Shown: one piece after another, positions 1 through 32,000 of the stretch
Numbering within the stretch: the stretch's first letter is position 1
How the letters are laid out: every line of letters begins with the position of its first letter
Assembly (NCBI RefSeq): GCF_000237865.1
Contig: NC_017459.1
Location: forward strand, 150,001-182,000
Direction of reading: 5' to 3'
DNA length: 32,000 nucleotides
Source of the DNA: Haloquadratum walsbyi C23
Lineage (GTDB): Archaea; Halobacteriota; Halobacteria; Halobacteriales; Haloferacaceae
Notes under the pieces: generated by a model
Databases searched by the model: none
Told to the model about the DNA's origin: nothing
What the model saw: the letters and a program-made list of their open reading frames with translations, nothing else
Program-made: the position numbers and the translations under genes

Positions 1-1524
1 TGCAATGTCAAAAATTGCCTCTTGAATCTCCTCACCATCACTTCCCTCTGCAACAACCTCAGCGAGTGTATCGAGGGCTTTTGCTGTATCTGATGTTGGA
101 TCAATATCAATAGCCGGTTGGGTTTCCTGTAATTGATAATTGTATGTATTATCCATTCGCTCTGCCCATATACGGGCTTTCTCGATACGATTGAGCGCAT
201 CAGTAACTGCCCATTCAGGCGTTTCTGCATCAATATGACCTTCATTACGTGCCATCTCAATCTGGAGTGATCGGTCGTCCGTCATCCCCAGTACTGCCGC
301 AAAAGTATATGGAAGCCGAACACGTTCTGAGTCAATATTCTCAACGACATATGGATATGCCTGTTCAGCAAATTCATTTATTGACTCATCATTCACCCCA
401 TCGAAGTATGCACGCTCAAATCGGTCAAAATCATCAACAAGTTGGTCAAGATTCTCAAGATCGAGATCACGCGCCCGCCGCGGGTCAAGTGCAAAGAAAT
501 ACCGAATAACGGCTGGTTCAAGCAGCGTGAGGAGCTCAGTAACTGTTACTATATTTCCTGTCGATGAAGACAATGACTCATCATTGACTGTGAACCACTC
601 ATACACCATCGGGATAGGAGGAACAGTATCAAGAACGTTTTCGGCGATATCCGTTCCGGACGGCCATGATCCCTCAGCATGGTCCTTACCAAACGGCTCA
701 AAATCGACATCAAGAATTTGCCACTGTGCAGGCCATTCGAACCGCCACGGAAGTTTCCCCTCTCGGAATGTCGCTACACCTTCATGTCCACACCCGTCAA
801 TTGTCTTTTCACCGGCAGTCATATCGGTACACTGATATGTGACTGTCTGCGCGTCAAGATCAATATCGGTGACAGTTTCTGTTATTTTTCCACAGTTTTG
901 ACAGAGCGGATTGAATGGAACGTAGTCCTCATCTACCTTTGATTGATACTCGCTGAGTACTTCACGTGCGGTATCAATATCTTCGAGTATACATTTGATA
1001 CTCTCCTCAAATTTCCCTTCTTGATAATATTCAGTATTCGAGATTATCTCAACCGGAATATCGAGACGGTCAGCATCGGCTGCTAACAATTTTGTGAAAT
1101 GAGCGGCGTATGACTTCGATTCGCCAAATGGGTCGGGGATATCAGTGTATGGTCGCCCTAAATTCCGACCAAGAGCACCGGCGTCGACATCGCCTAAACC
1201 AACAATCTCACCAGTATCATCAGCAAGTCTTTGTGGGAGACTCCGCAATGGGTCGCGGTCGTCACTCGTGAACACCTGTCTTACCTCATGACCACGCTCT
1301 CGAAGCACCTCAGCAATATAGTACCCCCGCATTACTTCATTGAAATTCCCAAGATGTGCAACTCCAGATGGTGACACCCCACCTTTGATTACAATCGGAT
1401 CAGTTGGGTCAGTCTCTTCAATCTCATCCGCAGCGGTTGCAGCCCAAAATGCGTGTGTCTGTGGTTCATCTTCATCTGTTGATTCAGCATTCTCTGTCTC
1501 GGCAGTCTGTGTGTCATTATTCAT
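1..1524 (-). CDS. lysS: Lysyl-tRNA synthetase, class I (archaeal type); C-terminal end runs off the window
   Basis: Absent from the ORF track because it is open at the window edge. Hand translation of the minus strand from the ATG at 1524-1522 stays open for all 508 codons to nt 1: MNNDTQTAETENAEST..PIVIKGGVSPSGVAHLGNFNEVMRGYYIAEVLRERGHEV..FEPFGKDHAEGSWPSG..ESLSSSTGN. It has a HIGH-type (HLGN) and a KMSKS-type (SSSTGN) class I signature. Only 6 nt separate it from the pyrH stop, suggesting an operon. Confidence 0.9.
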   Translation of the reverse strand, partial: MNNDTQTAETENAESTDEDEPQTHAFWAATAADEIEETDPTDPIVIKGGVSPSGVAHLGNFNEVMRGYYIAEVLRERGHEVRQVFTSDDRDPLRSLPQRLADDTGEIVGLGDVDAGALGRNLGRPYTDIPDPFGESKSYAAHFTKLLAADADRLDIPVEIISNTEYYQEGKFEESIKCILEDIDTAREVLSEYQSKVDEDYVPFNPLCQNCGKITETVTDIDLDAQTVTYQCTDMTAGEKTIDGCGHEGVATFREGKLPWRFEWPAQWQILDVDFEPFGKDHAEGSWPSGTDIAENVLDTVPPIPMVYEWFTVNDESLSSSTGNIVTVTELLTLLEPAVIRYFFALDPRRARDLDLENLDQLVDDFDRFERAYFDGVNDESINEFAEQAYPYVVENIDSERVRLPYTFAAVLGMTDDRSLQIEMARNEGHIDAETPEWAVTDALNRIEKARIWAERMDNTYNYQLQETQPAIDIDPTSDTAKALDTLAEVVAEGSDGEEIQEAIFDIA

Positions 1525-1530
1525 CGGTAG

Positions 1531-2256
1531 TTATTGCTCAGCGTGAACCCATGTTGCTAAATCATCTTTCCCGTCGGGAGGGATAATATCTGTTCCGTTA
1601 TGTTCACCATCGAGAACGGCTGATTCGATGTGTTGTGGGTCAGCTCCATCAAGAACAATTGTTCGCATCCCTGCTCGCTGAATGAGCTTTGCTGCAAGAA
1701 GGTCAACGGGTGCAGACGCACCAGCATCACGACTCATTGGTGCAACAACATCGACTAATTCGGTTGGCAGCAACTGCGTATACTTTTGAGCTTCATCCTG
1801 TGAACTTGGGTCAGCATCGTACACGCCATCAACACTTGTTGCATACACGAGTAAGTCTGCATCGACGTACTCAGCAAGCGCAGCAGCGACCGCATCAGTC
1901 GTCTGTCCTGGCATAATTCCACCCATTATGGATATATCACCGCGTCGCACAGCATCACCCGCGTCCTCATAATCCCGTGCAACTTTAGGGTCAACACGCG
2001 ACCCAAGCGCAGCAATAAGCAACCGTGCGTTAATTCGCGTCACATCGATGCCAATTTGGTCCAGTTGGACTTCATTTGCGCCTAAATCTCGAGCAGTCCC
2101 GATGTAGTCGCGAGCCACGCCACCACCACCGACGACCGCTGCAATATCATATCCCGCCTCGGCAAGCGTCTCGACAACCGCCGCGTGGTCTTCAACGCGT
2201 CGTGCATCGAGATTAGGAGCAAGGACACTCCCGCCGATGGAGACGACAACTCTCAT
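1531..2256 (-). CDS. pyrH: Uridylate (UMP) kinase
   Basis: The ORF 1531..2295 contains MRVVVSIGGSVLAP..IAAVVGGGGVARDYI..MGGIMPGQTTDAVAA, typical of archaeal PyrH. I start it at the internal ATG (2256), which gives the canonical MRVVxSxGGS N-terminus. Confidence 0.9.
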   Translation of the reverse strand: MRVVVSIGGSVLAPNLDARRVEDHAAVVETLAEAGYDIAAVVGGGGVARDYIGTARDLGANEVQLDQIGIDVTRINARLLIAALGSRVDPKVARDYEDAGDAVRRGDISIMGGIMPGQTTDAVAAALAEYVDADLLVYATSVDGVYDADPSSQDEAQKYTQLLPTELVDVVAPMSRDAGASAPVDLLAAKLIQRAGMRTIVLDGADPQHIESAVLDGEHNGTDIIPPDGKDDLATWVHAEQ

Positions 2257-2407
2257 TGAACGTGATTGCCTCGAATCGGGCTTAAGAGTTATCAACCAAT
2301 ATTGATGCTAGTTGAATCACACATCCAAACCTTTGATATCCTTCTCACCATGAGGAAAGAGAGTTTTAGCCTGTGGTTTCAATAATCTGAATCCACGCGC
2401 CGACAAT

Positions 2408-3256
2408 ATGAAACCGATTGGTCACTCGAAGGAAATTATGCAAGTGCTCGGGATCCTTGGGCAAGATGCAGGAGCGCTCTGTAGTGATGTCATTGCTCAA
2501 CTTGATGGCGCGGTTGCAGTTATCGAGACACAGGAGACGATAGATCAGACATTCAACGATCCACACGACACATCATATGATGTGACAACACGATATGACC
2601 TTGCGGATACTGGTCACTGGCGTGCGAGCGGGGAAAATCACAGCGTGGTCGACATTCTTGATGAACTCTCAACGACGGTCGATTATACACTTGTTATCGG
2701 CGCATCAAATGCACGCATTCCAACAGTATTACTTGAGACTGCAGTGACAGATATTGATCCTGACTCCACTCATGTTGTCCTCACTGCTGAGACAGCAACA
2801 GCAATCGATACTGAAGATGTTGTTACTGCAATTGAATCTGTTGAACCCCATATCACTCTTTCAACACTCATTGATCGAGTGAAGTCATCTTCAGATGCAG
2901 ATCATGCCGGTGCGATTGCAACCTTCACAGGGCGAGTGCGAGCACGTGACAGTGATGATGACCCGGAAACTGTTCGCCTCCGATTTGAAACATATGATTC
3001 AGTCGCTGATAACCGGATGCGTGAAATTGAGTCTGAATTAAGCGAACGTGATGGTGTATTTGCGGTCGAATTATTCCATCGAACAGGTATTATCAACAAC
3101 GGAGAAGACATCGTCTTCGTCGTTGTCTTAGCCGGGCATCGAGCGGAAGCATTCGAAACAGTTTCGGATGGAATTAATCGACTGAAAGCTGAGGTTCCAA
3201 TCTTCAAACATGAGACGACCATTGAGGAGGACTTCTGGGTTCACGAACGCAACTGA
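2408..3256 (+). CDS. moaE: Molybdopterin synthase catalytic subunit MoaE with an N-terminal MobB-like domain whose P-loop is degenerate
   Basis: The C-terminal half (GAIATFTGRVR..VFVVVLAGHRAEAFETVSDGINRLKAEVPIFKHE) matches the MoaE pattern. The N-terminal MQVLGILGQDAGALCSDVIAQL resembles MobB, but the GxxGxGKT/S Walker A is replaced by GQDAGALCS. An alternative start lies at 2438. Confidence 0.75.
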   Translation: MKPIGHSKEIMQVLGILGQDAGALCSDVIAQLDGAVAVIETQETIDQTFNDPHDTSYDVTTRYDLADTGHWRASGENHSVVDILDELSTTVDYTLVIGASNARIPTVLLETAVTDIDPDSTHVVLTAETATAIDTEDVVTAIESVEPHITLSTLIDRVKSSSDADHAGAIATFTGRVRARDSDDDPETVRLRFETYDSVADNRMREIESELSERDGVFAVELFHRTGIINNGEDIVFVVVLAGHRAEAFETVSDGINRLKAEVPIFKHETTIEEDFWVHERN

Positions 3257-3572
3257 TATAATTTCTAATTAAAGTAGGCGAATACGAAAAGTCAAAAATC
3301 ATCGACCTATGGCTGGTCAATAGATACTATATAAATTGTTGCTCCGCCAGATATCCAAAAATCTCTGTATATAGACCGTTCATTGCTTTGACTGTCTGAC
3401 GACTGTCGAACATATTGTTATCTGTGCCCCAATTTAATTTTGCTGTTGAGACGCAGAAATAAACAATCAAAAACAATTATAAAAAGTAAGCAACTCACAG
3501 AGTCAATAATAAACAATTTGAAAATACTATCTATATCGTGAATAAAACCGAATTTTACCGAACAGTCTCGCC

Positions 3573-3597
3573 CATATATACTCCCGGGGGATATATG
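3573..3597. promoter_or_regulatory. 25-nt near-perfect palindrome with TATA-like arms upstream of the 88-aa gene
   Basis: The sequence catatat-a-ctcccggggg-atatatg has 7-bp perfect arms plus a partly palindromic cccggg core. It ends 17 nt before the ATG at 3614. Confidence 0.4.
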
Positions 3598-3613
3598 TAG
3601 ACATGTACTACCG

Positions 3614-3880
3614 ATGAGCACAACTGCAACACCCTCCACAAACGCGGACGAGGATCGATCAAAAGAAGAGCGTCTGAAGAACTATCTTGTTTCGAAGGCA
3701 CAAGATGGTGAGATGTACTTTAAATCGAAGTTCATCGCTGATGAGGTTGGACTTTCAGCGAAAGAAATTGGTGCACTCATGGTCAAACTTCGTGACTCCG
3801 CAACTGAATTGAGTGTTGAGAAGTGGTCATACACCAGTGCAACTACCTGGCGCGTTGAAACCACCACTGAAGTCGCGTAA
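3614..3880 (+). CDS. Small acidic hypothetical protein, possibly winged-helix DNA binding
   Basis: This is an 88-aa ORF with halophile-like acidic composition. The segment FIADEVGLSAKEIGALMVKL looks HTH-like. It is an isolated gene embedded in AT-rich spacers. Confidence 0.55.
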   Translation: MSTTATPSTNADEDRSKEERLKNYLVSKAQDGEMYFKSKFIADEVGLSAKEIGALMVKLRDSATELSVEKWSYTSATTWRVETTTEVA

Positions 3881-4204
3881 ACTACCTCGGGGTCATAGCA
3901 TCCAGCTTATAATTCTGCAAATCTCTCTGATATATCATACATAACATACTGATCACACTCAATGATGTTTGCCAATAAAAACTATCCTCGGTTGAGTATC
4001 TCGAGTGTTTTCGTTAATCGAGTATACTAGTTTGATATACTCAAATCATCAGAAATATTACCAGTCAGATAATATAATACTAGATTCATGAATGGCTTGA
4101 TTCTATGCTGTATCATCAGCACAAAGTAGTCTTCCTGCCGCCAATTGTTTTAACGATAACATTAGTCAAGAGGTTTATTGGTCCCTATATCATATTTATC
4201 TTCA

Positions 4205-5344
4205 ATGGAATCACTCGACCCGGCAGTGGACCCGCCGGTCGATGCCCTCCAATCGGTTTTTCATCTTTATGAAACACAGCGGGACGGCGACCGCATCCTC
4301 TATTATGGTGAGTCGCTCGTGCCCGAACAGATGTTAATCCGTGAGGCATGGCCAGCGTTCCGAGAGGCGGGCTATGAAATTGAAGTGGCATCCACAGAAA
4401 CACGTGAAGATGTTGTCGTTGCGCGCCCAATTGATACCAGTATTGATGGGATTCCGTGGAAGAATATGCTTCTATTTCTTGCAACGATTGTTTCGACGCT
4501 TCTTGTCGGTGCAATCACATGGTACTATATCCCACCATCAGATCTCCTTGCAAACCCATTAAGTATACTCCAAGCGTTACCGTTTACAGCAGCTATTCTT
4601 GGGGTTCTTGCGACACACGAACTTGGCCATTACGTGATGGGACGATATCATGGAGTTAATGTTTCGCTTCCATACGTTATCCCATTTATATTTCCTTTTG
4701 GTACACTCGGGGCGATTATTCGGATGCGTGGACAGATGCCTGACCGAAGAGCCTTATTTGATATTGGTGTTGCGGGTCCGCTCGCTGGACTGACGGCAAC
4801 AGTGATTGTGACTGTCATTGGTCTTACTCAGTCACCCATTCAGATTCCAGCGCGGGCTATGGAGCAAAGCGGTCAAATGATTATATTCAATAATCCACCA
4901 CTCCTTGATATAATTGCGACTGTCATTGGAGAGCCAACAGCGTACAACGATCCCCGTATGTCTGTATCTCCCATCATTATCGGTGGGTGGGTTGGCATGT
5001 TTTTTACTGTACTTAATCTGCTTCCTGTTGGACAACTTGATGGTGGACACATTCTTCGAGCGATGCTTGGGACTACTCAAGAGCGTGTTGCCGCTCTTGT
5101 TCCAGTCAGTCTTATTGCACTTTCAGCATATCTGCACTACGGTCTTGGTTATGCATTTAATGAGTCGGTTGGACTGTGGGCATTCTGGGGAGTCCTTTCG
5201 GCGTTTGTTGCGTTCAAAGGTCCTGCAAACCCCATTGATGATGCACCACTTGGCATTCCTCGGGTCCTCCTTGGAGTGCTTACTTTCGCTCTTGGAGCAC
5301 TGTGTTTCTTGCTTGTCCCGATTGAAGTCGCAACAGTCAGTTAG
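4205..5344 (+). CDS. Site-2 protease family (M50) intramembrane zinc metalloprotease
   Basis: It carries HELGHY (HExxH) inside a TM segment, NLLPVGQLDGGH (the LDG motif) and multiple hydrophobic helices. I prefer the ATG at 4205 to the TTG at 4178 used by the track. Confidence 0.85.
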   Translation: MESLDPAVDPPVDALQSVFHLYETQRDGDRILYYGESLVPEQMLIREAWPAFREAGYEIEVASTETREDVVVARPIDTSIDGIPWKNMLLFLATIVSTLLVGAITWYYIPPSDLLANPLSILQALPFTAAILGVLATHELGHYVMGRYHGVNVSLPYVIPFIFPFGTLGAIIRMRGQMPDRRALFDIGVAGPLAGLTATVIVTVIGLTQSPIQIPARAMEQSGQMIIFNNPPLLDIIATVIGEPTAYNDPRMSVSPIIIGGWVGMFFTVLNLLPVGQLDGGHILRAMLGTTQERVAALVPVSLIALSAYLHYGLGYAFNESVGLWAFWGVLSAFVAFKGPANPIDDAPLGIPRVLLGVLTFALGALCFLLVPIEVATVS

Positions 5345-5357
5345 GTACACGACAAAA

Positions 5358-5385
5358 CGAAGTGCGAAGTGCGAAGTGCAGAGTG
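5358..5385. repeat. Heptanucleotide tandem repeat (cgaagtg)x3 plus one variant (cagagtg)
   Basis: Read directly from the sequence: cgaagtg cgaagtg cgaagtg cagagtg. It begins 14 nt after the protease stop codon. Confidence 0.8.
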
Positions 5386-5719
5386 CGGTTATCGAATCGG
5401 ACAAGCCATTATTGGTTCAACTACACTCCTATCCGTCGTGTGGTTACAGAACAGACAGAGATCAAACTACTTCAATAGAAGTTCAGCGTCTTGGATCGGA
5501 AGAATTGTGAGTGGATTTTGAGCGAGAAGAACTGTTTTCTGCGGGCTCAAATCTAGGACTTAGACAGTTCGAATCAGAACGTCTGTCGGAGACCGGAATC
5601 TTTGATGGGACTCGTTATCGAGACGAGTTGTTTTCAAATTCCGTCGTTGAAACAAAATATCCGATACGAGAGCACGGAAGCCCCGTCCTCACCGGAGCGA
5701 CAGCGGAGTACGGTGTAGT

Positions 5720-6616
5720 TCACTTCGTGGCGTGCGTATATCCCTCATCTGGAAGTGATTCATCGTCTACTATAATTCCATTATCGGATTCCGTGACTTC
5801 GCCAATGACATGTAACGGAACTGATGTTGTCTCACGAGCATTTGCGAGTTCCGATGATGGAAGTGTCAATACGAGCTCAAAATCTTCACCGACTGTTGTC
5901 GTGAGTTCCCGCCGTGTCGACACGTCATCAACATATTCTTTCACATCTGGATGTGTCGGGATGGCGTCCCAGTGTAGTGACATTCCAACCTCAGAAGCAG
6001 ACGCAAGTTGATGAACCGACCGTGCAAGTCCATCAGACGAATCCATCATCGCTGTTGTATGTTTTGCGAGCGCTGCTCCAGTGTTCACGCGGGGGGTAAA
6101 CCGAAACAGTTCGTTTGCATGTGCAATATCACCGGTCTCAAATGCTTTCAGGCCTGCTGCTGTCCGTCCAAGGTTGCCAGTCACACATATACAATCACCA
6201 ATCCGTGCACCGTGGCGATACGATGGATGAGTAACAGTACCGAGTGCTGTTGTTGCGATAGTTAGTTCCGATGTTGTGTCGAGATCGCCACCAACATACT
6301 GAGCATTAGCAGCATCACACACATCAATTGCACCGGCAATAAATGAGTCTATTTCATCTGGATCAAATGCTGGCGCACCATATACAGCGACGGCAGCGGT
6401 AGCCTGTCCACCCATTGCAGCGATATCTGAAAGTGAGGCACCAACGGCACGCCATCCTGCGGTGTATCTGGTGGTCCCATCTGGGAAATCTGTCGTCTCA
6501 TGGAGCATATCGGTCGTGATAACGAGTGATACTGAGTCTAGTGAGATCACTGCTGCATCGTCGCCTGCCTGTGGCAGGGTCTTTGCTATTTGCCCAAGCG
6601 CGTTACGTTCGTCCAT
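5720..6616 (-). CDS. thiL: Thiamine-monophosphate kinase
   Basis: MDERNALGQIAKTL..AGDDAAVI..VITTDMLHETTDFP..GWRAVGASLSDIAAMGG is the AIR-synthase-like ThiL pattern. The track ORF extends to 6631; I prefer the MDER start at 6616. Confidence 0.85.
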   Translation of the reverse strand: MDERNALGQIAKTLPQAGDDAAVISLDSVSLVITTDMLHETTDFPDGTTRYTAGWRAVGASLSDIAAMGGQATAAVAVYGAPAFDPDEIDSFIAGAIDVCDAANAQYVGGDLDTTSELTIATTALGTVTHPSYRHGARIGDCICVTGNLGRTAAGLKAFETGDIAHANELFRFTPRVNTGAALAKHTTAMMDSSDGLARSVHQLASASEVGMSLHWDAIPTHPDVKEYVDDVSTRRELTTTVGEDFELVLTLPSSELANARETTSVPLHVIGEVTESDNGIIVDDESLPDEGYTHATK

Positions 6617-7015
6617 ATACAGTATCATCACATCTGTAGTAATACGCGTTTGTCATCTCGTGATATCATCTCAATCTGTGTGGATAATAAATCATCATAA
6701 GGGTAATAAAAAGCAATCTTGTGTCGAATGTTCTACTCAGACATCATGATCGAATCGGGTCGATGGCATAGCCCGTGAGATGCAAACGGATACTCAATCT
6801 CAGACATACCACACCACCTCTGGTGGTCTGACGCAGTACTCACAAACCACAACCGAGCCTCCGATAGTCTCAGCCAGGGTTCCGTTGGAGACGCACGGTT
6901 GGCGTGTTGTCCCGCGGAGAATCCTCGCTATTCAGAACGAGGAGGATATCAATCAGTATAACCTGTTGTTGAGGGTTTCGATGGGTTGATAATCAAGACA
7001 GCAAAGTACAAATAT

Positions 7016-8062
7016 ATGAATATTGATGACATCCGAACTACCATCATCGGGTTCGGTAGCGTCATCATCATCTTCGCTGCGCTATTCGCTTTTGCCGGCG
7101 TTGAAGAGCTCATCGCAACAGTGCGCACGGCTAACCCACAATATGTTGCACTAGTCATTGGGGCGACGCTTACCTGGCTCTTTGCATGGAGTGTGTCACT
7201 CCATACAGTACTTCAAACGCTTGACGTGCATCTCTCGTATGCTGCGTCGTTTTTAGTATTTGCTGGTGCGATGTTCTCCAATAATGTCACCCCATTCGGA
7301 CAAGCCGGCGGTGAGCCCATCACCGCATATCTAATTTCACGGACTGCCGATGCCGAGTACGAGACGAGTCTTGCAGCAATCGCAAGCGTCGATACATTGA
7401 ATCTAATTCCCTCAATCACAATTGCATTAATTGGTGTGGGATACTTTACAACAGAAGTTGCACTTGGCTCACGCTCAAACATACTTCTTGGGAGTATTGT
7501 GGTCATTACTCTTGCCACCACCATTTTGATATTTGCATACGCTGCGTGGCGATATCGATATGAAATTGAACATCGTGTTGTGCATGCACTTGCACCAATG
7601 ATTCATTGGGTTGCGGATATTGTTCCTCGCCTGCCGGATATTGCTGAAGCAGAGATTGAAACTCGTATTGAGGGATTCTTTCGAGCAATCGAACGTGTTG
7701 CTGCAAACCCCCGACAACTCGCTGTTGCTCTAGGTGCATCAACGATTGGATGGATCTGTCAGATGACTGCACTATGGCTTGCATTCCGTGCTATTGGAAT
7801 CGAACTTCGAACGACATTTATTTTGATTATCGTCCCAATTGCTACTATTGCTGGGGTGACGCCATTACCCGGCGGTGCCGGTGGGATTGAGACAGTGCTT
7901 GTCTTTTTGCTATTAGCTGCTCCACTTCCACACGTAACTGAGGCGATTGCAGTCACAGCGGTAGTCATTTTCCGCGGTGCCATCTATTGGGTTCCCGTTA
8001 TCCTTGGTGGTGGTGTAGTCGCTTGGATTAGCAGTGGTGCTAATATCGGCAGCCCTAATTGA
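7016..8062 (+). CDS. Integral membrane protein, lysylphosphatidylglycerol-synthase TM-region-like (UPF0104 / flippase-like)
   Basis: It is a polytopic hydrophobic protein. The motifs FSNNVTPFGQAGGEP and GVTPLPGGAGGIE are characteristic of the family as I remember it. The ATG is at 7016. Confidence 0.6.
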   Translation: MNIDDIRTTIIGFGSVIIIFAALFAFAGVEELIATVRTANPQYVALVIGATLTWLFAWSVSLHTVLQTLDVHLSYAASFLVFAGAMFSNNVTPFGQAGGEPITAYLISRTADAEYETSLAAIASVDTLNLIPSITIALIGVGYFTTEVALGSRSNILLGSIVVITLATTILIFAYAAWRYRYEIEHRVVHALAPMIHWVADIVPRLPDIAEAEIETRIEGFFRAIERVAANPRQLAVALGASTIGWICQMTALWLAFRAIGIELRTTFILIIVPIATIAGVTPLPGGAGGIETVLVFLLLAAPLPHVTEAIAVTAVVIFRGAIYWVPVILGGGVVAWISSGANIGSPN

Positions 8063-8229
8063 AACTCACTAATAACATAGGTTAATCTATCTCAACTTGA
8101 GGTCCTGATTGATCGAGAGGCGATTCACTCTGCGCTCACAGGGTTCTGTCATCGTGCGCATCGTAATCTCACCGGATTACTTTACTGATTAACCGCCGGT
8201 CTTGAGCCATGAAGCGGTGATACGATGGC

Positions 8230-8235
8230 TTTAAA
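8230..8235 (+). promoter_or_regulatory. TATA-box candidate for rps19e (leaderless geometry)
   Basis: The tttaaa is centred about 27 nt upstream of the ATG at 8260 (MVSVYDVP). Confidence 0.35.
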
Positions 8236-8253
8236 CGATATCGGCAGGTATCG

Positions 8254-8715
8254 ATGCATATGGTTAGTGTATATGATGTGCCGGCGGATGCCCTTATCGA
8301 GGATGTCGCCGACCGACTTGCCGATCGGATTGAAGAGCCCGAGTGGATGGCGTATGCAAAGTCTGGACAGAGCCGTGAACTCCCACCTCAACAGGATGAC
8401 TTCTGGTATGTCCGTGCTGCTTCATTATTGCGCAAAGTCGCAAAGAATGGTCCGATTGGTATTGATCATCTTGCAGCTGAATACGGTGGTCGTAAGCGTG
8501 GGTCAAATCGATATCGAGTTGCCAGTGATCACTCGACAACAGGCAGTAAAAACATCATTCGGACTGCGCTTCAACAACTTGAGGACGAAGGACTCGTTTC
8601 AACCGCAAAAGGGCAAGGTCGGCGTATCTCACCAGAGGGTCAGCAATTTCTTGATAACGCTGCTTCTGATGTACTTGAAGAGTTGGACCGTCCCGAGCTT
8701 GAGCGCTACGCATAG
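8254..8715 (+). CDS. rps19e: 30S ribosomal protein S19e (eS19)
   Basis: VSVYDVPADALIEDVADRL..PEWMAYAKSG..RELPPQQDDFWYVRAASLLRKV..GGRKRGSNRY..IIRTALQQLEDEGLV is the classic eS19 pattern. The start may be 8260. Confidence 0.9.
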   Translation: MHMVSVYDVPADALIEDVADRLADRIEEPEWMAYAKSGQSRELPPQQDDFWYVRAASLLRKVAKNGPIGIDHLAAEYGGRKRGSNRYRVASDHSTTGSKNIIRTALQQLEDEGLVSTAKGQGRRISPEGQQFLDNAASDVLEELDRPELERYA

Positions 8716-8803
8716 ACAGTTTTATGAAAACCATAATTTCGACCGATCGCGCATCACTCAGACCCCGTAATCGTTTTTAACAATCAGAGGGAATTATATA
8801 TCG

Positions 8804-9166
8804 ATGAGTGAAACTCCTGATGATTTAGATGAGCTTCGACAGCAGCGGATGGAGGAACTCCGCGATCAAGCAGACGGTCAACAGAGCCAGACATCTGATA
8901 ATACTGCTGCCGCGCAGGAGGCCGCTCGTGAGAAGGCTGAAGCGCAGCAGGAGGCTCTGTTGAAACAGCACTTGACTGATGGCGCTCGACAGCGATTGAA
9001 TGCAATCGAAATGTCGAAGCCCGATTTTGCAGAGAAGGTAAAAAAGCAACTTGTCACTCTTGCACAGAGCGGTCGGATTCAGGACCGTATCGACGAGGAT
9101 CAAATGCGTGAGTTGCTTCAAGAGTTGAAACCTGACTCAAAGAGCTATAACATTCGTCGTCGATAA
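8804..9166 (+). CDS. PDCD5/TFAR19-like DNA-binding protein
   Basis: A 120-aa protein with [60 protein letters not shown], the archaeal PDCD5-homolog pattern. The position next to rps19e is typical. Confidence 0.75.
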
Positions 9167-9173
9167 TGTAGTT

Positions 9174-9779
9174 GTGGATCTTGCAGTTCTTTACAGCGGT
9201 GGCAAAGACTCCTCACTTGCAGCATTACTTCTTGAGAAATTCTACGATATCCATCTTATCACTGGTTCCTTTGGAATAACAGACGACTGGCAACATGCTG
9301 CTGTAGCGGCTGACCAACTTGGATACTCATTTGAAACAATTGAGCTTGACCAAGATGTCGCTGAAGCAGCCGTAACGACGATGATCGAAGATGGATATCC
9401 GCGAAATGGGATTCAACGTGTCCATGAACATGCACTTGAGATGGCTGCACAGTTGGATGTCACCGCCATTGCGGATGGGACACGTCGCGATGACCGCGTC
9501 CCAACTATCTCACGGGCGCAAGCACAGAGTCTTGAGGATCGCCATGACATCGATTATCTTTCACCACTCAGTGGGTTTGGTCACCATGCGATTGATGAAC
9601 TAGTCACAGAACGCCTGAGTATAGACACGGGACCCTCAGTTGAAATTCCGAAAAGTGATTATGAAACAGAACTCCGCACACTGATTGCTGACCGTGTCGG
9701 ACCTGAGGCTGTCACATCTATCTTCCCAGCGCATACACAATCATATGTCAATCATCTCCGCTCCAATGATGACACATAA
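9174..9779 (+). CDS. PP-loop ATP pyrophosphatase superfamily protein, a Dph6-like (diphthine-ammonia ligase) candidate
   Basis: The N-terminal LAVLYSGGKDSSLAA is the SGGxDS PP-loop. It has a GTG start 7 nt after the preceding stop. The exact family is not resolved by eye. Confidence 0.55.
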   Translation: MDLAVLYSGGKDSSLAALLLEKFYDIHLITGSFGITDDWQHAAVAADQLGYSFETIELDQDVAEAAVTTMIEDGYPRNGIQRVHEHALEMAAQLDVTAIADGTRRDDRVPTISRAQAQSLEDRHDIDYLSPLSGFGHHAIDELVTERLSIDTGPSVEIPKSDYETELRTLIADRVGPEAVTSIFPAHTQSYVNHLRSNDDT

Positions 9780-9920
9780 CATAGATGAATAACGATGATC
9801 GTAATCTGAGCTATCTTCTCACCTCCATTTGATTATCGACTCTCGTCATATCGGTGATTGGCAATATGCTGTCTAATGTGGTTCAACAGCTTCAAGCGCA
9901 AGACTGCCGAAACGCGGCGT

Positions 9921-11225
9921 ATGTATGACCGATTGAAGGGGTTTCGCGACTTTTACCCCCCCGAGATGACCGCTCGACGGCAAGTTATTGATATACTTGA
10001 GACGACCGCAACTCAGTATGGATTCCGTGAAGTGGGGACGCCAACGCTTGAACAGACACAAATGTATGTCGATAAGAGCGGTGAGGGTATTGAAGAAGAG
10101 TTGTATGCGTTTAGCGATGATGGCGGACGGGATGTAACATTAATACCCGAACTGACGCCGACGGTCGCACGGATGGTTGTTGACAAACAACAAGCACTTT
10201 CAAAGCCAATTAAATGGGTTTCCACGCGACCATTCTGGCGGTATGAGCAGGTCCAGCAAGGACGGTTCCGAGAATTTTACCAGACAAATGTCGATATCTT
10301 CGGTACTGCCGATCCAATAGCTGACGCTGAGATTCTTGCGTTTGCTGCTGACGCTTTGAGGAATCTTGGACTGACTGCATCTGACTTTGAGTTCCGAGTC
10401 TCACACCGTGATATCCTGAGCGGACTTTTAGCCTCGATTACGAATGATGATGCCGATATTGATATCCGCGCTGCCATCCGTGCAGTCGATAAGCGTGCGA
10501 AGATTGAGCAAGCGGAGTATCACGGACTACTCACCGATGCTGGACTTAGTTATGACCAAGCACAGTCATTTGATGATCTTCTAACAACGGCTGATTTAGA
10601 TGAAATTGCAACTGTTGGCAACGATACAGTCACAACCGCAGTGCAAAATCTGCGCTCGGTCCTCGCTGCCGTTGATGATCTTGGTGTCGGTGAGTTTTGT
10701 GATATCTCATTAACAACTGCACGTGGACTCGATTATTACACTGGCGTTGTGTTTGAGTGCTTTGATGCAACCGGCGAGGTATCTCGATCTGTCTTTGGTG
10801 GGGGACGATATGATAACTTAATTGAAAGTTTTGGTGGGCAACCAACACCCGCGGTCGGAGTTGCTCCTGGTCTCGCACCATTGTCACTGTTATGCCAGCG
10901 TGCTGGTGTCTGGCCGACTGAGGAGTTGACAACAGACTATTACATTCTTACTGTCGGTGATACTCGCTCTGTTGCCACTCGAATTGCTCGTGAATTACGT
11001 GTAAGCAAAAACACTGTCGAGATTGATATTGCTGATCGGAGCTTCGGTGCACAGATGGGTTACGCAGACAGTATTAACGCTGAGACAGTCATCATCGTTG
11101 GAGAGCGGGATCTTGAGAATGATGAAATCACAATTAAAGATATGAATTCCGGTGATCAAACAACGGTTCCTGTGGAAGCATTCCCTGGCGATCATGATGC
11201 ACCAACATACGAAGACGTAGTGTAA
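9921..11225 (+). CDS. hisS: Histidyl-tRNA synthetase
   Basis: MYDRLKGFRDFYPPEM..LIPELTPTVARM..WRYEQVQQGRFREFYQTNVDIFG..GGGRYDNL are class IIa HisRS motifs. The track ORF starts further upstream at 9858. Confidence 0.9.
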   Translation: MYDRLKGFRDFYPPEMTARRQVIDILETTATQYGFREVGTPTLEQTQMYVDKSGEGIEEELYAFSDDGGRDVTLIPELTPTVARMVVDKQQALSKPIKWVSTRPFWRYEQVQQGRFREFYQTNVDIFGTADPIADAEILAFAADALRNLGLTASDFEFRVSHRDILSGLLASITNDDADIDIRAAIRAVDKRAKIEQAEYHGLLTDAGLSYDQAQSFDDLLTTADLDEIATVGNDTVTTAVQNLRSVLAAVDDLGVGEFCDISLTTARGLDYYTGVVFECFDATGEVSRSVFGGGRYDNLIESFGGQPTPAVGVAPGLAPLSLLCQRAGVWPTEELTTDYYILTVGDTRSVATRIARELRVSKNTVEIDIADRSFGAQMGYADSINAETVIIVGERDLENDEITIKDMNSGDQTTVPVEAFPGDHDAPTYEDVV

Positions 11226-11295
11226 TCAATCATTCACCGATATTACAGTATTATGACTCTCAAATACTACCTGCTCACGCCATTACGCCCCTAAG

Positions 11296-12126
11296 ATGTC
11301 GGCTCAGATGCGTGCATTTCGGCTTGCATACGATGGACGTCCATTCTCTGGATTTCAGCGGCAACCGTCGGTGCCAACCGTTGAGGATTCGCTTTTTGAT
11401 GCACTTGACTCACTTGATGTGTTTAACCGTGATACTGATTCGAAGCCATCAGGATACGCAGCAGCAGGCAGAACGGATGCTGGTGTATCAGCACTCAGAC
11501 AAACAGTCGGATTTGAGTGCCCCTCATGGTGCACACCTCGAGCATTAAATAGTGAACTTCCTACAAGCGTCCGGGCATGGGCAAGTGCTGATGTTCAATC
11601 TGGATTTCATGCCACTCATGATGCTCTCCAACGGACATATACATATTATCTGTATGGACCAGAACTTGATATGAATCGGCTCAACACTGCTGCAGAGATA
11701 CTTTCTGGTAAGCATGACTTCCACAATTTCACATCCGATGATGATGGCACGACACGCAAGTTATCGATCACACTCGAGTTTGATGATCCCTTCATTACTG
11801 CACGAATAACTGCTGATGGATTCCCCCGATCACTCATTCGTCGTCTTATGTCTGCACTTCGCGGCGTTGGCTCAGAGTCGATGACAATTGAAACACTTAC
11901 AGGACTGTTGAATACAGTGCCACAAACCGGTCCAGATGGTATTCCGACAGCCTCCCCGGAACCACTTATTTTGACAAGGGTTACATATCCAGATGCTACT
12001 TTTCGAATAGATAATCGTGCAATTAACTCTCTCAAATCTGTTTTTACACATCGATATCAGCGCTGTCTTACCCAGGCACGTGTTGCTGAGCACATTGTGT
12101 CAAAATCAGGATCAGATCAGAACTAG
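11296..12126 (+). CDS. truA: tRNA pseudouridine(38-40) synthase
   Basis: It contains MRAFRLAYDGRPFSGFQRQP..AAAGRTDAGVSALRQTV, with the catalytic Asp motif. An alternative start is at 11308. Confidence 0.85.
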   Translation: MSAQMRAFRLAYDGRPFSGFQRQPSVPTVEDSLFDALDSLDVFNRDTDSKPSGYAAAGRTDAGVSALRQTVGFECPSWCTPRALNSELPTSVRAWASADVQSGFHATHDALQRTYTYYLYGPELDMNRLNTAAEILSGKHDFHNFTSDDDGTTRKLSITLEFDDPFITARITADGFPRSLIRRLMSALRGVGSESMTIETLTGLLNTVPQTGPDGIPTASPEPLILTRVTYPDATFRIDNRAINSLKSVFTHRYQRCLTQARVAEHIVSKSGSDQN

Positions 12127-12363
12127 TGACAAACTCAGACACTGACAGTAATGTACACGACGATGCCGACTCATAGACCCAATGAAATCACACTGAGTAG
12201 TACTCTTGAGCGGACTGTATCATATTCTAACTCGGACACTCACCGACTGGTAGGATATCATGATACGAACATTCCTCAAACGTATATACAAACATTATAA
12301 AATATCCTAAATTCATGTATTTGTCCCTAAATATTATGATAGTTGGGCAAAGATGCGGAATTA

Positions 12364-12522
12364 ATGCCGCACTGTGAGAACTGTGGTTCATTTGTCACCG
12401 CGGAGTATGTACGCGTGTTTGCCCCTGAAGAACTGGATCGTCCTCGTGTATGCCCAAATTGCGATGATAAAGTTCGAGACGGTGCTGACGTTCGTGAAGC
12501 GCGTGCAACGAGACACTCCTAA
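12364..12522 (+). CDS. Small zinc-finger protein (52 aa, two CxxC pairs)
   Basis: It falls below the track cutoff. Hand translation gives MPHCENCGSFVTAEYVRVFAPEELDRPRVCPNCDDKVRDGADVREARATRHS*. The listed ORF 12374..12649 lies in another frame and is non-acidic. Confidence 0.65.
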   Translation: MPHCENCGSFVTAEYVRVFAPEELDRPRVCPNCDDKVRDGADVREARATRHS

Positions 12523-12632
12523 CAGACATGATAACTGTGGAAAACATAGAAATCCTATCTCGCCTGCATATCATGCTTCACTCTCACGGTTATTGCGCGG
12601 TCTGGATAAAATAAAGATACCATTGCCATTGA

Positions 12633-12839
12633 TATCTTTCTCGGCGTGAGCGCGGAGGAATCCTGAACGTGAGTGTGAGTGGTGGGGATTGGAGGGTCGC
12701 AGTCCCACCATGCATCCAGACGGTGAAAATCGGGCGGTCATCGACTGCTTCCGATCATTGTTTGATTGCCCGAAGTGGCGAAGCCGCCATCGTCGGACAC
12801 GGCAGAATCACCCCGTTCTCGCCTGATTCTTATTTTTGA
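12633..12839 (+). repeat. Short copy (A) of a dispersed element family; it holds an open 68-codon frame with only GTG starts (12669/12675)
   Basis: 12651-12679 matches the reverse complement of 25924-25952 at 27/29 nt. 12778-12797 matches the reverse complement of 25458-25477 at 19/20 nt. A leading hairpin ctcggcg-tgag-cgcggag sits at 12640-12657. The ends are nested-complementary (gaatc/gattc, gaacg/cgttc, ggggatt/aatcacccc). It ends in a T5 run. Confidence 0.8.
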
Positions 12840-12969
12840 AGAGAGTTGTCTGCGAATTAATATCACGGATTGAAATCTCGGGTGATCAGTCGAACGTGGA
12901 ATGCTTCCGGATTGTCCAGACAGACTATTGAGTGATAAGCTTCACCTCTGTTGCCGTTTATCTATATAT

Positions 12970-14769
12970 ATGAGTTCGATTCCCGAACGAAACGAGATTG
13001 AGACCGAATATACCTGGGATCTTTCAGGTATCTATACTGACGCTGCGGAATGGGAATCAGCGTATGAGTCAGTTCAGGATCAACTGACAGATCTCAAAGA
13101 ATATGAAGGACATGTGACTGAGTCGCCGTCAACACTTCTGGAGTTGCTTGAGCAGCGCGAGGAGATATTCCGAACATTGGCAACGGTAAGCACATATGCG
13201 AATCTTCGCAGCGCTGAGGACACGCGTGATCAGGAATCTCAGGCTCGACAGTCGAAAGCTGAGTCGTTATCATCTCGCGCCCGCTCGGCAATTAGTTTCA
13301 TTGAGCCTGAATTGCAGGAGCTTGACAGCGAAGAAATAAGCTCATTCTGCGAACACGAACCGGCACTCAAGCAATATGAACATTTCTTCGATGATGTCCT
13401 TCGGGCAAAGCCACATACGCGATCTTCCGAGGTTGAGTCTGTGCTTGCAGATCTTGGTGAAATCGCGAGTTCACCGTCAGATATCTATGGAATGTTATCA
13501 AATGCCGACATGACATTCCCAACCGTTGATCATCCAGACCCTGGTGAGGATACAATTGAAATAACTCTTGGAAACTTCACAAAGCTACAAAAACATCCAG
13601 ACCGCGCATTTCGACAGACCGTTTACGAGCAGTTCTATGATGAGTGGAAGGATGTTCGGAATACAGTCGGAACCGCATTACAAAACAGCGTAAAGAAAGA
13701 TGTCAAATACGCCCGTGCCCGACGATATGAATCTGCCCGTGCTGCCTCACTTGATGGTCCAAATGTTCCTGTAACGGTATATGATACTCTGTGCGAGACC
13801 GTTCGAGATAATCTTGAGCATCTTCATCGTCATGCCCGACTAAAACAAGCAGCTCTTAATCTTAATGAACTTCGTCCCTGGGATTTTTACATCTCACTCA
13901 CCGGTGATGAGAGTCCTAAAATTCCATATGACCGTGCAACAACATATATTACTGATGCCGTTGCTCCACTTGGGTCGGAATATCAACAGCGTGTCGCTGA
14001 TGGGCTTGAATCTCGGTGGGTTGATGTCTATGAGAATCGCGGAAAACGATCTGGTGCGTTTTCCTCTGGAGCATATGATACGCAGCCATTTATTCTGATG
14101 AATTATCAAGATGATATTTCATCGATGTTTACTCTTGCACATGAACTCGGTCATTCAATGCACTCCGAGCTCGCGAAGAACGCCCAACCGTGGCAGTATG
14201 CTGATTACACAATATTTGTTGCTGAGGTAGCGTCGACAGTCAATGAAACGTTATTAACTAATCATTTGCTTGAAACGCTTGAGGATGACACGCTTCGTTT
14301 ACACATTCTTGATGAGTATCTTGAGCGTGTTCGCTCGACGCTTTACAGACAAACAATGTTTGCAGAATTTGAATCAACCATTCACGAAATAATCGAGGAG
14401 GGTGGCGCACTCACGCCTGATCGCTTTGATGAAATATATCGTGACTTGAAAGAAACATATTATCAACCAGCGGTACTTGATGACCGAATCGCTCGTGAGT
14501 GGATGCGTATTCCACATTTCTATTATTCGTTTTATGTCTATCAGTATGCAACCGGCATTTCAGCCGCTATTGCGATTGTTGATCAAATTGATACAGACGG
14601 AGAAGATGCGGCTGAAGACTATCGAAGTGCACTCGAACTTGGAGGCTCAGCATATCCAATCGATATTCTCCAAACAGCTGGTGTTGATATGACTGATGCG
14701 GCACCAATTGAATCTGCACTCACAGGATATGCCGACTATCTTGATCAGATGGAGGCGCTTATTGAGTAG
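12970..14769 (+). CDS. pepF: Oligoendopeptidase F (M3B family)
   Basis: It has an HELGHSMH zinc motif, about 600 aa, and N-terminal PERNEIETEYTWDLSGIY typical of PepF. The ATG is at 12970. Confidence 0.85.
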   Translation: MSSIPERNEIETEYTWDLSGIYTDAAEWESAYESVQDQLTDLKEYEGHVTESPSTLLELLEQREEIFRTLATVSTYANLRSAEDTRDQESQARQSKAESLSSRARSAISFIEPELQELDSEEISSFCEHEPALKQYEHFFDDVLRAKPHTRSSEVESVLADLGEIASSPSDIYGMLSNADMTFPTVDHPDPGEDTIEITLGNFTKLQKHPDRAFRQTVYEQFYDEWKDVRNTVGTALQNSVKKDVKYARARRYESARAASLDGPNVPVTVYDTLCETVRDNLEHLHRHARLKQAALNLNELRPWDFYISLTGDESPKIPYDRATTYITDAVAPLGSEYQQRVADGLESRWVDVYENRGKRSGAFSSGAYDTQPFILMNYQDDISSMFTLAHELGHSMHSELAKNAQPWQYADYTIFVAEVASTVNETLLTNHLLETLEDDTLRLHILDEYLERVRSTLYRQTMFAEFESTIHEIIEEGGALTPDRFDEIYRDLKETYYQPAVLDDRIAREWMRIPHFYYSFYVYQYATGISAAIAIVDQIDTDGEDAAEDYRSALELGGSAYPIDILQTAGVDMTDAAPIESALTGYADYLDQMEALIE

Positions 14770-14788
14770 GCGTTCGTAGCTATACTTG

Positions 14789-15010
14789 ACGGAGAGGCGA
14801 TGTTGAGCAATTAGCACACTATGCTTGTGTGATATCCTCCTGATGAACGGCGGGGCTTTCCCGCACGGTCGATCCGTGCTAGTTTGGAAACCTCGGGTTT
14901 GTCTCCTGTCGTGATACAGGGAGTGCCACACCCCGTTATCTCTATCCACGGTGGATTCGGGAATACTTTGCTTATTTTCTGACGCTTTCCACAGCGATCA
15001 ACTCGGCGGG
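14789..15010 (+). repeat. Probable diverged third copy (C) of the element family
   Basis: Colinear short matches support it. gggagtgccaca (14919-14930) equals the reverse complement of 25803-25814. The hairpin gcacgg-tcgat-ccgtgc (14863-14879) parallels the reverse complement of 25861-25880. caccccgtt (14929-14937) equals 12809-12817. A gattc..ttatttt tail resembles copy A. Each match is short, so the call is tentative. Confidence 0.4.
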
Positions 15011-15396
15011 AATACCGTCGAACGACCAGATACAACTCCTGATACTGTCCGTTATACCGGGCGGATGAACCGCTTCGATTGGCATTATAGACGGGTTGTA
15101 CCTCTAAACATACTGGTGACGGCAGGGTTTTAGAGTCTGCATTCAGTATAAGTAGATTCTGCAGACGTTGTGGAACATTGATACAATATCAAGTCGGGTG
15201 ACACGTGGTCTGTGTGTCTGAACCGGGGGAAGACCCCGGAAGGGTGGGTATGGACCAGTACTTTGTCTAGCCCGATATTGTTCGACGAGGTAGTGTTCGG
15301 AATCTCAGTGCAACTCAATGTGAGCAAAAATATAAGATATCGCTCATCTGTAACGATGAGTACTTTTTTAGGACGTAATTTGTAGCTAATCTCAAG

Positions 15397-15585
15397 ATGG
15401 TTAGCAGAGAAAGTGTCAACGAAATCTTTCTGCCTGACAAGGAGGATTGTCTGAAATATCTCCGTGAACATCGATGACCAGATGAGGTAACGTGTCCGCA
15501 CTTCCATAGCACTCCGTGAAACATCTTGAATCATCGTCCTACGCAACAGTATCAACGGCTACTCTATGACAATATTTTGAATTGA
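15397..15585 (+). pseudogene. Relic of an IS1595-family transposase N-terminus (Zn-ribbon domain), with in-frame stops and a 3' truncation
   Basis: Hand translation gives MVSRESVNEIFLPDKEDCLKYLREHR*PDEVTCPHFHSTP*NILNHRPTQQYQRLLYDNILN*. This fits the IS1595 Zn-ribbon pattern (F..EE.C..YL...RWP.G..CP.C.S...QRY.C..C), with TGG>TGA at 15475 and Cys>Phe changes. Confidence 0.5.
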
Positions 15586-15629
15586 ACTCCTCAATAAGTT
15601 CTCAGGAGCACTACACGCGGAGGAGGATG

Positions 15630-16574
15630 TCAATCAGTCTCGAAAGTATCTTCGAGTGCATTACTGACTATTTGACCCGGCGGACGATTTTCGACAGACG
15701 CTCGTCGTCGCAGTTCGCGATATAGTGGGATTGGCAATGAAAGTTCAATCGATCCAACAGTGATTCCCCGCTCAGCGAGTGCTTCAGCCGCGGTTGTATC
15801 ATTATCAACCTCACTTGCAATCCGTCGCACTTCACGAACAGTAAGATCAGCATCAATAACAGCCCACGCGAGATCAAGCCGATCAAGCCCTGAGACGCGC
15901 GCAATATGTTTTGCGGCTGTTGGCGCGATATCACCGCGAGCAACATGGCGTCTAATCGCCTGTGGAAGGTCATGCACTCGTGCCCACTTTCGCACAAAAG
16001 AGATTGAAACATCACCACCTGCACGTTCCACCGCTTGCTTATATGACCCAACGCCTCTTACAAGGGCAGCACACGCAGCGGCTCCGCGAAGAATATACAC
16101 ATTGTCATCAGCACCAACAGTGTTCTCAGAAAATGCCCGTACGGTCTGTGCAGCCGATGTAATACTTGCTGGGTCTGTCGGGTCAAATTCAACTGCCTCG
16201 CGTGCCCGCTGTCCTGTGATAGCCGGGTCAGACCGAACAACTGGTTCGCCAACAGGCTCCTCACGATCCGCTGGTGGACGAACTGAGGGGTCTCCGCCGT
16301 CGCTGCGAAGTTGAGTAAAACTTGGTGCAGAATCATCATTATCAATATTACTGTTATTATGTGTCATAGTGAGGCTAATATTAGTATCAGTGTCAGTGTC
16401 AGTGATAGTGATTAAACAAGTGGCTTGAATTTTCGTCTCATCCGACTCAGGTCCAACGTCGATATTGGTATCAATATCGCTGTTTATGTCGAACTCTCGT
16501 TCCGAACGATGTCTCGACACTGAATCCAGCCGGTTGCTAGGTTTCCCACTAGAGTCATAATTATCCTCACTCAT
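15630..16574 (-). CDS. Acidic hypothetical protein: disordered D/T/N-rich N-terminal half, ParB/KorB-like HTH, C-terminal ribbon-helix-helix-like tail
   Basis: VSISFVRKWARVHDLPQAIRRHVARGDIAPTAAKHIARV resembles a ParB-type HTH. IELSLPIPLYRELRRRASVENRPPGQIVSNALEDTF resembles a CopG/Arc RHH. I start at the ATG at 16574 (MSEDNYD). The track start at 16670 adds a basic stretch overlapping the upstream gene. Confidence 0.6.
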   Translation of the reverse strand: MSEDNYDSSGKPSNRLDSVSRHRSEREFDINSDIDTNIDVGPESDETKIQATCLITITDTDTDTNISLTMTHNNSNIDNDDSAPSFTQLRSDGGDPSVRPPADREEPVGEPVVRSDPAITGQRAREAVEFDPTDPASITSAAQTVRAFSENTVGADDNVYILRGAAACAALVRGVGSYKQAVERAGGDVSISFVRKWARVHDLPQAIRRHVARGDIAPTAAKHIARVSGLDRLDLAWAVIDADLTVREVRRIASEVDNDTTAAEALAERGITVGSIELSLPIPLYRELRRRASVENRPPGQIVSNALEDTFETD

Positions 16575-16627
16575 CTCGTATATTGATAATCTGGCATCGG
16601 GTAAAAGTTCCACCCCGCTTCTGCCTG

Positions 16628-16852
16628 TCAATCTCGACTCTCTGAGAGGTGTTCCCAGATTTCTGTGCATCCAGCACCATCAGCAAGATCATCGAGGTGA
16701 CTACTCTCGTCATTTGATGTAGATGCAGCGTCAGATGAAGCAGTGTCAACGTTTGATTCCTCACTCTCTATATCCTGTTCGTCGCTGTCGATGCGTTGCT
16801 CCGGGTCAATAGCATCGATCTGGCGATCACTATCACTGCTTACACCCGTCAT
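16628..16852 (-). CDS. Very acidic 74-aa hypothetical protein
   Basis: The composition is extremely D/E/S-rich, with a distinctive C-terminus GAGCTEIWEHLSESRD. Its ATG overlaps the stop of the upstream ORF (ATGA, 16849-16852), which suggests translational coupling. Confidence 0.55.
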   Translation of the reverse strand: MTGVSSDSDRQIDAIDPEQRIDSDEQDIESEESNVDTASSDAASTSNDESSHLDDLADGAGCTEIWEHLSESRD

Positions 16853-17079
16853 TGTGACGACTCCTGTGTATCAGCATTATACAGTTCAGGAGCGACATCT
16901 GCGGACGCATGCTGACGGGAGGTCACATCAAGATTCTTTTTTGATTCAGATCTGAGCTTATTTTCATTTGTCTGTTCAGTATTAGCTTTTCTCGTCCCAG
17001 AGTCGACGATCGCCGCTCGTTTAATTGCTATTGCAGCAACCGAGTTGATTGCCGACTGTGGATTCAAATCAGTCATCAC
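16849..17079 (-). CDS. 76-aa hypothetical protein, first gene of the minus-strand operon
   Basis: The ORF has a 4-nt overlap with the next gene. A TATA-like ttata on the minus strand at 17103-17107 lies about 26 nt upstream of its ATG (leaderless geometry). Its composition is only mildly acidic, so coding status is less certain. Confidence 0.4.
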   Translation of the reverse strand: MMTDLNPQSAINSVAAIAIKRAAIVDSGTRKANTEQTNENKLRSESKKNLDVTSRQHASADVAPELYNADTQESSQ

Positions 17080-17102
17080 CTCAAATAATCTCTTTACTGC
17101 TG

Positions 17103-17107
17103 TATAA
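17103..17107 (-). promoter_or_regulatory. TATA-box candidate for the 17079 operon
   Basis: Minus-strand cttataca is centred about 26 nt from the ATG at 17079. Confidence 0.3.
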
Positions 17108-17143
17108 GAGCCGCTGCAAGAGTGAATTCAACCCCTACTCCCG

Positions 17144-17168
17144 AATACCAGAATTTTATGCTGGTATT
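17144..17168. promoter_or_regulatory. Perfect 8-bp inverted repeat with a 9-nt AT-rich spacer in the divergent intergenic region
   Basis: aataccag-aattttatg-ctggtatt, read directly. It lies between the minus operon (start 17079) and the plus nirA operon. Confidence 0.45.
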
Positions 17169-17294
17169 GGCGACATAGATTATATGGTACATACGGCTCC
17201 CGTCTAGCGATTATGATTGATTGTGCACGTCATCGGCATCGTCGCCGTTTGCATCCTCCGTCACACACTGTGGTGTTCGGTCCAAGTTAATACT

Positions 17295-17627
17295 ATGACT
17301 GTCCGACTTCGAGTACTTGATGATGGTGCATGGATATCCGTCAACGATCATAGAGAAGTAAGCGTAAGCGAACTTTGGCGGGTTGAAGCAACTGATTTTT
17401 GTTCATGTGATCTTGTTGATTTCGTTGTTGAAAATTTCCAAACAGTCGGTGTTAACGGTCAGACAATTGAAGTTATTGTCTATGGCCAATGTATCGCTTG
17501 TGGTGCAACCGGTGAGACCGAGTGGCTTCCAGTTGGTCGGGTCATAGACGGTGAATTCGCCGTATTTGATGAATCAACTGTTCGTCGAACACGGGAATCA
17601 AGAAAACCGGAAACAAATTCTGGTTAG
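17295..17627 (+). CDS. 110-aa hypothetical protein with a CxC...CxxC cysteine quartet, upstream of nirA
   Basis: MTVRLRVLDDGAW..ATDFCSCDLVDF..VYGQCIACGATGETEW is acidic. The stop lies 68 nt before the nirA ATG. The track also offers a TTG start at 17217, which would add a hydrophobic N-terminus. Confidence 0.55.
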   Translation: MTVRLRVLDDGAWISVNDHREVSVSELWRVEATDFCSCDLVDFVVENFQTVGVNGQTIEVIVYGQCIACGATGETEWLPVGRVIDGEFAVFDESTVRRTRESRKPETNSG

Positions 17628-17695
17628 CGGGAGCAGCGGGGAATGGTGACGAAACACTATCACCTATGTTCTTGTTCCTCGTTATTAATTCTATC

Positions 17696-19444
17696 ATGCC
17701 GACGGACGTCGAACGCTGGAAATCAGAGGTGTATGGGCAGGAAATACGCGAGCATCTCTTTGAGTTCGCTGAGGAGGGATATGATACAATCCCGGAGGAT
17801 GAACGAGATGCATGGTTTGAGCGGTTCAAATGGTGGGGTCTTTACCATCAGCGAAACGGACAAGAAGGTTACTTTATGATGCGGATCGGGACACCAAACG
17901 GTGTCATGAAGCCTGGTCAGCTTCGCGTAGTCGGTGAAATTGCATCCGAATATGCCACTGGTCCTGGTGTGAATCCAATATTCGGTGATGGATACGCTGA
18001 TTTCACAACGCGACAGTCAATCCAACTTCACTGGATTGAATTATCAGATATCCCGGATATCTTCGAGAAGCTTGAAGAAAACGGGCTTTCGACACAACAG
18101 GCATGCGGTGACTCATGGCGAAATATTGTTGGAAATCCTGTTGCCGGTAAGGATGCACGTGAGGTTATCGATGCATGGCCAGTCATTCATGATCTCAATG
18201 AGACATTCAAGGGGAATGATGATCATTCCAATCTGCCACGAAAATGGAAGGTTTCTGTTACCGGTACGCCTGATGGTTCCGGTCAAGGCGATATCAACGA
18301 CCTTGCGTTTGAACCAGCCTACAAAACGATTGATGGTGAGGAGACTGTTGGATTCAACGTTCGTGTTGGAGGCGGTCTTGCTCGTAACGAGCCACGATTT
18401 GCTCGTGACATCGATGTTTGGGTCCCTCCAGCGGATGTGTCAACAGTCGCAGGTGGACTTTCAGCGTTATTCCGAGATAACGGCGATCGTGAAGATCGAT
18501 ATAACGCCCGTATCAAGTTCCTTGTCGACGAGTGGGGTGCAGACAAAGTTCGTGAGACACTCCAATCGGAGTATGTTGACTTCGAGTTACACACGGCTGG
18601 ACGTGACGTTCGAGAGGAATACACATATAATACCGGAGATGGTGACCGCAATGACCTGATTGGGGTACATGAACAGCACGACGGATCATACTTTATTGGA
18701 TTGAATGTCCTTGTTGGGCGAATGGGAGCATCTGATGTGCTTGAACTCGCTGATCTCGCCTCTGAATACGGGTCTGGTGAAGTTCGACTCTCTCAGCGAC
18801 AGAATATCATCGTTACGGATATTCCAAAGGATGCTGTTGATGAATTCACGAGTGAGCAACTTCTCGAAAATTACTCACCAGATCCATCTCCATTCATGCG
18901 GGGATCTGTTGCCTGCACAGGTACTGAATTCTGTTCGTTATCCATTGTCGAGACAAAGAACCGACAAGTTCGATACGCTCGATGGCTCAAGGACAATGTC
19001 ACGCTTCCGGGTGACGTTGACGAGTTTCATATCCACCTATCAGGATGCACTGCTTCCTGTGCACAACCACAGATTGCAGATATCAGCCTTCGAGGGATGA
19101 AAACGCGCAAGAATGGGGAGCCTGTTGAGGCTCTCGATGTTGGTCTTGGCGGTGGACTTGGTGCAGAGCCACAGTTCGCACGCTGGGTGACCCAACGTGT
19201 TCCTGTTGATGAGATTCCCGGTGCAATCTCAAATCTGATTGAAACATTCGCTGCTGAGCGTAACGATGACGAATCATTCCGTGCGTTCATCGATAGACAT
19301 GATAATGATGAGCTTGATTCATTTGTTGCGCCTGAGGAGACCGATTATGAGGATCCAATGATGCACAATACCAAGCGTACGTGGTATCCATATGCAGAGA
19401 ATGACGGTCTTGATGCCGGACCATCTGCACCCGCGGACGACTAA
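17696..19444 (+). CDS. nirA: Ferredoxin-dependent assimilatory nitrite/sulfite reductase (siroheme/[4Fe-4S], NirA/Sir family)
   Basis: It contains FKWWGLYHQR, FMMRIGTPNG, TTRQSIQLHW, and the cluster cysteines CTGTEFCSLSIVETK and LSGCTASCAQPQIADI. Nitrite versus sulfite specificity cannot be decided by eye. The ATG is at 17696 (MPTDVERWK). Confidence 0.8.
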   Translation: MPTDVERWKSEVYGQEIREHLFEFAEEGYDTIPEDERDAWFERFKWWGLYHQRNGQEGYFMMRIGTPNGVMKPGQLRVVGEIASEYATGPGVNPIFGDGYADFTTRQSIQLHWIELSDIPDIFEKLEENGLSTQQACGDSWRNIVGNPVAGKDAREVIDAWPVIHDLNETFKGNDDHSNLPRKWKVSVTGTPDGSGQGDINDLAFEPAYKTIDGEETVGFNVRVGGGLARNEPRFARDIDVWVPPADVSTVAGGLSALFRDNGDREDRYNARIKFLVDEWGADKVRETLQSEYVDFELHTAGRDVREEYTYNTGDGDRNDLIGVHEQHDGSYFIGLNVLVGRMGASDVLELADLASEYGSGEVRLSQRQNIIVTDIPKDAVDEFTSEQLLENYSPDPSPFMRGSVACTGTEFCSLSIVETKNRQVRYARWLKDNVTLPGDVDEFHIHLSGCTASCAQPQIADISLRGMKTRKNGEPVEALDVGLGGGLGAEPQFARWVTQRVPVDEIPGAISNLIETFAAERNDDESFRAFIDRHDNDELDSFVAPEETDYEDPMMHNTKRTWYPYAENDGLDAGPSAPADD

Positions 19445-19449
19445 CACGA

Positions 19450-19749
19450 ATGAGTGATCGACTCCTCCGCGTGAACGCATACACAACACTCGACCTCGCC
19501 GATGTCCGTGCCCGTGGACATGACTTTGACGTAAATACGCTTGGCGTTGTAAACGTTACCGCGCCACGAAAAAACCCGGATCATGTGACGCTTCAGGTTG
19601 AAATTGATCATACAACTGTTGAAATGCTTCCTGCCCATGCCGATGAAGTCACACTGTCAGCCTCAGAAGCTCGCACAATTGCTGATGATTTACACTCATA
19701 CGCTGATCGCGTTGAGAACGCACAATCATCGGGCTCAGATGACGCATAA
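19450..19749 (+). CDS. 99-aa acidic hypothetical protein coupled to nirA
   Basis: It starts 5 nt after the nirA stop and has an acidic, halophile-like composition. I recognise no motif. Confidence 0.55.
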   Translation: MSDRLLRVNAYTTLDLADVRARGHDFDVNTLGVVNVTAPRKNPDHVTLQVEIDHTTVEMLPAHADEVTLSASEARTIADDLHSYADRVENAQSSGSDDA

Positions 19750-19994
19750 AGTGACCGAGTAGATTAACTGGGTCATATTACTTCAGAAACATTTTGCATG
19801 TAACTTTTTGTCCGACATGCTTCTCTAGCGCTCATTTCGAGACATTATCGAAGTATATCAACAGGGCTAATTCCCACGGTGAATTTAATCTAATATATTT
19901 TGAAATCAATTCTCGTTCACGACTAATATTGCAGTAGTACATTATAATGTAAACCAATTTAACTTTTGAATCAGTTGTTATGGGCGGTCATATG

Positions 19995-20012
19995 TTTATA
20001 ATCAAAACTAAA
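19995..20012 (+). promoter_or_regulatory. Promoter/operator motif tttataatcaaaactaaa upstream of the Lrp-TRASH regulator
   Basis: It is 17/18 identical to 20680-20697 upstream of copA and includes a TATA-like tttataa. Related ttgaaatcaa (19899-19908) and ttgaatca (19966-19973) lie further upstream. Confidence 0.5.
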
Positions 20013-20048
20013 AGTCGAGATGTCGTTTCATCGGCTAGATTAATAAAT

Positions 20049-20642
20049 ATGCTTGATGAGACCGATATCCAGATTCTTGAACTCCTTATCGAGGACGCTC
20101 GTCGCTCATACACCGACATCGCTCAAGTAGTCAATCTCTCCCCACCAGCAGTCTCAGACCGAATTGATCGTTTAGGTGAGTCTGGTGTTATCCGTCGGTT
20201 TACTGTTGAACTTGATCGATCACAACTCCGTGCTGGTGTCCCTATTTTGGTAACTCTCCGACCGTTGACATCCGCGGCTGACTCGGTCTACTCTGCCGTT
20301 CGTGAATCTCCGAAAGTTGAACACACATTTATGACCGCAAATAATACTATTACATTCTCTGCTCATGTCCGTGGAGACCGCGTTCGCGCCGCAATTAACG
20401 ATATTGTCGACCCTTCACGGATTGATAGCTATGATGTCAGTATCGTTGACACTGCTGAATGGAGCCCCACCGTCGGCGAGACCGAATTCGCCCTATCATG
20501 CGCTGAGTGTGGCAATACCGTTACCACCGAGGGGCGTAGTGAACAAATTGGCGGCACAAAACGACAGTTTTGCTGCCCATCATGCTTAGACCGCTTTCGC
20601 AAACGATATAACCGAATTGAGGCTGATGCTGATACCCGATAA
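20049..20642 (+). CDS. Lrp/AsnC-family transcription regulator with a C-terminal TRASH metal-binding domain
   Basis: MLDETDIQILELLIEDARRSYTDIAQVVNLSPPAVSDRIDRLGESGVI is an AsnC-type HTH. CAECGNTV..(19)..FCCPSCLDRF is a TRASH Cys motif. It lies directly upstream of copA. Confidence 0.8.
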   Translation: MLDETDIQILELLIEDARRSYTDIAQVVNLSPPAVSDRIDRLGESGVIRRFTVELDRSQLRAGVPILVTLRPLTSAADSVYSAVRESPKVEHTFMTANNTITFSAHVRGDRVRAAINDIVDPSRIDSYDVSIVDTAEWSPTVGETEFALSCAECGNTVTTEGRSEQIGGTKRQFCCPSCLDRFRKRYNRIEADADTR

Positions 20643-20679
20643 AAAACTAATGCTGGGAGTGATGATGTACAATAATAAC

Positions 20680-20697
20680 TTTAGAATCAAAACTAAA
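20680..20697 (+). promoter_or_regulatory. Promoter/operator motif tttagaatcaaaactaaa upstream of copA
   Basis: See 19995-20012: the match is 17/18 identical, in the same orientation. Confidence 0.5.
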
Positions 20698-20762
20698 CGA
20701 CCACTGATACCCCGGATTTGAAAAGGGAAATCGTGGTAAGCATAGACACCGTATATATCAAT

Positions 20763-23591
20763 ATGCCCACTCAGAGCACACGCATTGATATCGCGGGGAT
20801 GTCTTGTGCTACTTGTTCACAATCGGTTCAAGATGCACTATCATCGCTTAGCGGTGTCGAAACGGTCTCAGTTAATGTTGCGACGGATGAAGCAGCAGTG
20901 ACGCATGACCCAACCACAGTTTCTGTTAAGCAATTGTATGATACAATTTCGTCTGCTGGTTATGACCCGCTTGATGAACGCGCCTCAATCGGCATCACAG
21001 ATCTTTCATGTTCGTCCTGTGCGCAAACAGTCGAGAGTGCACTTGAATCGGCTTCTGGTGTCCTCACCGCAGATGTCAACGCGGCAATTGATGAAGCACA
21101 AATTCAATATAATCCTGCTATGATGGCGAGGAGTGATCTTGCAGATATTATCACTAGCGCAGGATACACGCCGATTGCTGATGGATCAAATCCTCGAAAT
21201 AGTCATGATGTAAGTACAGAAAACAACAGTAATGATACTGATATAAACACCGAGAGCGACAATACCGACGCTCGTGAAACTGCCCGGACGGCAGAAATAG
21301 ACCGTCAACGTCGACTCACAATTTTCGGTGCAGTTCTCGCAACGCCGCTTGTTGGGTTTCTTTTAGCGCATCTTTTTATGCCAAATGCAATTCCGGCAAC
21401 AATCCCATATCTAGACATTCCATTTGGGTGGGTTGCTTTTGTTCTCGCGACACCTATCCAATTAGTGTTAGGTCGAGAGTTCTATGAGAATAGCTACACC
21501 GCAGTTGTACGTAACCGAACGGCGAATATGGATGTGCTAATTGCGCTCGGATCCTCAACCGCATATCTATACTCTGTGGTTGCCCTCCTTGACATTCTTC
21601 CGCAGGCAGGATTGTATTTCGACACTGCTGCACTTATCTTAGTGTTCATTACACTTGGAAACTATCTTGAGGCTCGCTCAAAGGGGCAGGCATCATCAGC
21701 ACTTCGGGCACTTCTTGAAATGGAAGCTGATACTGCAACGATTATTGAAGATAACACCGAGCAAACTATTCCCGTCTCCGATATCACCGTTGGTGATCAG
21801 CTACGGGTTCGCCCTGGTGAGCAAATCCCTACTGATGGCGCCGTTATTGAGGGATCCTCCGCAGTTGATGAGTCGATGGTAACTGGTGAGTCTGTCCCAG
21901 TATCAAAGAGCCCCGGAGATACTGTTGTTGGCTCAACCGTCAATCAAAATGGTGTAATTACTATTGAAGCAACAAAGATTGGCTCTGATACCGCAATACA
22001 ACAAATTGTCCAAACAGTCAAAGAGGCACAATCACGCCAGCCAGATATTCAACAATTCGCTGATCGTATTTCTGCATACTTTGTTCCTGCAGTAATCCTC
22101 AATGCGGTTGTTTGGGCATTATTATGGTTTGCTTTCCCGTCAACATTAGCGAGTCTTACTGAATTCATTCCAGCAATTGGTATTATCGCTGGTGGACCAG
22201 TTGTTGCTGGCGGCACCGTTTCAACGGTTGAATTCGCCGTTCTTGTGTTTGCCTCTGCAGTTCTTATCGCCTGCCCTTGTGCGCTTGGTCTTGCAACCCC
22301 AGCAGCAACGATGGTCGGAACGACAATCGGTGCAAAAAATGGTATCTTATTTGAGGGGGGTGACGTATTAGAGCGTGTTCGAGATATTGACACTGTTGTA
22401 TTTGATAAGACGGGAACGTTGACGACAGGTGAAATGTCCGTCACGGATGTTATTGCCCTCAATCCACAGACAGATGGTGGACAACTAGACTCAGAAAATA
22501 ATGGCTTGCTCGACTCAAATACACGCTCTTCGGGTGCATCCATAGACACAGATTCGGATGCAGACGTAGACGCAGAAATAAAAACAAAGACAGATATAGA
22601 TCCAGATCCAGATCTCGTGAGAACCCCTCGTGAGATGGCTGTTCTTCGCCTTGCGGCTTCCGCTGAGCAAAACAGTGAACACCCATTGGGAGACGCAATT
22701 GTTAGTGCAGCTCGCAAGTGTGATCTCAATATCCCTACGGCGACAGAGTTCAATGCAATTCCTGGACAGGGTGTCCGCGCGACTGTTGATCAACAAACCG
22801 TCATTGTCGGAAACGACCGACTTCTGAAGAATGCAGGTATTGACATCGACCCTGCAGCGTCGACACTTCGTGAACTCGAATCCAATGGTAAAACCGCGAT
22901 GCTTGTTGGCGTCATTGATAACCCAGATGTCTCGATTCTCGATGATACTGATACTGATACTGAGATAACCGATACCCGACGCCTTGTTGGTGTTATTGCT
23001 GATGCGGACACAATCAAAGATTCTGCCATGGATGCGGTTGAAACTCTGCGTGCCCGCGGAACAAATGTTCATCTCATCACAGGAGATAACGAACGAACCG
23101 CGAAAGCAGTCGCGAGTCAGGTTGGTATTGACCCCGAGAATGTCCGCGCAGAGGTCCTTCCAGAAGCGAAAGCCGATGCCGTTGAGACAATCCAATCAGC
23201 GGAAGACAGCCGGGTGATGATGGTCGGTGATGGTGTTAATGATGCACCGGCACTTGCGGCGGCGTTCGTCGGAACTGCACTCGGTTCTGGAACTGATGTT
23301 GCTATTGAAGCAGCCGAAGTAACACTCATGCGAGATTCCCCTGCTGATGTCGTTCACGCTATCCGAATTTCTGAGGGCACTCTTTCAAAGATCAAACAAA
23401 ATCTGTTTTGGGCACTTGGATACAACACTGCGATGATCCCTCTTGCGTCACTTGGATTATTACAGCCCGTCCTCGCTGCTGGGGCAATGGCGCTCTCATC
23501 GGTCTCAGTCCTTACAAATAGTCTCCTATTCAGAGGATATGACCCAAATAGTCGATATCGCTTTCTCAACTCACTCCGTCGAAATAAATGA
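20763..23591 (+). CDS. copA: Copper-translocating P1B-type ATPase with two N-terminal HMA domains
   Basis: Motifs present: [11 protein letters not shown] and [11 protein letters not shown] (HMA), [23 protein letters not shown] and [10 protein letters not shown]. It contains long acidic low-complexity inserts. The ATG is at 20763. Confidence 0.9.
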
Positions 23592-23655
23592 TGGATCTAT
23601 ATCTCGCTGATTCCCCTAGTTAACGCATATTATATATCACTATAGTTTATAGATT

Positions 23656-23708
23656 GTTCAAAACGAGTATCACAGACTACATGTAACTCGTATATTGTAG
23701 TTTTGAAC
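23656..23708. terminator. Inverted repeat between the convergent copA and flavoprotein genes
   Basis: gttcaaaac (23656-23664) pairs with gttttgaac (23700-23708), and an inner acgagt/actcgt pair also forms. The role as a bidirectional terminator is inferred only. Confidence 0.3.
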
Positions 23709-23730
23709 GTTACATGCCCTGAGCACTTCA

Positions 23731-25158
23731 CTACAATTTTCCGTTTAATACTTTTGCAGCGACGAGGACAGGATCCCATACTGGACTGAATGGGGGTGCG
23801 TATCCGAGATCCTGCTGTTCAAGTTCGCCAACAGTCATCCCAGCACCAAGCGCTGTCGCAATAGTATTGATGCGAACAGCGGCACGGTCAGCTCCAACAA
23901 GACTGCCACCGAGTAGCTGACCACTCTCTTGATCAGCGGTAAGCGTGACTGTTGTTTCCTCAGCACCTGGATAATATCCAGAGCGTGACCCAGCGGTGAT
24001 TGTCTTCGTGATGGGATCAAATCCAGCTGCTTCTGCTCGGTCATGGTCAAGCACTCCCGTTCGTCCACAGCCGACTTCAAATGCTTTTAACATTGCCGTC
24101 TCAGCGACATGACCAACCTGTGTTGGCGACCCACCGACTGTGGCTCCGATTGCCCGTCCTGCCCGGTTTGCTGGAAGTCCAAGTGGACTCCATGTAGTTT
24201 CACCTGTGACGATCTGTTTGAGTTCAGCAACGTCTCCAGCTGCATATACATTCTCAACGTTTGTCTGTCCATATTCATCTACTGCGACTGCCCCAGCTGT
24301 TCCAAGCTCAATTGATGTCTCTGTGAGTAATTCGACATTTGGACGGATTCCAATCCCGATGAGTACAGCATCAACATTGAGTCGGTTTCCGCCTCCATAG
24401 ACAATATCATCTAGCTGCCCGTCCGTCTCAGTAAGTCGATCAACTTCCTTGTTAAGATGAAGCGTTACGCCTGCTTTTTTTAATGTTGAGGCAATGACAT
24501 CGCCAACTGCTGTCCCAAATGCGGGTAACAGCCGCTCTGGTCGCTGAAAGAGATGTACTGCGCAATCCCATGCACTGAATGCCTCAGCCATTTCTACGCC
24601 GACATATCCACCACCAACGATTGCAATTGTCTCTGGCGGTTGCATTGCCCCATACTGTTCAGCGACTGATGTCGTGAGCGCAGCTCCGCCACCTAGATTA
24701 GCACTATCGAACTCCGCTGGTGGTGTCAGGAACGACCGAAGTGCGGTCGCATCAGGCAATCCATGAAGCGTAAAGACCGTATCAAGATCAGCTCCCTCAA
24801 TGGGCGCTGATATGGCGCGTGCTCCAGTCGCAATCAGTAGTTCCTCATATGGGTATTCGAAGGATTCGCCATTATTCACCACAGTTATGACATCGGATCT
24901 GGTATCGATCGCAGTTACCTCGTGATCTCGTCGAAAATCAATTCCTCGCTCCTCAATATCACGGGGTGAGAGTGACTGCAAATCCCTAAGGTGTTCAACG
25001 TCGCCTTTGATAAAGTACGGTGTTCCACAGTGTGCGTATGAAACCCACGACCCCTGCTCAAAGACGACCACATCCCGCGCTGGTGACTCCCGTCGATATT
25101 TACTTGCGGCTGATAATCCTGCAGCGTCACCACCAATTACGACGAATGGATCCGTCAT
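23731..25158 (-). CDS. FAD-dependent pyridine nucleotide-disulfide oxidoreductase, CoA-disulfide reductase / NADH oxidase type
   Basis: VVIGGDAAGLSAA (FAD site), SYAHCGTPYFI (single redox Cys, as in the SxxxCGLPY of Nox/CoADR) and IVGGGYVGVEMAE (NAD site). Confidence 0.8.
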   Translation of the reverse strand: MTDPFVVIGGDAAGLSAASKYRRESPARDVVVFEQGSWVSYAHCGTPYFIKGDVEHLRDLQSLSPRDIEERGIDFRRDHEVTAIDTRSDVITVVNNGESFEYPYEELLIATGARAISAPIEGADLDTVFTLHGLPDATALRSFLTPPAEFDSANLGGGAALTTSVAEQYGAMQPPETIAIVGGGYVGVEMAEAFSAWDCAVHLFQRPERLLPAFGTAVGDVIASTLKKAGVTLHLNKEVDRLTETDGQLDDIVYGGGNRLNVDAVLIGIGIRPNVELLTETSIELGTAGAVAVDEYGQTNVENVYAAGDVAELKQIVTGETTWSPLGLPANRAGRAIGATVGGSPTQVGHVAETAMLKAFEVGCGRTGVLDHDRAEAAGFDPITKTITAGSRSGYYPGAEETTVTLTADQESGQLLGGSLVGADRAAVRINTIATALGAGMTVGELEQQDLGYAPPFSPVWDPVLVAAKVLNGKL

Positions 25159-25346
25159 GTGATATTGTCACTGTGCAATCAACGGATAGGTTTTGGGGGA
25201 GCGCATTTTATGTGCACACATAGATCATTTAATTATTATCGTTTAAGAAAAAACTGCCAATCTCAGTCGCTATGAGAGATTATACAGGGTCAAGGAGAAT
25301 ACCTGCGGGTTCAGCCGCAGGATAAATCCGACACCCCGGAGGAAAT

Positions 25347-25965
25347 CTACGCTGCAATAGCCACGCTCAGATTTGGGACTCCGGAGCTTGAACTGACAGG
25401 CAGTCCCATATTTATGTAGGAATCAGATCGGGAACAGGGCAGGGCGATTCCGGTCACTCCGACGATGGCTGCTTCGCAACCCCAAGCAATGATAGTGATT
25501 AGTTTGAATAGTTTCACTGACGGTGTCGAATGATGCGGATTCAGCGGCTCCCATCGCCGGCACCGATAATCACGGCGGTAAAGACTTGCACGAATCACTA
25601 TGAGACAGGAATCGGAACCAGTCAGGCGAACGGTCGGTTCATATAATATACTGAGCCGATGCAGATGCAGATGCAGTGCCCGACTGCCTGACAACACCGC
25701 AGAAAGCAACTTCGAGTCCACCGAAGTCTGCCGAACTCCCCAAGGTAAAATCAACTCCGGGAGTCCGGACACGATGGAGGATAGGAATACCGGGGGCTGA
25801 GATGTGGCACTCCCAGCGCTCCCAGCAGTCCCACTCGACTCGCCACAGTCCGTGAACCCCACACGGATTCTCACCGTGCCGGGGTTCGGTGGAACTGCAA
25901 CCCTGAAATCTCCATCATTCACGCTCACACTCACGCTCAAGATTCCTCCGCGTTTACGTGGAGGA
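25347..25965 (-). repeat. Long copy (B) of the dispersed element family; it contains a 197-codon non-acidic ORF (TTG/GTG start)
   Basis: Its 5' and 3' blocks match copy A (see 12633-12839). The leading hairpin cctccacg-taaa-cgcggagg is at 25945-25964. Its 3' module is duplicated internally (ggagtgccaca..gtattcctatcc versus ggagtgaccgg..tgattcctacat). A (GATGCA)3 microsatellite lies at 25658-25675. Confidence 0.8.
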
Positions 25966-25998
25966 GAATGTCAATGGGTGATTCAATATAATTTACTT

Positions 25999-27231
25999 TC
26001 AGATTGATATTTCTTGCCCAAGCGTCGGTGCTGTGGCATCGAATTCACTCGCATTCAATTCATCAGCAAATCGCTGACAGCGATCACCATGATTAATGAG
26101 CACTCTCGTATCTTTATACTCATTAAGAAGCTCCATGAGACCATCCTTATCTGCATGTGCAGAGAAATCATACCATTCAACCTGTGCGCTAATCGGCATT
26201 ATACGATCGTTTATTTCAGCACGACCAGTCTCCAGAAGTGACCGACCAGGCGTTCCCTCGACCTGATATCCTGTAAGCGTAATCTTGTTTGTTGGATTTG
26301 ACCGAATCTCGGGAATATATGTCATTGCAGGACCGCCAGATAGCATTCCGCTTGTTGTCACAATAACCGTATTTTGTTCTGCGATTCGTTTCCGCTGACC
26401 ATCCCGACCAGTGACAAATCGAGCGTTCGATTTCGCATGCCCGAGTGCCTCCTCACCCCGAACAAACTGTGGGTATTCTTTGAGCATCTTTGTTACTTGT
26501 TTTCCCATTCCATCAACATAGCAGTCAATATTGTTTGCTGCACACACGAGTAACAATTCTTGTGTTCGTCCAATTGCGAATGCAGGAACGATAACGGTGC
26601 CACCTTGCCACATGGTTGTTCGAACACTCTCAACGAATCGGGTTTCAATTTGCTTTCGTGGGTCATGTTGAACGTCTGAATAAGTGCTTTCACAGATGAC
26701 AACGTCTGCCTCAGGGCGTGCTGTTGAGGCTGAGACGAGCCGTTGATTCTCCGTATGAAAATCAGCGGTGTAAAATAACCGTGTGTCACCATCATCAATG
26801 AGCACATGCGCACTTCCAGGAATATGACCGGCGTTATAGAATGTGATTGAATGATCAGCAACATCGAACGTTTCTCGATATCCATGTGTCTCTGAAACTT
26901 GTGTGACGCGATGAAGTTCCTCTTGTGTGAAAGGGCAATCATACGTCCCACCATGAAGTTTGAGCGTATCACGAGCCAAGGTTAATGCCAATTCTTGTGT
27001 TGGGGCAGTCCAGTGAATCGGCGGTCTGCGGTCTCCGGAAAGCAATGATGGAATAGCACCAACATGATCAAGATGACCGTGACTGACAACAACGGCGTCT
27101 GGACGGGGTGTTTCAATTGGAAACTGTGGCGGATTCCCAGTCAGCATCCCATAATCAAGAAGCAATCGATCATTAATCAGGATGGCACTTCGACCGACCT
27201 CCTCTGCACCACCTAAAAACCGAATATCCAT
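25999..27231 (-). CDS. Beta-CASP family metallo-beta-lactamase ribonuclease (aCPSF2-like, no KH domains)
   Basis: VVSHGHLDHVGA (HxHxDH), AFAIGRTQELL, FSAHADKDGL and INHGD, about 410 aa long. Confidence 0.8.
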   Translation of the reverse strand: MDIRFLGGAEEVGRSAILINDRLLLDYGMLTGNPPQFPIETPRPDAVVVSHGHLDHVGAIPSLLSGDRRPPIHWTAPTQELALTLARDTLKLHGGTYDCPFTQEELHRVTQVSETHGYRETFDVADHSITFYNAGHIPGSAHVLIDDGDTRLFYTADFHTENQRLVSASTARPEADVVICESTYSDVQHDPRKQIETRFVESVRTTMWQGGTVIVPAFAIGRTQELLLVCAANNIDCYVDGMGKQVTKMLKEYPQFVRGEEALGHAKSNARFVTGRDGQRKRIAEQNTVIVTTSGMLSGGPAMTYIPEIRSNPTNKITLTGYQVEGTPGRSLLETGRAEINDRIMPISAQVEWYDFSAHADKDGLMELLNEYKDTRVLINHGDRCQRFADELNASEFDATAPTLGQEISI

Positions 27232-27334
27232 TTATACTACATACTGACCCGATCCGTTTGGACGCATCGCTTCACATCTTATCTGTGGCTTCGAAACGAT
27301 AACCGTTATACACTATGTCGCTAAATCCGAGAAT

Positions 27335-28186
27335 ATGCAACGACGTGCTGCGGCAGTATATGTCGCACTATTCATTATCGTTGGTGCGGGTGCTTACTCG
27401 CTCATCGCGACAGCAGAAGCGCCGCATGTCGAGTTTGAGGATCCAACATACGAACTTAGCTCTAGCGACCAGTTTGAGCTTGGTGGACAAACATACACCG
27501 TTGCATCAATCTCAACGATGGAGCAAGGCGGCGACCATGGGGGAACAGCAACAACAGTAACACAGGGTGCTATTCAGTATACTAACGAATCTGCACAGTA
27601 CGCCGCTTCATTCGAGAATAATTCGACGCAGACCGTTGATCAACAACAATGGCAAGTACTCGTTGACCGCAATGGTGATGATCCAACGCGCTTGACGTTC
27701 CGTGAGTCAATCAATCAAACAGCGATCCTCGAAGCAGATCCAAACGTAAGTACTGAGACAGTCACTCAAGATAGCGAAGAATATGTTGTCCGTAATGGTA
27801 ACGAACTTATTCCAGCTGCTGAATATTTCCCTGAGCCGGAAACACAGTCGTACGCAGAGGGTGACACACTTGCGTATCAGGGCAATACAACGACTATCAA
27901 GACGGTGACGAATGAAAGTATTCAGCTCGTATGGACTGCCCCACGAACAAATACAATTGATGTTGGGCATAATGATAATATCACTGTCGGTGATGAAACA
28001 TATCTTGCGCATTTCCCCAGTGATTCAACGCTGCAACTTACACAGAATTTCGAGAGTTACCAACAACAAAAAGCAGCTATGGAGCGGTATCAAACACAGA
28101 AGAATGGATTGTGGGGCGTCTCAATTGCATCCGGACTTACTGTGGTTTTCTTAATTGGATTTGCCTATCTCCCCTCTCGGTACTAA
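27335..28186 (+). CDS. Hypothetical exported protein with an N-terminal RR/hydrophobic signal-like segment and a C-terminal TM anchor
   Basis: It has MQRRAAAVYVALFIIVGAGAYSLIATAEAP, an acidic T/Q/N-rich body, and C-terminal GLWGVSIASGLTVVFLIGFAYLPSRY. Confidence 0.6.
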   Translation: MQRRAAAVYVALFIIVGAGAYSLIATAEAPHVEFEDPTYELSSSDQFELGGQTYTVASISTMEQGGDHGGTATTVTQGAIQYTNESAQYAASFENNSTQTVDQQQWQVLVDRNGDDPTRLTFRESINQTAILEADPNVSTETVTQDSEEYVVRNGNELIPAAEYFPEPETQSYAEGDTLAYQGNTTTIKTVTNESIQLVWTAPRTNTIDVGHNDNITVGDETYLAHFPSDSTLQLTQNFESYQQQKAAMERYQTQKNGLWGVSIASGLTVVFLIGFAYLPSRY

Positions 28187-28235
28187 CATTCACCACCACG
28201 CTGATACCGATATCTACAGATTAACAGGCAGAGTG

Positions 28236-28270
28236 CCTCGGGGCTTGACCCCGAGGTACTTCACTTTTTT
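28236..28270 (+). terminator. Stem-loop plus T6 run downstream of the 27335 gene
   Basis: cctcgggg-cttga-ccccgagg forms a perfect 8-bp stem at 28236-28256, followed by tttttt at 28265-28270. Confidence 0.6.
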
Positions 28271-28388
28271 ATTCACTTAGATCGATATATGATATATCAA
28301 ATAAATGAAGTAAATATCTGTGATAATTGAGTCGGATAGCCAGACAGAAACCAATAAGCTATTATATGACCTTCCCAATTAATCATGT

Positions 28389-28550
28389 ATGTCGGCGCAG
28401 AATTATCAAGATATTGGGTCACATTGGTGTCCCGACTGTGGAAATGAGATGAATCTTAATGGCGTGCAACCAGCAGGGTACGCACAGTTCTTTTGCGAAT
28501 ATTGTCGATACCGTCGTGACCGCTTCGTAGGCGCCGTTGCAGACGATTGA
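28389..28550 (+). CDS. Small CPxCG-type zinc-finger protein (53 aa)
   Basis: It falls below the track cutoff. Hand translation gives MSAQNYQDIGSHWCPDCGNEMNLNGVQPAGYAQFFCEYCRYRRDRFVGAVADD*. The listed minus-strand ORFs here (28406..28597, 28419..28628) are non-acidic and antisense. Confidence 0.6.
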   Translation: MSAQNYQDIGSHWCPDCGNEMNLNGVQPAGYAQFFCEYCRYRRDRFVGAVADD

Positions 28551-28874
28551 ATGAAGAATGAATAGCAATCGGAAGAGTGAGTACCGATTGTAACCATATG
28601 AAACGGTCTTATATTTACGATAATTCAAACCCGCCCACTCTCATCCCACGAAATCGCTTTGCGTGGAGTGATAATAAAATAGACCGGGGGAGCAACAAAA
28701 GCAACGGGTTGTGTGAGCCGTGGTCGTTTACTTTAAGATGACAAATATATAATACAGACACTTCCTCCTTCTATATTATTTGAGTCCTCGGATTGTTGCT
28801 AATATTGCTATCGCTTATTACTAGTAGTACTCGTCAACTCCCCCGTTTATTCCGTTCGCGACGATATCAAGGAT

Positions 28875-29495
28875 ATGGTCGATAATACGGATGCAACATC
28901 AGTCACTGCTGACCAACCGGATAGCCCAATTCAGACGACTGGGACTGATCATATCACGATTTGGGGGAGTAACGAAACGGATACGATTGAATTTTATCAA
29001 GAGCTTCTTGGAATGCCACTGGTTCTTAGACAACCAAACCTCGACGATCCATCACAGACACATTTGTTTTTTGACACTGGTGATGGTCGAATTCTGACAG
29101 TGTTTGTCGGTGACCGTCAGTCAACCCAACAACAGCGCGGTGGTATTGGTGCTGTCCACCACCTCTGTTTTAGTGTCGCGCCGTCAGACTTTGAAGATGT
29201 GATGGCTGCGCTGGAGGCTGATGGTCGGGGATACAACGTATTTGACCGTGGTGTTTTCTTCTCACTATATACACAGGATAATAATGGATTGATTATTGAA
29301 TTATCAACAGATAAATACGATATTCCAGCTGAACGTCGGGGGGAGGTGCTTGCAAAGGCACAGGAACTTCGGGTGGCTGATGATGCAGATTATGCAAAAG
29401 ATAAACATCTTGCAGCCGCGCTTGAAGCACTCAATATTGATGCACACGCACATGACCTTCCTGACGCGACCTCAGGTGTTGGCGGCATCAACTGA
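28875..29495 (+). CDS. VOC (glyoxalase/bleomycin-resistance/dioxygenase) family protein
   Basis: GTDHITIWGSNETDTIEFYQELLGMPLV..HLFFDTGDG..AVHHLCFSV is a typical VOC beta-alpha-beta-beta-beta module. Confidence 0.7.
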   Translation: MVDNTDATSVTADQPDSPIQTTGTDHITIWGSNETDTIEFYQELLGMPLVLRQPNLDDPSQTHLFFDTGDGRILTVFVGDRQSTQQQRGGIGAVHHLCFSVAPSDFEDVMAALEADGRGYNVFDRGVFFSLYTQDNNGLIIELSTDKYDIPAERRGEVLAKAQELRVADDADYAKDKHLAAALEALNIDAHAHDLPDATSGVGGIN

Positions 29496-29526
29496 AATCT
29501 ATAGTAACATCAACAATATATCGATC

Positions 29527-30570
29527 TTATATCTCAACAAGAACCTTAATTGCATCCCGTTCGTCCATCGCTTGATATCCCTCCGATATTGAATCAAGAT
29601 TAACGGTTTTTGTAAACACTGGTGCAGGATCAAGCGTCCCCTGAAGGACGTCAGCTAACAGTTCATCTGCATATGCACGGACGGGAGCAACACCGCCTTG
29701 TAGCGTAATATTATCCCCAAAGAAGGAAAATAGATCAAGACCATCGTCAAGCCCATGTGGAACACCAACGTACCCGACTGTCCCTCCGGGTCGACACACC
29801 TCAACAGCGGTTTCCATTGCGCTCGTTGCACCGACGCATTCAAGCACATGTTCAGCACCGCCACCAGTCATCTCTTGAACGGTCTCAATAGCTTCTTGCC
29901 CGCGTGCGGAGACTGTATCGGTAGCGCCAAATTCACTCGCAAGTGATAATCGATCTGGGTGATGTCCGACAGCGACGATTCGCGCAGCCCCTAACCGGCG
30001 AGCCGCAAGCACACCACAGAGCCCAACAGCCCCATCGCCGACGACGACACACGTCGACCCGGCGCTAACACCTGCGCTCACCGCTGCATGATGACCTGTC
30101 CCCATGACATCTGTCAGCGGGAGTATGGACCGAAGTGCGCTATCGTCATTGGCATAAGCATCTGGAACACGAACAAGCGTTCCATCTGCATGTCGGCAGC
30201 GAATCACCTCACCTTGTGCACCACCATTGTCATCGCCCCAACCATCACCATTCACACATGATGTATGCAATCCACGACGACAAAATTCACACATACCACA
30301 ACTTATCTTAAATGGTGCGAAAACACGATCCCCGACATCAACAGACTGCACATCATCGCCGACTTCTTCAACAATACCCATTGGTTCATGACCAACTCGA
30401 GAAGGAATGTCGCGGTCTGTCTTTCCTCGATAAAACCACAAATCGGACCCACAGACAGCGGTATGTGTGACCCGGACAACTGCGTCTGTTGACTCTTCTA
30501 ACGTCGGTTTAACAACATTCTCAACGCGGATATCACGGGGACCATAGTAAACAGCAGCACGCATACTCAT
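29527..30570 (-). CDS. Zinc-dependent medium-chain alcohol/formaldehyde dehydrogenase family protein
   Basis: CGSDLWFY, GHEPMGIVEEVG, the structural Zn cysteines CGMCEFCRRGLHTSC, and the VVGDGAVGL NAD fold. Confidence 0.8.
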   Translation of the reverse strand: MSMRAAVYYGPRDIRVENVVKPTLEESTDAVVRVTHTAVCGSDLWFYRGKTDRDIPSRVGHEPMGIVEEVGDDVQSVDVGDRVFAPFKISCGMCEFCRRGLHTSCVNGDGWGDDNGGAQGEVIRCRHADGTLVRVPDAYANDDSALRSILPLTDVMGTGHHAAVSAGVSAGSTCVVVGDGAVGLCGVLAARRLGAARIVAVGHHPDRLSLASEFGATDTVSARGQEAIETVQEMTGGGAEHVLECVGATSAMETAVEVCRPGGTVGYVGVPHGLDDGLDLFSFFGDNITLQGGVAPVRAYADELLADVLQGTLDPAPVFTKTVNLDSISEGYQAMDERDAIKVLVEI

Positions 30571-30753
30571 ATGTGTAACCTATGTTATCATATCGAAGGT
30601 AAAAAATCCCGAGAAATGTGACTACATTCAGATCATCCATATGACAGTTGCACTCATTATCACGTTTTGATTTCAACGAATACAACTAATGAATTGAATA
30701 GGTGCCGTATTACCAGTATTTAACCCTTTAGCGTCATATCTTATCGTACATCG

Positions 30754-32000
30754 ATGAGTCAGGGAACTCGCGAGCCAACGGCTGAACTCGGACTGTTAGA
30801 TGCCACGATGATTGGAATGGGGGCGATGATTGGTGCGGGGATTTTCGTCCTCACAGGACTTGCTGCGGAAATCTCTGGTCCCGCAGCATTACTTGTGTTC
30901 GTTCTTAATGGAATTGTCACAGCATTTACCGGATTGTCATACGCTGAACTCGCTGCCTCAATCCCAAAAAGTGGTGGCGGATACGCCTTTGTTCGTGAGA
31001 TTTTTGATGATCGTTCATCCTTCTTACTGGGATGGATGCTCTGGTTTGCATATATGATTGCAGGAGCACTTTATGCGCTTGGATTTGCCCCAAATTTCAT
31101 TGAATTACTCCATGTTTATGGATTCACACCGAAACCAGGCGCTGTCAATGCAATTGCCCTTCCGATTATTAGCGTTGATATTCCTGTTCAGTTAGGACTC
31201 GCTTTTATTGCTGTTACATTCCTTGTTGTCGTAAATGCGCTCTCGACAGCTGCCAGTGGGAGTGCAGAGACGTTCTTTACAATCACGAAAGTGCTTATTC
31301 TACTGATTTTCATATTATTTGGATTCCTTTCAGCCGGTGGTGGTGAACCGACAAGTTTCACGCTTCAGAACTTCGATCCACTGTTCCCCGATGATTCATC
31401 TGCATTAAGTATTCTTCCTGCAATGGGACTGACGTTCATTGCGTTTGAGGGATATGATCTCATTACGACTGTCACCGAAGAAGTTGAAAACCCGAGAGAG
31501 AATATTCCAAAAGCTATCTTTTTGAGTCTTGCTGCAACTGTCATTATTTATGCACTTGTCGTTTCTGTCGCTATTGGAACGCTCGGAGCATCCGGGCTGG
31601 CACAGGCTGGTGAAGCGGGTATTGCAGCAGCAGCGACATCATTCATGCCAACAGGTCTTCCAATTATCAAGAACGGTGGTGCAGTCATTGTCTTCGGAGC
31701 CGTTTTCTCAACGCTAACAGCATTGAATGCAGTTGTCATTGCATCCTCACGCGTTGCCTTCGCGATGGGACGCGAAGGGCAGCTGATTGGCTCAATCGGG
31801 AATCTTCATCACCGATTTGGAACACCGTTTGTTGCAATCATCGTTAGTGGTGCTGTCATGCTTTTCTCAGTCGCGCTTCCAACAGCGAGTGCCGGTAATA
31901 TGTCCAGCTTATTTTTCTTATTATCATTCATTATCGTTAATTTCTCAGTGATCAAGCTCAGGCGGGAACGCCCTGACATGACTCGCCCTTACAAAATTCC
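30754..32000 (+). CDS. APC-superfamily amino acid permease (partial, continues beyond the window)
   Basis: Open at the window edge, so not in the track. The ATG at 30754 gives MSQGTREPTAELGLLDATMIGMGAMIGAGIFVLTGLAAEISGPAALLVFVLNGIVTAFTGLSYAELAASIPKSGGGYAFV, the canonical APC N-terminus. Confidence 0.85.
   Translation, partial: MSQGTREPTAELGLLDATMIGMGAMIGAGIFVLTGLAAEISGPAALLVFVLNGIVTAFTGLSYAELAASIPKSGGGYAFVREIFDDRSSFLLGWMLWFAYMIAGALYALGFAPNFIELLHVYGFTPKPGAVNAIALPIISVDIPVQLGLAFIAVTFLVVVNALSTAASGSAETFFTITKVLILLIFILFGFLSAGGGEPTSFTLQNFDPLFPDDSSALSILPAMGLTFIAFEGYDLITTVTEEVENPRENIPKAIFLSLAATVIIYALVVSVAIGTLGASGLAQAGEAGIAAAATSFMPTGLPIIKNGGAVIVFGAVFSTLTALNAVVIASSRVAFAMGREGQLIGSIGNLHHRFGTPFVAIIVSGAVMLFSVALPTASAGNMSSLFFLLSFIIVNFSVIKLRRERPDMTRPYKI

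Follow-up and report, generated by a model that had tools for sequence, protein, structure and literature searches.

Two related stretches in a 32,000-nt segment of the Haloquadratum walsbyi C23 genome (contig NC_017459.1, positions 150,001 to 182,000; hereafter the window) are very probably copies of an HqIRS56-type palindrome-associated transposable element (PATE), a non-autonomous, protein-less element of the IS200/IS605 family that is presumably mobilised in trans. The similarity between the two, termed copies A and B, had been pointed out in a preliminary description of the sequence; it is real, yet ordinary: both belong to a class of non-coding transposable elements that is already in the literature. 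The 197-codon open reading frame (ORF) in copy B lies on the antisense strand of the PATE and is a chance open frame of one subfamily; the element encodes no protein. Its right-hand part appears, from sequence similarity, to descend from the 3' end of a tnpB gene and contains helices supported by compensatory base changes.

PATEs were defined in H. walsbyi by Dyall-Smith et al. (2011, PLoS One 6:e20968; PMC3119063). The authors describe elements that lack inverted terminal repeats, carry palindromes near both termini, cause no target duplication, are too short to encode a transposase and have ends related to IS605-type transposons. HqIRS56 itself (Table S9, PMC3119063) measures 532-574 bp and is given with a 5' end of TTATA, the insertion point, and then ...AATACC-hairpin with TTCAG loop-GGAT, and with a 3' end, ...GGGATTCCTCCGCGTGAACCCGGAGGAGGATGTCAA, that hardly differs from that of the TnpB-encoding ISHwa21. 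The HqIRS56-type group (HqIRS56-70; Table S8, PMC3119063) spans 466-688 bp, with dozens of copies per genome; complete Haloquadratum genomes have about 80 HqIRS56-type copies each. In antisense orientation, TTGACATCCTCCTCCGCG-loop-CGCGGAGGAATCCTGAGCGTGAG stands at the start of every copy in our set and CCTGCGG-loop-CCGCAGG.ATTCTCCTTGA..CTGTATAAT at its end. The reverse complement gives the canonical strand, with TTATA followed by CAGRRTCAAGGAGAATACCTGCGG-GTTCAG-CCGCAGGATGAATCC at the left end, and a right end of ...GGATTCCTCCGCGGTTACGCGGAGGAGGATGTCAA that closes on the terminus ...GGAGGAGGATGTCAA. By eye and over ~45 nt, the published right end reads TTGACATCCTCCTCCGGGTTCACGCGGAGGAATCC compared with TTGACATCCTCCTCCGCGTAACCGCGGAGGAATCC here (reverse strand), and the left end, likewise compared by eye over ~45 nt, agrees with the published AATACC-stem-TTCAG-stem-GGAT.

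Complete copies from six genera all have TTATA in front of the left end. The palindromes near both termini (25302-25321 and 25945-25964 in copy B) are 96-99% paired across copies and show compensatory changes, and at a length of 445-690 nt the element is too short for a transposase and holds no conserved or constrained frame. We place A and B in the HqIRS56 type because the element matches the published ends in its target, its terminal oligonucleotide and the architecture of its two hairpins. The comparison with HqIRS56-70, which covers the published terminal ~45-50 nt, reveals the same TTATA target, the same lack of inverted terminal repeats and target duplication, a left AATACC-hairpin(TTCAG loop)-GGAT and a right ...GGATTCCTCCGCG-loop-CGCGGAGGAGGATGTCAA; the published group also has heterogeneous cores, with frequent ~110-bp small mobile repeats and core deletions (PMC3119063). 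That paper reports tnpB-type homology for HqIRS71; for the HqIRS56 type, the parts of it drawn on here describe neither homologues in five other genera nor homology of the right-hand third to the tnpB 3' end.

The preliminary description had proposed an RNA or MITE structure. We do find a non-autonomous transposable element with covarying helices; it is a PATE and not a MITE, and its structure probably lies on the strand opposite to the one considered. A strict MITE would be a deletion derivative of a DDE-type IS, moved via terminal inverted repeats and with neutral internal similarity. Haloquadratum carries true MITEs (PMC3119063), and the element is short, repeated, non-coding and intergenic, which would suit this explanation. 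Against it, none of 24 copies has inverted terminal repeats, the sequences following TTATA (CAGRRTCAAGGAG...) and at the terminus (...GGAGGAGGATGTCAA) not being inverted copies of each other, and none of 24 or more copies has a target-site duplication, the two flanks being unrelated. Nor do the hairpins lying just inside the ends, the fixed TTATA target or the GTCAA terminus fit, and both ends are common to TnpB-encoding IS605-type elements. We regard the strict MITE, with inverted ends and target duplication absent in 24 copies, as ruled out, and attach a very small probability to it.

An all-against-all comparison of the copies gave sharp common boundaries at both ends, 540-700 nt apart. Scanning one genome per species with a 20-base core pattern, we located 16 further copies and one chance match; all 16 copies are in the Haloquadratum MAGs J07HQW1 and J07HQW2. 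Plasmid records contain full-length homologues of ~520 nt in Halorubrum, Haloplanus, Natribaculum and Natrinema; the copies in Halostagnicola and Haloplanus rubicundus are shorter or have diverged further. These plasmid homologues (BLAST identity with the element 68-78%; 70-92% in aligned columns) lie in unannotated intergenic DNA, have TTATA in front and end in GGATGTCAA. The NCBI annotation places no CDS on their bodies; in one case, Haloplanus HW8-1, a hypothetical CDS next to the copy extends into its last ~40 nt. Copies occupy numerous unrelated sites, both in the two Haloquadratum MAGs and across six genera. Their tree is discordant with the host tree, with one Haloquadratum copy being 92% identical to a Haloplanus copy, and the G+C content of the element is 53-60% in all copies examined, compared with ~47% for the window; the tree mismatch and the uniform G+C together point to horizontal spread. 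Other strains also carry copy B at the orthologous locus, and no empty site was recovered for A or B. Copy B returned no match from the phage collection, and a scan of viral contigs with the right end yielded one match, located at a contig end. Nine plasmid matches to the right end or the right-end half only have no adjacent annotated tnpB and look like other PATEs.

That A and B are related is borne out by alignment. Positions 12626-12731 align with the opposite strand at 25977-25866 (74% across 114 columns, E ~1e-13), a second block of 23 nt matches at 91%, and a 29-mer common to A and B gave 2 matches compared with 0 expected from 100 shuffles. The two stretches had been delimited too narrowly, as both elements are longer (Table 1). 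We set the limits of copy B by the sharp boundaries common to 24 other copies, and its ends match those in Table S9 of PMC3119063. Copy B is structurally complete, save for a nested repeat and one G-U pair in the right hairpin. Its left-end hairpin corresponds to helix 2 of our alignment A5 (96% paired, three pairs with compensatory change), and its right end lies 24 nt past the beta-CASP stop codon.

Table 1. Positions in the window of the two PATE copies, their parts and associated features
Feature	Position	Strand	Description
Copy A, decayed and internally deleted PATE relic	12629..~12957	-	right end at 12629; degenerate left end at ~12957
Hexamer microsatellite, copy A	12668..12680	.	(YGTGAG)n on the + strand, (CTCACR)n on the canonical strand
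Internal-deletion junction, copy A	12731..12736	.	~210-256 nt missing compared with full-length relatives
Orphan right-end hairpin half and terminus (ACGCGGAGGAGGATGTCAA)	15615..15633	+	third IS605-type or PATE element, split by an insertion
TTATA, target and left cleavage motif	25280..25284	+	directly 5' of the left end of copy B
Copy B, complete HqIRS56-type PATE	25285..25974	+	690 nt including the nested 110-nt repeat; canonical left to right
Left-end subterminal hairpin, copy B	25302..25321	+	CCTGCGG-GTTCAG-CCGCAGG
197-codon ORF	25347..25940	-	antisense to copy B; chance open frame, not a gene
Nested 110-nt mobile repeat, SMR type	25492..25601	.	inverted ends ATAGTGATT...AATCACTAT; in the PATE core
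Right-end module, copy B	25765..25974	+	putative degenerate tnpB 3' end and omega-RNA-like scaffold
(CTCACR)n hexamer repeats in the right-end module, copy B	25916-25941	+	
Right-end hairpin, copy B	25945-25964	+	followed by terminal AGAATGTCAA

Copy A is a dead relic with an internal deletion and without its left hairpin. It is ~77% identical to J07HQW2-type copies. When it is aligned with a full-length reference (L007), 12626-12731 corresponds to reference positions 1-106 and 12736-12953 to 363-638, and the deletion takes out the 5' half of the omega-RNA-like module. The right-end hairpin of copy A (12640-12657) keeps six of seven pairs, and the element ends 13 nt ahead of the pepF ATG (12970). 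The orphan half-hairpin listed in Table 1 may be what had been called copy C in the preliminary description; the sequence that splits it also splits the right-end hairpin of another PATE (L041). The genes of the window (histidyl-tRNA synthetase, PepF, beta-CASP nuclease, copper ATPase, DUF7563/DUF7119) and its G+C content of ~47% are typical of a low-G+C haloarchaeon, and a tRNA search of the whole window found none. A and B each follow a gene of the same orientation; we considered a 3'-UTR element of these upstream genes and rejected it, as copies elsewhere have unrelated neighbours in both orientations.

Three indels between A and B had been described as keeping the reading frame. The net difference from anchor to anchor is indeed 354 nt, a multiple of 3, but the indels are not clean in-frame events, and an alignment of the second block requires several gaps whose lengths are not divisible by 3. 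The supposed ~360-nt block is not a single event and dissolves into at least two unrelated ones, the internal deletion in A and the nested 110-nt repeat in B. Near 12680, A and B differ by 6 nt because they carry different numbers of a hexamer unit; such units number 1-8 among Haloquadratum copies and are absent from copies in other genera. Other length differences between close copies correspond to repeat units of 6, 9, 12 or 27 nt, next to frame-breaking indels of 1 and 5 nt. The seemingly in-frame indels come from slippage of microsatellites with 6-, 9- and 12-nt units, from the nested repeat and from internal deletion.

The nested repeat supplies 37 codons of the 197-codon ORF. It is absent from an orthologous PATE that lies downstream of an identical beta-CASP gene on one metagenome contig (L018) and present on another (L019), and further copies of it elsewhere (L040:62-163 and L042:1321-1422) are 85% identical. 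The repeat nets +111 nt, and the frame therefore survives its presence, a one-in-three chance; database ORFs occur with and without the 37 repeat-derived residues. As described in PMC3119063, the Haloquadratum small mobile repeats (SMRs) HqIRS42/43/55 are likewise ~110 bp long, with inverted ends and no target duplication, and are found inside PATEs; our assignment of the nested insert to the SMRs is based on size, ends and behaviour. The insert sits in the PATE core, whereas the published SMRs hit the near-terminal palindrome (PMC3119063).

The open frame is present as reported, with 68 codons in A and 197 in B (207 from stop to stop), and the peptide blocks quoted from it can be reproduced from the translations; example tryptic or ORF peptides in the copy B frame are DFRVAVPPNPGTVR, VAVPPNPGTVR and VGFTDCGESSGTAGSAGSATSQPPVFLSSIVSGLPELILPWGVR. 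The signs of coding constraint do not hold up. An excess of synonymous differences between A and B had been claimed; our counts by codon position are 17/13/15 overall, made up of 3/6/6 from the first block and 14/7/9 from the second, with no third-position excess. Variable sites over all copies are spread 80/83/81. Scattered stops and frame-breaking indels occur in the other copies, on which the coding hypothesis fails the refutation test set for it beforehand: counting from the RGGIL codons, 9 of the 11 other long Haloquadratum copies run into a stop 8-45 codons on, and each copy changes phase 3-13 times relative to copy B. The synonymous fraction of codon differences, calculated from 24 copies, is 0.14-0.28 over the six frames. 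It is slightly highest in the frame of the ORF (0.24-0.28, compared with 0.18-0.20 in neighbouring frames), and there far below the expectation for a constrained gene. A dN/dS analysis (Nei-Gojobori), which had been suggested as a check, yields values near 1 for the ORF frame (0.43-1.34 overall) and 0.36-2.5 for control frames, and speaks against coding; the ORF-frame values are 0.43-1.1 among orthologous or paralogous Haloquadratum copies and 0.82-1.34 between the Halorubrum, Haloplanus, Natribaculum and Natrinema copies. We can confirm that the translated ORF has no recognisable domain (no Pfam domain). We also rejected coding on the forward strand, where dN/dS shows no constraint and all that is left is a degenerate, stop-containing remnant of the TnpB C terminus.

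A passenger gene of the PATE, encoding a basic protein of ~140-200 amino acids from a GTG or TTG start in at least the copy B subfamily, would account for open frames of 175-198 amino acids in at least nine database clusters from at least three loci. Our protein search with the ORF returned 29 clusters out of 5.8 billion. Every one of them is unnamed or 'hypothetical' and comes from 1-3 contigs; such matches arise because gene calling picks open copies only. A 207-codon open stretch is reached in only 0.75% of 2000 dinucleotide shuffles, which also counts in favour of a gene; this is unusual for one sequence, but not among the many copies of the element. The slightly raised synonymous fraction, some pairs with dN/dS of 0.43-0.83 and several paralogues with the frame still open add to the case, and close paralogues inherit the open frame by descent. 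The frame is, however, interrupted in the majority of copies, among them Natribaculum copies that are nearly identical and spread recently, it tolerates a 37-codon insertion from an unrelated mobile repeat, variation is even over codon positions, and cross-genus dN/dS of 0.8-1.3 is equalled by control frames. In an otherwise acidic proteome the product would be basic, with much Cys, Trp and Arg, and would have no ATG start, it contains no Pfam domain, and the NCBI annotation shows no CDS on the bodies of the plasmid copies. We consider a passenger gene highly improbable, and return to the non-coding PATE.

Covariation, proposed in the preliminary description as a check on an RNA model, is present, and the right-end helices are conserved. 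RNAalifold predicts 81 pairs from 20 full-length copies, 12 of them with compensatory changes. A pair-count test on these copies finds 42 compensated cells compared with 14.8 ± 3.1 after shuffling (0/500), with a covariation score of 0.136 compared with 0.097 (0/500) and at most 11 cells in slid controls. We assembled a second set of 71 non-redundant tails, in which PATEs and TnpB-bearing elements are analysed together. This set has 236 compensated cells compared with 87 ± 8 after shuffling, 21 pairs with compensatory change, and a covariation score of 0.232 compared with 0.121 (0/500 shuffles; slid controls at most 0.082). Columns 124-126/140-142 of the 71 tails, for example, are occupied by CG44/GC22, GU25/UA23/GC11/CG7 and GC61/AU5. 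One stem, GGCTG/CAGCC in tnpB, is replaced by GGGGG/CTCCC, GGCGG/CCGCC, GGCCG/CGGCC or GGCCA/TGGCC in PATEs. In tnpB it encodes STGWLAQP, and the GGGGG/CTCCC version of the PATE reads STGGLALP, so pairing is kept and coding sense lost.

The TnpB-bearing elements were located with a metagenome scan for the right-end hairpin, which returned at least 120 loci. About 25 of the loci listed, those with enough upstream sequence, have a forward ORF of 412-605 codons that ends 51-67 nt before the boundary. The two ORFs tested are TnpB (Pfam OrfB_IS605 and Cas12f1-like TNB). The left end (~50 nt) of these 1.5-kb TnpB-encoding IS is 83-91% identical to that of the PATE, and the last ~160 nt of the microsatellite-free plasmid copies match the last ~150 nt of the TnpB-encoding IS at 71-75% (E 1e-13 to 1e-25); copy B itself matches a TnpB-encoding IS directly in the terminal 34-42 nt only (85-88%). 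On the canonical strand of the PATE, tblastn recovers degenerate remnants of the TnpB C terminus (EDRSTGWLAQPAV compared with EDRSTGGLALPAV, and ...VDCKP compared with WDCKP). The TnpB-only IS200/IS605 elements of haloarchaea (IS1341-type, e.g. ISHwa21) thus share with the PATE the left end, the last ~160 nt, the covarying helices, the right-end hairpin and the terminus GGATGTCAA. They differ in size and content: the PATE is 0.5-0.7 kb long and has a degenerate C-terminal remnant in place of tnpB, compared with 1.5 kb for the TnpB-only IS, and ~200-300 nt of its core have no counterpart there. The left ~300 nt of the core are conserved. Searches of Rfam gave nothing meaningful, either at the gathering threshold over the whole window or with E-values up to 10 around both copies.

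These similarities indicate that the right-end module (~160-260 nt) descends from the 3' end of tnpB, which corresponds to the omega-RNA scaffold in its TnpB relatives; the omega guide RNA of TnpB systems is encoded at the tnpB 3' end and the right end (PMC10055086). The idea of a recently decayed gene family is therefore correct in a limited sense, for the right-hand third and on the other strand. Where structure is predicted on the forward strand, G-U outnumbers A-C by 262 to 129; for pairs predicted on both strands the counts are 67 and 53. A functional structure on the canonical strand, opposite the ORF, is moderately supported.

The weak G-U bias in pairs predicted on both strands implies that the helices could act as single-stranded DNA. 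A and B might then be ordinary PATEs whose helices are single-stranded DNA signals for TnpA only, with no RNA involved and with conservation due to recent horizontal spread. IS200/IS605 transposition uses single-stranded hairpins (PMC3119063), and wobble counts on both-strand pairs do not settle the strand. Recent descent can account for much of the conservation, given that identity is 92-93% between copies from different haloarchaeal families and that the tree of the copies departs from that of the hosts. The compensatory changes, however, lie 60-190 nt from the right end, well past the subterminal hairpin needed by TnpA, and compensation holds between PATEs and TnpB-encoding IS despite the loss of coding sense. 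Other PATEs are in addition reported to encode omega RNAs (PMC10055086), or to be strongly transcribed at one end (PMC10544981). We would give an exclusively DNA-based role a minority share of the probability.

PATE-like elements of Geobacillus stearothermophilus 'often encode omega RNAs' that are acted on in trans (Meers et al. 2023; PMC10055086), and a 489-bp PATE of Halorubrum lacusprofundi and virus HRTV-DL1 has one strongly transcribed end (PMC10544981). Both are, like copy B, gene-less IS200/IS605 derivatives that keep both ends, and they belong to sequence families different from that of copy B. No TnpA or TnpB was seen in the window, and for this reason we infer both mobilisation and RNA function. 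The canonical PATE consists of TTATA, a left end of ~50 nt with its subterminal hairpin, a core of ~300 nt, the tnpB-derived module of ~160-260 nt, the right-end hairpin and the terminus ...GGAGGAGGATGTCAA. An IS200-type TnpA would move it in trans as single-stranded DNA, by recognising the two hairpins and inserting the element 3' of TTATA with no target duplication. The right-end module is probably transcribed as an omega-like RNA that could be loaded by TnpB made elsewhere.

The idea that PATEs provide omega RNAs to TnpB in trans has already been voiced for bacterial PATEs (PMC10055086), and the transcription of the Halorubrum PATE is consistent with it (PMC10544981). Our additions are modest: the cross-genus distribution, the compensated, tnpB-derived omega-like module and the microsatellite expansions peculiar to Haloquadratum. 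The value of the result is mainly corrective: gene callers predict this ORF of almost 200 codons (29 clusters), yet it is spurious and stems from a mobile element, and chance together with microsatellite units of 6, 9 and 12 nt can make differences between repeat copies look 'synonymous' or 'in-frame'. The PATE keeps the structure and not the coding sense of the tnpB 3' end, which fits the view of PATEs as carriers of guide RNAs for TnpB in trans, and the family offers a compact natural archaeal test case for this idea. We tentatively propose, as a reading with rather less than an even chance, that the PATE is a gene-less 'guide-RNA parasite' which, having lost tnpB, retains a working TnpB omega-RNA scaffold by compensatory evolution, has a second conserved and partly structured core of ~300 nt, and has moved horizontally into at least six genera of haloarchaea. 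If this is true, each copy would programme a foreign TnpB to cut empty copies of the element's own insertion site, and a non-coding element of 0.5 kb would be capable of RNA-guided homing.

Comparison of the window with L018, a metagenome contig encoding an identical beta-CASP protein, revealed that synteny stops precisely where copy B, the complete palindrome-associated transposable element (PATE) of the window, has its left end. Downstream of the break, the window carries a Pyr_redox gene, the contig Fer2/PHO4 genes. Copy B thus marks a boundary at which strains differ by a rearrangement or an indel. A further PATE locus, L042, has the 5′ flank of locus L040 and the 3′ flank of locus L041, the PATE copies between these flanks being near-identical; this arrangement reflects either PATE copies that recombined with each other or a chimeric assembly at the repeat.

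Between the end of the relic of copy A, a decayed PATE, and the pepF ATG downstream of it (window 12970) there are 13 nt (region considered, window 12957–12972), and an AT-rich run (TTTATCTATATATATG) lies beside this end. Any pepF promoter would thus have to sit inside the relic or at its edge. The 860 nt separating pepF from the DUF7119 gene (window 14770–15633) are a pile-up of mobile-element debris, including an orphan half hairpin adjoined by an inserted sequence; in the L041 PATE, this inserted sequence likewise interrupts the right-end hairpin.

Mobile-element debris in the pepF/DUF7119 gap and the synteny break at copy B
Feature	Position	Orientation	Location
IS605-type end	near window 14832–14870	reverse	pepF/DUF7119 gap
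Fragment resembling IS1595-family transposase genes	window ~15340–15502		pepF/DUF7119 gap
Orphan half right-end hairpin	window 15615–15633		pepF/DUF7119 gap
Synteny break	window 25275–25284 vs L018:2369–2380		left end of copy B

The right-end terminus GGATGTC is invariant and complementary to GACA.C directly after the left hairpin (columns 64–70 with 751–757 of alignment A5), and also to the GATA of the conserved GAGGATAGG (columns 83–86 with 431–434 of alignment A7). No covariation was detected at either pairing. The terminus might engage in guide or cleavage-site pairing for the IS200-type transposase TnpA, or in a pseudoknot of the omega RNA, the TnpB guide RNA.

Microsatellite expansions occur at at least six sites in the Haloquadratum PATE copies (L002–L017 and window 25285–25974), with (CTCACR)n, (GGACA/GGATA)n, (GCCCC)n, (GTCCGT)n, (TGCAGA)n and (GACTG)n as expanded units. 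They are absent from the compared ∼520-nt copies of Halorubrum, Haloplanus, Natribaculum and Natrinema (L022–L030), and look like host-specific repeat instability.

The G+C content of PATE is 53–60% in every copy examined, compared with ∼47% for the Haloquadratum-like window. Copies from different haloarchaeal families are 92–93% identical, a level of sequence conservation that points to recent horizontal transfer of PATE.

Follow-up and report, generated by a model that had tools for sequence, protein, structure and literature searches.

Two colinear stretches of Haloquadratum walsbyi DNA, which we call copies A and B, are very probably palindrome-associated transposable elements (PATEs) of the HqIRS56-type group, that is, gene-less derivatives of IS200/IS605-family (IS1341-type, TnpB-encoding) elements, judging by their sequences. 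Both lie in the window, by which we mean the whole 32,000-nt stretch of DNA that was analyzed. The class is not new: PATEs were defined in H. walsbyi by Dyall-Smith et al. in 2011 (PMC3119063) and catalogued there, and our finding is real but ordinary, a rediscovery. By definition, PATEs have near-terminal palindromes, lack inverted terminal repeats and target duplications, are too short to hold a transposase, and have ends akin to those of IS605-type transposons (PMC3119063). About 180-190 copies per genome were counted in H. walsbyi in 2011, and the HqIRS56-type group (HqIRS56-70; 466-688 bp) is present at ~80 copies per genome (Table S8, PMC3119063). A preliminary description of this DNA had proposed a dispersed, non-coding mobile-element family with full and deletion forms, intergenic placement, and terminal hairpins, and all of this is borne out. 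Its claim of novelty is not, since the element matches catalogued IS ends, the outcome that the description had itself named as speaking against a new family.

Ends, target site, and class of the two copies

The features of both copies, and one related remnant, are as follows.

25280..25284, + strand: TTATA target (transposon-adjacent motif), directly 5' of the left end of copy B; from junction comparison and the published HqIRS56 5' end
25285..25974, + strand (canonical): copy B, probable full-length HqIRS56-type PATE; sharp similarity limits against 20+ copies
25302..25321, + strand: left-end subterminal hairpin, CCTGCGGG-TTCAG-CCGCAGG; covariation (helix 2)
25347..25940, - strand: spurious 197-aa ORF, antisense to the element; frame and indel analysis
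25492..25601, no strand assigned: nested insert of 110 bp that resembles a small mobile repeat (SMR), its inverted ends being ATAGTGATTAGT / ACGAATCACTAT; absent from other copies
25658..25676, + strand: (GATGCA)3 microsatellite; alignment columns 272-300, 1 to 4 units among copies
25706..25974, + strand: 3' domain, apparently homologous to the tnpB 3' end plus right end (omegaRNA region) of IS1341-type elements; sequence and fold
25916..25939, + strand: 12-nt tandem duplication (CATTCACGCTCA / CACTCACGCTCA); alignment columns 585-608, length variable among copies
25945..25964, + strand: right-end subterminal hairpin, CCTCCGCG-TTTA-CGTGGAGG; covariation (helix 26) and published ISHwa21/HqIRS56 3' ends
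25965-25974, + strand: terminus AGAATGTCAA, 3' of the right hairpin
12629..12962, - strand: copy A, probable decayed PATE with internal deletion, ~334 nt; profile matches and alignment
15612..15633, + strand: right-end remnant ...CACGCGGAGGAGGATGTCAA, same end type; profile E 0.044

The class assignment starts from the ends. In an alignment of 20+ copies from different genomic contexts, similarity begins immediately 3' of TTATA and stops at ...GGAGGAGGATGTCAA, and TTATA stands 5' of the element at 22 of the 24 listed left junctions, those of four TnpB-encoding elements included. The flanks are unrelated among copies on both sides, and the right flanks are also unlike TTATA. Family elements have fixed ends, with the terminus ...GGATGTCAA. 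No target duplication flanks any copy examined, and terminal inverted repeats are absent, the 5' end CAGRRTCAAGGAG... and the 3' end not being reverse complements in any copy. Full copies are short (515-614 nt), with no Pfam match and no conserved ORF, and their ends match those published for ISHwa21, ISHwa24, and HqIRS56 as well as those of six annotated TnpB elements.

Copy B follows TTATA and terminates in ...AGATTCCTCCGCGTTTACGTGGAGGAGAATGTCAA. The ends of HqIRS56 are printed as TTATA and then the element, with the 3' end ...GGGATTCCTCCGCGTGAACCCGGAGGAGGATGTCAA, and the 3' end of ISHwa21 is almost equal to it (Table S9, PMC3119063). The 3' end of our element, GATTCCTCCGCGTTTACGTGGAGGAGAATGTCAA, aligns with both, and its TTATA target, length, and lack of inverted terminal repeats (ITR) and target duplication (TD) agree with the HqIRS56-type group (Table S8), in a comparison of printed terminal sequences, target, and length with a paper that prints the ends of five homogeneous PATEs only. 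A copy from Halomicrobium (L030) joins an A/B-type body to an exact HqIRS56-type left end. The matches to published ends also fix the canonical orientation as + for B and - for A, the opposite of the strand used in the preliminary description. The hairpins said there to open both copies do exist, and they are right-end hairpins, because the elements had been read backwards.

Both subterminal hairpins carry compensatory changes, on the left at pairs 24-33 (GC:11, CG:5, AU:1) and 21-36 (GC:15, CG:2), and on the right at, e.g., pair 628-633 (GC:22, CG:3). Homologous left hairpins stand upstream of tnpB in two of the TnpB elements (L039 and L041).

Searches against other classes returned little. 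Rfam 15 (including HgcC RF00062 and HEARO) gave 0 matches at gathering score in the window and in L001-L003, and for 25200-26050 an E-value of up to 10 yielded noise only; a tRNA/tmRNA scan of the window found none. The preliminary description could match the sequence to no RNA or IS family that it knew; its 3' end matches those catalogued for HqIRS56 and ISHwa21. A phage collection held no match to the family, so it is not the PATE reported in virus HRTV-DL1.

GC content is near 47% across the window, where other remnants of IS605-type elements, at least four in number, also lie. At 28213-28264, the window repeats letter for letter the 52-bp terminal-only HqIRS46 "core del" sequence known from the literature, and this match and the GC content together point to H. 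walsbyi or a very close relative. We took a similarity at 19448-19473, within the first part of a DUF6360 gene, to be fortuitous.

Histories of the copies and spread of the family

The sequence matches from which kinship of A and B was first proposed are present as quoted: 12651-12679 against 25924-25952, within which a 23-nt pattern at 12651-12673(+) and 25930-25952(-) has 0 mismatches; 12778-12797 against 25458-25477; and further colinear blocks, among them the AGGGTYGCAGTYCCACC block. As a degenerate pattern, the 23-nt sequence occurs at those two loci only, with 0 matches expected from 100 shuffles, and a repeat search finds inverted arms of 54 nt (81%) and 49 nt (73%) at the A and B loci. 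Copies A and B are colinear relatives, far above chance. Their limits need revision, to 25285-25974 for B (not 25347-25965) and ~12629-12962 for A (not 12633-12839). The size difference, described as B minus about 360 nt, is also real, and it does not come from a single event: ~250 nt are absent from A, and a 110-bp insert (25492-25601) is private to B.

Copy B is 690 nt long, or 580 nt minus the nested insert, and a profile built from 20 other copies matches it in nhmmer with E 2e-99 and 4e-44. The inverted arms of the insert match at 11/12 positions. The insert is missing from every other family copy and from L042, a population variant of the same locus, and a second copy with 85% identity lies elsewhere (L002:62-163). 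The 4-nt ATGA on both sides of 25492-25601 makes a short duplication possible. In some metagenome variants of the B locus, a second, different insert of ~110 nt is found near 25641-25647. The small mobile repeats (SMRs) of H. walsbyi, of ~110 bp, preferentially strike PATEs (PMC3119063). Judged by SMR criteria (~80-300 bp, inverted terminal repeats unlike those of known transposons, no target duplication, preference for PATEs/IS605-type elements), the sequence of the insert appears to fit the ~110-bp SMRs that preferentially target PATEs. The remaining details of B are simpler than first described: the (GATGCA)3 run and the 840-nt gap with no acidic ORF are confirmed, and the supposed duplication of its own 3' module comes down to the 12-nt tandem at 25916-25939.

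At the B locus, metagenomes gave 7 occupied junctions (the control) and 0 empty sites, and an exact-protein look-up of the neighboring beta-CASP gene returned the same locus with the PATE and no clean empty site. For none of the copies did an isogenic empty site come to light. Variant L042, besides lacking the nested repeat, diverges in its 5' half and is flanked differently on the left, perhaps through recombination or because the assembly is chimeric. Copy B looks fixed in the population at its locus, and it is apparently an old copy that was struck later by the 110-bp SMR-like repeat.

Copy A has decayed further. It aligns with the profile only over positions 46-239 (12916-12728, E 2e-24) and 429-519 (12731-12629, E 9e-15; both nhmmer), and positions 240-428 are therefore deleted, with a junction near 12728-12731. 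The right-end hairpin persists at 12640-12657, the left-end hairpin has decayed, and the copy is also present in a metagenome contig (L050). The nested complementarity in A, which had been likened to MITE terminal inverted repeats or an RNA closing helix, corresponds to a fold predicted for that part of the sequence (z-score -2.8); it leaves out the real ends, and other copies do not retain it. Copy A is an older copy from which ~190 profile positions are gone, half of the guide-RNA scaffold among them, as is the left hairpin, and it is almost certainly immobile.

A probable third member, copy C (14770-15130), had also been proposed. Its best profile match, 14907-14952(-), has an E-value of 0.04, the published PATE ends were tried as well, and no membership is detectable. 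The pattern of elements lying downstream of a same-strand gene shrinks to two cases read on the wrong strand, and is explained by TTATA insertion in AT-rich spacers.

Beyond the window, family copies occur in at least 12 haloarchaeal genera. A scan of species-representative genomes with the pattern common to A and B found 5 copies in H. walsbyi J07HQW1, 5 in one Halobacteriales MAG, and 2 on a Natribaculum plasmid, with further matches in Natronomonas, Halorubrum, Salinarchaeum, and other haloarchaeal MAGs; 5 bacterial matches showed no similarity beyond the pattern. A plasmid search adds Haloplanus, Natrinema, Halobacterium, Halostagnicola, Halomicrobium, and Natrialba; the DNA concerned nearly always lacks annotation. 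The DNA around three of 29 related ORFs holds the same ~550-600-nt sequence in unrelated gene neighborhoods. Divergence between copies of one genome matches that between copies of different genera. The distribution is patchy, multi-copy, and plasmid-rich, and truncated or deleted copies are common.

The 3' domain and its possible role as a guide RNA

In IS200/IS605 elements, the region of the tnpB 3' end and the right end encodes the omegaRNA (reRNA) that guides TnpB. A 69-nt query from the 3' end of our element finds matches at numerous plasmid loci of haloarchaea whose annotation reads "RNA-guided endonuclease TnpB family protein." In all six TnpB elements fetched, tnpB is on the same strand, with its stop 48-50 nt before the shared GTCAA terminus, and in four of the six TTATA stands 5' of the element. 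When three of them (L039, L040, and L041) were scanned with the PATE profile, they matched from positions 274, 332, and 344, respectively, to 519 (E 8e-20, 2e-20, and 3e-13), up to a point 48 nt beyond the stop of tnpB; the region in common in these three elements is the last ~180-245 nt. In two of the three, the left end upstream of tnpB is matched too (E 1e-8 and 2e-6). In tblastn, the last ~80 TnpB residues fall weakly on PATE nt ~209-466 (E 5e-4), and the body of the element thus resembles the 3' end of a tnpB gene that has decayed. For PATE nt ~55 to ~210, none of the six TnpB elements shows a counterpart, and among plasmids there was no TnpB-encoding relative with the same whole body, the sharing being confined to the ends and the 3' ~180-245 nt.

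The likeness extends to predicted structure. When sequences were folded singly and independently, five stems came in one and the same order in three TnpB elements and in two of the three PATE copies: first an ACUCC/GGAGU stem that encloses a hairpin, then a hairpin whose loop reads UUGGCAC, a long hairpin of three tiers, a small one, and finally the right-end hairpin. Paired positions in these shared stems use different bases in PATEs and in TnpB elements. The 3' domain also resembles an omegaRNA in its layout: it occupies the 3' part of the element, runs in the direction of tnpB, extends into the right end, and has a conserved multi-stem scaffold.

Across 26 copies, the predicted fold of the whole element has 154 pairs and is 91.4% paired. 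Pairs changed on both sides number 35; column shuffling yields 20.2 +/- 3.1, with no shuffle among 500 reaching that number, and the slid controls yield 14-21. Support is strongest for the hairpins at the two ends and for internal helices 4, 14/15, 19, and 25; the long-range helices (3, 6, 10, 12, and 13) carry no weight because they never vary and show no covariation. On the canonical strand, G-U pairs exceed A-C pairs by 266 to 129, a ratio of ~2:1 for a fold predicted on that same strand, which may lend mild support to this strand. The 3' domain of copy B folds with a z-score of -3.96. Some of the 3'-domain structure could be inherited from the RNA that overlaps tnpB, without current selection.

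PATEs have been said to "often encode omegaRNAs" on which TnpB acts in trans (PMC10055086), and expression of RNAs from PATEs is documented for Halobacterium (PMC4615843) as well as for Halorubrum and its virus (PMC10544981). We lean, if only slightly, toward the 3' domain being an omegaRNA-type guide with a flank-derived end, used in trans by the TnpB of another element. In such a cycle, TnpA (the Y1 transposase), supplied in trans, would excise the top strand as single-stranded DNA via both hairpins and reinsert it 3' of TTATA, steps that we infer from the established IS200/IS605 mechanism. The 3' domain would be transcribed from left to right as an omegaRNA-type guide RNA, whose last ~16-20 nt would come from the right flank (25975 onward for copy B). 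A TnpB from another element might then load the PATE RNA and cut empty sites of TTATA plus flank, which would favor retention of the element.

Whether copies A and B move today is another matter. Most tnpA/tnpB genes in H. walsbyi are reported to be pseudogenes, and insertions specific to one strain are few or absent among the heterogeneous HqIRS56-type PATEs (PMC3119063). Together with the lack of any tnpA or tnpB in the 32,000-nt window, these reports make current activity doubtful. The count of 0 empty sites to 7 occupied at the B locus and the missing half of the scaffold in A also speak against present activity.

It is possible, if on balance unlikely, that these PATEs are inert DNA fossils, whose helices are left over from a tnpB 3' end and its overlapping RNA, which spread horizontally and make no RNA today. 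The weak alignment of the body with the TnpB C-terminus would fit, as would the persistence of copy A despite the loss of half its scaffold, the breakage of copy B by one nested repeat (two in some population variants), the reported pseudogenes, and the failure to find an empty site. However, 91% of the 154 pairs persist among copies whose identity is 70-82%, both inside a single genome and between members of at least 12 genera; the 35 double-changed pairs are well over the controls; the stem order is the same as in TnpB elements despite many substitutions; and PATE RNAs are expressed in other haloarchaea.

A more far-reaching suggestion, which we offer tentatively and consider rather doubtful, is that the family is a structured RNA gene of ~520-590 nt carried on transposon ends. 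It would combine an omegaRNA scaffold with a PATE-specific 5' domain of ~150 nt, with structure under selection across at least 12 genera, and would be either a hyperparasite that borrows both TnpA and TnpB or a guide RNA co-opted by the host. If host-co-opted, the PATE RNA might steer TnpB to the 3' ends of convergent neighboring genes, with a guide antisense to them.

Free-standing structured non-coding RNA genes, paralogues with a cellular function unrelated to transposition, are very unlikely. Strong covariation along the whole length, the wide haloarchaeal distribution with divergence within genomes equal to that between genera, and the lack of an Rfam match are all in keeping with such genes. 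However, the sharp TTATA and GTCAA ends lie in unrelated genomic contexts, both are the ends of TnpB-encoding insertion sequences, and the spread is patchy, multi-copy, and plasmid-rich, with truncated and deleted copies common.

It may be tempting to see a protein-coding family instead, represented by a 197-aa - strand ORF in B and one of 56 aa in A, given that A-versus-B differences in three blocks sit on third codon positions and that 29 "homologous proteins" have been called in public data. We give this practically no credence. The ORF has no Pfam match and a pI of 9.19, compared to 4.4-5.3 in neighboring genes of an acidic proteome, and it runs straight through the nested mobile insert that other copies lack. 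Relative to other copies, 190 of 219 indels are not multiples of 3; the longest open frame differs in strand and frame from copy to copy; the aligned "homologous proteins" switch frame relative to one another; and conservation is grouped in helices, without periodicity. The 197-aa "hypothetical protein" and its 29 database relatives are an artefact. Finally, a classical MITE, moved by a DDE transposase acting via terminal inverted repeats, would also be short, non-coding, multi-copy, and intergenic, but this can be dismissed with near certainty, and with it the MITE-like mechanism of the preliminary description, since the termini are not inverted repeats (CAGGGTCAAGGAG... versus ...GGAGGAGAATGTCAA), no copy has a flanking duplication, and the ends belong to IS200/IS605 elements.

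Significance and comparison with known systems

For annotation, the result accounts for the gap between the beta-CASP and oxidoreductase genes and removes a protein call. The guide-RNA role of PATEs for TnpB was already proposed in later work (PMC10055086), which leaves little novelty as a discovery. The A/B family is pan-haloarchaeal and keeps its omegaRNA-like fold complete, and it could offer a natural setting in which to ask whether TnpB guide RNAs act in trans in archaea; if the family proved to be a functioning guide RNA of this kind that also carries an additional 5' domain, specialists might find it of moderate interest.

Among known elements, the A/B family is most readily compared to the HqIRS56-type PATEs (HqIRS56-HqIRS70). 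The two share the TTATA target, the 3' end ...GATTCCTCCGCG-loop-CGCGGAGGAGGATGTCAA, and a length of 466-688 bp, and they are alike in having no ITR, TD, or transposase, in being heterogeneous, and in showing ~110-bp SMR insertions and internal ("core") deletions. In contrast, the left end of B is of another type (AAGGAGAATACC-hairpin-GGATRAATCCGAC), nearer to the left ends of HqIRS54 and ISHwa24. The nested insert can be set beside the H. walsbyi SMRs (HqIRS42, 43, and 55; ~103-122 bp), which it resembles, in a comparison by description, in its ~110-bp length, inverted ends, location in a PATE, and polymorphism in the population; it differs in that the insertion is internal, not in a near-terminal palindrome, and has ATGA on both sides.

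With the IS1341-type (TnpB-only) elements ISHwa21 and ISHwa24, and likewise with annotated TnpB elements on Halolamina, Haloarcula, Halarchaeum, Halobaculum, and Halogeometricum plasmids, the family has in common the target, the left-end hairpin module, the right end, and the last ~180-245 nt with their fold. The PATEs differ in having no tnpB ORF (~1.25-1.3 kb), in the larger size of the hairpin enclosed by the first 3'-domain stem, and in ~150 nt (~nt 55-210) with no detectable counterpart.

The omegaRNA (reRNA) of TnpB reportedly goes back to work by Karvelis and by Altae-Tran, both in 2021. Like such RNAs, including the sotRNAs of Halobacterium (PMC4615843, PMC10055086), the PATE 3' domain lies at the 3' end, reaches into the right end, and has the same orientation, and its predicted right-end hairpin with a UUYA-type loop and multi-stem scaffold appear alike; the PATE family has no cognate TnpB in cis and is known here from sequence and fold. 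Farther afield, REPINs/RAYTs and the bacterial PATE-like elements of G. stearothermophilus (PMC10055086) are also gene-less, hairpin-bearing, derived from IS200/IS605, and mobilized in trans. REPINs, however, are far shorter hairpin doublets served by a domesticated RAYT, whereas the PATE family retains what appears to be a full-length guide-RNA scaffold.

Variants of the copy B locus and additions in related copies

Copy B, the full-length HqIRS56-type palindrome-associated transposable element (PATE) of the window, has several variant forms. On metagenome contig L042, the beta-CASP protein is identical and the PATE is present (L042:2380-2966, corresponding to window 25279-25974), but without the nested SMR-like repeat. 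The first ∼190 nt at the 5' end of this PATE are just 85% identical to copy B, and the left flank is unlike that of the window, with Fer2 and PHO4 genes in place of the oxidoreductase. These differences could reflect recombination between PATE copies, or they could come from a chimeric assembly. Three other variants of the locus (L047:268-377, L049:10801-10910, and L050:13870-13979) carry a second insert of ∼110 nt, unrelated to the nested repeat; its site, near window 25641-25647, falls within the loop of one of the internal hairpins. Like the nested repeat, this insert is a small repeat that entered the PATE of this locus and is polymorphic. Private additions are found in other family copies as well: a (GCTGAG)n-like expansion in L001 (columns 426-463 of the family alignment), a hairpin-like insert of ∼50 nt in L012 (L012:205-255), and, in both Natronomonas copies (L006 and L017), an insert of ∼43 nt immediately ahead of the right-end hairpin.

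Genes next to copy A

The left side of copy A, the decayed PATE with an internal deletion, stops ∼8 nt ahead of the likely pepF start, ATG 12970 (window 12940-12972), so the pepF promoter would have to sit within the decayed element. A start at 12901 is less likely, as it results in an implausible N-terminus. Upstream of copy A, the 59-amino-acid zinc-finger ORF (CxxC...CxxC; 12343-12522, + strand) is the real gene. A longer ORF, 12374-12649, extends into copy A in a different frame from the zinc-finger ORF and looks spurious.

Other PATE and IS605-type ends

Further PATE or IS605-type ends in the window, together with one right-end-like motif, are as follows.

3877-3895, - strand: HqIRS46-like right-end fragment, reverse complement TGACCCCGAGGTAGTTTAC
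6909-6952, + strand: IS605-type right end, ISHwa24-like, GGAGAATCCTCGCTATTCAGAACGAGGAGGATATCAA, in the spacer preceding the gene at 6986
14833-14952, - strand: copy C, right-end-like motif, reverse complement ...GGGAAAGCCCCGCCGTTCATCAGGAGGATATCAC
15612-15633, + strand: right-end remnant ...CACGCGGAGGAGGATGTCAA, with half of the hairpin gone, overlapping the stop of gene 15630-16670 (- strand)
28213-28264, + strand: HqIRS46 "core del" PATE, TCTAC then AGATTAACAGGCAGAGTGCCTCGGGGCTTGACCCCGAGGTACTTCAC, directly past ORF 27335-28186

The fragment at 3877-3895 borders a long AT-rich gap (3900-4180; GC, 33%). The TGA stop codon of gene 15630-16670, which encodes a DUF7119 protein, falls within the remnant at 15612-15633; thus, the remnant provides the gene's stop. 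Copy C had been proposed in the preliminary description as a probable third member of the family of copies A and B. It shows the right-end-like motif and a weak match to the family profile (E = 0.04), and it is probably a decayed remnant of an IS605-type element or a PATE of another type rather than a member of that family.

Relation to known elements

The sequence at 28213-28264 agrees at every position with one already published for H. walsbyi, the 52-bp terminal-only ("core del") form of the HqIRS46 PATE. Beyond the haloarchaea, the right-end hairpin and terminus (positions 27-69 of the 69-nt 3'-end query) match TnpB genes on plasmids of the enterobacterium Providencia alcalifaciens (82%; E = 0.1), possibly by chance or possibly because the right-end module is very widely conserved.
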